Virus record (IMG/VR): IMGVR_UViG_3300012232_000019
Span: 1-48,151 of that record
Direction: 5' to 3' (one strand)
Source of the DNA: a virus
Lineage: Duplodnaviria; Caudoviricetes
DNA: 48,151 nt
Shown: positions 1-48,151 of the stretch, piece by piece
Numbering within the stretch: the stretch's first letter is position 1
Layout: each line of letters begins with the position of its first letter
Program-made: the position numbers and the translations under genes
Notes under the pieces: generated by a model
Told to the model about the DNA's origin: nothing
Databases searched by the model: none
What the model saw: the letters and a program-made list of their open reading frames with translations, nothing else

Positions 1-1178
1 ATCTCGACATCTTCCCCATCACCATCATGAGCATCGACATGCTCGCTCGGGTAACGGCTAAGACGATCACCAAGAACGGTGTCGCAGGAACGCCCAACCC
101 GGAGTGCTGGCCTGAGGAAATCTGGGCCAACTACAAGACGGTCGTTGTCGACGAGTGCCAGAGCATCAAGAACCCTGATTCCCAGCGTTCGCAGGCTCTC
201 AAGAAGCATCTCGCCCACGTCAAGTATCGGCTCCCCATGAGCGGCACCGCAATCATGAACGCGGCGCACGAATACTTCCCGGTCCTGAACTTCATTCGAC
301 CAGATGTCTTTTCGAGCTACGCCGGCTTCATCAATCACGAAACCTACGGGCGGCGACTCGCGAACCCGGAGCGCTTCCACGAAAAGACAAAGAACTTCAT
401 CATTCGCAAGACTCGCGCCGAGGTTCTCCCGGACCTGCCGAAGATCATGCGGACGTTCCGTCCAATTCAGATGGACGACGAGGTTCTGATTCGGAAGTAT
501 CAGGAGACAGTCGACGAGTTCTCGAAGTGGATGGACGAGAACGAGGACAAGATGTCGCCTGCGGGCTACACCAACCTCCTCGCGTTCTTCGCGAAGATGC
601 GGAAGATTACAGGAGTCGCCAAGGTTCCTGCCGCAATCGACTACGTCGAGGAGTTCCTGCTGGAGTGCGACCGGAAGCTGGTCGTTTTCCTTCACCACAA
701 GGACGTTGCCACCCTCCTGACCAATCGTCTCAACAAGACGATGCGGGAGATGGGGCGCGGCCCGGTCCTGAGCTTCCACTCTGGCCTCGACTCCACCCAG
801 CGCCAGATGGTCATCGACGACTTCCACAAGCCCGAGCATCGCATCATGATAGCCTCCACGCTTGCGGCTGGTGAGGGCATCAACCTTCAGTGCTGCTCTG
901 ACTGCCTTATGTTGGAGCGTCAGTGGAACCCGGCCAAAGAGGAACAGGCTGAAGCCAGGTTCCCTCGGCCCGGTCAGAAGGCTGATAAGATCAACGCCAC
1001 CTACCTCACGGCGCTCGGCACGATTGACGAGTTCCTCGGGGAGATGGTCGAGGGCAAGCGAGCTGCGAACAAGAGCACCTTGGATAACAAGGAGCTGGAT
1101 TGGGACGAGTCTTCTCTGATGCGCGCTCTCGCCGATGCCATCTGGAAGGCTGGCAACAAGCGTTGGAACTACAAATGA
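1..1178 (+). CDS. SNF2-family helicase, C-terminal part (continues from 47737..48151 across the window junction)
   Basis: Walker B VVVDECQ, motif III MSGTAIMN, and C-terminal helicase motifs STLAAGEGINLQ and WNPAKEEQAEAR. The frame is open from base 1. Confidence 0.9.
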   Translation, partial: LDIFPITIMSIDMLARVTAKTITKNGVAGTPNPECWPEEIWANYKTVVVDECQSIKNPDSQRSQALKKHLAHVKYRLPMSGTAIMNAAHEYFPVLNFIRPDVFSSYAGFINHETYGRRLANPERFHEKTKNFIIRKTRAEVLPDLPKIMRTFRPIQMDDEVLIRKYQETVDEFSKWMDENEDKMSPAGYTNLLAFFAKMRKITGVAKVPAAIDYVEEFLLECDRKLVVFLHHKDVATLLTNRLNKTMREMGRGPVLSFHSGLDSTQRQMVIDDFHKPEHRIMIASTLAAGEGINLQCCSDCLMLERQWNPAKEEQAEARFPRPGQKADKINATYLTALGTIDEFLGEMVEGKRAANKSTLDNKELDWDESSLMRALADAIWKAGNKRWNYK

Positions 1179-1324
1179 GCAAGGTGCTCATGAGCCTGGG
1201 TGCCGGTGGTCTGATAGCGGGGTTCACGTGTGTGGACTCCGTTAACAGTCTTGCCACCATCACGGCGGCGGCGTTCGCGTTGGGTGTGGGTTTCATCCTG
1301 CCCATATTCAAGGAGAAGAAATGA
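1175..1324 (+). CDS. small hydrophobic/membrane protein (49 aa)
   Basis: ATG overlaps the helicase stop (ATGA). Hydrophobic stretches followed by a basic KEKK tail. Confidence 0.55.
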   Translation: MSKVLMSLGAGGLIAGFTCVDSVNSLATITAAAFALGVGFILPIFKEKK

Positions 1325-1563
1325 TAAAGGGGGTCACGCTCAACGAGGAACTGACCGGCATCATGGAGAAGAATGGCATGAACATGAAGTTCTATGACAT
1401 CCTTTGTCCAGTCTGTGGGAAGAAAACCGACTTGATGGTCGGCCCCACGGAAGACCTCGCGGTGCGGGTCGAGATTCACCTCGCAGAGCTTCAGGAGTAT
1501 CACAATCCAGTCGAGTGGGATGACCATCCTGACCAGACCAGCCCGGAGGACGCTTCGGGATAG
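1321..1563 (+). CDS. hypothetical protein with CxxC
   Basis: AGGAG RBS, ATGA overlap with the previous gene, CPVCG motif. Confidence 0.65.
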   Translation: MIKGVTLNEELTGIMEKNGMNMKFYDILCPVCGKKTDLMVGPTEDLAVRVEIHLAELQEYHNPVEWDDHPDQTSPEDASG

Positions 1564-1676
1564 AGGGTGCGGGGGGTTGATGGGGAGGCTTAGGCCGTTG
1601 AACTGTCATCACTCCGTGGATAGAACACCCTTGACGGGGAGTCGCTGACACTCCCCACTTCTTTTAGGAGGTAACG

Positions 1677-1844
1677 GTGCCGATGACGTTCTTTCAGAAT
1701 GCTGGCGCGTGGTATGTCCAGACGGACAAAGGAATCTGGCGAGTGAAGGAAGGCGAGGGTAAGAGGTTTGCTCTGGTCGTCGAACCCTTCCACAAGTTCA
1801 AGGAGGCGCACGGTGGCGGCACGAAGAAGTCAACCAAGAATTAA
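1677..1844 (+). CDS. small hypothetical protein (55 aa; below the ORF-track cutoff)
   Basis: AGGAGG at 1666, then GTG CCG ATG ACG TTC..., open to TAA at 1842-1844. Confidence 0.6.
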   Translation: MPMTFFQNAGAWYVQTDKGIWRVKEGEGKRFALVVEPFHKFKEAHGGGTKKSTKN

Positions 1845-2070
1845 GGGCACCTGTCGGCTACAGAAGCCGTCGGGATTGCTCCCAGTCGTAGAACACGGCT
1901 TGCAGACAATCGCGCGCCTCGAACAGAAGTCTGTCTCGTGGGTCATCGCTGAGATTGTCTCTGCCTACTTCAACCTCGACTCGGCGACTGGACTGCCCAT
2001 CACTGAGCGGCTGGCCCGTATGAATCTTACGGGGACGATTCGCAAGCGGCGTAAGGCAAAGGTTCGATAA
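1813..2070 (+). CDS. putative ribbon-helix-helix DNA-binding protein
   Basis: AGGAGG at 1801 before GTG 1813. LQTIARLEQKSVSWVIAEIVSAYF resembles the helix pair of CopG/Arc-type proteins. Confidence 0.55.
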   Translation: MAARRSQPRIKGTCRLQKPSGLLPVVEHGLQTIARLEQKSVSWVIAEIVSAYFNLDSATGLPITERLARMNLTGTIRKRRKAKVR

Positions 2071-2315
2071 TGCCAACGAGGCTCGGACCTTTCCAGTTCG
2101 TCTACACGGAGCGTGAGCAGAAGATGCGGGACACAATCGCGCACCTGATCAACAGGCATGGCCTGGCGCGCGCTCGTATCATCGTGAACAACGAATACCA
2201 CCGGGCAGCATTGCTCAAGGCAGACAGTGAGCCTGCAATCTGGTGGAACGACGTTCGTTGGCACATTCACGACATTACCTCGAACCTCCGGTGGGGTCAG
2301 GAGCGGGGACTGTGA
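2070..2315 (+). CDS. hypothetical protein
   Basis: TAATG coupling with the upstream gene; 81-aa ORF. Confidence 0.6.
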   Translation: MPTRLGPFQFVYTEREQKMRDTIAHLINRHGLARARIIVNNEYHRAALLKADSEPAIWWNDVRWHIHDITSNLRWGQERGL

Positions 2316-2815
2316 TTCATCGACCGATGGAGACTCCTGGGGCGGGGACGGTGCACTTCATCGAGCTGACCTGCGCCGACTTCGACTGTGAGATTGGAGT
2401 CCGATACAGTAACAAATGCAGTGAAGGGTGTGCGGACGGCATCAAGCTGTTCTTCACGCCCTCACTGCGTGGCTCGACTATCCACGCCAACGTCTGTGCT
2501 GGTCGGTGGGAGTTCGTCAACAAGCTCTCAAAGGAATGGTGGGCACGTAAGGCAGCCTCCGTTCTCGGATGGGACGAGTCGAAGATTCGTGAACAGACGG
2601 ATGCGGCATGGGCTATAAAAGTTCACAACGCGAACATTATGGCGAACTGGAAACCATCTGGTCGAGGTGCCTCACGCAAGCGTGGCGGTCCCTCCTGCAT
2701 GGTTTGTGGTAAGAGTGTAGACAGAGGCGTCGATATCTGCACCGCCTGCGTAGCCGAGAATGAGGGCAAGCCCAAGGTGGATGCTGGCTCTCTCGACGAC
2801 TTGGACAACTGGTAG
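2312..2815 (+). CDS. hypothetical Cys-rich protein with C-terminal zinc ribbon
   Basis: GTG overlaps the upstream stop; CMVCG...CTAC motif. Confidence 0.6.
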   Translation: MIHRPMETPGAGTVHFIELTCADFDCEIGVRYSNKCSEGCADGIKLFFTPSLRGSTIHANVCAGRWEFVNKLSKEWWARKAASVLGWDESKIREQTDAAWAIKVHNANIMANWKPSGRGASRKRGGPSCMVCGKSVDRGVDICTACVAENEGKPKVDAGSLDDLDNW

Positions 2816-2823
2816 GAGATAAC

Positions 2824-3285
2824 ATGGAACGTAGAGCTTTTCTCGTGAGCCTCGTGCCTCTAGCGGCATGTGCATGCGCCGACAGTTTCGACTGTGGGTC
2901 GGAGCCAAAGAATGCCGAGGACAAGAGACTTCAGATGCTGGAGTGCGAGGCACCGTCACCTGCACCGACACCCATTCCACCGGCACAGGTTGCCAACACC
3001 ATCGAGTTCCGTGTGTTGGGTGATGTCCTGTTCGACCCCGGCACGAACGGTGCGGAGATTCAGTTCGGCTCCACTCAGGAAGGCACGGCTCGGTTGCTCT
3101 CGACTCTGCCGTGGTTCTCGCAGACGAAGACGTTCAAGGACAGCCTGTTCATCGTCCTCAATGCTCAGGCATCTGGCTTCGGCGTGTTGCAGGCTCAGAT
3201 AATTGTCAACGGGGAACTGTTCAGGGAGGCGAGTGCGTCCGGGTTCAACCCCAAGGTGGCGTTGTCCGGTCTATTCGTGAAGTGA
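2824..3285 (+). CDS. putative lipoprotein
   Basis: AGGAG RBS. N-terminus MERRAFLVSLVPLAAC is a signal peptide with a lipobox-like LAAC. Pro-rich linker, then a beta-rich C-terminal domain. Confidence 0.65.
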   Translation: MERRAFLVSLVPLAACACADSFDCGSEPKNAEDKRLQMLECEAPSPAPTPIPPAQVANTIEFRVLGDVLFDPGTNGAEIQFGSTQEGTARLLSTLPWFSQTKTFKDSLFIVLNAQASGFGVLQAQIIVNGELFREASASGFNPKVALSGLFVK

Positions 3286-3467
3286 TGGAACACGGCTTAG
3301 TCTTCAGCAGCGAGGAGATTCTCGCACTCGATCACTACTTCATGCACCGTGCCGGGTGGATTGGCCACGAAGACCCGGCTGACGAAGCGGCGCACGGCTT
3401 GGCAAACCTCGTATCAGAGATAGCGGAGGAGATTAGAAAGAAAGATGCGAACGATAGCCCTCGATAG
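3285..3467 (+). CDS. hypothetical protein (60 aa)
   Basis: TGATG coupling to the lipoprotein stop. Confidence 0.55.
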   Translation: MEHGLVFSSEEILALDHYFMHRAGWIGHEDPADEAAHGLANLVSEIAEEIRKKDANDSPR

Positions 3468-4281
3468 CCAAGTGCTCAACGATGTGATGGCCTGTGGATA
3501 CAAGGCCTATCTACGTTTCGTTCGGCACAAGCAACCGGAGCACAAGGCGGAAGCCCTAGAGAAGGGCGACCTCATGCACCGGATGCTGAAGCATCACTAC
3601 ACGCAGATTCGTGCGGGACGGAAGGCAGAATACGGGGCCATCGTCAACGAGGCGGTGCAGGTCGGACTCAAGGCGGCGTCGGACATGGACCTCTCTCAGG
3701 GCGATGTTGCAGAGAACATCACGCAATATCGTGCCTACTCACTCTACTATCAGCAGGATGGTTGGGTGCCGATTGAGGTCGAACAGGTGTTTTCCAAGGT
3801 GCTCTATGAATCCGAAGAGAAGCAGATTCGTATCATCTACGAAGGCATCATCGACATGGTGGCCCAGACGCCGGGTGGCACTGCCATCATCGATCACAAG
3901 ACGAGCAGGATGAGGAAGCAGCCCTTCCTGCTTTCGACCCAGTTCATGGGTTACTCGTGGGCAATGAATGTCCCGCACGTCGTCGTCAACAAGATTGGGT
4001 TCCAGAAAACTCTGGCACCCAAGGAACGGTTCAATCGGTATCGGATGCCGTATCAGAAGGCGCACCTTGAACAGTGGAAGAAGGACGCCATCTACTACGC
4101 ACATCTGCTCATCTCGTGGATGGATCAGGGATACTTCCCGATGAACTACACGAGCTGCGACAAGTATGGCGGCTGCATCTTCCAGCCTGTGTGTGGTTCG
4201 ATTCCCGAGGTCCGGGAGCACAAGCTGTCGATGCTGTTCAAGGAAGGCAAGCCCTGGTCTCCGCACACTAGGGACGAGTAA
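3445..4281 (+). CDS. PD-(D/E)XK exonuclease (RecB/Cas4-like phage nuclease)
   Basis: GDLMH, EVEQ...GIIDMV...IIDHKTS, QFMGY. One N-terminal Cys plus C-terminal C..C..C suggest an Fe-S staple. Confidence 0.85.
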   Translation: MRTIALDSQVLNDVMACGYKAYLRFVRHKQPEHKAEALEKGDLMHRMLKHHYTQIRAGRKAEYGAIVNEAVQVGLKAASDMDLSQGDVAENITQYRAYSLYYQQDGWVPIEVEQVFSKVLYESEEKQIRIIYEGIIDMVAQTPGGTAIIDHKTSRMRKQPFLLSTQFMGYSWAMNVPHVVVNKIGFQKTLAPKERFNRYRMPYQKAHLEQWKKDAIYYAHLLISWMDQGYFPMNYTSCDKYGGCIFQPVCGSIPEVREHKLSMLFKEGKPWSPHTRDE

Positions 4282-4299
4282 CGGTAACGGAGGCGAACG

Positions 4300-4665
4300 A
4301 TGGCGAAGAAAAGACCACAAAATCACGTTCACAAATACATCCTGAAGGTGATGCAGCCGAGTGGCTACAAGGTGTATATGTGTGCGCTCGAAGATTGCAG
4401 CCACTACATCGAAGCCATGCTGGCTCAGGGCAAACAGTCCATTTGCTGGCGATGCGGTGAAGTGTGCTACGTTGCGCTCACGAGGACTGGCAGGGAGATC
4501 AAGCGGCCACACTGCCTGACCTGCGTCAAGGTCTACAACAAGAGGGACGTCGCGGGCAAGCCTGTGATTGACGTGAAAAAGATCGCGGAAATGTCATGGG
4601 ACGATTTGCTCGGCGGCGACCAGAGATTCGTCCCCAACAGCAAGAAGAAAAAGGACGAGGACTGA
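4300..4665 (+). CDS. hypothetical Cys/His-rich (zinc-binding) protein
   Basis: GGAGG RBS; HVH, CxxxxC, CWRCG and CLTC motifs. Confidence 0.7.
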   Translation: MAKKRPQNHVHKYILKVMQPSGYKVYMCALEDCSHYIEAMLAQGKQSICWRCGEVCYVALTRTGREIKRPHCLTCVKVYNKRDVAGKPVIDVKKIAEMSWDDLLGGDQRFVPNSKKKKDED

Positions 4666-4666
4666 G

Positions 4667-4762
4667 ATGTTCCGAATCCCCGTCGTCTCGTGGCTCATTG
4701 AGCACATTCGGTGGGCCATCTCGGAGTGGAAGTATCAGCGTTGGCTGAGGAGGTATGAGTAG
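4667..4762 (+). CDS. possible 31-aa Trp-rich peptide
   Basis: MFRIPVVSWLIEHIRWAISEWKYQRWLRRYE fills the gap exactly, and its stop overlaps the next GTG. Confidence 0.4.
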   Translation: MFRIPVVSWLIEHIRWAISEWKYQRWLRRYE

Positions 4763-5574
4763 TGCCGAACACGAAGGACATCGACCTAGGGCAGCGCATC
4801 ATGGCGTTGTTCATGGGTTCGACCGGCGACGGCAAGTCCGTTGCTGCAGCGAGCTTCCCGAAGCCCATCAAGTTCTTCGACTTCGATGGTCGGATGAAGC
4901 CAATCAAGCTCTTCTATCCCAACGATGACATTAGCTACGTCACCGTCGGGCCGAAGGCTATCCCTGCGAAGGGCATCATCGACTTCCTTGAGTTCTGTCA
5001 GGAGTTCGAGAACCTGCAGGACAAGTGCCCCTGGGCCACCGTGGTGCTCGACAGCTTCACGAACATGTCGAACACCGCCATCACCTACCAACTTCGGGTG
5101 CGTGGTGGCTTCGACGACTTCAAGGGCAAGAAGACTTTGAGCGGCCTCCCCATTCCCGGCTTCGACGAATACAACGGCGAGACGACGAGCCTGTCTCAGA
5201 TTCTCGACGTGGCGAAGATTCTGCCCTGCAACATGATTGTGACCGCGCACCCCATCCAGAAGATGATGGATGAAGGTGGCAAGACCAAGCGATACACGAG
5301 CATGGCGTCATACGGGAACAAGATCGCCAGCATCGCACCGTCATACTTTGACGAAATCTGGGCGTTCGAGCGTGACGGTGAGCAGCTTGACTCGAAGCGA
5401 CTGGTCTGGACTGGTGGACGAGCCATGACCAAGACCGCGCTCCCTGTCCCCGGAGTCTTTGACATTACCAACCGCCGTCTGTATCCTCTGGTCAAACAGG
5501 CTATCGAGGCACACGGCATCAAGCTCGCTGAGAAAGCAGCCTCAGCAGACACGGAGGTCGCACAACCAGCATAA
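4762..5574 (+). CDS. AAA-family ATPase (Sak4/AAA_24-like recombination protein)
   Basis: Walker A GSTGDGKS, Walker B TVVLDS, IVTAH. Sits between the exonuclease and the SSB-like gene. Confidence 0.8.
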   Translation: MPNTKDIDLGQRIMALFMGSTGDGKSVAAASFPKPIKFFDFDGRMKPIKLFYPNDDISYVTVGPKAIPAKGIIDFLEFCQEFENLQDKCPWATVVLDSFTNMSNTAITYQLRVRGGFDDFKGKKTLSGLPIPGFDEYNGETTSLSQILDVAKILPCNMIVTAHPIQKMMDEGGKTKRYTSMASYGNKIASIAPSYFDEIWAFERDGEQLDSKRLVWTGGRAMTKTALPVPGVFDITNRRLYPLVKQAIEAHGIKLAEKAASADTEVAQPA

Positions 5575-5627
5575 GGCTGCGGTAACGGGTCAACAAGACG
5601 AAACCTCTAACTCGTAGGAGAAGAACA

Positions 5628-6068
5628 GTGGCTGAATCTCTTCGCATGACAATCACGCCAGCCGACGTGAAGCGCAACAAGATTGTGCAGGGTGGCTGGT
5701 ATCAGAGCAAGGTCGTCGACGTGTCCATCGAGAAGTCCAAGAAGGACCCCTCCTCGAACAACGTCGTCCTCGACGTGGAGGGCATGGAGGGTGCGTCGGA
5801 AGGTGCGCGCGCCACCACCTGGTTCCCGGAGAAGTATCCGGCGATGGCCCAGACGTTCGTGGAAGCGATCACCGGCGCCAAGCTGGACGAGAACTCCGGC
5901 GCTGACTTCGTGTTCGGTCCGAACCTCAAGGGCAAGATGGTTCTCGCCCTCTGGGAGCCGGGCGAATACAACGGCCGCAAGACGAACAACATCCGCGACT
6001 GGGCGCCGGTCACTGACCTCGCCGCTGCGGCTGCACAGGCGTCCAACGTGCCGGACGCCGAGTTCTAG
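5628..6068 (+). CDS. putative single-stranded DNA-binding protein (DUF669-like)
   Basis: GWYQSKVVDV...GEYNGRKTNNI pattern, acidic/aromatic end DAEF, adjacent to the Sak4-like ATPase. Confidence 0.65.
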   Translation: MAESLRMTITPADVKRNKIVQGGWYQSKVVDVSIEKSKKDPSSNNVVLDVEGMEGASEGARATTWFPEKYPAMAQTFVEAITGAKLDENSGADFVFGPNLKGKMVLALWEPGEYNGRKTNNIRDWAPVTDLAAAAAQASNVPDAEF

Positions 6069-6107
6069 ACCTCTCAGACTCTCTTGGGTTCCCCTTGGGA
6101 GAGTCGG

Positions 6108-6143
6108 CGCGGTGTGGTCCCGAGCCGTGGGAGAAATCGGGGC
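6108..6143 (+). ncRNA. candidate H-type RNA pseudoknot
   Basis: Stem 1 CGCGGT 6108-13 / GCCGTG 6124-29. Stem 2 GTCCCGA 6117-23 / TCGGGGC 6137-43. Preceded by hairpin 6077-6105. Confidence 0.45.
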
Positions 6144-6170
6144 ATCTCTCTAACCTTTCAGGAGCGTGTG

Positions 6171-6353
6171 ATGAAGTATCTGATGAGCGGCGTGGACAAC
6201 GATGAGGCGGAAGTGGACGAGCAGGACTTGGCTGAGGCGAACGCGGACCTCACCGACGACGACGAGGACGCCAGCGAGGAGGCCAGCGAGGAGACCCAGG
6301 AAGACGACCTCGACAGCCTCGACGAGCTGAACGACATCCCCGCCAAGCAGTAG
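6171..6353 (+). CDS. small highly acidic protein (60 aa)
   Basis: AGGAG RBS; about 25 of 60 residues are Asp/Glu. Confidence 0.7.
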   Translation: MKYLMSGVDNDEAEVDEQDLAEANADLTDDDEDASEEASEETQEDDLDSLDELNDIPAKQ

Positions 6354-6374
6354 GGCGAGGGCACGAGGGGACGG

Positions 6375-6406
6375 GGGGTAGCCTTGACCGGGGCTATCCC
6401 CTTTTT
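6375..6406 (+). terminator. Rho-independent terminator
   Basis: GGGGTAGCC / GGCTATCCCC stem followed by TTTTT. Confidence 0.75.
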
Positions 6407-6472
6407 CCATTGGAGGTGATGAAACAAGATAAAGTGTGGGTGTAGATTAATCCGAGCATAGGAGAGATAGAC

Positions 6473-7129
6473 ATGAGACTCGCGCGCATTGGAGTTGCCC
6501 TTGTGGCAGCTCTGCTCCTCAGCACCGTGGCCCGCGCTGACCAGATTGTCGGCTTCGGGCAGCTTGGCTCTCTCAACACGTTCACCTCGACGAACAACGG
6601 GGATGGGACGACTTCGCTCGACGTCTTCACCGGCGTTTCGATCACGAACATCATCTCGGGCGCGACGGACCCGAATGCGTTGTTCTTTTTCGAGGCCGAG
6701 AGCGTCGGTGCGGCCAACGTGGGGCTGCTTATCTCACAGGAGTTTGAAGGGACATTCAACCTCACGAACTTCGACGGGAGTATCAGCTACTTGTCTGGTG
6801 TCTTCGGTGGCGCACTGACGCTCGGAGGGGATGGTGGAACAAGCGCACTGTTCACTGCCAACACCTCACCGTTTGGTCCTTTGACGTTCGCAACGGACCT
6901 GCCGGTAATCCTCGGTGACCCGCTGGCCTTCAGCTTGTCACTGTCCAACGTCGCACCGCCACTGAGTGTGGTAGGCGGCAGTTTGGGGACGTTCTCCGCG
7001 AGCTTCACCGGCACTGCGTCGGCGGATACTCCGGACGTTCCCGTTCCCGAACCGGCGACTTTGACGATGCTCGGGATGGGCCTCGTCGGGTTGGCTGGTG
7101 CAGCACGTCGGCGTCTGTTCCGTAGTTAG
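6473..7129 (+). CDS. PEP-CTERM sorting-domain surface protein
   Basis: Signal peptide ending ARA-D. C-terminal VPEPATLTMLGMGLVGLAGAARRR has the PEP motif, a transmembrane helix and an Arg cluster. Confidence 0.9.
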   Translation: MRLARIGVALVAALLLSTVARADQIVGFGQLGSLNTFTSTNNGDGTTSLDVFTGVSITNIISGATDPNALFFFEAESVGAANVGLLISQEFEGTFNLTNFDGSISYLSGVFGGALTLGGDGGTSALFTANTSPFGPLTFATDLPVILGDPLAFSLSLSNVAPPLSVVGGSLGTFSASFTGTASADTPDVPVPEPATLTMLGMGLVGLAGAARRRLFRS

Positions 7130-7138
7130 TCGAGGGTT

Positions 7139-7177
7139 GGGGCCGGGAGACATAACGAATCCTGGCCCCATCACTTT
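7139..7177 (+). terminator. stem-loop after the PEP-CTERM gene (possible weak terminator or processing site)
   Basis: TGGGGCCGGGA / TCCTGGCCCCA inverted repeat with a short T tract. Confidence 0.45.
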
Positions 7178-7186
7178 GGAGAGAAC

Positions 7187-8482
7187 ATGCAGATACCTGT
7201 AGAGCGTATTACGAACAACATCTCAGTGTCGTGGGAAAGCGACAAGGAACGTGACGAGTTCCTCGAATCGCTCCGTGAGCAGGGCCAGCTCCACGCCATT
7301 ATTGTTCGTCCGCTGAACAATATCTTGGATGGCTACGAGGTGGTCACCGGGGCCAAGAGATACGAAGCAGCCAAGCTACTCGGCTGGACCGAGATGGACG
7401 CTGAGGTCAAGGAACCGAACGACGTCGACGCCAAGATTATGAGGGTTCACGAAAACCTCCACAGACATAATCTTCCCTGGTATGAAGCTGTCGTGCTAGT
7501 TCAGCAGTTGCACGAGCTTCGTCAGCAGCAGCATGGCAAGAAGGAAGGCGTCGGACGTCCGAAGAAGGATGAGAAGGTGTGGGGCGTTCGAGAAACGGCT
7601 TCGGAGCTGAGCCTCTCCATCGGCGGGGTCAGCGAGGACTTGAGCCTTGCTCGGGCGGTGCAATACGACCCATCCCTCAAGAACATCAAGGACCGCAAGA
7701 CAGCTATCAAGCTCGTCCGTTCCGCGGCGCGTCGGATGCAGAACGAGACGATGGCAGCGATGACGGACATCGAAGTTGGCTTCAACGAGGTTTACCTCGG
7801 GGACAGCGCGGAGGTCCTGAGCCACTTCCCCGATGAGACATTCGATGTCTGCATCACCGACCCACCGTGGTTGAACTTCTTCGACCCCAGCTTGACGGTG
7901 GACAAGCGAACCCTTCCAGTCTTCGAGCAGCTGTGGCGGGTTCTCAAGAGCGACGCTTTCCTGTTTGTAATCGTTTCGGTGGACGACTTCGTCTACTATG
8001 GTGGTTACGACTACCTCAACGATTCCGGCCAGAAAGTCCACCGGCTCGGCGCGCTGGAGAAGCTCGGATTCAAGATTGCCAAGACACCTGTCTTCTGGCA
8101 GAAGCAGAACAGCCTCTCTCGACGCGGCGTCAAAACCTGGGAGTATGACCGTGACTTCGAGTTCGTTCTGGTTGCGGCGAAGGGTTCTCCAGTTCTTGCT
8201 CGGACTGGTAACATCTCGGCTTTCAAACCTTTCCCGCAGGTGCCCCCCGCGCACCTCATCCACCCCAACGAGAAGCCCATCGGACTCATCACCGACCTTC
8301 TCGAAGATTGCTGCTTCAAAGGAAGCATTGTCGTCGACCCATTCGGAGGTAGTGGTGTCACTGCTGCTGCCTGTGCGCTATCCGAAAGACGTTATGTGGC
8401 TATCGAGCGAGACAAACAATTCTACGACGGAATCGTAGGACGGCTCGCCAAGATCAAGGAAGCGAAGGAGAAGGTGTCGTGA
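7187..8482 (+). CDS. ParB-like N-terminal domain fused to an N4/N6 DNA methyltransferase (beta class)
   Basis: ParB-type LREQGQLHAIIVR...VVTGAKRYEA...ENLHR. MTase motif IV ITDPPW comes before HPNEKP and motif I VVDPFGGSG. Confidence 0.88.
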   Translation: MQIPVERITNNISVSWESDKERDEFLESLREQGQLHAIIVRPLNNILDGYEVVTGAKRYEAAKLLGWTEMDAEVKEPNDVDAKIMRVHENLHRHNLPWYEAVVLVQQLHELRQQQHGKKEGVGRPKKDEKVWGVRETASELSLSIGGVSEDLSLARAVQYDPSLKNIKDRKTAIKLVRSAARRMQNETMAAMTDIEVGFNEVYLGDSAEVLSHFPDETFDVCITDPPWLNFFDPSLTVDKRTLPVFEQLWRVLKSDAFLFVIVSVDDFVYYGGYDYLNDSGQKVHRLGALEKLGFKIAKTPVFWQKQNSLSRRGVKTWEYDRDFEFVLVAAKGSPVLARTGNISAFKPFPQVPPAHLIHPNEKPIGLITDLLEDCCFKGSIVVDPFGGSGVTAAACALSERRYVAIERDKQFYDGIVGRLAKIKEAKEKVS

Positions 8483-9207
8483 CGCTGAAAGATGAACTTC
8501 AACGACAGTGGGACCGTCAAGGCGGGCCACAACAGGGAGGACAGCCCAAAATGAAGGTATACGTTGCCGGGTCATACCAGTTCCGCCAAGACATCGACCG
8601 TCTGGTGGACAAGATTCAACAGAAGGTTCCCTTCGAGTGCACGAGCACTTGGATTCGTCAGGGCGAAGAAGATGACTTGCTGAAAGAGAAGGGGCATCAG
8701 CACTTCATCGACCTCGACAGGCAGGATATCGCGCGCGCCGACGTGTTCCTGCTCATCAACACCTACCAACTGTCCAAGCACTCGACAGGGAAATGGGTTG
8801 AGCTCGGCATGGCGATGGAGCTGGGACTTCAGATTGTCATCTGGGGCACCCTGCAGGATTCGCTGTTCATTCACGGGACCGACACCATCGTCGTCGATGG
8901 TTCTGATGAGGAAGCTCTCATCGCGGCCCTCGACATCATCCACAAAGTCACAAGGAAAGCGGAACAGGACGTTTACGATGCGTATCGAACAGTCGGCGGA
9001 GCACAGAGTGGAGTCGTTGGAATCGGAACTACGCCAGGCCTCCCTGAAGATAGAGGTGAAGACCGCGGTCTTGGAGTTCGCCACCGAGAAGGCAGCGCAC
9101 TACATGACCTTGACCGAGCGTTTGCGAGTCGAACTCAGGGACTTGGCGCAGGTCAAATCCGAGCTGGAGAGGCGACTCCGCCTCATGGACCGTCAGTAGT
9201 CAAATGA
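8479..9207 (+). CDS. nucleoside 2-deoxyribosyltransferase / nucleotide N-hydrolase-like protein
   Basis: KVYVAG...DRQDIARADVFLL...STGKWVELGMA is the NDT-family pattern. The last ~75 aa overlap another gene. Confidence 0.7.
   Translation: MTLKDELQRQWDRQGGPQQGGQPKMKVYVAGSYQFRQDIDRLVDKIQQKVPFECTSTWIRQGEEDDLLKEKGHQHFIDLDRQDIARADVFLLINTYQLSKHSTGKWVELGMAMELGLQIVIWGTLQDSLFIHGTDTIVVDGSDEEALIAALDIIHKVTRKAEQDVYDAYRTVGGAQSGVVGIGTTPGLPEDRGEDRGLGVRHREGSALHDLDRAFASRTQGLGAGQIRAGEATPPHGPSVVK
8978..9199 (+). CDS. coiled-coil protein (73 aa) nested in the 3' end of the previous ORF
   Basis: AGGA upstream of ATG 8978; heptad-like MRIEQSAEHRVESLESELRQ... Confidence 0.55.
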   Translation: MRIEQSAEHRVESLESELRQASLKIEVKTAVLEFATEKAAHYMTLTERLRVELRDLAQVKSELERRLRLMDRQ

Positions 9208-11726
9208 GTAACTACGTCCCAGGCGAGGGGCGTGGTGAAAATGGACTCGTGCTTGTCGGTGAGGCTCCGGGAGCGCACGAAGACAGAATAGGTCGGCCCT
9301 TCGTAGGACCATCCGGCGACCTATTGGACGAGTTCCTCGCGGAGGCTGGTATTCATCGTTCGGAAGTCTACATCACGAACGTCGTGAAATACCAGCCTCC
9401 GATGAACGACATCAAGAAGATAGGCATGATGGGCCTCGACCTTGACCAATGCATCAAGGAGCTATGGGTCGAGATAGAGGCTATCAAGCCTAACTGCATT
9501 CTCGCATTAGGCAACACAGCGCTGAAGGCGGTTGCAGGCAAGGACGGAATACAGAAGTGGCGTGGTTCTGTAATCCTCGGTAAGGACGCTAAGACCAAGG
9601 TCATCGGCACCATCCATCCCGCGGCTCTCCTGCACGGAGAAGGCGAAGGGTCGGGCGGAGCTATGAACTTTTCTGCCCGCGTCTACATCCAGCACGATTT
9701 CAAGCGGGCCGTATCGCACAGTAGGTATCCTGATTACCGGCCCCCGAGGCGACGACTGGAGATCATCCGGTCAGCCGTCGCTCTGGCTAGATTCTTCGAG
9801 TTCTACCGAGGACACTCTACCCTCTCGGTCGACATCGAGGTAATCAGGGCGATACCTGTCTGTATTGGTCTATCGTTCCACCCGAACCATGGCATCTCTG
9901 TTCCGCTGCTGGACGTGTTCTCTCTGCAGAATAAGACAGGTATCGTCCAGCATGAACTAGCACAGATGTGGCGCATCCTGCTGGGTGCTCTGGCACGGAA
10001 GGACTTGAAGATCATAGGCCAGAACTTCAAGTTCGACCACGACAAGCTAGAACGGCCTTGCGGATTCGTTATCGGTAACGTGCGCGCTGACCTGATGCTC
10101 ATGATGCATACCCTGTATCCTGAGCTTCCGAAAGCACTGGGGTTCAGCACGTCCATCTACACCGAAGAACCATACTACAAGGACGAGGGTAAGGACTTTA
10201 ACTTCGCCAAGCAGAAGATTGATGACCTTCTTATCTACAATGCGCGAGATGCTGCGGTTACTTTGGAGGCAGCGAAAGCCTGTCTTGCGGAAGCGCGCAC
10301 TGTCGAAGTCCCCGGATTTCCGGACTGGTTCAACAACTTCTACTTTGGTTTTGTTAATCGTCTACATCATTTCTACAAGGACATGGAGAGAGTCGGTCTT
10401 CCAATCAATAAAGAGAAGCGAGCGACTCTCGTCAAGGAATACCAGGGAAAGGTCGATGCTGCAGAGAAGCGGATGGAGGAGCTTGCCGGATTCAAGCTCA
10501 ACGTCAACAGTCCAAAGCAAGTCGCTATCTTCCTCTATAAGGAGCTACGATTCCCTGAACGAGGGGAATGGATGATCGGTAAGAATGGCAACAGATACTT
10601 TAAGTATGCCACGGATGAGGAAACGATTATCGCCCTTGCAGCGAATCACGCCAAGAAGGACGTTAGGAAACGTTCATCCTGCGAACAAATCCTGTATACC
10701 CGTCGACTCAAGAAGGCCCTTGGGACCTACTTCCTGGCTGTGCCAGACTTCGACGGACGCATGAGAACGTCGGTCCGCATTGCAGGTGCAGAGACAGGCC
10801 GCACCAGCAACTCCCTCCTGAAGTCTCCCGTTAGACCCACCATCAGTGTCAAGATAGGCAAGAAGACCAAGAAGAAGTCTATCGGGCTAGCCTTCCAGAC
10901 GTTAACGAAGTATGGAGACGGAGCCGAAGTCCGTGAAATCTTTGAAGCAAACGAAGACGAAGAGTTCATCGAAATCGACCAGTCTCAAGCCGAAGCGAGA
11001 GTTGTTGCTCTCCTTGGACGAGACGTCGAGACTCTTAACATGTTTGGCCGAGTGGATATTCACAAGCTTACGGCATCGTGGATATTCGGCATCCCGCCTG
11101 ACAAAATTAGCAAGGAGCTACGGTTTATCGGCAAAACTACGCGCCACGCTGGCAACTATGGCATGCGCAAGCGGAGGCTCATGTTCCTTGTCAACACGGA
11201 TGCGAAGCGGTATGGCATTGACATTGAGATTTCAGAGTGGCGTGCCGGTGAAATACTCGACGCGTTCCACCAGCACAACCCGAGCATCCGGGACGTCTTC
11301 CACGTCGAAGTCGAGCAGGCGCTCCTCAACAACATGATGACCCTCGTCAATCCATTCGGGCGGCGTCGACAGTTTCTGTCCAGATGGAATGACGAACTTC
11401 TCAGGGAAGGATTCGCCCAGATACCACAGTCCACCGTCGCTGACCAGACCAAGAAGGCGGGATTGGAGATTGTCGATACGTTACCAGAGGCGAAGAAGTG
11501 GATCTGTTTGGAGGCACACGATGCTTTGGTAGCTATCGTCCCCAAAGTCCGACGTCACGACTATCTGAAGGTAGCCATTCCGGCCTTTGAGCGGGCTATC
11601 GATTTCACTTTCTGCACCCTCTCGCGTGACAAGCTCGTGATTCCATGCGAGGTAAAGGTAGGCCAAAACTATGGACAGCTAAAGGAACTAGACACCGGAG
11701 GATACCGTGTTAAGTCCGTGGCTTGA
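9204..11726 (+). CDS. polA: family A DNA polymerase with N-terminal family-4 uracil-DNA-glycosylase-like domain and 3'-5' exonuclease
   Basis: UDG motifs VGEAPG..ED..GRPFVGPSG, YITNVVK, IHPA. Exonuclease motifs VDIE, GQNFKFD, YNARD. Polymerase motifs A DQSQAEAR, B RFIGKTTRHAGNYG, C AHDAL. Confidence 0.92.
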   Translation: MSNYVPGEGRGENGLVLVGEAPGAHEDRIGRPFVGPSGDLLDEFLAEAGIHRSEVYITNVVKYQPPMNDIKKIGMMGLDLDQCIKELWVEIEAIKPNCILALGNTALKAVAGKDGIQKWRGSVILGKDAKTKVIGTIHPAALLHGEGEGSGGAMNFSARVYIQHDFKRAVSHSRYPDYRPPRRRLEIIRSAVALARFFEFYRGHSTLSVDIEVIRAIPVCIGLSFHPNHGISVPLLDVFSLQNKTGIVQHELAQMWRILLGALARKDLKIIGQNFKFDHDKLERPCGFVIGNVRADLMLMMHTLYPELPKALGFSTSIYTEEPYYKDEGKDFNFAKQKIDDLLIYNARDAAVTLEAAKACLAEARTVEVPGFPDWFNNFYFGFVNRLHHFYKDMERVGLPINKEKRATLVKEYQGKVDAAEKRMEELAGFKLNVNSPKQVAIFLYKELRFPERGEWMIGKNGNRYFKYATDEETIIALAANHAKKDVRKRSSCEQILYTRRLKKALGTYFLAVPDFDGRMRTSVRIAGAETGRTSNSLLKSPVRPTISVKIGKKTKKKSIGLAFQTLTKYGDGAEVREIFEANEDEEFIEIDQSQAEARVVALLGRDVETLNMFGRVDIHKLTASWIFGIPPDKISKELRFIGKTTRHAGNYGMRKRRLMFLVNTDAKRYGIDIEISEWRAGEILDAFHQHNPSIRDVFHVEVEQALLNNMMTLVNPFGRRRQFLSRWNDELLREGFAQIPQSTVADQTKKAGLEIVDTLPEAKKWICLEAHDALVAIVPKVRRHDYLKVAIPAFERAIDFTFCTLSRDKLVIPCEVKVGQNYGQLKELDTGGYRVKSVA

Positions 11727-12888
11727 AAAAGTCCTGGACTACTCTAAGGAGTCTGAGTCACCCAAACAATACTTCTACTGGGCAGGTTTGGCGGCGCTCT
11801 CTGGAGTCGTCCGGAATAAAGTGTTCCTTGACAAGTTCTACTACAAGCTCTATCCGAATCTCTACATCCTCCTCATCGGAAAGTCGGGGATACGTAAAGG
11901 GATTCCGGTGGCGCTCGCAAAGGAGCTTGTCAACAGTGCGAAGATAACGAGGGTAATCTCGGGTCGTGCGTCCATTCAGAAAATCATCAGCGAGCTGGCG
12001 ACGGCTCACTCGATTCCTGGGGGCGCGCCGCTGTTGGATTCAGTAGGATATTTCAGCAGTTCCGAGTTCGCATCGTTCATCATACAAGACCAGCAGGCTC
12101 TAACCATCCTGACAGACTTGTATGACGGGCACTACCACCCCGATGGCTGGTCGAACATGACCAAGGTCAGTGGTAACGAAAAGCTGAAGAACGTGTGCTT
12201 GACGATGTTCGGCGCGAGTAACGAGGTCCACTTCAAGGAGGCAGTGCCAGACAATGCACTTGGCGGTGGTTTCGTAGCGCGCACGGTAATCGTCTACGCT
12301 GACAAGAAGAACGGAGTCAATTCACTCACGAGGCGGCCAATAGGCTCACTGGACATAACACTTCTCACAGACCACATCCAGAAAGTCAAGGAGGTGGAGG
12401 GTGAGTTCACTTGGTCAGACGAGGGCCGAGACCTTTACGATGCGTGGTATAACGATTTCAACTCGCGCGCGTCTGATGACGATACAGGGACTCTGGAGCG
12501 AATCCATGATACCGTCCTCAAGATAGCGATGCTGATTTCGTTGAGCCGGAAGCTCGATCTAGTCTTGGAAAAGGAGGACATCGAAGAAGCGTTGGACCAA
12601 GCTCGGAAGACGGTTCCGGGTCTCAGACGTGTAGTGATGGGAGCGGGTAAGAATCCACTCGGCCCTCAGACAGCGATGATTCTCAAGGAGTTGTTGACAC
12701 GACCTCCCTCCTATTCTGCGTCGAAGTCGGAGATACTGTCCAAGTACTGGGGACACCTTGACAGTTACGACCTAGACCGAATCTCAGAGTCGTTACAACA
12801 ACAGAAAGCCATCAAGGTCACAGAGGGTGGCGGGGACACTTACTACATTCTCAGTCCGAAAGTTGTGGAAGCCTTTTTCAAGGGGTAG
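11707..12888 (+). CDS. DUF3987-like P-loop protein (putative replicative helicase/primase partner)
   Basis: YPNLYILLIGKSGIRKG, SEF, LYDG and GGGFVAR motifs; directly after the DNA polymerase. Confidence 0.65.
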   Translation: MLSPWLEKVLDYSKESESPKQYFYWAGLAALSGVVRNKVFLDKFYYKLYPNLYILLIGKSGIRKGIPVALAKELVNSAKITRVISGRASIQKIISELATAHSIPGGAPLLDSVGYFSSSEFASFIIQDQQALTILTDLYDGHYHPDGWSNMTKVSGNEKLKNVCLTMFGASNEVHFKEAVPDNALGGGFVARTVIVYADKKNGVNSLTRRPIGSLDITLLTDHIQKVKEVEGEFTWSDEGRDLYDAWYNDFNSRASDDDTGTLERIHDTVLKIAMLISLSRKLDLVLEKEDIEEALDQARKTVPGLRRVVMGAGKNPLGPQTAMILKELLTRPPSYSASKSEILSKYWGHLDSYDLDRISESLQQQKAIKVTEGGGDTYYILSPKVVEAFFKG

Positions 12889-12892
12889 CAGT

Positions 12893-13120
12893 ATGGTCAC
12901 CAACGATGACATCAGAGAGCGGTTCATGCACCACCCTCCGTCCACCGAGCGTATCGTGGCAGCTCACGAGATGATTCGAGCGGAGTTTCTTGACATCGCT
13001 CTGAAGGCTCAGGAGTTCCTCCCCGAGTGCCGTGAGAAAGCACTGGTCCTCACGAAACTCGAGGAGGCGATGTTCTGGGCGAACGCAGCTGTCGCTCGAA
13101 CGCAATCGGTCCAGATTTAG
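12893..13120 (+). CDS. Acb2/Tad1-like helical-hairpin protein (putative immune-signal sponge)
   Basis: F.HHPP....HE.IR....A....LPECREKALVLTKLEEAMFWANAAVAR pattern. Confidence 0.65.
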   Translation: MVTNDDIRERFMHHPPSTERIVAAHEMIRAEFLDIALKAQEFLPECREKALVLTKLEEAMFWANAAVARTQSVQI

Positions 13121-13139
13121 TAGGTCGAGGGGGGCGGCG

Positions 13140-16100
13140 TTACTGAGCTTCCGCCGCTTCCCTCGCAGCCCTCCGCTTTGCTCGACGACGCTCAAGAGAT
13201 TCTACTCGCTTCTCTTCCTTGGCCTCCGCACCGAATCCTACACCAGGTCGGAACCACCGCTTTCCTGGAGAATCCGTGATGAGCTTGAACGGGTTCGAGA
13301 GGGTGTTCTGAATCGTCTTCGTGATGCCCCAGTCTGGGATGGGTGAGATACCACCGAGTATCTCAGCATTCTTACGTCCACTCCCTACATATGCACCGAC
13401 CAAGAACGGAAGTGCGTATGGACCGGCAAAGGCCGATACCATAGCGAGAGTTTCCCTATCTTCGACCTTCGTTCCAGCCAGTGCTCCAAGTAGTGCTGCA
13501 GCAGCATACACTTCAGGGTGCTTCTTCCACCTCGTGAGACCCTGTGCGAGCTGATTGAAGGGCGTCGTGCGGAATGGCACCAGGAACTTCCCAGCTCGAC
13601 CCTGCAACGGCCACCATGCGGACACTGCGTTGGCACCAGTCAGCATGAGTTCCTTGGCCTCTTTCTCACTGAGACCAGCCCGCATGAGAGACTCGATTCC
13701 AGCATAGTCAAACGCACCCATCGCACGGCCAGGAAGATTGAACTTGTTGAATCCCTGAACCAGAGCTGGATTTGCGTGTGACTGCCATCCGACCTTGAGG
13801 TCTCGTTTGATGGCCTTCATGTTGGCAAGCACCTTGAGGGGCTTCAGTGTCCGACCCTCCAGTGCAGCGGCGAAATGCGCTCCTATGTTGCCTGCAAGAG
13901 ACTTCGGAAAAGCGAGGCCAGAGAGCATCGACGCCATGCGAACTGAGTTGGCTGCGTCAAACGACTTCTCGAAGCCTTCAACTAGGTCCTTCTTCGATGG
14001 GAGCCTGACGTTCAGGGCGCCAGTCTCAGAGCCACCTGCCTTCTTGAACCACTCCTGGAGAGCAGACTTGAGCGTGTCCGGCTTGATACCAGCAGCCTTT
14101 GCAGCCGAGCGAAGGCGGGCTGGGTCATTGGAGATGTCCTGCATCGTAGCGGTCCCGAGAGTCGTCAGCTCGTCCATGACCCGCTTGACACGAGCGTTCT
14201 TGCTCTTGGGCAGTGCTGGCGCAGGAAGGGCTGGTGCTGCAACAGCCGCTGCTGGTTCAGACTTTGGTTGAGGTGGTGCGAGGTCGACGAATTCCTCACC
14301 CTTCAATTCGGCCAATCTCCTGAACGACTCAGGATCAGCTGCCTGACGTCGGAGCGTATGTATCTCTGACATTGTTGGTCCACCGGGGCCGAACCTGTCG
14401 GTGAACTCGACGTCGTTAATCCAAACTCGATTGTTGCCCTTGATATCAGTAGCACTCCTGATGACTGGCTTTGCTTTGGGAGGCGGAATCGGAGCCACAG
14501 CAGAAGCCGGTGGTGCAGCAGCGACTGGAGGTGGAGCCGGGGGTGGAGTCGGGACCATCTCAGCAGGCTTGCCACCCCAGTGTGGGGCCTCCATGTCGAT
14601 AGTATCGAACCCCTCCGGGGCGTATTCGGGAAGTGCCTTCGCCTGCTGCAGCACCTTCAGACGATACTCGCTGGCGATGCGCTGCACGTCCTTGACGGAC
14701 ACGCCCATCTGCTTGGCAAGACCCTCGTAATCCGGTGGAATTGCACTACGCTCACCACGCATGATTTTGCGCGCCCGTCCGAAGGCGGAGAAGAGGTCAG
14801 CGTGAAGCTTGTCAGGGAAGATGGCCCTGACGGTATCGTGCGCTCCTCGGCCAATCCGCAGTGTCCGGTCAGGCGTTGGACCCTTGGGCTTTGCTGGACG
14901 GACAAGTGGAGCTGCTGGAGCCGGTTCAGGCATGACAGCTACACGAGATGCTGCATCCCTGACCGGAGCTACTGGAGCAGGCAAAGCCGCTGCTGGAGCC
15001 ATACGTGTAGCTGCAGGACCAGCATCGATGTTAGCAGGGCCAGGTAGGCCAGTCCCTCCAACATTCTGAGGTGACTCAATCGGAATGTCCATCGGACGCG
15101 CCGTGCCCATCTGTTCTGCTTGCATCTGAGCCGCAGTTGCAGCATGGTCTGCCATCTTCGGGCCGGGCGTTGCGTCGTCGATGGCCGAGACGAGTTCGTC
15201 CAAGTCACTATAGTCGGCTACGTCAATACCAACTTCATCGGCTTGGCGGAAGATGTCGTCCAGAAGCTCTGGATCTTTTTCGAGAGCCTTATACCACTCA
15301 GGATGGACAGGCTCGAACTGTGACAGAGCGTCAGGGATTATCGGTCGCCCGACGTCAGGCACGCTCTCAGGGATATTCGGCCCCTCGATGCCCCGCGCAG
15401 AGACGGGGTTAATCGTCGGCGGGAGTTGACCCTCAGCTACCACCGTTCGCCAGAAGTCGCTGGCTGGACGAGAGGTTCCAGGACCGTCCATCGTCGTGTT
15501 GGGGACCACCGGATCTTGAATCTGATGTGCAGCAAGGTCGATGGGCTCGCCGCCCGGTCCTTGACGCATCTGTTGCCAGATACTAGGATCCTGCTCGAAT
15601 GGCATCCCTGCAGAAGGCCCACGAGGGTTGACCGGAGGCTGCAGTGGCAAATCTGCCGGAGGTGCGACATCGCCCAGTCCAGCAATCTCGATTCCACCAG
15701 CAGGCCCAGCACCAGCAGGCCCGTTAGGTCCAATATACGGGTCCGTCAGGTCTTGGATTCCACCTGAGAACTGTGCTCCTGGTGGCCTTGGTGAGGCTTG
15801 TGCAGCCTGCTGTGAAAGAACATCAGCACGTGGCGTAATCTCGGCTTGTCGACCGGGTGACAGAGGACCATATAGGTCTTCAACACCTTCAGCACCACCA
15901 TAGAACCGCGCCCCAGGTGTAACAGGTGGAGCCTCAGGACCGGGGCCGAGGAGACGCCTTGGATTGGTGATGACTCCCGGCTTGGGAGCGAATGGGTCGG
16001 TCATAGGCTTTGGACCACCACCGAAGGCATCCAAGTCGCTCTTGCCACCCCACATGCCGAACGCACCGAGACCCATCTGAAGTGCTGCGTTGCCGTAGTC

Positions 16101-16667
16101 TCCCCACGTCGAGTCGTCGCGAGTCATGGCATCGGCCATGTTGACGCCACCAGCGCCTAGGCCGATACCACCCTGTGCCATCTGGCCAAGACCACCGACC
16201 TTGCCGAGTGTTTGCAGACCACCCTTGGCCATACCACCGAGGCCCGAGAGACCAGCATAGCCACCGAGAGTCGCTGCGTTCAGGGCGAGGTTGACGTCAC
16301 TCGTTTGGTCGTCAAGCATACTTCCAGCGAATTCGCCCATTCCTTGCGGGATGGGAATGCTGAAGTTGCCCAACGGCGACGGGATAGAGATGGGTCGACC
16401 ACCGGAAGCCTTGTAGCCTTCCTTGATTTGGTCACCCATGAAGGTGGAGTGGGGCTTGTTCCGCTCGGTCCACCAGTCCTCTACTTCGTCGGGTATGAAG
16501 CTCTTAGCCCAGCCTCGTATACCACCGTTCTCGATTCGGTATTTCTCACGAGCACGGTAGGAGTCGATTTCGTAATCCGTGGGGTCGCGTTCCTGCTCCC
16601 ACGGCATGACTCCCGTCTCGCCGGTCTCGTAGTCTTCCCATCGCCAGTTCGAACCTGGAGGCGGCAT
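13140..16667 (-). CDS. large putative internal virion / DNA ejection protein (1175 aa)
   Basis: Last and largest gene of the structural arm; Gly-rich N-terminal part, Pro/Ala-rich middle, helical C-terminus. Confidence 0.55.
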   Translation of the reverse strand: MPPPGSNWRWEDYETGETGVMPWEQERDPTDYEIDSYRAREKYRIENGGIRGWAKSFIPDEVEDWWTERNKPHSTFMGDQIKEGYKASGGRPISIPSPLGNFSIPIPQGMGEFAGSMLDDQTSDVNLALNAATLGGYAGLSGLGGMAKGGLQTLGKVGGLGQMAQGGIGLGAGGVNMADAMTRDDSTWGDYGNAALQMGLGAFGMWGGKSDLDAFGGGPKPMTDPFAPKPGVITNPRRLLGPGPEAPPVTPGARFYGGAEGVEDLYGPLSPGRQAEITPRADVLSQQAAQASPRPPGAQFSGGIQDLTDPYIGPNGPAGAGPAGGIEIAGLGDVAPPADLPLQPPVNPRGPSAGMPFEQDPSIWQQMRQGPGGEPIDLAAHQIQDPVVPNTTMDGPGTSRPASDFWRTVVAEGQLPPTINPVSARGIEGPNIPESVPDVGRPIIPDALSQFEPVHPEWYKALEKDPELLDDIFRQADEVGIDVADYSDLDELVSAIDDATPGPKMADHAATAAQMQAEQMGTARPMDIPIESPQNVGGTGLPGPANIDAGPAATRMAPAAALPAPVAPVRDAASRVAVMPEPAPAAPLVRPAKPKGPTPDRTLRIGRGAHDTVRAIFPDKLHADLFSAFGRARKIMRGERSAIPPDYEGLAKQMGVSVKDVQRIASEYRLKVLQQAKALPEYAPEGFDTIDMEAPHWGGKPAEMVPTPPPAPPPVAAAPPASAVAPIPPPKAKPVIRSATDIKGNNRVWINDVEFTDRFGPGGPTMSEIHTLRRQAADPESFRRLAELKGEEFVDLAPPQPKSEPAAAVAAPALPAPALPKSKNARVKRVMDELTTLGTATMQDISNDPARLRSAAKAAGIKPDTLKSALQEWFKKAGGSETGALNVRLPSKKDLVEGFEKSFDAANSVRMASMLSGLAFPKSLAGNIGAHFAAALEGRTLKPLKVLANMKAIKRDLKVGWQSHANPALVQGFNKFNLPGRAMGAFDYAGIESLMRAGLSEKEAKELMLTGANAVSAWWPLQGRAGKFLVPFRTTPFNQLAQGLTRWKKHPEVYAAAALLGALAGTKVEDRETLAMVSAFAGPYALPFLVGAYVGSGRKNAEILGGISPIPDWGITKTIQNTLSNPFKLITDSPGKRWFRPGVGFGAEAKEEKRVESLERRRAKRRAAREAAEAQ

Positions 16668-16669
16668 GA

Positions 16670-17806
16670 CTACTCCCTCCCTCCACCGTATCGACCTGTG
16701 CCGCCTCTACGGTTGTTCTGTGACGGCCCGAAGTTCGGGAGGCTTGGCGGATTCGGGTTGTAGGTGCCTCCGAAGTTCATCGGTCCACCTCCGCCACCAC
16801 TGAGACGCCCTTGAGTTCGAGCGCTGACTCGCTTCTCGACTTCAGCCTGAATCGTCGCGCGAGTGTTCGGGTCTACGCCGCGACCGATCTGCCACTGGTC
16901 AGCGTCGGCGTCGTATTCGATGGTGTGCGGTGGATAGTCCTTTGCCATCGAACCGAGGGCATCCTTCTCGGCCCTGTAGACATCACTAGCAGACACGGTG
17001 TCAGTCTTGTTCAGACCCATGTTGTCGAAGAAGGTCTGGTCCGCCCGACGCCCGATGAGCGAGTCGGTATCGCGGCGATTGGTTTCCGCGTTGTAGCGTC
17101 CGAGGCCAAGCTGTCCGCCTCGGTATTGATTGAGCGAGTTGGCTTTGAAGACGTCGAGCTTGTAGTCTCGATCGCCACTCGTCTTGTCGTAGCCGAACTT
17201 GTCCTCGTTCAGCTTGAGCTGGCCTTGGTCGACCTTTAGCTTGCCCGTCGCAATCAGGTAGTCTTGGTCATCTTTGTTCAGATTGCGAACATAGTCCATG
17301 TAGTCTTGTCTGGACTTCTGAGCGTCGATGACAGCCTTATAGCGGTCCTGCTGACTCTCTCGCTCGATGCCGGCCGCTTCCTTGAGAGGCCCTGCCTGAG
17401 CATAGTAGTTTTTCAGGGCATTGTCATACTTCGACCTGTTCATGCCCATTGCAGTCTCGACACCTTTGGCTGGGTCGCGATACCCAACCGAGGCACCAGC
17501 AAGGCCGGATGCTATACGCTCCAGCCAATTCGGTTTGTAGTCCGCCGCTTGAGGCGACGTCTTCAGGTAGCTCCTGTATTCGTCCAGTGCAGGAGTCCTC
17601 CCGTAGGCCCCACGGAGACTATCCATGAAGCCTGACATCGGGTCCCGACGAGGCTCTGCCTGACTAGCTTGCTGCCGCCAGCTGTCCAGCGAACCTCCAC
17701 CGTAGTCGTCCTGAGCACCGAAGTTGATGGAGCCGAAGCCTTCCTCCTCTACCCTGCTACGACGCTGGGGAAAGAAGGAGTCCTGTTCATAGTATTGTCC
17801 AGGCAT
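16670..17806 (-). CDS. putative internal virion protein
   Basis: Position among the ejection-type genes; Gly/Gln-rich helical protein coupled to its neighbours. Confidence 0.55.
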   Translation of the reverse strand: MPGQYYEQDSFFPQRRSRVEEEGFGSINFGAQDDYGGGSLDSWRQQASQAEPRRDPMSGFMDSLRGAYGRTPALDEYRSYLKTSPQAADYKPNWLERIASGLAGASVGYRDPAKGVETAMGMNRSKYDNALKNYYAQAGPLKEAAGIERESQQDRYKAVIDAQKSRQDYMDYVRNLNKDDQDYLIATGKLKVDQGQLKLNEDKFGYDKTSGDRDYKLDVFKANSLNQYRGGQLGLGRYNAETNRRDTDSLIGRRADQTFFDNMGLNKTDTVSASDVYRAEKDALGSMAKDYPPHTIEYDADADQWQIGRGVDPNTRATIQAEVEKRVSARTQGRLSGGGGGPMNFGGTYNPNPPSLPNFGPSQNNRRGGTGRYGGGRE

Positions 17807-19238
17807 TATTTGCTCCCGAAGTAGGTGCCCATGTTGTTCCAGCCCTGTTGGCCTGAGACACCACCCAGAGCACCAGTGGCAGCCTTAGCGCCCATACCCA
17901 TCGCCCCGAGGCCGGTCATGCCGCCTGCAACCATACCAGCGACTCCGCTGATATTCTGCAGGGCGCTGCTATACGGGTTGTTCTGCATGTGCTGTTGAGC
18001 AGACTGACCCTGCTCGTTCATGCTCATGCCACGATTGCCCAGCAGAGCTTGATTCCACATGTTGACTTCGCCTGGGGTCGAGCGGTAGAGGTCCGCCATC
18101 CCACCACCGGCATCCATCGTGTTGCCCGACTCGAAGTTCGCAAGCCACTGGAGGCCGCGAGTCTGGTCTGCTTGCGACGCCGCGCCACGTGCCGCCGCTG
18201 CGTTGGCTGCTGCCTGCTCGGAATCGGCAACACCCTTGAGGCCCGAAGTTCCGTAGAACCGGCCCTGCTGGATGAGGCCACCGAGGCCAAGTTCGCCCTG
18301 AGTCCAGCCCTGTGAGGCAGCAGTGCGATTCTGGGCGATGCTGTTGAGCATGTTGCCACGAGTGTCGCCAGCGCCCCTCAGGCCGGAGAGCATGTTGCCA
18401 GTGCGAAGTGACTGGAGCGCGCCCTCAGCTTGGGCACCACCCTCAGCACCCCACTGCTGACCCTGCCGCACTCTGTCGGACAGGCCCAGCTCGGTGTCGA
18501 GAGTCTGCTCGCGCATCCCCTTGGCCTGCTCACGAGCCAGCCGAGCACCCATCGCCGCCGATGCAGCGGGATTGCCTCCCTGAATGCTCGCCATACGATT
18601 CTGCCCTTGTCGGACGGTATCGTAGAAGGCTGGCAGAGTGCTGTTGGCGCGCGCTCGGATGTCGCCGAGTTGCTCCGGTGTGTAGCCGCCTGTCTTCTGA
18701 TAATCCTCGAAGACTCCGCCGCCACGCATCCGATTCATGTCTTCGGCGGAGAGGCCACCCGTCTTGCCCATCTCCTCGAACTGTGCGATAACGGCATCCT
18801 GCTTCGCACGGTCAGCTGGAGACCAGCCACCGGAGCCTGCGATGTCCCGCATCCCGGCCATTGCCGCACGGATGGGTCCAGCATCGACTCCACCTGTCTG
18901 ACTGGCGAACTCGTTGTAGAGGCCCTTCACCTGGCCGTAGGGGTTCGCAGCAGCACCGCCGCCACCACCCCACCACCTCCACTGCCGCTGCCTCCCGGAC
19001 CCACCCCGATGGAGTTCAGGTATGCAGTGCGCATGTTGGGGTCGATCCAGCCGGCACCCTGACCAACCCTGTTGAAGTTGTCAAAGGCCGCCTGCTGGAT
19101 GTTGTTCGCAGCATTCACAGCGCCCTGTTGCTGTGGCTGTGCGATAGCATTGAAAGCGTCTGAGCCCTTTCGAGCCCAGCTGCTCTGCTCCTGAATCATC
19201 TTGTTCGTTTGGGCTTTTTCCTTGCCACCACTCGACAT
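17806..19238 (-). CDS. putative pilot/ejection protein, split by a -1 frameshift into ORFs 18927..19238 and 17806..18930
   Basis: The poly-Gly codon run switches frame at 18968-18971. Both halves are Gly/Ala/Gln/Met-rich. Confidence 0.6.
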
Positions 19239-19247
19239 GTCACTCTC

Positions 19248-19388
19248 CTACTTGATCGGCAGTGCGGAAACGAGGAATGCAACAATCACGAACAGAAGCG
19301 CAATCCAGAGCGGGACTGTGGGCTTGAGAACGTGAGCAAGAAGTGCGAAGATCGCGCAGAGAAGCAGGAGGACTGTTATGGTAATCAT
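19248..19388 (-). CDS. 46-aa two-TM membrane protein (holin-like candidate)
   Basis: MITITVLLLLCAIFALLAHVLKPTVPLWIALLFVIVAFLVSALPIK; GAGG RBS; start overlaps the upstream stop. Confidence 0.6.
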   Translation of the reverse strand: MITITVLLLLCAIFALLAHVLKPTVPLWIALLFVIVAFLVSALPIK

Positions 19389-19876
19389 CACTCTACCTCT
19401 TTGATCAGATGCTCACCGAGAACATCCCAAAATCCGTAGTGTTTTCGAAGCACGTCGGCGAAGTCCGGGTCCTGGGTGCAGGCGTGTATCTGGTGTATGC
19501 CCACACGTTGCGCGCCCATGATTGCTACGGGCATTATCTCCTTGAAGGCGCGCGCTCGTTCCAGCTTTGACCTGTCATGGTCCATTACCATGTAAGTCTC
19601 AGCGAATATCTTCAGGTTGCCAAAGGCAATCATGCCCTTGTCATCTTCGACAACGCAGGTGATGATTGACGGTTCCAACTGCGGCAACGAGAATTGGTGC
19701 GAGTGATGCTTCTTCCAAAGCTCGTTAATCTTCGCCAGGTCGCGTGGAGTGTATCGTCTGACTACCAGTCCACTCTCTGAGCTGAGTTCGCCCCTATCAA
19801 GATGTCCGGTGTTTGCCCGATTGCTTTCCATCCGTCCATCTCCCCGTAAGAGTAGAAGACCGTCGCCTTCGTCCAC
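19388..19876 (-). CDS. GNAT-like protein (start uncertain, probably near 19770)
   Basis: VRRYTPRDL...CVVEDDKGMIAFG...LRKHYGF is a GNAT-like pattern. Podoviruses often have such a gene just before the ejection genes. Confidence 0.5.
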   Translation of the reverse strand: MDEGDGLLLLRGDGRMESNRANTGHLDRGELSSESGLVVRRYTPRDLAKINELWKKHHSHQFSLPQLEPSIITCVVEDDKGMIAFGNLKIFAETYMVMDHDRSKLERARAFKEIMPVAIMGAQRVGIHQIHACTQDPDFADVLRKHYGFWDVLGEHLIKEVE

Positions 19877-21096
19877 GCCTTGATGCGGTCCAGAAGCTGT
19901 CGCGTATTCGGTGCCTCTAAGAACCGTTGCACAGAGATGAAAGCCACGTCGTATTTCCTGTCGAAAACACGAGGGTCGAATATGTTCATGCAGCGAACAT
20001 TTGCGACCTTCTGTGCCTTCTTGAAGGCTTCGTCGTTGACCTCTACACCATGCAGCTCGGAAGCGATTCCCTTGTAAATCTTCAGCAGCTCACCAGTCCC
20101 GCACCCGAGGTCGATTACGGATTGGCCGCGGCAGTCTTGGGCGGCTGCAACCACGAGATTGTGGGCTGCGACCATTGCCTCGTAAGTGCTAAAGCCATTC
20201 AGAGTCCACGTATCCTTCGTCAGGAACTTGACCTTCTTCGTGTTGTTCCTGAAGGGGAACTCGTTGCCACGTGCGCCCTCGTCAGGATACAGCGAACCCT
20301 GTTGGAGAATGGTATTCTTGGTGTAGGTCGCGTCAGTGCGGCTAATGATGCGGCACACCGGCGTCACTATCTCCACGATACCATGTAGGCCCGTCCACTT
20401 CACAGGCCATTGTAGGGCCTCACTAAGGGTTCGATACTGCTCAAAGTAGTTGTTCCGGATGAGTTGCGTGGCTTCTGCAACGTAGGCTCTTGTCGCTTCA
20501 CACTTGAAGCTGCAAGGCAAATGAGACACCCAGCGAAGGCCGAGATGGCGCAGAGTGACATTGCAAGCAGGGTCAGGTGTGACAGTAATAACATCGGCGT
20601 CCGGGTCCGTAGCCGTGCTTAGAGCTTGTTCCCAAGTGGTGTCGATTAGTCCTTTTGCCACCCACGTATTTTGGAAGAATCGACGACAGCATTCAGGATA
20701 TCCCAGGAGGACACCGATTTCTTCGTCGTCGCTAACTTGCCAAGCAGCGAGCCACATGGTCGCAACGGCAGCTTTGCAGACGGCGACACGGTAGTCGAAC
20801 GGGGCACCTTCGATGTAGGCCGAGGTGGATGACGCATAATTGCTCGGCCCCCTGCCCTGCTGTGCCAAAGTAATAGCGACAAGCCCGTGGGTGCTGGCCC
20901 GGCGAGACACCTCGGCCATCCGTTCAGGAGGGACAACGAGCAATGCTCCAGCCTTAAAACCAGCACCCACGAGGTCGATTTCAATATCCTGCCACGAAGC
21001 CGATACCTGCCTGAAACGTGGTTCCCAGACGTTGCGAGCCTGTGGTGCCCACTGCATCCGAGTAAAATCTTCGAGTCTGAACGGTGCCGTTTCCAT
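19762..21096 (-). CDS. two-domain protein: Cys-motif N-terminal domain (LLGYPECC, DUF483-like) plus C-terminal class I SAM-dependent methyltransferase
   Basis: VIDLGCGTGEL...LHGVEVN is a SAM-binding motif. The N-terminal part has LLGYPECC and HLPCSFKC. Confidence 0.75.
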   Translation of the reverse strand: METAPFRLEDFTRMQWAPQARNVWEPRFRQVSASWQDIEIDLVGAGFKAGALLVVPPERMAEVSRRASTHGLVAITLAQQGRGPSNYASSTSAYIEGAPFDYRVAVCKAAVATMWLAAWQVSDDEEIGVLLGYPECCRRFFQNTWVAKGLIDTTWEQALSTATDPDADVITVTPDPACNVTLRHLGLRWVSHLPCSFKCEATRAYVAEATQLIRNNYFEQYRTLSEALQWPVKWTGLHGIVEIVTPVCRIISRTDATYTKNTILQQGSLYPDEGARGNEFPFRNNTKKVKFLTKDTWTLNGFSTYEAMVAAHNLVVAAAQDCRGQSVIDLGCGTGELLKIYKGIASELHGVEVNDEAFKKAQKVANVRCMNIFDPRVFDRKYDVAFISVQRFLEAPNTRQLLDRIKAWTKATVFYSYGEMDGWKAIGQTPDILIGANSAQRVDW

Positions 21097-22289
21097 TACC
21101 TTCTTACCTCCGCAAACGCTTGCACACGAGCGTCAGTATGATCACCATGAGCATCTCCATGAGGGGCATCATTGTGAGCTGTTGCCGACCTGTTACCAGC
21201 CAGATACGCACGCTCCCACTGCTCTCGGTCAGGATGCAGTGACGCAGGAACCTCCCCGAGCTCTAACATCAGATTCTCGTAATGCTCGAAGATAGCCATG
21301 ATAACCTCGCAATGCTCCGTTCGATTGCGGAAGTCACCGTCAAGACCAGTTCCGGGACACTCGCCCTTGCACATGAGGAAGAAGCGGCACCCCTTGCAGC
21401 CACCATGAGCATACGGAGTATGGTAGAGGGCATGCTGACGCTCGATTCCGCCCGTATCAGCCTTGCCCCAATCCACACCCTGCTTGTTGGTGCGATTGCA
21501 ATTCGTCTTTTCGCCCTGCCCGTTGATGCCCTGCACCGCAGGAGTAGTCAATACGTCGCACGCATGCCAGATGCAATTTACACCCTCATTTGCGCGTCGT
21601 AGAAGGACTTGATATTCCCTGAAATTGCTAAACTTGAGGTGAGTGAACTGCCTCTCAAGGGACATGAGCTGCTTCATCCGGTCGATAAGGAGCGGCATAT
21701 CGACGCGTAACTTGGATGCTTTGACCCCGTCAACCTCTAAGTAGTGCAAATTCACCCACCTCAACCCAATCTTATCGAGTCGAAGAAACCATTCACAAAG
21801 CATCCGAAAGGCCTCCTCGTCGCAGTTGCCCTTCCAGAGCGTCGTGATGATTGAGACTCCGATTCCCTCGTGATGTAGACGTTCGATAATATCCGTTGTT
21901 CTCTTGGTTGATGCGCGAGTTTCTTCCTGAGTGCCTGACGAACGCGCATCTGAACATCTCTCCGGGCCGTCGCAAGAGATACCGATGTGTGTATTGTATC
22001 GCTTAAATAGAGCAATGTGCGCCTCCGTAATGAGCGTTCCGTTGGTCTGAGCACCCGTCTTTCCGTGACGTTCGAAGCCGTATTTGAGTGCCTGCTCGAT
22101 GCGCTTCATGGGCGCGAGGAAGGGTTCACCTCCGTGCAGAGAGAACTCTCCTTCCTTGTCCAGAGCGGCGCGCACCTTCTCCCAGTCCCATGGGACGTTG
22201 ACGTTCTTCGCGTCACGCATGGGATTCTCGTAGCAGTATACGCAACCGATGTTGCACGCTACGCCGGAGGGATTCAGCTCAACACTCAT
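21096..22289 (-). CDS. radical SAM enzyme with SPASM domain (peptide/protein maturase type)
   Basis: CNIGCVYC, HGGEP, QTNGTL, IGISCDGP. SPASM cysteines CIWHAC, CNR, CKGCRFFLMCKGECP, HC. C-terminal HxD tail. Confidence 0.93.
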   Translation of the reverse strand: MSVELNPSGVACNIGCVYCYENPMRDAKNVNVPWDWEKVRAALDKEGEFSLHGGEPFLAPMKRIEQALKYGFERHGKTGAQTNGTLITEAHIALFKRYNTHIGISCDGPERCSDARSSGTQEETRASTKRTTDIIERLHHEGIGVSIITTLWKGNCDEEAFRMLCEWFLRLDKIGLRWVNLHYLEVDGVKASKLRVDMPLLIDRMKQLMSLERQFTHLKFSNFREYQVLLRRANEGVNCIWHACDVLTTPAVQGINGQGEKTNCNRTNKQGVDWGKADTGGIERQHALYHTPYAHGGCKGCRFFLMCKGECPGTGLDGDFRNRTEHCEVIMAIFEHYENLMLELGEVPASLHPDREQWERAYLAGNRSATAHNDAPHGDAHGDHTDARVQAFAEVRR

Positions 22290-22546
22290 GCTGTCAGCCG
22301 GACGTTTGCGGTGCCGCCGTTGACTCGCAGGAAGCCAGCCGCCACGTCGACGCCTGTCTCCGAGAACGCTGCCCCGGTCGCGACGACGCTGTTCTTCGCG
22401 CCGGTCATGTCCGAGTTGTTGCTGATGTCGATAGAGGTCGCTGTTCCTGGAGTCACGAACAGTCGAGCCTTTCTTGCAGGCAGCGCGCGCGGCGTGTTGT
22501 CCACGATTGCGTGAATGACTCCGATGCTGAGAGAGTAAGTCGGCAT
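22286..22546 (-). CDS. small beta-rich hypothetical protein (86 aa)
   Basis: Lies between the HxD protein and the rSAM gene; its stop overlaps the rSAM ATG. Confidence 0.65.
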   Translation of the reverse strand: MPTYSLSIGVIHAIVDNTPRALPARKARLFVTPGTATSIDISNNSDMTGAKNSVVATGAAFSETGVDVAAGFLRVNGGTANVRLTA

Positions 22547-22554
22547 GTCAGCCC

Positions 22555-23439
22555 CTATTCTACGAATGTTGGATTCGTGACGATAGCCACGTCCTGATGG
22601 TCGTTGTGACCAGCGTCCTGATGCGTCACATCCTGAAATGCTACGTCAGAGTGTCCGGTATCGCCATGAGAGTCACGATGGTCATTGTGCGTGGAGTCGG
22701 TATGAGCGATGTCCTTGTGCAGAGTATCATCGTGGTCGTTGTCCGTGTGGTCTGAGTGCGCACGATCTGTATGCGCTACGTCACCATGTGCCTTGTCGTT
22801 GTGGATGTTGTCACCGTGGTCATCATGCCAATCGAAGTGGTAATAATAATCTCGGTGTCCAGCTATGTCGTAAAACGCGATTCCATCATGATGTGTATCT
22901 TCGTGCGGTGCGTCACCATGAGAATCGACGTGAGCCGTGTCTGTGTGCGTGTCGAGATGACTTGTGTCATCATGGTCATTATCTTGATGATCAATATGAG
23001 TGACATCACTGTGAGCAACATCACTATGAGTGTTATCTTGATGGTCCGAATGCGCCACATCAGAATGAGCCGAGTCTTGGTGGGCGATGTCCCCATGCGC
23101 ACCGTCAGAATGCGTATTGTCCTGATGGTCGGTATGCGCCACATCGCCGTGTCCCTGTCTATGTGCCTTGTCAGACCCAAGCCACGAGATGCGCTTCTGA
23201 TTGTCAATCCATACGCTACCAGCGACTCCTGTCGTCGTCTTGATGAGCGTGTTGGGAATTCGCCGCTCTGAGCTAAGCGCGTCGATGTAATGGAGGTAGT
23301 CAGTCTCCACCCACAACGAGCCTTGGAATCCATCCCCGGCACCAACGAGGTCACCAGCATACCTCCACTCCTGAAGGTCTGCGGTGACGAAGTGGAGGTA
23401 AGCCCCCTCCACCCACAAGCTACCAGGAACTTTAGCCAT
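22555..23439 (-). CDS. His-x-Asp repeat protein (candidate rSAM substrate, possibly virion-associated)
   Basis: The first ~95 aa carry three GS(L/V)W(V/I)(E/D) repeats, followed by ~39 HxD motifs in residues 97-283. Confidence 0.85.
   Translation of the reverse strand: MAKVPGSLWVEGAYLHFVTADLQEWRYAGDLVGAGDGFQGSLWVETDYLHYIDALSSERRIPNTLIKTTTGVAGSVWIDNQKRISWLGSDKAHRQGHGDVAHTDHQDNTHSDGAHGDIAHQDSAHSDVAHSDHQDNTHSDVAHSDVTHIDHQDNDHDDTSHLDTHTDTAHVDSHGDAPHEDTHHDGIAFYDIAGHRDYYYHFDWHDDHGDNIHNDKAHGDVAHTDRAHSDHTDNDHDDTLHKDIAHTDSTHNDHRDSHGDTGHSDVAFQDVTHQDAGHNDHQDVAIVTNPTFVE
22591..23151 (-). repeat. coding repeat array of HxD tripeptides, spaced 3-6 aa apart (mostly 3-5)
   Basis: e.g. HGDVAHTDHQDNTHSDGAHGDIAHQDSAHSD. 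The codons are diverged, so the repeat is conserved at the protein level. Confidence 0.9.
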
Positions 23440-23903
23440 TACGCAGTTACGAACTTGTCAACACCAACTGGAATGACAATGCCGTTACGAATGTAGACCG
23501 TGCCGGGCCTGTTCGCGTTGGTTCCGATGTTGAGCGTTCCGTCAGCAGCAAACACGATTGGACCGCTCATGCTCAGGGAGGTTATCCCCGAGATAACTCC
23601 ACCAGTGATGACGACGGCATTGGAGTTCTGTTGTGCCATCGTGCCGAGATTCAGGTTGCCCAGAATGCCTGCAGGCGTGCTTGCTCCCGTCCCGCCACCA
23701 GCGATGGAGATGACCTTGTTCTGCCACGCCGCACCATCCCACTCCTGGAGTAGATTGGTTGCGCGATGGTATCTCATCGAGCCGACTGGCGGACTCACAG
23801 GGTCCGTGACGAACATCTGCGCTGCATCATTCAAGCGGCCATCGACCTCGGCCACGAAATTGATGTAGTCGCTGGTAATCGTCGGTTTCAGCCAGTCAGC
23901 CAT
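23439..23903 (-). CDS. short tail-fibre-like structural protein
   Basis: ISIAGGGTGAST...LNLGTMAQQNSNAVVITGGVISG resembles a fibre shaft motif. Confidence 0.6.
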   Translation of the reverse strand: MADWLKPTITSDYINFVAEVDGRLNDAAQMFVTDPVSPPVGSMRYHRATNLLQEWDGAAWQNKVISIAGGGTGASTPAGILGNLNLGTMAQQNSNAVVITGGVISGITSLSMSGPIVFAADGTLNIGTNANRPGTVYIRNGIVIPVGVDKFVTA

Positions 23904-23904
23904 G

Positions 23905-24096
23905 TTACGCCTCGGCTCTCAGCTTTGCGAGTTCCGCACCAAGCTCCGCAACCTTCGTCTGGAGTTCGTCGCGCTCGACCTTGAGAGCGTTGTATTGCTC
24001 GGCTATCTGCTCTATTTGGCCCTTGAGCTGCTCGTTCTCCAGAGTCTTGGCTCCAAGTAGAGCAAGTGCCTGTGAAGTATCTACGTTAATGGCCAT
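23905..24096 (-). CDS. small coiled-coil protein (63 aa)
   Basis: TGATG coupling; MAINVDTSQALALLGAKTLENEQLK... heptad pattern. Confidence 0.65.
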   Translation of the reverse strand: MAINVDTSQALALLGAKTLENEQLKGQIEQIAEQYNALKVERDELQTKVAELGAELAKLRAEA

Positions 24097-24362
24097 CAGA
24101 CCACCATCTTTCCAAGCACCAGCTTGACGGCGTCCTCGATGACCCGATCGTTTGCTGTGGTGTCCACGTTCGGGAGCGCGGCGACTGCGTGGCATACCTG
24201 CTCCGCCATGATAGCGACGTTTCCGAGAACCCTCGCGGCAAGGCCCTTGACTCGAATGTCCTCGTCGTCGGACATTGCGAGCGCAACCTTTGCCGTGGCT
24301 GCTGTGACCTTGTTCCTGAATGCGGGGTCCAGGGAAAGTTCATAATCTGACTGCAACGACAT
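24096..24362 (-). CDS. hypothetical protein in the tail module
   Basis: AAGGAG RBS; 88 aa; follows the fibre gene. Confidence 0.65.
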   Translation of the reverse strand: MSLQSDYELSLDPAFRNKVTAATAKVALAMSDDEDIRVKGLAARVLGNVAIMAEQVCHAVAALPNVDTTANDRVIEDAVKLVLGKMVV

Positions 24363-24371
24363 GACGACTCC

Positions 24372-25538
24372 TTAGTTGATCTGAAAGGTGAGCTGACCAC
24401 GAAGGGCATTCGACCCTGTAGTCGTGTTCCAGTTGCCGTAAGCGGTCGAATATCTACGGCAGACAATGTAGGTGCCGCCTGCTGATACGTAGCAGTGTCC
24501 CTGACCAGTAACACCAGCATCCAAGTAGAACAAGATGCTATTAGCATTTGCACTTGCGACAGCACCAGCAGGAATTGCTATCCTCAGCTCGGCAATGGTA
24601 GTCGAAAGAGTGGTGGCGTAGATATCAAAGTTAACAATCATCGTTTTACCGATGATGCACCATTGATAAGCTAGTTGGTCACCAGCATCTACTGTCCATG
24701 TCCCATTAGAGCAGGTGAAGTTCGCCTGTGAGTAGGGAACCTGTTGCCAGACTCCTTGCTGATAGGTTCGACCAAACTCAAAGTATCCCGACGGGGAAGT
24801 CATGTAGCTAGTAGCGATGACTTGTGCTGCTGTAAGGTTCCCACTCAGAGTCAGGTCGGTGAAGCTGACGGCGCCTTGGAAAGTGATTGCACCAGCCGCG
24901 CTGATGGTCATTCTCGTCACGCCAGCAGTCCTGAACAGGATATTGCCGACTTGAGAATTGATGACGAGACCACCAATACCTGCTGAGTTCTGAATGAGGA
25001 GACAATCATTCAGGGTGTAGCCGCTTGAGCAAATCAGAATATGTGCACGTCCCGCACCCTGATTGTTTTGGAATGCGATACCACAGAGTGCAGCGTTGCC
25101 AGCGTTCGTGTTGGCAAGACTAACGACAGACGTGCCATTGACGTTGGAAACGAACTCATGAGTTGGCGTTCCGGTAGCAGTCACCTTGAGAACGCCTGCC
25201 CGCGACAGGGACATGAGTTCCGTGCCCGCGAAGGCATCAGTCAGGGAGCGAAACTTGAGCGCCGCCGCATCGACCTGAATGTCCCAAACCTTGGAGTTTG
25301 CAGCCTGGTCAGTCTCGTTGAACCTCAAGCTAGGAGCGACACCAGAGAGCGTCTGCTGACCAGTCCAAATGACAGGGGCCGTTGGGTCAAGCCCACTGCT
25401 TGCAGGCAGACGAGCAGGGTCGATGGTGCCCTCATTGATAATTGCAGCGTTCAGAGGGAGTTGTCCAAACACGACGCCATCAGTCGAATACTCGTAGATG
25501 TGCGTAGTCTCGTTCCACCGCATCCATCGAGTAGGCAT
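24372..25538 (-). CDS. tail fibre / receptor-binding protein
   Basis: GTIDPARLP, TRMTISAAG and C-terminal IIGKTMIVNF...LRGQLTFQI are fibre-type segments; Thr/Gly/Ser-rich. Confidence 0.7.
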   Translation of the reverse strand: MPTRWMRWNETTHIYEYSTDGVVFGQLPLNAAIINEGTIDPARLPASSGLDPTAPVIWTGQQTLSGVAPSLRFNETDQAANSKVWDIQVDAAALKFRSLTDAFAGTELMSLSRAGVLKVTATGTPTHEFVSNVNGTSVVSLANTNAGNAALCGIAFQNNQGAGRAHILICSSGYTLNDCLLIQNSAGIGGLVINSQVGNILFRTAGVTRMTISAAGAITFQGAVSFTDLTLSGNLTAAQVIATSYMTSPSGYFEFGRTYQQGVWQQVPYSQANFTCSNGTWTVDAGDQLAYQWCIIGKTMIVNFDIYATTLSTTIAELRIAIPAGAVASANANSILFYLDAGVTGQGHCYVSAGGTYIVCRRYSTAYGNWNTTTGSNALRGQLTFQIN

Positions 25539-27031
25539 TAGACTATCCCCCTAGCCTTCCAGCTGCACACAGCTGTGACTCGATTCCCGGTGCTGTCGAA
25601 CACGAACACCTTGAAGCCGAGTGGATTCGCAACGTCAATGAAGTCGTAAACCGCAGTCATAGGTTCGATTTGCTTCGTCGGCCCGAGCGTGATGGAGTCA
25701 ATGTCCTTGAAGGTCTTATTGAACAACACCTGCGTCCCGCCAACATCAGCAGCCAAAGCGGTCACGAATCCAGAATCAATGTCCCGTTTCACGTCCAGGA
25801 GTATTACCAAGTTCGAGAAGACTGCCAAAGCCTTCGCATTGTCCGACGTGAAGTCGAACGTAATCCTCGCGTAACGGAAGTGCTCAGCAAACGCCGACGC
25901 AGCAAGTATGGGTGGGTCCCAAGTGATTCCGTCAATAGAGAATTCAACCTTTGGGTGTGCGCTGACTGTCCCGAGAGTTGACAGCTGGTCCAGCACCCAG
26001 CTCAAGTTCAAGATGACGTTGTTGAAGACCGCTCCGTAGTCGATAACCTCCTGATACTTGGCCGTGAGAGCCATCGGTGCCAGGTAGATTGGATAACCTG
26101 CATCGACTTGATCAGAAGGCTGGTCCCAACCATCCTCCGTAAAGTGCGTTCCCCACTTGTCGTCAAGGTCTACGCAGACCAGAAGCTTACCAGTGTTGCT
26201 AGCGAACCAGACATAGTCCTGTGTCGCCCATCCGCCCGTATCGGTATAGTCCCAACCGAGGGCCGGAGAACCCCATATCAGGGCATTGACCCGCGTCCCA
26301 GCGAGAAGCGAGATACGATAGTCCTGCAGCTCGAAGTCTGGTGGCTGGTTTACCGCAGCCGTGACTGAAGCACGATTGCTACGATTGCCAGCGATGTCAA
26401 CAGCTTCAACAGCGTAGACATTCGTGCCTGCAAGGTTCTCAAACCAGACGAAGAAGTTCGAGTCAATGTGCCCGATTAGAGCGTCGTTTCGGTAGACGTC
26501 GTAGTAGTCAATCTCCCACGTTGAATCAGGCTCTGAGTAGCGCAGCAGGACGTTGTTGTCGATAACCTGCGCGGTAATCGAAATCGCTCCGATAGGCGGA
26601 ATCGTTACTACGATGGAGGCGATAGTCTCCGCATAGGTCCCGATACCATTCCTCGCTCTCACCAAGTAAGTGTGAGTCCCGACCAAAATTGGATCGAGCC
26701 GCACTTCCTCCTGATTGGTCGACGTGATGAAGGTTGCTGTTGACCACTCGCTTCCCTTACGAACTTCATACGACGCGGCGTTCGTTGCTCCCGACCAATA
26801 GATTCTGAGAATCCGTTGATTGAGAATTTCGTAGTTGATGGTAGTCGGCGACGTCGGGATAGCTGCAATCGTGCCAGGACCTTCGATCAGCTTTCGCACA
26901 ATCGGGTCTACTTCGGCTTGCAGCTCACCAATCGTCAGGACCATTGCCTGCAATATCTGATATAGCTTTGGGTCGGTATGCTGGTATCCTTCAACCAGCG
27001 ACGCGAATGTGGCGATTCGTTGGACAGCCAT
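25538..27031 (-). CDS. tail protein with fibronectin-III-like domains
   Basis: IYWSGATNAASYEVR...YLVRARNGIG and YDVYRN...YAVEAVDIAGNRS are FN3 signatures. The ATG at 27031 overlaps the upstream stop. Confidence 0.7.
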   Translation of the reverse strand: MAVQRIATFASLVEGYQHTDPKLYQILQAMVLTIGELQAEVDPIVRKLIEGPGTIAAIPTSPTTINYEILNQRILRIYWSGATNAASYEVRKGSEWSTATFITSTNQEEVRLDPILVGTHTYLVRARNGIGTYAETIASIVVTIPPIGAISITAQVIDNNVLLRYSEPDSTWEIDYYDVYRNDALIGHIDSNFFVWFENLAGTNVYAVEAVDIAGNRSNRASVTAAVNQPPDFELQDYRISLLAGTRVNALIWGSPALGWDYTDTGGWATQDYVWFASNTGKLLVCVDLDDKWGTHFTEDGWDQPSDQVDAGYPIYLAPMALTAKYQEVIDYGAVFNNVILNLSWVLDQLSTLGTVSAHPKVEFSIDGITWDPPILAASAFAEHFRYARITFDFTSDNAKALAVFSNLVILLDVKRDIDSGFVTALAADVGGTQVLFNKTFKDIDSITLGPTKQIEPMTAVYDFIDVANPLGFKVFVFDSTGNRVTAVCSWKARGIV

Positions 27032-28905
27032 TAGACGTTCACACGGCCAGTCCAAAGCATCGTCGCGTAGAGCTTGAATCGAGTAATGATGAAGTAGTCC
27101 TCGACTCCTTGCGTCTGCAACTTCACTGACGCACGTTCGTCTTGGAAGTTGAACATGCGCTCGAGTGTGCGGCCCGGCTGCAATGAAAGGCTGATACCAG
27201 CTGGTTGGATCGCGCGCGCACGGTCAAGACCAGTGACGGTGATGTTCAATGCGCCATGTCCGCGAGCACGAAGCTGGAGATGGCCGAATTGATAGATTAC
27301 AGGGTCAGTGGACGGTTCGTCAGCAGGCAACAGAGAACTCTCGATGAAGCTCTCGATTGCTACACCGAAGTCAGCCAGCTTGCTTGGATCGTAAACATAC
27401 ACGTGGTCCTGTATCGACCCGAAGCGAAACTGAGCACGCTTGGTTGCTGCGTTCAAGTCCACAGCGATAGTCGTCGGAGCCTTCGGGAATACCCACGTCG
27501 TCCAGCGGATATTCATCGGGTCAATTCCGTCTACCACGTTACCTACGAGGACATGGGAATTGGTCACCGCGTTGTCGAGGGGAACAGCGACGTAGATGAG
27601 CGATTTGATTGGGTCGTAGACAACCTCTACCTGGTTGAAGTGAACTCTGTTGATGCGGTTCCAGATGTCCTCAATCTTCCGACTCAGGTCGTTGTTCGAG
27701 AACGTCCCGTTGAAGAGGAAGAGAGCCGACCTGTCCGCACAGAAGAAGTTGTCGAGTGTTGCTCCATTCTGGTCCAGTATCTTGGCGACGCCGTGGCACT
27801 CCGTCCCGACTGACAGGTCTACGTTGTTCACCTGCCAGAAGACTGGACTGTCCTCGTTCTCGGAGGTGACGTAGCACTTGCCGCCACCCTTGAGGATGTA
27901 ATACTGCATCCGGAACTCGACACAGTTCTTGACTCCTCCGGCAGCATCTCCAGGGAAGGCAAGAATGAATCCTTCCGTAGCCGATATCGATTCGGGCTGG
28001 CCAGGCTGGGAGAAGTAGACAGCAGCTTCAGCCGTGTCCACACCCCACACCGCCATGCGGTTCTTGTAGACTCCGATGCCAACACCAGCAGGAATCTCGG
28101 TCAACTCATCAAGGATGTAGTCAGCACTACCCTGCAGGTCGGCGTCAAAGAAGTCCACCGTCAAAATCGTAGTGACGTTATCACCGATACGACCGTTCGG
28201 GATAATGAAGAACTCCTGATTCTCGAAGTCGCCTGCGTAATCAGTCGCGAGCTTCTTCGTTGCCAAGAGAACGCGCGCTACCGTCCCGACTGGCCCGAGC
28301 GGGATATTGCTGAGATTGACCTTCTTCACTCCCGGCGCATCGTAGAGAGTGAATGGCGATGGTCCAGGCTTCGTCAGGTGGCCTGAACTGGTTTCGTAAG
28401 AGACAGCGAAGAGGTGCTTGCCCTTCTCCACGCTACCATCAAACGACGCCGTAGCCGCCACAATCGGCGAGCCTGTCGGAGCAGCTCCAGCAGCGGGTCG
28501 TGCAATGCCGGAACCTTCATAGACATAGACCTTTTCTCCGGGAAGTCCACGAACCCCATTGTGAGGAGTGATGTAAGCACGGTTGTAGAGCGAGACCATG
28601 CTGAAATCACTCATCTCCACGATGGTGAGGATTGGAACAGCGAGGCTCGTGGTGTCCCAGAGTCTTCCTCCGCCGTCGAGAATGAGCAGACGATCAGCCT
28701 CACCGATCCTCTTGTAAGAGTGCATCCGGCGTATATCGGCGAGGTTGTAGGAAAGCTCGCTGCCCTTCCTAGTCGCTACGCCAAGTTCTGTATACACCAC
28801 ATTCAACGAGTCCAAGAAGTGATTGGGCGGACAGACGTCGTCCTCGCCCCGGTCAAACGTGCCCCGGAACTCGCTGACTGTGATGGGCTGATGGTCTCGC
28901 TGCAT
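27031..28905 (-). CDS. tail tubular/nozzle protein (P22 gp10 / T7 gp12-like)
   Basis: 624-aa beta-rich protein, YKNRMAVWG...VYFSQPGQPES, located after the adaptor gene. Confidence 0.6.
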   Translation of the reverse strand: MQRDHQPITVSEFRGTFDRGEDDVCPPNHFLDSLNVVYTELGVATRKGSELSYNLADIRRMHSYKRIGEADRLLILDGGGRLWDTTSLAVPILTIVEMSDFSMVSLYNRAYITPHNGVRGLPGEKVYVYEGSGIARPAAGAAPTGSPIVAATASFDGSVEKGKHLFAVSYETSSGHLTKPGPSPFTLYDAPGVKKVNLSNIPLGPVGTVARVLLATKKLATDYAGDFENQEFFIIPNGRIGDNVTTILTVDFFDADLQGSADYILDELTEIPAGVGIGVYKNRMAVWGVDTAEAAVYFSQPGQPESISATEGFILAFPGDAAGGVKNCVEFRMQYYILKGGGKCYVTSENEDSPVFWQVNNVDLSVGTECHGVAKILDQNGATLDNFFCADRSALFLFNGTFSNNDLSRKIEDIWNRINRVHFNQVEVVYDPIKSLIYVAVPLDNAVTNSHVLVGNVVDGIDPMNIRWTTWVFPKAPTTIAVDLNAATKRAQFRFGSIQDHVYVYDPSKLADFGVAIESFIESSLLPADEPSTDPVIYQFGHLQLRARGHGALNITVTGLDRARAIQPAGISLSLQPGRTLERMFNFQDERASVKLQTQGVEDYFIITRFKLYATMLWTGRVNV

Positions 28906-28908
28906 GAG

Positions 28909-29199
28909 CTACACCGCAGCGATGACGGGATACCACTTGTTCTGCGAGTCGCTGTATTGCAGCTTCTGCGCACGATTGACCACGAACACGACTGCGACTG
29001 CAATGTTGCCAGCCGCCGTGCAGGTGAGCGCGGCCAGAGGAATCAGCGTGACTTCCTGATTGCCGATGCCTCCCACCTTGGGCGTGATGTTGACAATCGC
29101 CACCGAGCCGGTGATGACGAGCGTATCCGCATCAGCTACGATGGTGGCTGCTGATGCAACAATCTTCTCCGAACGCTTGCTGACAATTCCGTTGAACAT
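28909..29199 (-). CDS. small structural protein
   Basis: Beta-rich 96-aa protein in the head-tail region; GGGAG RBS. Confidence 0.55.
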   Translation of the reverse strand: MFNGIVSKRSEKIVASAATIVADADTLVITGSVAIVNITPKVGGIGNQEVTLIPLAALTCTAAGNIAVAVVFVVNRAQKLQYSDSQNKWYPVIAAV

Positions 29200-29210
29200 C
29201 TGACTCTCCC

Positions 29211-29858
29211 TTAGTTAGGAACTCGGTAGCGAGTTCGTCGACGGCGAGCAGGCAACCCTTGGTTCTGTCGGATTGCTGTCACAATCAACCTATCCAAGGC
29301 CATCGAAGTGTCTGAATCGAGTTCCTCGGCACGCGTCGGATTCTCCCCGATGTAGCGCGCGCCAAGTGCAGCAGTTCGACAAGCGAGCGCCGACTTGCTG
29401 TTGGTGATGCCGATGAAGGAACCTACGCCGGTGAGTGCGCCGAGAGACTTGACGTAGCGAATCCGAATCTCCCGGTCTGACGTAGCTCCGCGGAAGTAAA
29501 CGACTTCTTCTCGCCACGTCCAGATACGCAGATGATTGGTCTGCGTTTCTTCAGGCTCCCACGAACGCTCGTCCATCTCGGTGAACTGTTCGGGAGTGCC
29601 GGGTGTCCGCTCCCACAAGGCGATGGGACGTAGCAAGTCTGCCGGTGGAGCAAGCAGAGCTACCGCGCCCGCTGGGACCAGTATGAGAGCGGACACATCG
29701 ACTGTCGTCTTCAGGCCGTGCAGGTTGTAGTAATCCTGCAGCTCCCTGTATGCCTTGTTGAGATAAGGCAGGAGAGAGTCAAAGGAGTAGAAGACAGCGC
29801 CGATGTCGTTCAGCAGCGCCTGAGCTTCTTCAACGACCTGCTGTGCAGTGTCAGCCAT
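29211..29858 (-). CDS. putative head-tail adaptor (tail tubular protein A-like)
   Basis: TAQQVVEEAQALLND...LLPYLNKAYRELQ is an adaptor-type N-terminus; gene order fits. Confidence 0.6.
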   Translation of the reverse strand: MADTAQQVVEEAQALLNDIGAVFYSFDSLLPYLNKAYRELQDYYNLHGLKTTVDVSALILVPAGAVALLAPPADLLRPIALWERTPGTPEQFTEMDERSWEPEETQTNHLRIWTWREEVVYFRGATSDREIRIRYVKSLGALTGVGSFIGITNSKSALACRTAALGARYIGENPTRAEELDSDTSMALDRLIVTAIRQNQGLPARRRRTRYRVPN

Positions 29859-29875
29859 TGTTCACCCGCTGAACT

Positions 29876-30499
29876 TTACGCGCGTGCGTAAGTCATCGAC
29901 TTGTGTCGTTCGGCGTCGAGCACGAAAGAGCAGTGAGAGCAGACGATGGCCTTTGGATTGACCTTCTCGAAACACGAGGGGCACTCCGACATGGCCATGA
30001 CAATCTCGTTGTCGAGCAGCCACGGACGTTCGAGCTTCAGCGCGTTGCAGGCGTAGCGCTGGATGTCCGAGATGGTCTTGTGCTGCCTGAACTTGTTCCA
30101 GTCGTCATCGGCGAGGCGGACCAGATTCTTGAACCAGAGAACCTGATGAGCCTGTGCCTCGACAAGCTGCACCGTGACGTCCTTGACCCCTTTGTGACCG
30201 GGCACCCAGAAGAATCCCGGCTTGGCGTCTGGCATGACCACGCCATACTGAGCTTCCATCCAGTCGACCACGATAGCGGCGGCGATGACGTCAGCTTCGA
30301 CGGGGACGCGAATCACCGAGCGTTCGGGACCGGCCTGTCCCCGACCCTCGCCGACGTAGATGTCGTTGAGTCCCTTGCCCACGAGCAGAATCGAAGGCTT
30401 CTCGTAGCTGCCAGCCTCCAGGAAGAACTCGGACGGGAGGATAGGCTTCTGCTCTCGAATGGTGCAGGGGACGATAGATACGAGCGTTGCCGATTCCAT
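29876..30499 (-). CDS. hypothetical protein with C-terminal zinc ribbon
   Basis: CPSC...CSHC; coupled to the upstream gene. Confidence 0.65.
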   Translation of the reverse strand: MESATLVSIVPCTIREQKPILPSEFFLEAGSYEKPSILLVGKGLNDIYVGEGRGQAGPERSVIRVPVEADVIAAAIVVDWMEAQYGVVMPDAKPGFFWVPGHKGVKDVTVQLVEAQAHQVLWFKNLVRLADDDWNKFRQHKTISDIQRYACNALKLERPWLLDNEIVMAMSECPSCFEKVNPKAIVCSHCSFVLDAERHKSMTYARA

Positions 30500-31029
30500 T
30501 AGTCAACCTTCCTTTTCGTCGAATCCAGAAACACGGAGTCTTCGTATGCAAAGAGAGGACTTCTCCCTACATCGTGGAGAATGTCAAGGAACTCCTCGAC
30601 TTCTCGTCTTTCCTCAGCCTCGATTTCGTCCTCCATCTGCGTCCGCATCGTTGCAGCATCTGGTGGTTCCTTGATGCGTTTGATGAAGAACTCGATGACC
30701 CTCATGTTCAGAGGCAGATGGAATCCCCGCTTGTCTTTGAACACGTAGATCGGCTCGTAACTAAAGTCTTCCGTCAACTCAGGATTCCCTATCGCCGACT
30801 GGATGCGCTCCAAGATCCAACGGTCCTGATCGTTGGGATACTTCAAGACAGTTCGAACCTCAGTGACACAACGGAGGAATATCTTTCCGTAGTAATCGCT
30901 AAAGGTTCCAAGTCTCTTTTCAGTCTCCCCAGTAGACCAGATGACTCGAAAGTTCGGCTTGCCAAAGAGAGACTCTCCCAGCTCGCGAGCCAGAAGGTCA
31001 TTCACCTGCTTGAGAAGTTTCGTATCCAT
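30499..31029 (-). CDS. hypothetical protein (176 aa; likely start MDTKLLKQ)
   Basis: The protein-like part of ORF 30499..31611 begins after the capsid gene stop. Confidence 0.65.
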   Translation of the reverse strand: MDTKLLKQVNDLLARELGESLFGKPNFRVIWSTGETEKRLGTFSDYYGKIFLRCVTEVRTVLKYPNDQDRWILERIQSAIGNPELTEDFSYEPIYVFKDKRGFHLPLNMRVIEFFIKRIKEPPDAATMRTQMEDEIEAEERREVEEFLDILHDVGRSPLFAYEDSVFLDSTKRKVD

Positions 31030-31082
31030 ATCGGTGCCTGATGAGGGGTGAAGTCCCGGCTCCACCCCCCACCCTACTCGGA

Positions 31083-32360
31083 CTAGTAGCCCGCTGGAAC
31101 GGCCAGCTGGTCGATGTAGACGCAAGCCGCCGGGTTGTTGACGAACAGGTTGAAGCTCGCCACGATGTAATACACCTGGCTTGCCGCAACGCCGCCCGAT
31201 GCGCCACGAATCTCGAAGACCTTCCGGCCGTCGACATCGTAGAACCCCGGAGACTTCATCTCGGCGCGGCCCCACACTTCCTTCACGATCATGTCGATTC
31301 GGGTCTTGTCCCACGAGTTCGACTTGCGGATGCCCACACCGGCCATCTGCATGTTGTCGTTGAAGTAGACGTTGAGGCCTTCCTCCTTCGCCTGCTTGTT
31401 GATGATGGAGACCAGCTGGCCATACTCTTCGTATGCCTGCACCTGGCAGGGATGCATCCAGGCTTCCATCTTCATCACGCTGTCGAAGCCAACGCGGTCG
31501 GACACCTTGTTGACTGCGAGACGAGGGAACGGAATCGCGAAGGCCGAGTTCGCCGCTGCGACACGGTTGGCCCTGATTTCGGGAATCAGTGCACGGTCCA
31601 TGCCGAGCCACGAGCCGACGCTCGCGTTGTTGTGGTGATACGGCACCCCGAGGAGGGACACCGGAGGCGTCGCGGTGAGGCCGGAGACGACCAGCTTGTC
31701 ACCAGCGATGGCAGGCGCTGCAACTGTCGCGTTGAAGCGAACCTGCTTGTTCGGACCATCGTAATACTCGATGGGACCCTCACCGTTGAGCGCGCCCAAC
31801 GTGGAGAAAGCCTTCCGAGTGGCCAGCGTCGCATCGTAGACGCTGTAGAAGTGCTTCTTCCGAAGCAGTCGCGCGCCGAACCCGTCGGTCGCCAGCGTGT
31901 AGGTGTCCTTGCCGCCTACGGTGCTGACCGCCGAGATGGTCGCCATCGTGCCTGTGCCGTTGGTCATGCACAGCGAATCCACCGCACGACGGAACTCCTT
32001 CATGGAGGTTGCCATCATGTGGCGGAACGTGTTGATGCGGGCCTTGCGGGCGTCGTCCGTTGCCCACTGAGCCTTGGTCTGCCACTCAACCGCGTGCTTC
32101 AGGTTGGTGGTTGACACGAGGGCCTTGTCGAACTCTGGGCCTTCACCGCGACCGAGGTCGCCGCCCGCTGGTTCGAAATGCCCAAACAAGCCACCGGGGG
32201 AAATCTCCAGGGGCACCCGCATGTCCCGAGCCGAGACCTTGTCGACCGGCCTCTTCTCGATTTGCGAGTAGAAGGTTGCTTCCCGCTCGAACAGAACGGG
32301 GACCTTCTCCTGGACGTTTTCCAGCTCGGTGGCGTTGACCTGCAGTTCAGTCTGCGCCAT
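31083..32360 (-). CDS. major capsid protein
   Basis: 425 aa, directly after the scaffold gene, strongly biased codons, C-terminal FNLFVNNPAACVYIDQL of HK97-fold type. Confidence 0.8.
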   Translation of the reverse strand: MAQTELQVNATELENVQEKVPVLFEREATFYSQIEKRPVDKVSARDMRVPLEISPGGLFGHFEPAGGDLGRGEGPEFDKALVSTTNLKHAVEWQTKAQWATDDARKARINTFRHMMATSMKEFRRAVDSLCMTNGTGTMATISAVSTVGGKDTYTLATDGFGARLLRKKHFYSVYDATLATRKAFSTLGALNGEGPIEYYDGPNKQVRFNATVAAPAIAGDKLVVSGLTATPPVSLLGVPYHHNNASVGSWLGMDRALIPEIRANRVAAANSAFAIPFPRLAVNKVSDRVGFDSVMKMEAWMHPCQVQAYEEYGQLVSIINKQAKEEGLNVYFNDNMQMAGVGIRKSNSWDKTRIDMIVKEVWGRAEMKSPGFYDVDGRKVFEIRGASGGVAASQVYYIVASFNLFVNNPAACVYIDQLAVPAGY

Positions 32361-32365
32361 GATTG

Positions 32366-33598
32366 TTACTTCCTCGTCGTGACCTTGCCAGCGAGAATGT
32401 CCTCGTCGGAGGTCTTGGACCAGTCGATCGTTCGCGGATTGATTCGACCCATCCTGTTACCTCCGGCGGCTCCACGCCCACCGGACGGAATGTCACGCTT
32501 CTGCCGTTGTTGTCCGTTCTTGGCCACCTTCTGACCAAGAGCCTCTGCCACCATCCGATTTCGGATGCCGGGAAGGAGCTGCTTTGCACGCGAGAGGTGC
32601 GCGTTGAGAATCGCCTCTTTGTGCTCCTTCGTAAACCCGCCGACGGTCGCGCGCTTCCACAGCTGGCGCAGTGTCTGGTTGAGTTGCTGATCCTCCCCCA
32701 ACCGTTCGTCGAGTTCGGCCAATGCCTCTTTCGCGATGGCCTTACGTGTGAACCCGTTCAGCTTGCTTTCCGGGTCGTTGATGCCCCGGTCTGCAATCCT
32801 CTCCAGACGAGTGTATGACTCGGTCGCGAGTTCGTAATTGAACGTGCCATACCGCTCGTTGAAGTGCCGGTTCCGTTCCTCCCTGAGCTGGACCTCCGCC
32901 GGATGAGGTCCCGATGATTGTGTCCGGGGCTCAGGTATCCTTGCCTCTCCGAAGACGTGCTTGGCGATGTGCCCAGCAGCATACATCAGATTCTTGTCGT
33001 TCAACCGCTTCCCATCGTTGTAGGTAATGCGGATGAGGTCTTCCAATACAGGCATCGTAGCCCGCACGTAGAGGTCCTTGCTCAACCTCTGGATGGCGGG
33101 CAAGAAGTTGTCCACCAGCAGGGGCACCGACTGTGGTGCGTTGCGCGCGAGCTGCTGGAACACCAGGCTCGGGTCGCCGTTCAAGAGACTCGCCTCGATG
33201 ACGTCGAAGTCCTCCGACTTGCGCGCCGCAACCTGAGCTTCCTCGACGGTCGCGAACGTCTCCGAGAACTTCTGCTCCCTGAAGAAGATGTCCTTCAGTC
33301 CCGGCACCTTCTTGAAGATTTCCGGGTCCGCCTTCTTCAGCTCTTGATAGGTGGGACGACCTTCGACGGCTGGGTCCGCACGAGGCTTTTCCTCATCGGT
33401 TTTCCCTTCGCCTTCAGGTGTTTCGTCCTCTTCTTCACCCTCATCCTCGTCACCTTCGTCCTCGTCCTCGGTGCCTTCGTCGTCGACTTCTCCGTCGTCA
33501 ACATCAGGCTCGTCTGCGGAGTCACTGGTGCCCTGGTCACCAGAATTGGCAGGGTCTCCGACGTCATTCAAGACGTCGAGGTCGGTATCGTCACTCAT
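32366..33598 (-). CDS. putative capsid scaffolding protein
   Basis: Very acidic disordered N-terminus and helical body; lies between portal and capsid genes. Confidence 0.7.
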   Translation of the reverse strand: MSDDTDLDVLNDVGDPANSGDQGTSDSADEPDVDDGEVDDEGTEDEDEGDEDEGEEEDETPEGEGKTDEEKPRADPAVEGRPTYQELKKADPEIFKKVPGLKDIFFREQKFSETFATVEEAQVAARKSEDFDVIEASLLNGDPSLVFQQLARNAPQSVPLLVDNFLPAIQRLSKDLYVRATMPVLEDLIRITYNDGKRLNDKNLMYAAGHIAKHVFGEARIPEPRTQSSGPHPAEVQLREERNRHFNERYGTFNYELATESYTRLERIADRGINDPESKLNGFTRKAIAKEALAELDERLGEDQQLNQTLRQLWKRATVGGFTKEHKEAILNAHLSRAKQLLPGIRNRMVAEALGQKVAKNGQQRQKRDIPSGGRGAAGGNRMGRINPRTIDWSKTSDEDILAGKVTTRK

Positions 33599-33607
33599 CT
33601 GTGTCTC

Positions 33608-35965
33608 CTACTGCGGCGGTTCCACGTCGCCTTCTTCGCCACCTGGTGCTTGAGCAGCTGCTTGCTGCTGTTGCATCATCTGCATTTGGACGATAGCAAC
33701 ATGCTCCATGTAATGAGCACGCACGTTCATCCACGCCGCCGGATTCGACTCCTTCGTATCCATCCCTACTGGCGACTTCAGCCAAGAAAGACAGATTTCC
33801 GATTCCACCTCGTGGCGGTCAACGTCTTGGTCAACCGGAACCGAGGACTGGAATTGCTCCTGGCCCGTCATCGGATCGATTCCCATTACTGTGGGCTGAC
33901 CCTGGATGAGCTGGGCAATCTCTATGAGCTGCTTGTTGCGGTCGTCGTCGCCGGGAATGTAGAGGTCTTCCATCCCGATGAGCTCAGCTACAAAGCTCGT
34001 GTTCTCGGGATGCATGAAGATGGCCCCAATCTGGGGGTCTTGCATCTGGATGAGTTGCAGGAGAACATCGCGCTTCTGTGCCCACGAGATTGGAAATGCC
34101 TCGGAAGTCTCTGGCTCGATCTCGCCCACCTTGCCCTGAAGTTCCGCTTTACGAATCCAAGTGTTGACAAAGCTTTGCCCCTGCTCCTTGACGAACTTCT
34201 CATCCTGAATCATGTTCTTGGCGAAGGACCTGACGGATTTGCTCATGACCTGGGACCACCAGATCTTGAGGACGGTCCACGTGCCAGACAGACGCTGGAG
34301 AGCCTGTGCGCGGCTCAGTTCGTATTCACGAGCAGTTCCGGAGCCGCCTTCAATAGCACCGCCATAGATAGTAGGAAAGGTGCCCACCACGAACTGTGCG
34401 TTCCCATCCAGACGGTCAGCGAACATCTCCACTTCCTGACTGAGCGACGCAGCCTTGATGTCATGGAAGCCTGCCGAGAGGTTCTGCCCTGAAGGAGCCT
34501 TCGCTTGATTAACCATGCCCGGTCTTGCTTCTGACTTGGAGTAATTCTCGAAGTCAAGAACAGATGGGTCAGCGAACGTTTCTGGTATGCCGAACTCGAC
34601 CGTCTCCAGCGTGATGTTTGCGAGTTCATTCGTCATGTCCTGAATCGGGACCAGAGATTGGCCCTCGGGTTCAGCATGGATATGCTCTGAGAACGGAGAC
34701 AGCGTAGCCGTCCAATGGTCGTCGAGCACGTCCGGGAGAATCTCGACAATCAGGTCGTTGTTGACGATGACAACGTAGCAGCCCTCGGGATACTCTTTCT
34801 TGAGGCGAAGGACAATTTCGTTCTTGGTGTCGCCCCACGCGTTGAACGCCCAAGGCCGATACCACATGCGAGCGACGGTTACGACGTTGTCCTGCCACTC
34901 GCCAGCGTATCGACGGTCGTTGCGCGCCCACCGCTCGATTTCGTCCGTGTCGTAGCTCGCCTTGATCAGATGGGCGAATTCAGGATAGGTCTCCTGGATG
35001 AGTCCAACAGGCTCCTCTGTTACGAAACGGAGGTAGGGAGTCTCGTCTAATTTGGAAATGTAGTGCGGGACCTCCACGTGCAGGGGTCCAAATACACGAA
35101 GGACTTCGCGACTCTTCGGCCGGTCGTTATAGCCGACAATCGTGTCAAACGTTTCTTCCTGGTCTTGGACTTCAGGAGGAGCGACGACCCCGCAGCTTTG
35201 GCACTGCTGCTCCGGAGGAGGCATTGCTGCCTTTGGGTCGATTGCTGGTTCTTCGCCTGCGGGTGCGCCGCACGCCGGACAGAAGTAAGTGCGATTGACA
35301 AGCGTTTCTTGACCAGGGATTGGCTCACGGAATGTGCCAAACTCCTTGCGGGTCTTGAGCTCGTTGTAGGCAAAGACGACTCCGGTGTTGAAGAGGAGGT
35401 AAAGGGCACGTAGAAAGAGAATCTCTGACTGATTGTGCCGCTGTATCAGCTCGGAGATTTTGGAGTAGGCCTTGGCTGTCTGGACGTCGCTGGCGTTATC
35501 CGCATCGTCAGGGAAGAATCTGACGTAAGGAATGCCCGCAGCAATCGCCGAAATCCACGCCTGTCCGTGGGCTTTGTAGATATTGATAACCTTTGCGATA
35601 GCTTGAACATCCGTGTCACCCTGTGGGTCCTCGAAGGCGACGTTCGTGCGGTCCTGATAGTCACGATAATCGCGTGCGATGGCATCCCAATAGATGTATT
35701 GCAGGTTGTTCCAGTAGCACTCCAGCTTCTTCAGGCGCTTGATGTAGGCTTCACGAACCGTCCGTTCCGGAATGGTCAGGTGGTCCTTGATTCGGAGGAG
35801 AGCGTCCGTAATCTCCTTCGGATAGATGTCCTCCGGGTTGACTTCCTGCTCCTCTTCCACGAGGGAAGTATCCTCCTGCGGAACGAGACCCATCTCGTCC
35901 GGGGGAAACATCTCCTCAGGTGGAAGCATCGCCGGGTCCATCTGGTCTTCAGTTGGAGGATACAT
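33608..35965 (-). CDS. portal protein (P22-like, with zinc-ribbon insertion)
   Basis: 785 aa, downstream of TerL; SLVPIQDMTNE and SGTARE segments, Gln-rich tail, CPAC/CQSC insertion. Confidence 0.75.
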   Translation of the reverse strand: MYPPTEDQMDPAMLPPEEMFPPDEMGLVPQEDTSLVEEEQEVNPEDIYPKEITDALLRIKDHLTIPERTVREAYIKRLKKLECYWNNLQYIYWDAIARDYRDYQDRTNVAFEDPQGDTDVQAIAKVINIYKAHGQAWISAIAAGIPYVRFFPDDADNASDVQTAKAYSKISELIQRHNQSEILFLRALYLLFNTGVVFAYNELKTRKEFGTFREPIPGQETLVNRTYFCPACGAPAGEEPAIDPKAAMPPPEQQCQSCGVVAPPEVQDQEETFDTIVGYNDRPKSREVLRVFGPLHVEVPHYISKLDETPYLRFVTEEPVGLIQETYPEFAHLIKASYDTDEIERWARNDRRYAGEWQDNVVTVARMWYRPWAFNAWGDTKNEIVLRLKKEYPEGCYVVIVNNDLIVEILPDVLDDHWTATLSPFSEHIHAEPEGQSLVPIQDMTNELANITLETVEFGIPETFADPSVLDFENYSKSEARPGMVNQAKAPSGQNLSAGFHDIKAASLSQEVEMFADRLDGNAQFVVGTFPTIYGGAIEGGSGTAREYELSRAQALQRLSGTWTVLKIWWSQVMSKSVRSFAKNMIQDEKFVKEQGQSFVNTWIRKAELQGKVGEIEPETSEAFPISWAQKRDVLLQLIQMQDPQIGAIFMHPENTSFVAELIGMEDLYIPGDDDRNKQLIEIAQLIQGQPTVMGIDPMTGQEQFQSSVPVDQDVDRHEVESEICLSWLKSPVGMDTKESNPAAWMNVRAHYMEHVAIVQMQMMQQQQAAAQAPGGEEGDVEPPQ

Positions 35966-35966
35966 G

Positions 35967-37697
35967 TTAGGGCTTCACAAAGTTGCGATAGTATTTGTCG
36001 AGGTGTGCAGGCATACCCTGAATGCTCTGCATGAAGTTCCGCATCGCTGCGTCCTTACGTGATGGCTGTCTGATACCATGAGCTTCCATGAGGGGCTCCA
36101 GCACCTGTCGCCACTCAGGTTCAGGAATTGACAGCCCAAGAGCAGCCATGCGCTGGTAGGTATCAGGGTCCACCATACCAGCCAAATCACCAGTCTTGGC
36201 AATCGCACCGTATGGGTCCATGCTGGCGTATACTGAATCAGGCGGCATCAGGCGACCTTGAAAGCCAAATGCGTCCAGAGAGCCAAATCCCTTATCTACC
36301 CCAACCACCTTCCTCGCTGCCGGATCGAGCATGAACTGTCCAGTGTGCCTGTCTGTGACTGCACCAAAGATGTCACGCGCCTGCTCAGCAGCTAATTGAT
36401 TGGCTATCTCAGGAGTTCTGAGGTTGTTGGGTATCCTGTATGGAAACGGCTCGTATGTGTGGGGTAGGAACAGCTGTGCCGTCCCGCCTCCTTCAATCTC
36501 ATGAGCTACAGGGGTGGTCCCGTGAAGTAGCTCCATGATCTTCGTTTGAGCCGACTCCATTTGGGATTCACTTCGGCCTGTTGACATGCCTGCAACTGAA
36601 TTATCCCCATAGCGTCCGAGTTCACTACCCTTTTCCAGTATCCTCCGGCCACCCGGACCCTCACCCATTCGCTTTTGGATGATGCCCCTCAGACCAGACC
36701 TACCGTAGTCGATGATTGGGCCACCAGCAACATCTTCCTTCGTCTTCATCCCCGATGCGCTTCGTGGAGTCACAGCCTCAGTAGTAGCTAGGCCAGGGAA
36801 TGACCCTCTCCTCGGCGGCGCCAAAGCACCAGCGTGCATCCCTTGGTTGGTATACAAGGCCATCTGCCGTGCTATTTCGTCGGTGATATCTTCCTCTGGA
36901 TGAGACAGGTCTGACAAATCCACTATTTGCTGGAGCTTGGCTTGAGCATCGGGCTGATGAGTCGTGTCAGTAAACTTCTTGAGGAAATCGTCAGGACCTG
37001 CCAGCTCCACGTGCCTTATTAGCTTTTCGAGCTCTGGCGTATCAATCTGGAATCGGCGATTCATGATATCGCCAAGCCTCAGAGCTTCTTGTCTGTAGCC
37101 AGAGGTCGGGAGGATACCTGCGAGAGTCGCTCCAGCACCACCGACGCTTTTCATCCCGAGCGCGGCCTTGCCACCAAGCAATGCAGCTTTGCCACCGGCC
37201 AGTCCAGCCTTGAGTTCCTCCGGAATGGCTCCAGCGACACTGCCCATCAGTCGGGTTGGCGACCTGTCCTTCAATCTGTTGTAGAGATTCGAGCCGGACT
37301 GCTTAAGAACGTCCCACTCGTTCCCCGAACCATGACTTGCATCGGCATCGATGGCACTGCCAGCAACGTCACCGAACAAATCGTCCTCGAGGAAGCCCTT
37401 CGCCAGCTCACTGTCCGGGAGAGACTCATACATCTCTCCAAGAGCCTTACCACCACCGCTAAGACTCTCCCAGAAGCCTGGAGTCGGGGGTGGCCGATTC
37501 GGACTCTGCTTGAACTCGAATTCTGGCCGAGGATTCGGCTCCCACATCTCGCGCTTGCGCCGCTGACCGGCGGACAACGCATCGTCCATCGCCCGGCCAT
37601 CGCGCATGAAGTCGAATTGGGCTGGCTCAACGTCAAACGGACGAGTAGACTGGTAAGGGTCTACCGACCGGAATTGAGCACTAGTCCGTGGTGGCAT
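35967..37697 (-). CDS. hypothetical protein with C-terminal PI3/4-kinase/HipA-like motifs
   Basis: IFGAVTDRHTGQFML...VVGVDKGFG resembles the DRHxxN / IDxG catalytic pair. Confidence 0.5.
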   Translation of the reverse strand: MPPRTSAQFRSVDPYQSTRPFDVEPAQFDFMRDGRAMDDALSAGQRRKREMWEPNPRPEFEFKQSPNRPPPTPGFWESLSGGGKALGEMYESLPDSELAKGFLEDDLFGDVAGSAIDADASHGSGNEWDVLKQSGSNLYNRLKDRSPTRLMGSVAGAIPEELKAGLAGGKAALLGGKAALGMKSVGGAGATLAGILPTSGYRQEALRLGDIMNRRFQIDTPELEKLIRHVELAGPDDFLKKFTDTTHQPDAQAKLQQIVDLSDLSHPEEDITDEIARQMALYTNQGMHAGALAPPRRGSFPGLATTEAVTPRSASGMKTKEDVAGGPIIDYGRSGLRGIIQKRMGEGPGGRRILEKGSELGRYGDNSVAGMSTGRSESQMESAQTKIMELLHGTTPVAHEIEGGGTAQLFLPHTYEPFPYRIPNNLRTPEIANQLAAEQARDIFGAVTDRHTGQFMLDPAARKVVGVDKGFGSLDAFGFQGRLMPPDSVYASMDPYGAIAKTGDLAGMVDPDTYQRMAALGLSIPEPEWRQVLEPLMEAHGIRQPSRKDAAMRNFMQSIQGMPAHLDKYYRNFVKP

Positions 37698-38007
37698 GTG
37701 GTATCTCTACCGCCTCTGCGCGCTTCTTCCACCGCTCTTTTTCTTCGAGTGCGGCCTCTCGTGCGGACCTTGTTTCGAGTTCTGCTTGCTTTCTCGACCA
37801 AGGAACTCGACTTTTTCGGATATTTCCCTCAAATCCGGGCTTTATCGCTTGTGCCTGAGGAGCTGGACGCTGTTTATCTCGTTCCTCATCGAGAAGTCCC
37901 CTCAAATACTCGATTTCCTCGTTCTGGAGGGTTATCGTATACTTGAGAGCTTGGCACGTTTCACACGAATATGTTCTCCGGGTGAACAAATCAGCGAAGA
38001 AGCCCAC
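37681..38007 (-). CDS. hypothetical coiled-coil protein with CxxC
   Basis: GGAGG RBS; CETC; overlaps the TerL stop. Confidence 0.6.
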   Translation of the reverse strand: MGFFADLFTRRTYSCETCQALKYTITLQNEEIEYLRGLLDEERDKQRPAPQAQAIKPGFEGNIRKSRVPWSRKQAELETRSAREAALEEKERWKKRAEAVEIPHATTD

Positions 38008-39616
38008 GAAACCTCCGATGCCGTTGAACCGACGTTACGACTTTGCTCTTCGACTCCAGAACTTCCATCTGTCGGTGGAGTCGAGTCCAATCTCCGGTTT
38101 CGGAAAAGCTGGAAATCACTTTTCCGAGCGTTTGGATGCGCTGGTCTCGTGACCAAACGAGGCGGATATACTGGTCCACCTCTTTAATCAGGTAACGGCC
38201 ACCATCGTAGGGGTCGTCACCGTTAAACTCAGCTACGTCCTCGGCTACTTCCCCATCTTTGGAGTCGTAAATGCAGATGGGTATGGTCTTGATGAACTCC
38301 TTGCACGTATCGAACACCTGCAACTTCGGTAAATTGGTCTCCAGCGGCTCGGGAATGAAGGCTTCCTGATACTTCTGGAAGGCCGCGGCACCCCAATTCC
38401 GATAGACGTAAGCTGCCTTTTCCTCCGAATAACCCTCTGCAGGGATATACTTCGGTGGTTTTGGCTCCCAACGTAGAAACGAGTGCATGAGCATCTTGCC
38501 GCCGAGTCTATCGTTATCCGCTTGTGCGGGTCGAAACCCAGAGGCCTTCGTAAACTGCTCAGCTATGGTCTCTTTGTCTCCTCGCTTGGCCCAGGCGCTT
38601 GGGTCCAAGACGACAGAGTGTATCTCGTGCCGCTCATTCTGCGAAAGCCGGGCGACGTCCGCACCCCAAGTCTCAATGTTCTGCTTATCCTTCGCATACT
38701 CGCGATACATGAAGACACGAGCGTCAGGAGAAACAGCAGCCCACCCAGCCCACGTCTTTGCCGTGTAGCCCCAGTCAATCGCGAGGATTCTCGGCCACCA
38801 ATCGGGGACTTCGAAAGGTTTGACGACGTGACATGCGTGTGCAGGCTCTCCGGCTCTCTGGAAGTCCCGCCACTCCGCGAAGACTTGACCGGAGAAGACA
38901 TACCAATCTCCGTCTTTCTTGGCTCGTCGCTCGGCCTCGGGAAGAATTTCGAGGCGCCAAGCATATCCGGGGTCCGCCTCATTGAGGTAGGGGTTATCGT
39001 CCAGCTTCGCCGGGATATAGATGCGAGTAGTTCTGCTTGAGCGGTCGTGTATGATTTTGTAGCCCGTTCGTGCGGGGTCCACGAATCGCTCCCGGACCCA
39101 CACATGACCTTGATTCCCTGGATTACTAGCGGACCTAACGACGGGCGGTAAGTCCGGTTCGGATGATCGAACACGACTGGTGACAAAGGAATAGACGAAC
39201 CACTTGAAGCTCGTGAGCTCATCGAACGCGGCGTAGTGGTATTCCGTAGTGTCATGGCGCCGTGCGTGCTTTTCCTTTTCGAGGTAGCTCGCCCTGATAA
39301 TGGCCCCTGAAGGCCACTTCCAGAAGTGCTTCGCTTCGTTGAAGACAGCGCCGGTTAGTTTGTAGAACCTATCCGCGCGAGGGATGATGCTTTCCTCAAG
39401 CTGCGGGAAGGTCTCGCGAAAGATGATACCGTGAAACTTCGGATGAAGATGCCAGCCACGAAGTATGGGCAGCATGATGAGGAGCTCCGACTTGCCCCCA
39501 CCAGCTGCCCCACCGTAGAGCGCCTCGAATATGGAATCCGGAATCTCGAGAAACTTCTGTTGCTTCTCGTGCGGCTTCCATATTCGAGTGAAATTGTCGA
39601 CGACGTGTATGCCCAC
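37991..39616 (-). CDS. terL: terminase large subunit
   Basis: PHEKQ, LYGGAAGGGKS, AFDELT, ASNPG; nuclease motifs AIDWGY and DDPYDGGRY. Confidence 0.93.
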   Translation of the reverse strand: MGIHVVDNFTRIWKPHEKQQKFLEIPDSIFEALYGGAAGGGKSELLIMLPILRGWHLHPKFHGIIFRETFPQLEESIIPRADRFYKLTGAVFNEAKHFWKWPSGAIIRASYLEKEKHARRHDTTEYHYAAFDELTSFKWFVYSFVTSRVRSSEPDLPPVVRSASNPGNQGHVWVRERFVDPARTGYKIIHDRSSRTTRIYIPAKLDDNPYLNEADPGYAWRLEILPEAERRAKKDGDWYVFSGQVFAEWRDFQRAGEPAHACHVVKPFEVPDWWPRILAIDWGYTAKTWAGWAAVSPDARVFMYREYAKDKQNIETWGADVARLSQNERHEIHSVVLDPSAWAKRGDKETIAEQFTKASGFRPAQADNDRLGGKMLMHSFLRWEPKPPKYIPAEGYSEEKAAYVYRNWGAAAFQKYQEAFIPEPLETNLPKLQVFDTCKEFIKTIPICIYDSKDGEVAEDVAEFNGDDPYDGGRYLIKEVDQYIRLVWSRDQRIQTLGKVISSFSETGDWTRLHRQMEVLESKSKVVTSVQRHRRFRGLLR

Positions 39617-39619
39617 GGC

Positions 39620-40066
39620 CTACTTGAAGTCGTCGGTCTTTGGCTTCAGCTCCGGCCGCTTCGCCTGTGCAGCCGGTGCCTCGACGACTTCCTCGGGAGG
39701 CAGACCGGCCTGCTCACGAATCGCCGCCATCTCGACTGGGTCCGGATCGGGGATGACGATGCCGAGAGCCTCGGCGAGGTTGTGCGGGAGCACGTATTGA
39801 CCACCGTCCGACAGCTCGTAGAGGCCGTCGTCCGCGTGGCATTTGAACGTCCCACGGCCCTCGATGTCGTTGATGGCCAGGGGGCCACCGTAGCCGAGGA
39901 ACTTGCGTCCCGTGACGACGGTGCAGAGCTGCGTCGGTTCGAGCTTCGTGTCGACGTGGACGATTCCCTCGGGGTTTCGTCGGAGGTCGCCAAGCTCGAT
40001 TGGACGGTCGATGACTCCTGCCGCAACTGCGTCCTTCATGTATTCCTTCTCTTTCTTGTTCGACAT
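39620..40066 (-). CDS. hypothetical protein
   Basis: AGGAG RBS; biased codons; 148 aa. Confidence 0.7.
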   Translation of the reverse strand: MSNKKEKEYMKDAVAAGVIDRPIELGDLRRNPEGIVHVDTKLEPTQLCTVVTGRKFLGYGGPLAINDIEGRGTFKCHADDGLYELSDGGQYVLPHNLAEALGIVIPDPDPVEMAAIREQAGLPPEEVVEAPAAQAKRPELKPKTDDFK

Positions 40067-40075
40067 CTCGAACTC

Positions 40076-40807
40076 CTAGAACTGAGGTTGTCCGCCGCCG
40101 CGAGCCGCCATCATCTGCTGGTAGGCTCCTGCCATGTCCGGCGCCTGTCGGCCAGCAGGAAGCTGGTTCATGGCCGGGTTGGGGTTCTGCTGACGCCACT
40201 GGTCACGCTGCTGGTTGGCCTGCTGCATGGCGCCCTGCAGGTCGAAGCCACCCGGACCCATACCGCCGCCAGGTCCCGGAGGAGGTCCGACAGAACCCAT
40301 CATTCCCGGTGGCTTCTGCATCTGGCCCATGCGAGCCTGAGCTTGCTGCATCTGAGCCATCATGGCCTGACGGGGGTCGCCCATCGGAGGAGCCCCGCCC
40401 ATCTGAGGCATCGGAGGCTTGTCGAAGACACCGGCTGCACGCTGAACGTCCATCCGATTCTGGAAGTCCTGTGGTCCGCCCATGTTTCCTCCACCCATCA
40501 TTGGAGGAGGCCCCATCGGTCCACCCGTCGGAGACTGACCCATTGGTGGTCCGGGACGCATGGGAGGCGTCATCGGGGGCATGCCTGGTCTTGGCGCGGC
40601 GCTCGGCGGGAGAGGCATCGGTGGCCGCATTGGAGGACCGAATCCTGAGGTGCCCGGTCCGGGCTGTTGAGCGAAGCCGCCTCCCGCGCCGCCCGAGATC
40701 GGACCCTGCATCCGAGGAGCAGTGCTGCGCATCCCCATCGCCTTCTTCTTCGCCTTGGCTGCAGGCGCCTTGTATCCTTGAGCCGATGGTGCTGTTGGCA
40801 TAACCAA
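40076..40807 (-). CDS. low-complexity Pro/Gly/Met/Gln-rich protein
   Basis: GAGGA RBS; almost entirely P, G, M, Q and A. Confidence 0.65.
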   Translation of the reverse strand: MVMPTAPSAQGYKAPAAKAKKKAMGMRSTAPRMQGPISGGAGGGFAQQPGPGTSGFGPPMRPPMPLPPSAAPRPGMPPMTPPMRPGPPMGQSPTGGPMGPPPMMGGGNMGGPQDFQNRMDVQRAAGVFDKPPMPQMGGAPPMGDPRQAMMAQMQQAQARMGQMQKPPGMMGSVGPPPGPGGGMGPGGFDLQGAMQQANQQRDQWRQQNPNPAMNQLPAGRQAPDMAGAYQQMMAARGGGQPQF

Positions 40808-40860
40808 TCCTCGAATGCAGAGTTACCGAGCGCGCGCCGCGACTCCGATGTGCTGACGAG

Positions 40861-41328
40861 CTACCGCTTCTTCGGCTGTGCGCCGCTGGAGGGCAGCGAG
40901 TTGTCCAGGTAGTTGACCGGGACGAGAACCCAGCCGTAGACCGGCGTCCACTTCAGCTCGAACAGGTTGTCCCTGTCGACGGTCGGAAGCGTGTTGTCCG
41001 GACGGCCCGGAGGCTTCGGAAGGCCCTGGTCCGGCTTCGGCTGAGAACCGGGCAGACCCTGATCGGGCTTCGGCTGCGAGCCGGGCAGGCTGTTGTCGGG
41101 GCCGACGGGAGGAAACACCGGCAGGTGCACCGGGAATCCGGGAGGCGGCTCGGGCAACGTGTTGTCGGGTCCGGGAGGATTGACCGGCGGCCAGATGACA
41201 TCCGGTCCTGACGGAATGTGAATCGGGTGGGTTGGGACTCCGGGCTGACCGGGGAGGGTGTTGTCGGGTCTGTCCCCACCATCCCTCTTTTCGAGGAAGG
41301 TGATGATTGCGAGCTTCGTAGTCGACAT
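40861..41328 (-). CDS. proline-rich repeat protein (PDNTLP/PDQGLP)
   Basis: AGGAG RBS before ATG 41328; seven xD(N/Q)xLP units. Confidence 0.7.
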   Translation of the reverse strand: MSTTKLAIITFLEKRDGGDRPDNTLPGQPGVPTHPIHIPSGPDVIWPPVNPPGPDNTLPEPPPGFPVHLPVFPPVGPDNSLPGSQPKPDQGLPGSQPKPDQGLPKPPGRPDNTLPTVDRDNLFELKWTPVYGWVLVPVNYLDNSLPSSGAQPKKR

Positions 41329-41413
41329 CGTTGGCTTCTCCTTTGACTTTCGTTGACGGTTGCGGACGATAGCGTCAAGTTCGATGAGTTCACGTTCGCG
41401 AGTCATCCGAGAC

Positions 41414-41680
41414 TCAAACACGTCGAATCTCGATTGCTCGTGGCCCTTTCGGCGCCTCCAGGCAGAGGAACTCGACGCGGTCGCCGATTTCCAGGTCACT
41501 GAATTCCACGCCCTGCGACTTCTGGAGTGCAGTGTAGTGGAAAAAGTAATCCTGTCCATCGTTGCCAGCGATGAACCCGAAACCTTCCTTGAGCTTGCGA
41601 ACGACGCCAGTCTCACTCTGCGCGGCGTTGCGTGTCTCGGCTGCTGGTCCTGACTCTCTTGGCAATTCTCCGTTACGCAT
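41414..41680 (-). CDS. cold-shock domain protein
   Basis: GVVRKLKEGFGFI (RNP1), DYFFHYTAL (RNP2), GDRVEF...GPRAIEI. Confidence 0.88.
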   Translation of the reverse strand: MRNGELPRESGPAAETRNAAQSETGVVRKLKEGFGFIAGNDGQDYFFHYTALQKSQGVEFSDLEIGDRVEFLCLEAPKGPRAIEIRRV

Positions 41681-42365
41681 CCTTCGACTCCGTTCCTGTT
41701 TCCGAAATGGCTCCCTCCAGATACTTCTGCGGGACACGTTCCTCTCCCACGCTGACGGCCTCGTAGTCAGATTCCTTCTTGACCTCGGGCCGATACATAT
41801 GGAAGTGAACGGTCTGCTCGGCACTCATCTCCTTCGGGAGCATCTTCTCGGAGATGATTGCGAGTTGTGAGCCGACCTGAGCCAGCTCTCGTGCTTTCTC
41901 GATCTTCTTTATCTTTTGGTCATCGAGGCATTCGAGCACGGTGTTCAGACGCTTGAACGCGAGGTCGCGAATCTTCGTCCGCTGACCTTCGATAATCGAG
42001 ATGAGGTTGTTGTTGGGTTGGTCGAGATTGACGTGACCCTGCTTGCCGTGGTCGGTCATCAACCGGATGTGGTCGTCGTTGACGTTGAACAAGCCAGCTG
42101 CATTGGACCGACTGGTCAGCTGGCCCACAATGACGGCATCAGCTGCTTCCTTGGGAGTCAGCTTTGGCTTGGGCAGGGATGCTCTGAGCGCGCGTTCTAC
42201 GTGCTTGACGACCTCTGGGTCGAGCATTGAGGGAGGTGCGGGTGCGAAGGGTTCCAGCGGCGGAGGGCCAGGGTCGCCCGTTGGAACAGAGTCCCGGTCG
42301 ATGCGGTTCAAGATGTTGCTATGGGACCCGAGACGAATACTCGCCTCTTCTTCGCTAATCCACAT
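41673..42365 (-). CDS. hypothetical protein, first gene of the late arm (terminase small subunit candidate)
   Basis: Start MWISEEE lies downstream of a consensus promoter; helical C-terminal half. Function is suggested by position only. Confidence 0.5.
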   Translation of the reverse strand: MWISEEEASIRLGSHSNILNRIDRDSVPTGDPGPPPLEPFAPAPPSMLDPEVVKHVERALRASLPKPKLTPKEAADAVIVGQLTSRSNAAGLFNVNDDHIRLMTDHGKQGHVNLDQPNNNLISIIEGQRTKIRDLAFKRLNTVLECLDDQKIKKIEKARELAQVGSQLAIISEKMLPKEMSAEQTVHFHMYRPEVKKESDYEAVSVGEERVPQKYLEGAISETGTESKDA

Positions 42366-42408
42366 GATTTCGGTTCCGATACGCGTAGATGTCCGTCGCC
42401 CTTGCGCG

Positions 42409-42437
42409 ATTATACCATGTTCTGCAAAACTTGTCAA
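42409..42437 (-). promoter_or_regulatory. sigma70-type promoter driving the structural arm
   Basis: TTGACA-17 bp-TATAAT on the - strand (perfect consensus, with TG extension). Confidence 0.85.
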
Positions 42438-42603
42438 ATCGGCAAATGTTGGCGCGATGAACATTGTTCCTGGGAGTGAACATTTTGGTGAGTCCCGTAT
42501 CGAAAGGGGTATAGCCTCTATGGGACCCGATAATATGAAGTAGGTCGAGAGACTTTATGTTGGCTACCACCCCCCGGAGCGAGGTCATGGGACCCGCTGC
42601 GAC

Positions 42604-42633
42604 AGTATAGCACACCTCGTGGGGGCATGTCAA
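42604..42633 (-). promoter_or_regulatory. second leftward sigma70-type promoter
   Basis: TTGACA-18 bp-TATACT with extended -10 TG. Confidence 0.7.
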
Positions 42634-42765
42634 CAACAAAGTGCTCTGTATCACAAAGAACTCTATGCATAAATATGCAGGCATCTATGAATAATCATCC
42701 AAGTCAAGTGTAAAGATTACACAGTCGATACTTCCACTTTGTTTGATAAAGTGCTGGTGATACGC

Positions 42766-42794
42766 TTGACTTCCTGATCGCCATCGCTTATACT
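42766..42794 (+). promoter_or_regulatory. rightward sigma70-type promoter
   Basis: TTGACT-17 bp-TATACT. Confidence 0.75.
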
Positions 42795-42864
42795 TGTCTT
42801 CGTTGGGGGGCGGCAAGCAAGCGGTTCACCAGCGGGGCCAATCAAGGCCAGAGGATACAGCATC

Positions 42865-43212
42865 ATGGAAAAGGTCATTGTCAAGCTCGAACTGCCGATC
42901 GAAGGCAAGCCCGCCTTCATTTGGGAATACTCCAAGGACAAGGCGGAGTCCATCGAAGACGCCAAGGTGATCGCCAAGGCGATGGCGTCGGGCGACGAGA
43001 CGCCTTCGGACTACCTCGTCAAGGCCTTCAACTACGGCCACGATTTGCTGCTTCGTGCGGCGGAGCGTTCCAAGGCGAACAAGGCGTCGCAGGGACCGGA
43101 GAAGGAAATCGCCAAGGCCATCAAGATGATGGTCGAGACGGTCGGCTTCACCGAGGAGGCGGCCCGCGAGATTGTCATCAACCAGCGCAAGGCGGCTGGC
43201 AAGCCCGTCTAG
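42865..43212 (+). CDS. early hypothetical protein
   Basis: GAGGA RBS; strongly biased codons; first gene after the promoter. Confidence 0.8.
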   Translation: MEKVIVKLELPIEGKPAFIWEYSKDKAESIEDAKVIAKAMASGDETPSDYLVKAFNYGHDLLLRAAERSKANKASQGPEKEIAKAIKMMVETVGFTEEAAREIVINQRKAAGKPV

Positions 43213-43247
43213 GGCACGATGCGGGGGGCAGAACATCGCCCCCCGTC

Positions 43248-43293
43248 CGGTCGCGGAATCTTCCGCCTGATGAGTCCCGAAAGGACGAAACCG
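43248..43293 (+). ncRNA. hammerhead ribozyme (type III)
   Basis: CGG-UC, stem I GCGGAA/UUCCGC, CUGAUGA core, stem II GUCC/GGAC, GAAA, CCG closing stem III. Predicted cleavage after GUC at 43252. Confidence 0.9.
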
Positions 43294-43557
43294 ATGAAAC
43301 AGATGAAGCGTTACCTTGTCGTTCGCAAGCCCGGAGAAGACGACTCCATCGTCGAGTATACCACGCCGCGCGTGGCTGGATGGGCGGACGCGGTTGACCT
43401 CTACGGCGAGGTCGAGGCCATCCGAATCCTGCAGGACCACGCCGAGGCCCGCTACCGCGCAGGCGCTCGTGCCGAGGCCTCATACAAGGCCCGACAGGCT
43501 GCGGCTGGCCTGGCCATCGCCTCCGAGGGTCACGTCCGAAAGGTGGTGGCGCGATGA
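43294..43557 (+). CDS. early hypothetical protein (87 aa)
   Basis: ATG immediately after the hammerhead; the AAGGA SD lies within stem II and its loop. Confidence 0.7.
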   Translation: MKQMKRYLVVRKPGEDDSIVEYTTPRVAGWADAVDLYGEVEAIRILQDHAEARYRAGARAEASYKARQAAAGLAIASEGHVRKVVAR

Positions 43558-43709
43558 CCACCATACAGAAGGCCATCGACGCGACCGTCGCGGTCCTCGT
43601 TGCCAAGACCGGCCTCACCGAGGCGCAGGCTCGCGAGCTTGTCCTCGCACAGCGCGCTGCCGCCTACGTGCCGCCTCCGGTGTGGCGCAACGCTCCCCGA
43701 CTCCGCTAG
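43554..43709 (+). CDS. small early protein (51 aa)
   Basis: MTTIQKAIDATVAVLVAKTGLTEAQARELVLAQRAAA...; ATGA overlap; followed by a terminator. Confidence 0.65.
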   Translation: MTTIQKAIDATVAVLVAKTGLTEAQARELVLAQRAAAYVPPPVWRNAPRLR

Positions 43710-43724
43710 GCTCCCGCCTGGCCC

Positions 43725-43761
43725 GAGGCCATCCCGAGAAATTGGGATGGCCTCTTTTTTT
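43725..43761 (+). terminator. Rho-independent terminator
   Basis: GAGGCCATCCC / GGGATGGCCTC perfect 11-bp stem plus T7. Confidence 0.9.
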
Positions 43762-43773
43762 GCCCAAACGTCT

Positions 43774-43807
43774 ATTATGAATGCTTAGACGATTATGAAT
43801 GCTTAGA
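43774..43807. repeat. direct repeat ATTATGAATGCTTAGA x2
   Basis: Two exact 16-bp copies separated by 2 bp. Confidence 0.8.
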
Positions 43808-44023
43808 GCTTTATGTTCAGCCCGTGAACAATACCAGCCGCCACATCGGTCCCGACTCTCAGTCTACACGCCGCGCCTGACTCCCAGCTTTGCCGACAAT
43901 AGGCTCTGAACATTTTGTGCGGCCCTGTGATCAATTCTCCCCCCTGACCTCGTGCGCCAGCCCGGTCCCTGCCGAAGATTGATCAGGCGGCTTTGTAAAA
44001 TGTTCAGCCGCTCGACACCTGAT

Positions 44024-44460
44024 ATCTCTCGTGCATGTCTCGGGTATGTCTCGGGTATTTCTCGGGTTAGTCTCGGGTATCTCTCGGGTATCTTTTTGAC
44101 GGGGTAAGTCCTTTATTATCAATGAGTTACGCGATCAACCCCCCCTCTCCCCCACCCTCATGGTCGGGTATCCGATGTCCGGGTCGTATCGAACTTGTGG
44201 GCTGGAGGCCACACTTTTTCATGATGTGATTTTTTTCTTATCTATATACAATTTATATATAAAAAAGCGAAAGGAAAGCGAAATACCCATATCCAGCCCG
44301 GATTTTCGATGAAATCTGGAAAGCCGAGGGTGGCCTCGAAAGGGAGGGGGGAGGGGGGTAATCGGCTAAGTCCTTGCGGGTCAACAACTTAGGGCCGATC
44401 CAGATACCCGACACATACCCGAGACTTACCCGACACTAGCCCGACACTTACCCGAGAGAT
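44024..44460. repeat. mirror-symmetric iteron region (candidate replication origin or packaging/terminus site)
   Basis: Six 11-bp units (ATnTCTCGGGT) at 44024-89 and five inverted units (ACCCGA(C/G)ACnT) at 44406-60 flank an AT-rich core. Confidence 0.8.
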
Positions 44461-44505
44461 GCACCGCCAAATCCATGTCGAAATGCAATCAAGCCACAGA
44501 ACCGC

Positions 44506-44534
44506 TTGACATCTAAAACTAGCTGGGGTATAAT
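44506..44534 (+). promoter_or_regulatory. strong sigma70-type early promoter
   Basis: TTGACA-17 bp-TATAAT, perfect consensus. Confidence 0.9.
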
Positions 44535-44593
44535 GTATTTGCGCCCGCGGCCTGCAGAGGCGCAAACCACGAAAGCAGGCAAAGGAGATAGCG

Positions 44594-44854
44594 ATGGCAA
44601 AGACGAAGGAATCGTTGAAGGTAGGCAAGAAGATGAGGGTCGTAGAAATCCCTCGCGCCAAGGGCAAGTCGTATCCCCGCACCACCCCACAGCGTCAGGC
44701 CTCGACCGAGGCAGTCAACCGCACCGTCGAGTTCCTCATGGGAGTGGGATTCGATCGTGAGTCAGCCCTCCTCAGCATCGCCGCCCAGCTGCACGAGTCG
44801 CTGGTCGCGGTGAAGCTCTACAACGACAACAAGCGCTCGAAGGGAGGCAAGTAG
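44594..44854 (+). CDS. early hypothetical protein
   Basis: AAAGGAG RBS; first gene after the promoter. Confidence 0.75.
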   Translation: MAKTKESLKVGKKMRVVEIPRAKGKSYPRTTPQRQASTEAVNRTVEFLMGVGFDRESALLSIAAQLHESLVAVKLYNDNKRSKGGK

Positions 44855-45016
44855 ATGTTCGCTCGATACCGCATCCTCTGGACCTCAGGCGAGCAGAAGG
44901 TCAACCGAGACTTTCACAACCGCCAGCAGGCCATCCTGTTCCTCAATCATCTGATTCTGGACTGTGGGGCGCACGACGCTCGGCTGCGAGTCCTCCGACC
45001 GAAAGGAGGCAAGTGA
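44855..45016 (+). CDS. small early protein (53 aa)
   Basis: GGAGG RBS; MFARYRILWTSGEQKVNRDFHNRQQAILFL... Confidence 0.65.
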   Translation: MFARYRILWTSGEQKVNRDFHNRQQAILFLNHLILDCGAHDARLRVLRPKGGK

Positions 45017-45282
45017 TGAAGCACCTCACAGACGAACGCATCATCAAGAACAACCGCATCGTCAAGCGCGTGTGGGTGAGGGGGCTGGATGGCAAACGAG
45101 TCATCCTCTCCCAGGGCAAGCGGGTTCCGAAGGACTTCCCCCTGAGTCAGCTGGCCCGTATCGCGTATGTCAAGCGTGGTGCAATCGGGTGCGCGGTTCA
45201 GATTCGGAAAGAGCAGCCCGAACTGAGCCTCCGCCAGATTGTGGACCTCATCAAGAGCGCCACGGGAACGGGTGGCCTCTGA
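45013..45282 (+). CDS. early hypothetical protein
   Basis: AAGGAGG RBS; coupled to its neighbours. Confidence 0.7.
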   Translation: MMKHLTDERIIKNNRIVKRVWVRGLDGKRVILSQGKRVPKDFPLSQLARIAYVKRGAIGCAVQIRKEQPELSLRQIVDLIKSATGTGGL

Positions 45283-45428
45283 TGACCATCACCCTCAAGG
45301 ACGGTAGTAAGGTCGAGTGTGGACGCACGCTCATGTTCACGGGGACGAATGCAGTTATCCTCGGGCCAGACAAGACCTGGACTCGGATTCCAACCTCAGA
45401 GATTGCCAATATCACGGAGAGCAAATAA
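45282..45428 (+). CDS. small early protein (48 aa)
   Basis: TGATG coupling; MTITLKDGSKVECG... small beta-barrel-like sequence. Confidence 0.6.
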   Translation: MTITLKDGSKVECGRTLMFTGTNAVILGPDKTWTRIPTSEIANITESK

Positions 45429-45577
45429 TGACACAGAGTGCATACATCGACGTTCGCGGTCCTCACCCGGTCTACGTGAAGGGGATGACGGCCATCCTCC
45501 TCGAAGGCCACGCGAGGACCATCACGGTTGCCGTCGCCGAAGACCTCATCAAGTTCGGCTTTCTGAGGCAGCGATGA
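45428..45577 (+). CDS. small early protein (49 aa)
   Basis: GGAG RBS; TAATG coupling. Confidence 0.6.
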   Translation: MTQSAYIDVRGPHPVYVKGMTAILLEGHARTITVAVAEDLIKFGFLRQR

Positions 45578-45804
45578 GTAACCGAAGCATCTACGTCAAG
45601 GCCAAGGACGAGGCCGTCTGGAACGCTGCCAAGGCCAAGGCCAAGCTCCTCGGAGTCTCCATGAGCAAGGTTATCGAAACCGGCCTCAGGGAGTGGGTCA
45701 AGAAGCGCGAGAGGGATATGGCGCTGGGCCTGTGGGCACCTCCGAACGAGGCACAGGCCGAGGGTCGTCTGAAGCGCATCGGCTCCAAGACGGAGATTGA
45801 GTAA
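45574..45804 (+). CDS. ribbon-helix-helix-like DNA-binding protein
   Basis: RSIYVK..DEAVWNAAKAKAKLLGVSMSKVIETGLREWV. Confidence 0.7.
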   Translation: MSNRSIYVKAKDEAVWNAAKAKAKLLGVSMSKVIETGLREWVKKRERDMALGLWAPPNEAQAEGRLKRIGSKTEIE

Positions 45805-45998
45805 TGGGCCGCTACGATGTTCGGCCATGCCCATGTGGTTCGGGGCATGTATCAAGTTGGCTTTTTGACTGCAAAGGAATCCCGGTTGCTCGGGTGTGCG
45901 ACATCTGCGAAAGTGCCACCGTGAAGAAATACAATCCCATCATCTTCACAGGCTACACGCAGGCCGACATCGACGAGCAGATTGAGGAAGACGAGTAG
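45804..45998 (+). CDS. small zinc-binding protein
   Basis: CPCGSG...VCDIC; GGAG RBS. Confidence 0.7.
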   Translation: MGRYDVRPCPCGSGHVSSWLFDCKGIPVARVCDICESATVKKYNPIIFTGYTQADIDEQIEEDE

Positions 45999-46007
45999 TC
46001 AGGAAGC

Positions 46008-46084
46008 CGTCGACCGAGCGACGTTAAATAGCCGTTAGGCTCGGTGCGTCCCTTGAGAACCAGATGGGGTCTCAGGGGAGTCGG
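46008..46084 (+). ncRNA. pistol ribozyme
   Basis: P1 CGUCG/CGACG; loop ACCGAG pairs with CUCGGU (pseudoknot); UUAAAUAG linker; P2 CCG/CGG; GCGU; P3 CCCUUGAGA/UCUCAGGGG; G-U cleavage site 46080/46081. Confidence 0.88.
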
Positions 46085-46096
46085 AAAGGAGACAAG

Positions 46097-46180
46097 ATGC
46101 TGAAGTGTCCACGGTGCGGCAGATACCTTCCGGTCTGCACGTGCAAAAAGGTCAAGATTGTTCAGGCGCTGAACAAATAG
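46097..46180 (+). CDS. 27-aa Cys-rich peptide
   Basis: AAAGGAG RBS; MLKCPRCGRYLPVCTCKKVKIVQALNK. Confidence 0.55.
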   Translation: MLKCPRCGRYLPVCTCKKVKIVQALNK

Positions 46181-46192
46181 GAGATGTGAGAG

Positions 46193-47098
46193 ATGACACA
46201 GAGATTCTGCGAAGTGTGTAACGACGAGTTGCCCCTCGATTCCGAGGAAACCATGTGCGACTCGTGCCTCGAAGCTATTGATGCCGAGGTTGAAATCATG
46301 TCGGATGCGATTGATGCCGAGGAGGCAAAGTGCCAGACACCTGTAGCAAGTGCGGAGGCTACCTCATCGAGCGCAACGCCCGACGAGACAAGCACCACGG
46401 ACAAGAGCACGTCAGAGAACTCCGATGCTCCCGCTGTGGCAAGCGATTCGGGGTCAGAAAGCCTGGACTCAGCGATTCCGAGTTCAGAAGCTTCCCCGAA
46501 GCCGACAAAGCCAAAGAAGACTGAGGCTTGCGAGGCTTGCGGGACGCTGGTCGAGACGCTCAAAGCTCTCAAGCATGTCCATGCCAAGGAGCCGTTGATG
46601 CTCTGCGAGACATGCCACGCCAGCGAGACTGCTCTGCTCGAACACGCTAACGACCCGATGCAGGGCAAGGTGGTGCATCCTGATGAGGCAGCTCGCGAAG
46701 AGCTGATGACGATGGATGACGCCGACCGCATCCTCTACAACGAGGAAGTCATGTTGAGCGTCGAGTCCCCGATTGAGCAGGTCTACAATCGCATCGCTCT
46801 GCTCGAAGGCCGGCTCCAGCGGGCGAAACTGCTCTTGAAGGCATCCAAGACCACGCTGTTCATGCGCATCGAGCACATGAAGAAGGACGAACGGGAGGCA
46901 GAGTATCGCCGCCTGAACGAGCGTGACGCTACCAAGCGGCGTCGGACGGCTGCGACATCGGCACCGGGTGTCCCAGGTGAGAAGAAGAAAGCTGCACCGC
47001 GCAAGACCAAGGCGGCAGCTTTCAGGACGCTCATGTCCGCGCAGGGCTTTCCTGATTCGTGGATTGACGAGCAGATTAACAAGATGGGCCTCGAGTAA
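46193..47098 (+). CDS. hypothetical protein with two zinc ribbons and a coiled coil
   Basis: CEVC..CDSC, Ser/Thr linker, CEAC..CETC; AGGAG RBS. Confidence 0.75.
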   Translation: MTQRFCEVCNDELPLDSEETMCDSCLEAIDAEVEIMSDAIDAEEAKCQTPVASAEATSSSATPDETSTTDKSTSENSDAPAVASDSGSESLDSAIPSSEASPKPTKPKKTEACEACGTLVETLKALKHVHAKEPLMLCETCHASETALLEHANDPMQGKVVHPDEAAREELMTMDDADRILYNEEVMLSVESPIEQVYNRIALLEGRLQRAKLLLKASKTTLFMRIEHMKKDEREAEYRRLNERDATKRRRTAATSAPGVPGEKKKAAPRKTKAAAFRTLMSAQGFPDSWIDEQINKMGLE

Positions 47099-47140
47099 TG
47101 CGATACATCAGCATGTGGCTAGGCTTGCAATCTCAAGTCT

Positions 47141-47191
47141 CCAGAAGTGGAGGCAAACTACATAGATTCGGTTTGCCTTACTTCTGGTTTT
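47141..47191 (+). terminator. long hairpin, possible terminator
   Basis: CCAGAAGT..AGGCAAAC / GTTTGCCT.ACTTCTGG followed by TTTT. Confidence 0.5.
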
Positions 47192-47459
47192 GGGTCCAGA
47201 GGCCAATCACGTGGTGGAAGCTTCGGTGAAGACTGAGGTCCATGAGCACGAGTGGCACGACATCGCGTTTGTCGCCAACGTGCCCACTGACAATGGAGAT
47301 AGGCTCGGGTATCACATCCGGGCCTGTCGAGGATGTGGGTGGGCTGCTCCAGACCCAATGGAGAACTACCTCATGGCGACAGACGACCACAAGAGTATGG
47401 TGGAGCACGAGCTGGCCAGTATTGGTATCAGGATGTGCTTCACGGGAGAAGAATCATGA
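47190..47459 (+). CDS. hypothetical protein (start uncertain)
   Basis: HEHEW...CRGCG; its stop overlaps the next ATG. Confidence 0.5.
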   Translation: MGPEANHVVEASVKTEVHEHEWHDIAFVANVPTDNGDRLGYHIRACRGCGWAAPDPMENYLMATDDHKSMVEHELASIGIRMCFTGEES

Positions 47460-47647
47460 CAAGAAAGGAAAGCCATCGACTGATGGAAATCGTCCACAGG
47501 CTACAGGACCTCAAGGTAGCCACGAGCAGAGATGCCGAGCGTCGGCAAGTGCGGGTCAACGTTCACGAGATTCCTGCGCTGAACATGGGTGACGCTGACT
47601 TCCTGCTTGACATCATCCATCGCGAGGTAGCAGACCAAACCTCATAA
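47456..47647 (+). CDS. hypothetical protein (63 aa)
   Basis: GGAG RBS; ATGA overlap. Confidence 0.6.
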   Translation: MTRKESHRLMEIVHRLQDLKVATSRDAERRQVRVNVHEIPALNMGDADFLLDIIHREVADQTS

Positions 47648-47651
47648 CTAC

Positions 47652-47681
47652 TTGACATCGGGCAAACGGATGTGCTATGAT
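47652..47681 (+). promoter_or_regulatory. sigma70-type promoter for the replication operon
   Basis: TTGACA-18 bp-TATGAT with extended -10 TG. Confidence 0.7.
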
Positions 47682-47736
47682 AACTACTGGCAGCCGTTTG
47701 CCCACCCCCTCCACAAGAAAGGCAGAATGACATAGA

Positions 47737-48151
47737 ATGGCTACGATTCACAAGAAATGCGAGGAGTGCGGCAAAGTCGCCAAGGTTAGCTTCGAGATGC
47801 AGCTTGCCTTCGGTCGACTGACCACGTTCGAGTGTGGGCACACTGTCATCGTCAAGGGCATCGAGAACAACGATGTCATCTATCTCAAGTCCCGGACGGG
47901 CAAGGAACTCTTCCCGTTTCAGGCTGAGACCATCAAGTTCATGGAGGAGGCCGCTGGTGTCTGCCTCGTTGGACACGAGATGGCGCTCGGCAAGACGGTG
48001 TGCGCTGCTGGATTCGTAGCGCGCAACAAGGAAGACGCTCTCCCGCTCCTTTATCTCTGCAAGTCGAGCACGAAGATTCAGGTGCTCCGTGAGATGATCG
48101 ATTGGGCTGGTATCGTTGGTCAGGTCATCGACGGCAGCGTTCAGCGTCCTC
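47737..48151 (+). CDS. SNF2-family helicase, N-terminal part
   Basis: CEEC/CGH zinc finger, Q-motif LFPFQ, Walker A variant GHEMALGKT. It runs off the end in frame with base 1. Confidence 0.88.
   Translation, partial: MATIHKKCEECGKVAKVSFEMQLAFGRLTTFECGHTVIVKGIENNDVIYLKSRTGKELFPFQAETIKFMEEAAGVCLVGHEMALGKTVCAAGFVARNKEDALPLLYLCKSSTKIQVLREMIDWAGIVGQVIDGSVQRP

What the first reader, a model, noticed from the sequence alone, without database searches (positions are those of the whole stretch)
19762..23439. Phage-encoded RiPP-like cassette in the tail module: HxD-repeat protein + radical SAM/SPASM enzyme + methyltransferase
Seen: four tightly coupled genes (TAATG/ATGA overlaps, one 8-nt gap) sit between tail-fibre genes and ejection genes. 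They encode a 294-aa protein with ~39 His-x-Asp motifs, an 86-aa protein, a CxxxCxxC/SPASM enzyme and a methyltransferase fusion. Established: SPASM rSAM maturases of the triceptide class (XyeB, GrrM, FxsB) crosslink an aromatic residue to the residue two positions later, and bacterial His-Xaa-Ser repeat proteins occur next to rSAM genes. Inference: the enzyme may install many His-to-Asp crosslinks along a structural protein, giving a rigid, protease-resistant or metal-binding appendage on the virion. I know of no described phage system that uses RiPP-type chemistry on a virion protein, but I cannot search to confirm this.
Basis: partly seen in the sequence, partly recalled or inferred. Interest (0 to 1): 0.95.

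Follow-up and report, generated by a model that had tools for sequence, protein, structure and literature searches.

The report
Phage fibre-tip cap with radical-SAM maturase
This phage encodes a protein with 39 His-x-Asp triplets whose front domain is predicted to cap the tip of a tail fibre, next to a radical SAM enzyme that accompanies such repeat proteins in dozens of other phages and likely cross-links them, which would be peptide-antibiotic chemistry applied to a virus particle.

Summary
The cassette is real: 39 HxD motifs against 9.6 expected. The rSAM/SPASM enzyme forms its own clade and passes no family cut-off. 56 of 59 viral loci of this enzyme family carry an aromatic-x-Asp/Asn array and 54 a DUF483-like partner; 0 of 70 control rSAM loci have either.

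Main addition: the repeat protein's 96-residue N-domain has three GSxW repeats and is predicted to cap a trimeric fibre by binding the conserved C-terminal motif of the upstream gene's product (score 0.95, best control 0.00), like gp38 adhesins. The motif's first residue can be Phe and, in two Bacteroidota loci, its third Lys: the alphabet of triceptide cyclophane substrates, not of a metal site. The 86-aa gene is clade-specific; the methyltransferase domain is optional.

The gene trio was published for Thermus phages Cumys and phiMa, with DNA modification proposed (PMC11437467). This scan reported the module on at least eight other genomes. Best reading: the enzyme staples the array of a fibre-tip protein (about 55%). 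Chemistry and virion location are untested; some bacterial copies lack an array.

The parts
23439..23903 (-). 154-aa short fibre protein, predicted trimer; docking partner of the repeat protein
   Evidence: Weak PHROG tail-fibre hits; its C-terminal 70 residues fold as a trimer bound by the cap domain in the model
23442..23483 (-). C-terminal docking motif of the fibre (residues 141-154, core IPVGxDKF)
   Evidence: Motif ends the upstream gene or is fused in 31 of 46 cap-domain genes; forms the predicted interface from all three fibre copies
23152..23439 (-). Cap domain of the repeat protein (residues 1-96; three GSxW repeats, all-beta)
   Evidence: Alignment A2; AlphaFold2 pLDDT 93; complex score 0.95 vs control 0.00
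22591..23151 (-). Array of 39 His-x-Asp triplets (residues 97-283), spacing mostly 5 and 3; predicted substrate
   Evidence: 39 observed, shuffle mean 9.6, maximum 21 of 10,000
22286..22546 (-). 86-aa accessory gene found only in close relatives; not a core part
   Evidence: 7 homologues, all 63-100% identical; among fetched loci only in L001-L005, L007, L008
21096..22289 (-). Radical SAM/SPASM enzyme, 397 aa, no N-terminal RRE extension, eight SPASM cysteines; predicted maturase
   Evidence: Pfam Radical_SAM E 8.3e-14; NCBIfam best DynA 75.9 bits, cut-off 450; invariant cysteines; own clade
21132..21176 (-). Four HxD motifs in the enzyme's own C-terminal tail (residues 372-386)
   Evidence: tails with 2 or more HxD in 37 of 45 viral and 3 of 24 genome copies scored
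20242..21096 (-). DUF483-like domain with invariant C136, C137, H192, C195, C199; near-constant partner of the enzyme, sometimes fused to it
   Evidence: 54 of 59 viral and 28 of 30 genome loci; fusions in P0040, P0079, P0081, P0089, P0106, P0120
19762..20223 (-). Class I SAM methyltransferase domain, optional, substrate unknown
   Evidence: Pfam; fold matches; in 48 of 59 viral loci, 6 of 30 genome loci, 0 of 3 cultured Thermus phages

Best explanation
The 294-aa protein is predicted to be a single-chain cap on the tip of a trimeric tail fibre, and the neighbouring radical SAM/SPASM enzyme likely converts its His-x-Asp triplets into three-residue rings before the virion is assembled. Shown: the array, the gene coupling and the conserved co-occurrence of array, enzyme and DUF483-like partner. 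Predicted: the three GSxW repeats of the 96-residue N-domain each grip one of the three C-terminal IPVGxDKF tails of the 154-aa fibre. Inferred from triceptide chemistry: the enzyme takes a hydrogen from C-beta of the third residue and joins that carbon to the aromatic ring two residues before (-2 Da per motif), turning a disordered acidic chain into a stiff, protease-resistant segment. Inferred from position: that segment sits where receptor-binding domains sit and probably serves host attachment. The DUF483-like domain is inferred to be a metal-binding helper of the enzyme; the methyltransferase is an optional tailoring step with unknown target.
For: Array far above chance. Viral family loci: array in 56 of 59, DUF483-like partner in 54 of 59; distant rSAM controls 0 of 21 viral and 0 of 49 genomic. 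The array gene ends within 70 nt of the enzyme start in 38 of 58 viral loci. All 3 cultured phages with the enzyme carry arrays of 53 to 90 HxD, beside baseplate and collar-fibre genes in Cumys. Docking: motif upstream or fused in 31 of 46 cap-domain genes; upstream carriers include PHROG tail-fibre hits (L037, L052, L110, L029); complex score 0.95 in three runs, best of 3 controls 0.00, runs agree in at least 97% of contacts, partner pLDDT at least 93; that mark was reached by 116 of 157 solved complexes and 2 of 215 mismatched pairs, counts that hold only roughly for a 3+1 job with my own alignments. No like complex was found by sequence or fold. Where the cap domain is absent, arrays are fused to large tail-module proteins, e.g. 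L009 (Pfam Phage-tail_3), L018 (LamG), L020 (collagen). Grammar: in 88 arrays 97% of 3,067 His have Asp/Asn at +2 against 5-9% at +1, +3, +4; Phe has Asp/Asn at +2 in 60% against 10-17% at other offsets; L013 has 37 FxN and 6 HxD. L101 and L102 end the upstream gene in YxK and HxK repeats. Characterised triceptide links include Phe-Asn, Tyr-Asp, His-Ala, His-Arg (PMC11002830) and YSK, HAS, FTK motifs (PMC12912966). Nearest profiles and structures are DynA, AmcB, anSME and ChlB.
Against: No experiment shows modification or virion location. The enzyme passes no maturase cut-off and is not nested with the GrrM or FxsB references in a quick tree. His-to-Asp is not among the links listed in the review passages I read. 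The closest protein precedent with His-x-X repeats, HxsA, gains +8 Da on one motif, not -2 Da on each (PMC13128918). 12 of 30 genome loci lack a dense array; some have sparse or short motifs, but L106, L108 and the cyanobacterial L170 show none, L092 and L103 are short or cut, and L170 lies beside dpdK and dpdD. Viral L017 has no array in 4.2 kb upstream. The arrays were picked for aromatic-x-Asp/Asn density, which inflates the +2 figure, and near-identical contigs were not all removed from the tallies. The docking motif was read off the same upstream genes it was then counted on, and the control loci are mostly not tail modules. 15 of 46 cap genes lack the motif upstream by my pattern. Nine fused forms carry motif and cap in one chain, which does not fit a simple 3:1 ratio.
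Confidence: 0.55

Rival explanations
1. Same target, other chemistry: the enzyme modifies the fibre-tip array but not by an aromatic-to-C-beta carbon bond, for example an N-C link through the imidazole, desaturation or epimerisation at Asp/Asn, or a carbon-adding reaction together with the DUF483/methyltransferase partner.
For: Own clade outside characterised families. A near-constant cysteine-rich partner that, from memory, triceptide synthases do not need. HxsA gains +8 Da, read as +C/-4H. Dynobactin has a His N-to-C-beta link and DynA is the best profile.
Against: Phe replaces His in register in whole arrays (L013) and has no ring nitrogen. Fixed +2 spacing, Pro at the middle position once in 2,974 motifs and an aromatic first residue match three-residue cyclophane substrates.
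Confidence: 0.25
2. The repeat protein is a peptide precursor: it is modified and then cut into small products or exported, and does not act on the virion.
For: Bacterial copies include 63-106-aa repeat peptides (L089, L090, L091, L096) and repeat proteins with twin-arginine-like leaders (L083, L097, L084).
Against: In phages the array is fused to a predicted fibre cap or to tail-module proteins. None of the four cassette genes hits a protease or transporter family, and the array shows no regular cleavage spacer.
Confidence: 0.07
3. The array works unmodified, as a metal-binding or self-folding repeat at the fibre tip, and the enzyme has another substrate.
For: His and Asp are common metal ligands (general knowledge); period-5 spacing dominates.
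Against: Phe-x-Asn and aromatic-x-Lys variants. Irregular spacing of 3, 4, 5, 7 and 9. The Atlas model of the whole protein is poor (pLDDT 0.47). This reading does not explain 56 of 59 co-occurrence or the same motif on the enzyme's tail.
Confidence: 0.07
4. The enzyme and DUF483 partner modify phage DNA or serve defence, as proposed for the Thermus rSAM module.
For: PMC11437467 reports cyanobacterial homologues near deazapurine genes. I reproduced one such case: L170 has enzyme and partner, no array, and dpdK/dpdD within about 2-5 kb.
Against: In phages the genes are coupled to the array gene inside the tail module. The third, 'unknown' gene of the published module has 53-54 HxD motifs and the cap domain. 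Nearest relatives are peptide and protein maturases. Another cyanobacterial locus (L084) has no dpd hit among six neighbours scanned with Pfam and ends its upstream gene in HxD motifs.
Confidence: 0.05

Closest known systems
'rSAM module' of Thermus phages Cumys and phiMa (PMC11437467; passages read)
   Same: Same three genes: rSAM 43% identical, DUF483 protein 29-30%, and the upstream unknown gene with the cap domain, 42-43%. This window holds a homologous module.
   Different: The paper proposes DNA modification; its passage on the module does not mention the repeats, and 'histidine' has 0 occurrences in the main text. The Thermus partner lacks the methyltransferase domain. Its supplements and figures were not seen.
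Triceptide synthases (3-CyFEs: XncB/XyeB, OscB/GrrM, MscB/FxsB, YxdB, HaaB, YhhB, ChlB, MicB); PMC11002830 and PMC12912966, passages read
   Same: SPASM enzyme without RRE; substrate motif aromatic-x-X with links between i and i+2; FxN and YxD are known substrate motifs; several motifs per substrate.
   Different: Scores 32-72 bits against cut-offs of 310-450. Substrate is a folded structural protein with about 40 motifs rather than a short precursor with a few. His-Asp link not listed. Extra DUF483-like partner.
HXS anti-phage system (HxsA-D); PMC13128918, abstract, introduction, first results part and passages read
   Same: rSAM enzymes mature a protein bearing His-x-X repeats that acts at the phage-entry interface.
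   Different: Bacterial defence, two rSAM enzymes plus HxsD, five basic His-x-Ser repeats, +8 Da on one motif, periplasmic. Here: phage-encoded, one enzyme, 39 acidic His-x-Asp motifs, predicted on the virion.
gp37(3)-gp38 adhesin tip of T-even-type phage S16; PMC6851490, passages read
   Same: One monomer caps a homotrimeric fibre through three tryptophans in three equivalent sites, and carries an unusual repeat domain beyond the attachment domain.
   Different: gp38's attachment domain is helical and its repeat domain is a polyglycine sandwich. Here the cap is all-beta and no sequence or fold match to gp38 appeared. An analogy of architecture, not homology.
CrpC/CrpA of Methanococcus voltae; PMC13692751, abstract and section list only
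   Same: A SPASM rSAM enzyme installs several cross-links in a protein-sized substrate encoded beside it.
   Different: Thioether links on cysteines, RRE-bearing enzyme, cellular, not viral.

Membership tests
Radical SAM/SPASM superfamily | CxxxCxxC motif and radical SAM core | tested here: met
   C12, C16, C19; Pfam E 8.3e-14
Radical SAM/SPASM superfamily | C-terminal cysteine set for two auxiliary clusters | tested here: met
   Eight invariant cysteines; C298-C311 aligns with the SPASM motif of anSME. Cluster binding itself not shown
Triceptide synthases (XyeB, GrrM/OscB, FxsB, YhhB, AmcB) | Score above the curated family cut-off | tested here: not met
   AmcB 72.4/425, GrrM 50.4/310, YhhB 47.5/445, XyeB 32.4/450, FxsB 31.8/370
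Triceptide synthases | Nested among characterised synthases in a tree | tested here: inconclusive
   23 family rows form one clade (SH-aLRT 100); only one GrrM and one FxsB reference, both long branches; deep forks open; quick search only
Triceptide synthases | Adjacent substrate with aromatic-x-X motifs | tested here: met
Triceptide synthases | C-C bond from the aromatic ring to C-beta at i+2, -2 Da per motif | not testable with these tools
   Needs MS and NMR
Triceptide synthases | Short leader-core precursor released by proteolysis | tested here: not met
   294-aa protein with a folded cap domain; no protease hit among the four genes
DynA dynobactin maturase / anaerobic sulfatase maturase | Score above cut-off | tested here: not met
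   75.9/450 and 71.2/349
HXS system | Paired HxsB and HxsC enzymes with HxsD | tested here: not met
   One rSAM gene in the cassette; HxsB/HxsC models not among the best 25 of 41 hits shown
HXS system | His-x-Ser repeat effector with a peptidoglycan-binding domain | tested here: not met
   Motif is His-x-Asp; no Pfam, NCBIfam or PADLOC hit on the protein
Thermus phage rSAM module | rSAM + DUF483 protein + upstream unknown protein, each homologous | tested here: met
gp38 adhesins | Monomer capping a trimeric fibre through three tryptophan sites | tested here: inconclusive
   Supported by prediction only
gp38 adhesins | Helical attachment domain and glycine-rich motifs | tested here: not met
   Model has strands only; the C-terminal part is an HxD array
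DUF483 (PF04467) | Score above the gathering cut-off | tested here: inconclusive
   23.5 bits against 25; nearest Atlas clusters carry DUF483 in 16-19% of members, score 0.88

The most novel reading that the evidence does not exclude
A widespread class of tailed viruses of bacteria and archaea builds its host-contacting fibre tip from a chain of dozens of enzyme-made aromatic cyclophane rings: a monomeric adhesin that docks on any trimeric fibre ending in a short IPVGxDK tag and becomes functional only after a phage-encoded radical SAM enzyme has stapled it.
Probability: 0.4. Interest if true: 0.93.

Novelty: new variant of a known kind. Interest (0 to 1): 0.82.

Why it matters
If true, phages use natural-product cross-linking chemistry to build a structural protein, which none of my literature searches found described. 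It would add a new kind of receptor-binding tip, a portable fibre-cap docking pair, and a leaderless enzyme that processes about 40 to 90 motifs in one chain, useful for making rigid cyclic polymers. It gives a role to DUF483 and offers another reading of the published Thermus module. The question is directly testable, because three cultured phages of the laboratory host Thermus thermophilus HB8 carry the enzyme and arrays.

Tried and rejected
No Pfam, NCBIfam, PHROG or PADLOC hit for the repeat protein, and no Pfam, NCBIfam or PHROG hit for the 86-aa protein. Cap-domain fold searches gave no clear solved match: Foldseek best E 0.06; VIA best Z 4.2, rmsd 4.7, 91 aligned, to the bacteriocin LlpA, too weak to name a fold; no sequence hit in the PDB. 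The only strong viral-model hit was an unnamed 342-aa protein, the length of phiMa_29; identity not checked. Fold searches with the two-domain partner were filled by methyltransferases, so the DUF483-like fold was not tested and the methyl acceptor is unknown; no protein isoaspartyl methyltransferase was among the listed rows. A self-comparison of alignment A2 was uninformative. A scan of viral contigs with A2 could not run because no stretch was conserved enough, and the deep profile search with A2 was never run, so the full range of the cap domain is open. The careful tree did not finish. Samples of 401 genomes each around a cyanobacterial and a Bacteroidota carrier gave 2 matches each, one being the seed; the second Bacteroidota match has the contig length and array gene of L087 and adds nothing. 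Rejected: the 86-aa protein as an essential RRE-like partner (absent from all distant loci); the cap domain as a leader peptide (arrays occur without it, and it occurs without arrays in 13 of 46 proteins). Literature searches; subscription papers are mostly outside the library, so a description there is not excluded. No supplementary files were read; those of PMC11437467 may bear on the module's distribution.

Full report
Observation. The window is a 48,151-base virus record rated complete, with terminase, an SU10-type adaptor and a tail protein in one minus-strand block. The four ORFs and their junctions are as described. The 294-aa protein has 39 HxD motifs in residues 97-283; shuffles give 9.6 on average and 21 at most in 10,000. 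The middle residue varies freely and spacing is mostly 5, with 3 and 4. The rSAM enzyme has the CxxxCxxC motif and eight more cysteines that are invariant in 31 aligned relatives. It also ends in four HxD motifs of its own. The last gene is a DUF483-like domain joined to a class I methyltransferase.

The enzyme family. A protein search gave 1,340 relatives at E up to 1e-20. The best NCBIfam scores are DynA 75.9, AmcB 72.4 and anSME 71.2 bits, all far under their cut-offs; the nearest solved sequences are anSME and the ChlB rSAM domain. In a quick tree of 55 rows, 23 family members form one clade (SH-aLRT 100) apart from the GrrM, FxsB, nif11-type and QhpD-type references named; the deep forks are open. 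It is therefore an uncharacterised branch on the RRE-less anSME/cyclophane side, not a member of a named family.

Co-occurrence. I fetched loci from partial scans (the best 80 matches each, from 29 of 64 and 9 of 64 parts of the collections). After dropping two duplicate contigs (L002, L003), 56 of 59 viral family loci have an array and 54 the DUF483-like partner; 48 have the methyltransferase domain. Distant rSAM enzymes caught by the same scans serve as controls: 0 of 21 viral and 0 of 49 genomic loci have either. Two of the three viral misses (L011, L014) are cut 1.4 and 0.4 kb upstream of the enzyme; L017 is a true miss within 4.2 kb. Some near-identical contigs remain in the count. The array gene ends within 70 nt of the enzyme start in 38 of 58 viral loci. 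Among genome loci, 18 of 30 have a dense array and 28 the partner; carriers include two archaeal records (L110, L112). Of 50,697 phage records, three hold the full enzyme: Thermus phages phiMa, Cumys and phiLo, all with arrays. The 86-aa gene occurs only in close relatives.

Where the array sits. Residues 1-96 form a confident all-beta domain (pLDDT 93) with three GSxW repeats. The gene upstream of this domain ends in a short motif, [LIV]P[VILF]Gx[DNG], in 29 of 46 non-redundant cases and is fused to it in 2 more, although the carriers range from 97 to over 1,400 residues and share little else. Several carriers have tail-fibre hits. The motif ended 40 of 4,532 six-frame ORFs of 100 aa or more, all in family loci; it was derived from these genes and the control loci are mostly not tail modules, so that contrast is weak. 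The complex prediction with three copies of the fibre's last 70 residues and one cap domain scored 0.95 in three runs, against 0.00 for the best of three controls; runs agreed in at least 97% of contacts and the partner's pLDDT was at least 93. That mark was reached by 116 of 157 solved complexes and 2 of 215 mismatched pairs, counts that hold only roughly here. The interface is the last 14 residues of all three fibre chains against the three GSxW repeats, with W9, W43 and W77 among the best-placed contacts. This supports binding; it does not show it. The logic matches the gp37(3)-gp38 tip of phage S16, where one adhesin caps a trimer through three tryptophans (PMC6851490, passages), but the folds differ. 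Of 46 longer proteins with the cap domain, 33 carry an array and 13 do not; three of those carry a LamG domain (family name). So the cap looks like a general mount, and the array occupies the slot that lectin-like domains take elsewhere. In other phages the array is fused straight onto large tail-module proteins. Nine fused forms have motif and cap in one chain, which I cannot square with a strict 3:1 ratio.

What the motif says about chemistry. In 88 pooled arrays, 85% of 3,067 His are HxD and 12% HxN; Asp/Asn stands at +2 in 97% of cases and at +1, +3, +4 in 5-9%. These arrays were picked for such density, so the +2 figure is inflated, but the substitutions are informative. Phe takes the first position in register (Asp/Asn at +2 in 60%, 10-17% at other offsets), one array has 37 FxN and 6 HxD, and Pro is in the middle once in 2,974 motifs. 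Two Bacteroidota loci end the gene upstream of the enzyme in YxK and HxK repeats. The constant is an aromatic ring two residues before a residue with a C-beta methylene. A metal site would not accept Phe or Lys. Characterised triceptide enzymes link Phe to Asn, Tyr to Asp, His to Ala or Arg across i and i+2 (PMC11002830, passages), and MicB acts on YSK, HAS and FTK (PMC12912966, passages). A His-Asp link is not in those passages. I infer ring formation at -2 Da per motif, and put the target (array) at about 85% and this chemistry, given the target, at about 65%.

Results against. Twelve of 30 genome loci lack a dense array. Some have sparse arrays or two to four motifs (L084, L087, L093, L094, L099), two have Lys variants, one a Tyr-rich stretch (L109), two are short or cut (L092, L103), and L106 and L108 show none. 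The cyanobacterial locus L170 has enzyme and partner, no array, and lies beside dpdK and dpdD, which reproduces the context behind the published DNA-modification proposal (PMC11437467, passages). HxsA, the nearest His-x-X protein precedent, gains +8 Da on one motif (PMC13128918), so other chemistry is possible. The roles of the DUF483-like domain, the methyltransferase and the enzyme's own tail are unresolved; the tail is common in viral copies (37 of 45 scored) and rare in genome copies (3 of 24), which may reflect self-modification or regulation.

What is known. The trio is in print as the 'rSAM module' of Cumys and phiMa, with an unknown third gene and DNA modification proposed; that third gene has 53-54 HxD motifs and the cap domain. 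Searches for phage-encoded rSAM modification of virion or fibre proteins found no paper describing it, within a library that lacks most subscription journals. Multiple rSAM cross-links on a protein substrate have a precedent in CrpC/CrpA (PMC13692751, abstract). This scan's notes describe the same module on at least eight other genomes; they agree with my reading but are not independent evidence. One eight-word look-up for the gp38-like capping idea returned no matching note.

Verdict. A real, conserved module. It works like a triceptide system aimed at a structural protein, but is not a member of any named maturase family. Novelty: new variant of a known kind.

Noticed in passing
window 17806-19238 (-): A presumed ejection-protein gene is split into two frames (103 aa and 374 aa) around a G-rich stretch near 18940-19008, while three relatives have one ORF of 463-479 aa. 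Assembly error or natural frameshift; reads not checked.
   Followed up: partly
window 21132-21176 (-): The enzyme carries its presumed substrate motif on its own tail; 57 of 119 database relatives have 2 or more such motifs, up to 22 in L052.
   Followed up: partly
L101:4506-7004 and L102:3841-6975: Large Bacteroidota proteins upstream of the enzyme end in YxK and HxK repeats instead of HxD: a natural specificity switch to test.
   Followed up: partly
L050:8508-10451 and L052:9029-10390: Two phages have a second radical SAM gene right after the first, and two cap-domain array genes each.
   Followed up: no
L083:9784-10206, L097:9829-10302, L084:6254-6835: Bacterial array proteins with twin-arginine-like leaders, one with a lipoprotein-like cysteine (signal type judged by eye): possibly exported modified proteins.
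   Followed up: no
L089:6764-6973, L090:6719-6952, L091:6761-6952: Bryobacterales encode 63-77-aa leaderless HxD peptides before an rSAM-DUF483 fusion: simple test substrates.
   Followed up: no
L083, L084, L089, L095, L101, L106: Six cellular copies group inside the viral rows of the tree (support 91, drawn open), hinting at a phage origin; not tested.
   Followed up: no
L020, L024, L025, L027, L030: Phages with two to four array genes, some on collagen-like fibres, rich in HxN and FxN.
   Followed up: partly
P0152, P0166, P0168, P0172, P0173 and others: The cap domain also occurs with LamG and other domains and no array; Atlas clusters of 95-96 aa suggest stand-alone forms (scores 0.78, leads only).
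   Followed up: partly
L170:4268-10677: Cyanobacterial enzyme and DUF483 partner without an array, next to dpdK and dpdD and near a UvrD-type helicase.
   Followed up: partly
L164:13807-17121: In phiLo two array proteins (72 and at least 90 HxD) lie 4.4 kb from the enzyme on the opposite strand, without the cap domain.
   Followed up: no
window 19388-19765 (-): A conserved small gene between the cassette and the presumed ejection genes, 76-94% identical in relatives, no library hit; it looks like an acetyltransferase-fold head protein (recalled resemblance only).
   Followed up: no
window 7187-8482 (+): ParB-like domain fused to a DNA methyltransferase in the replication block.
   Followed up: no
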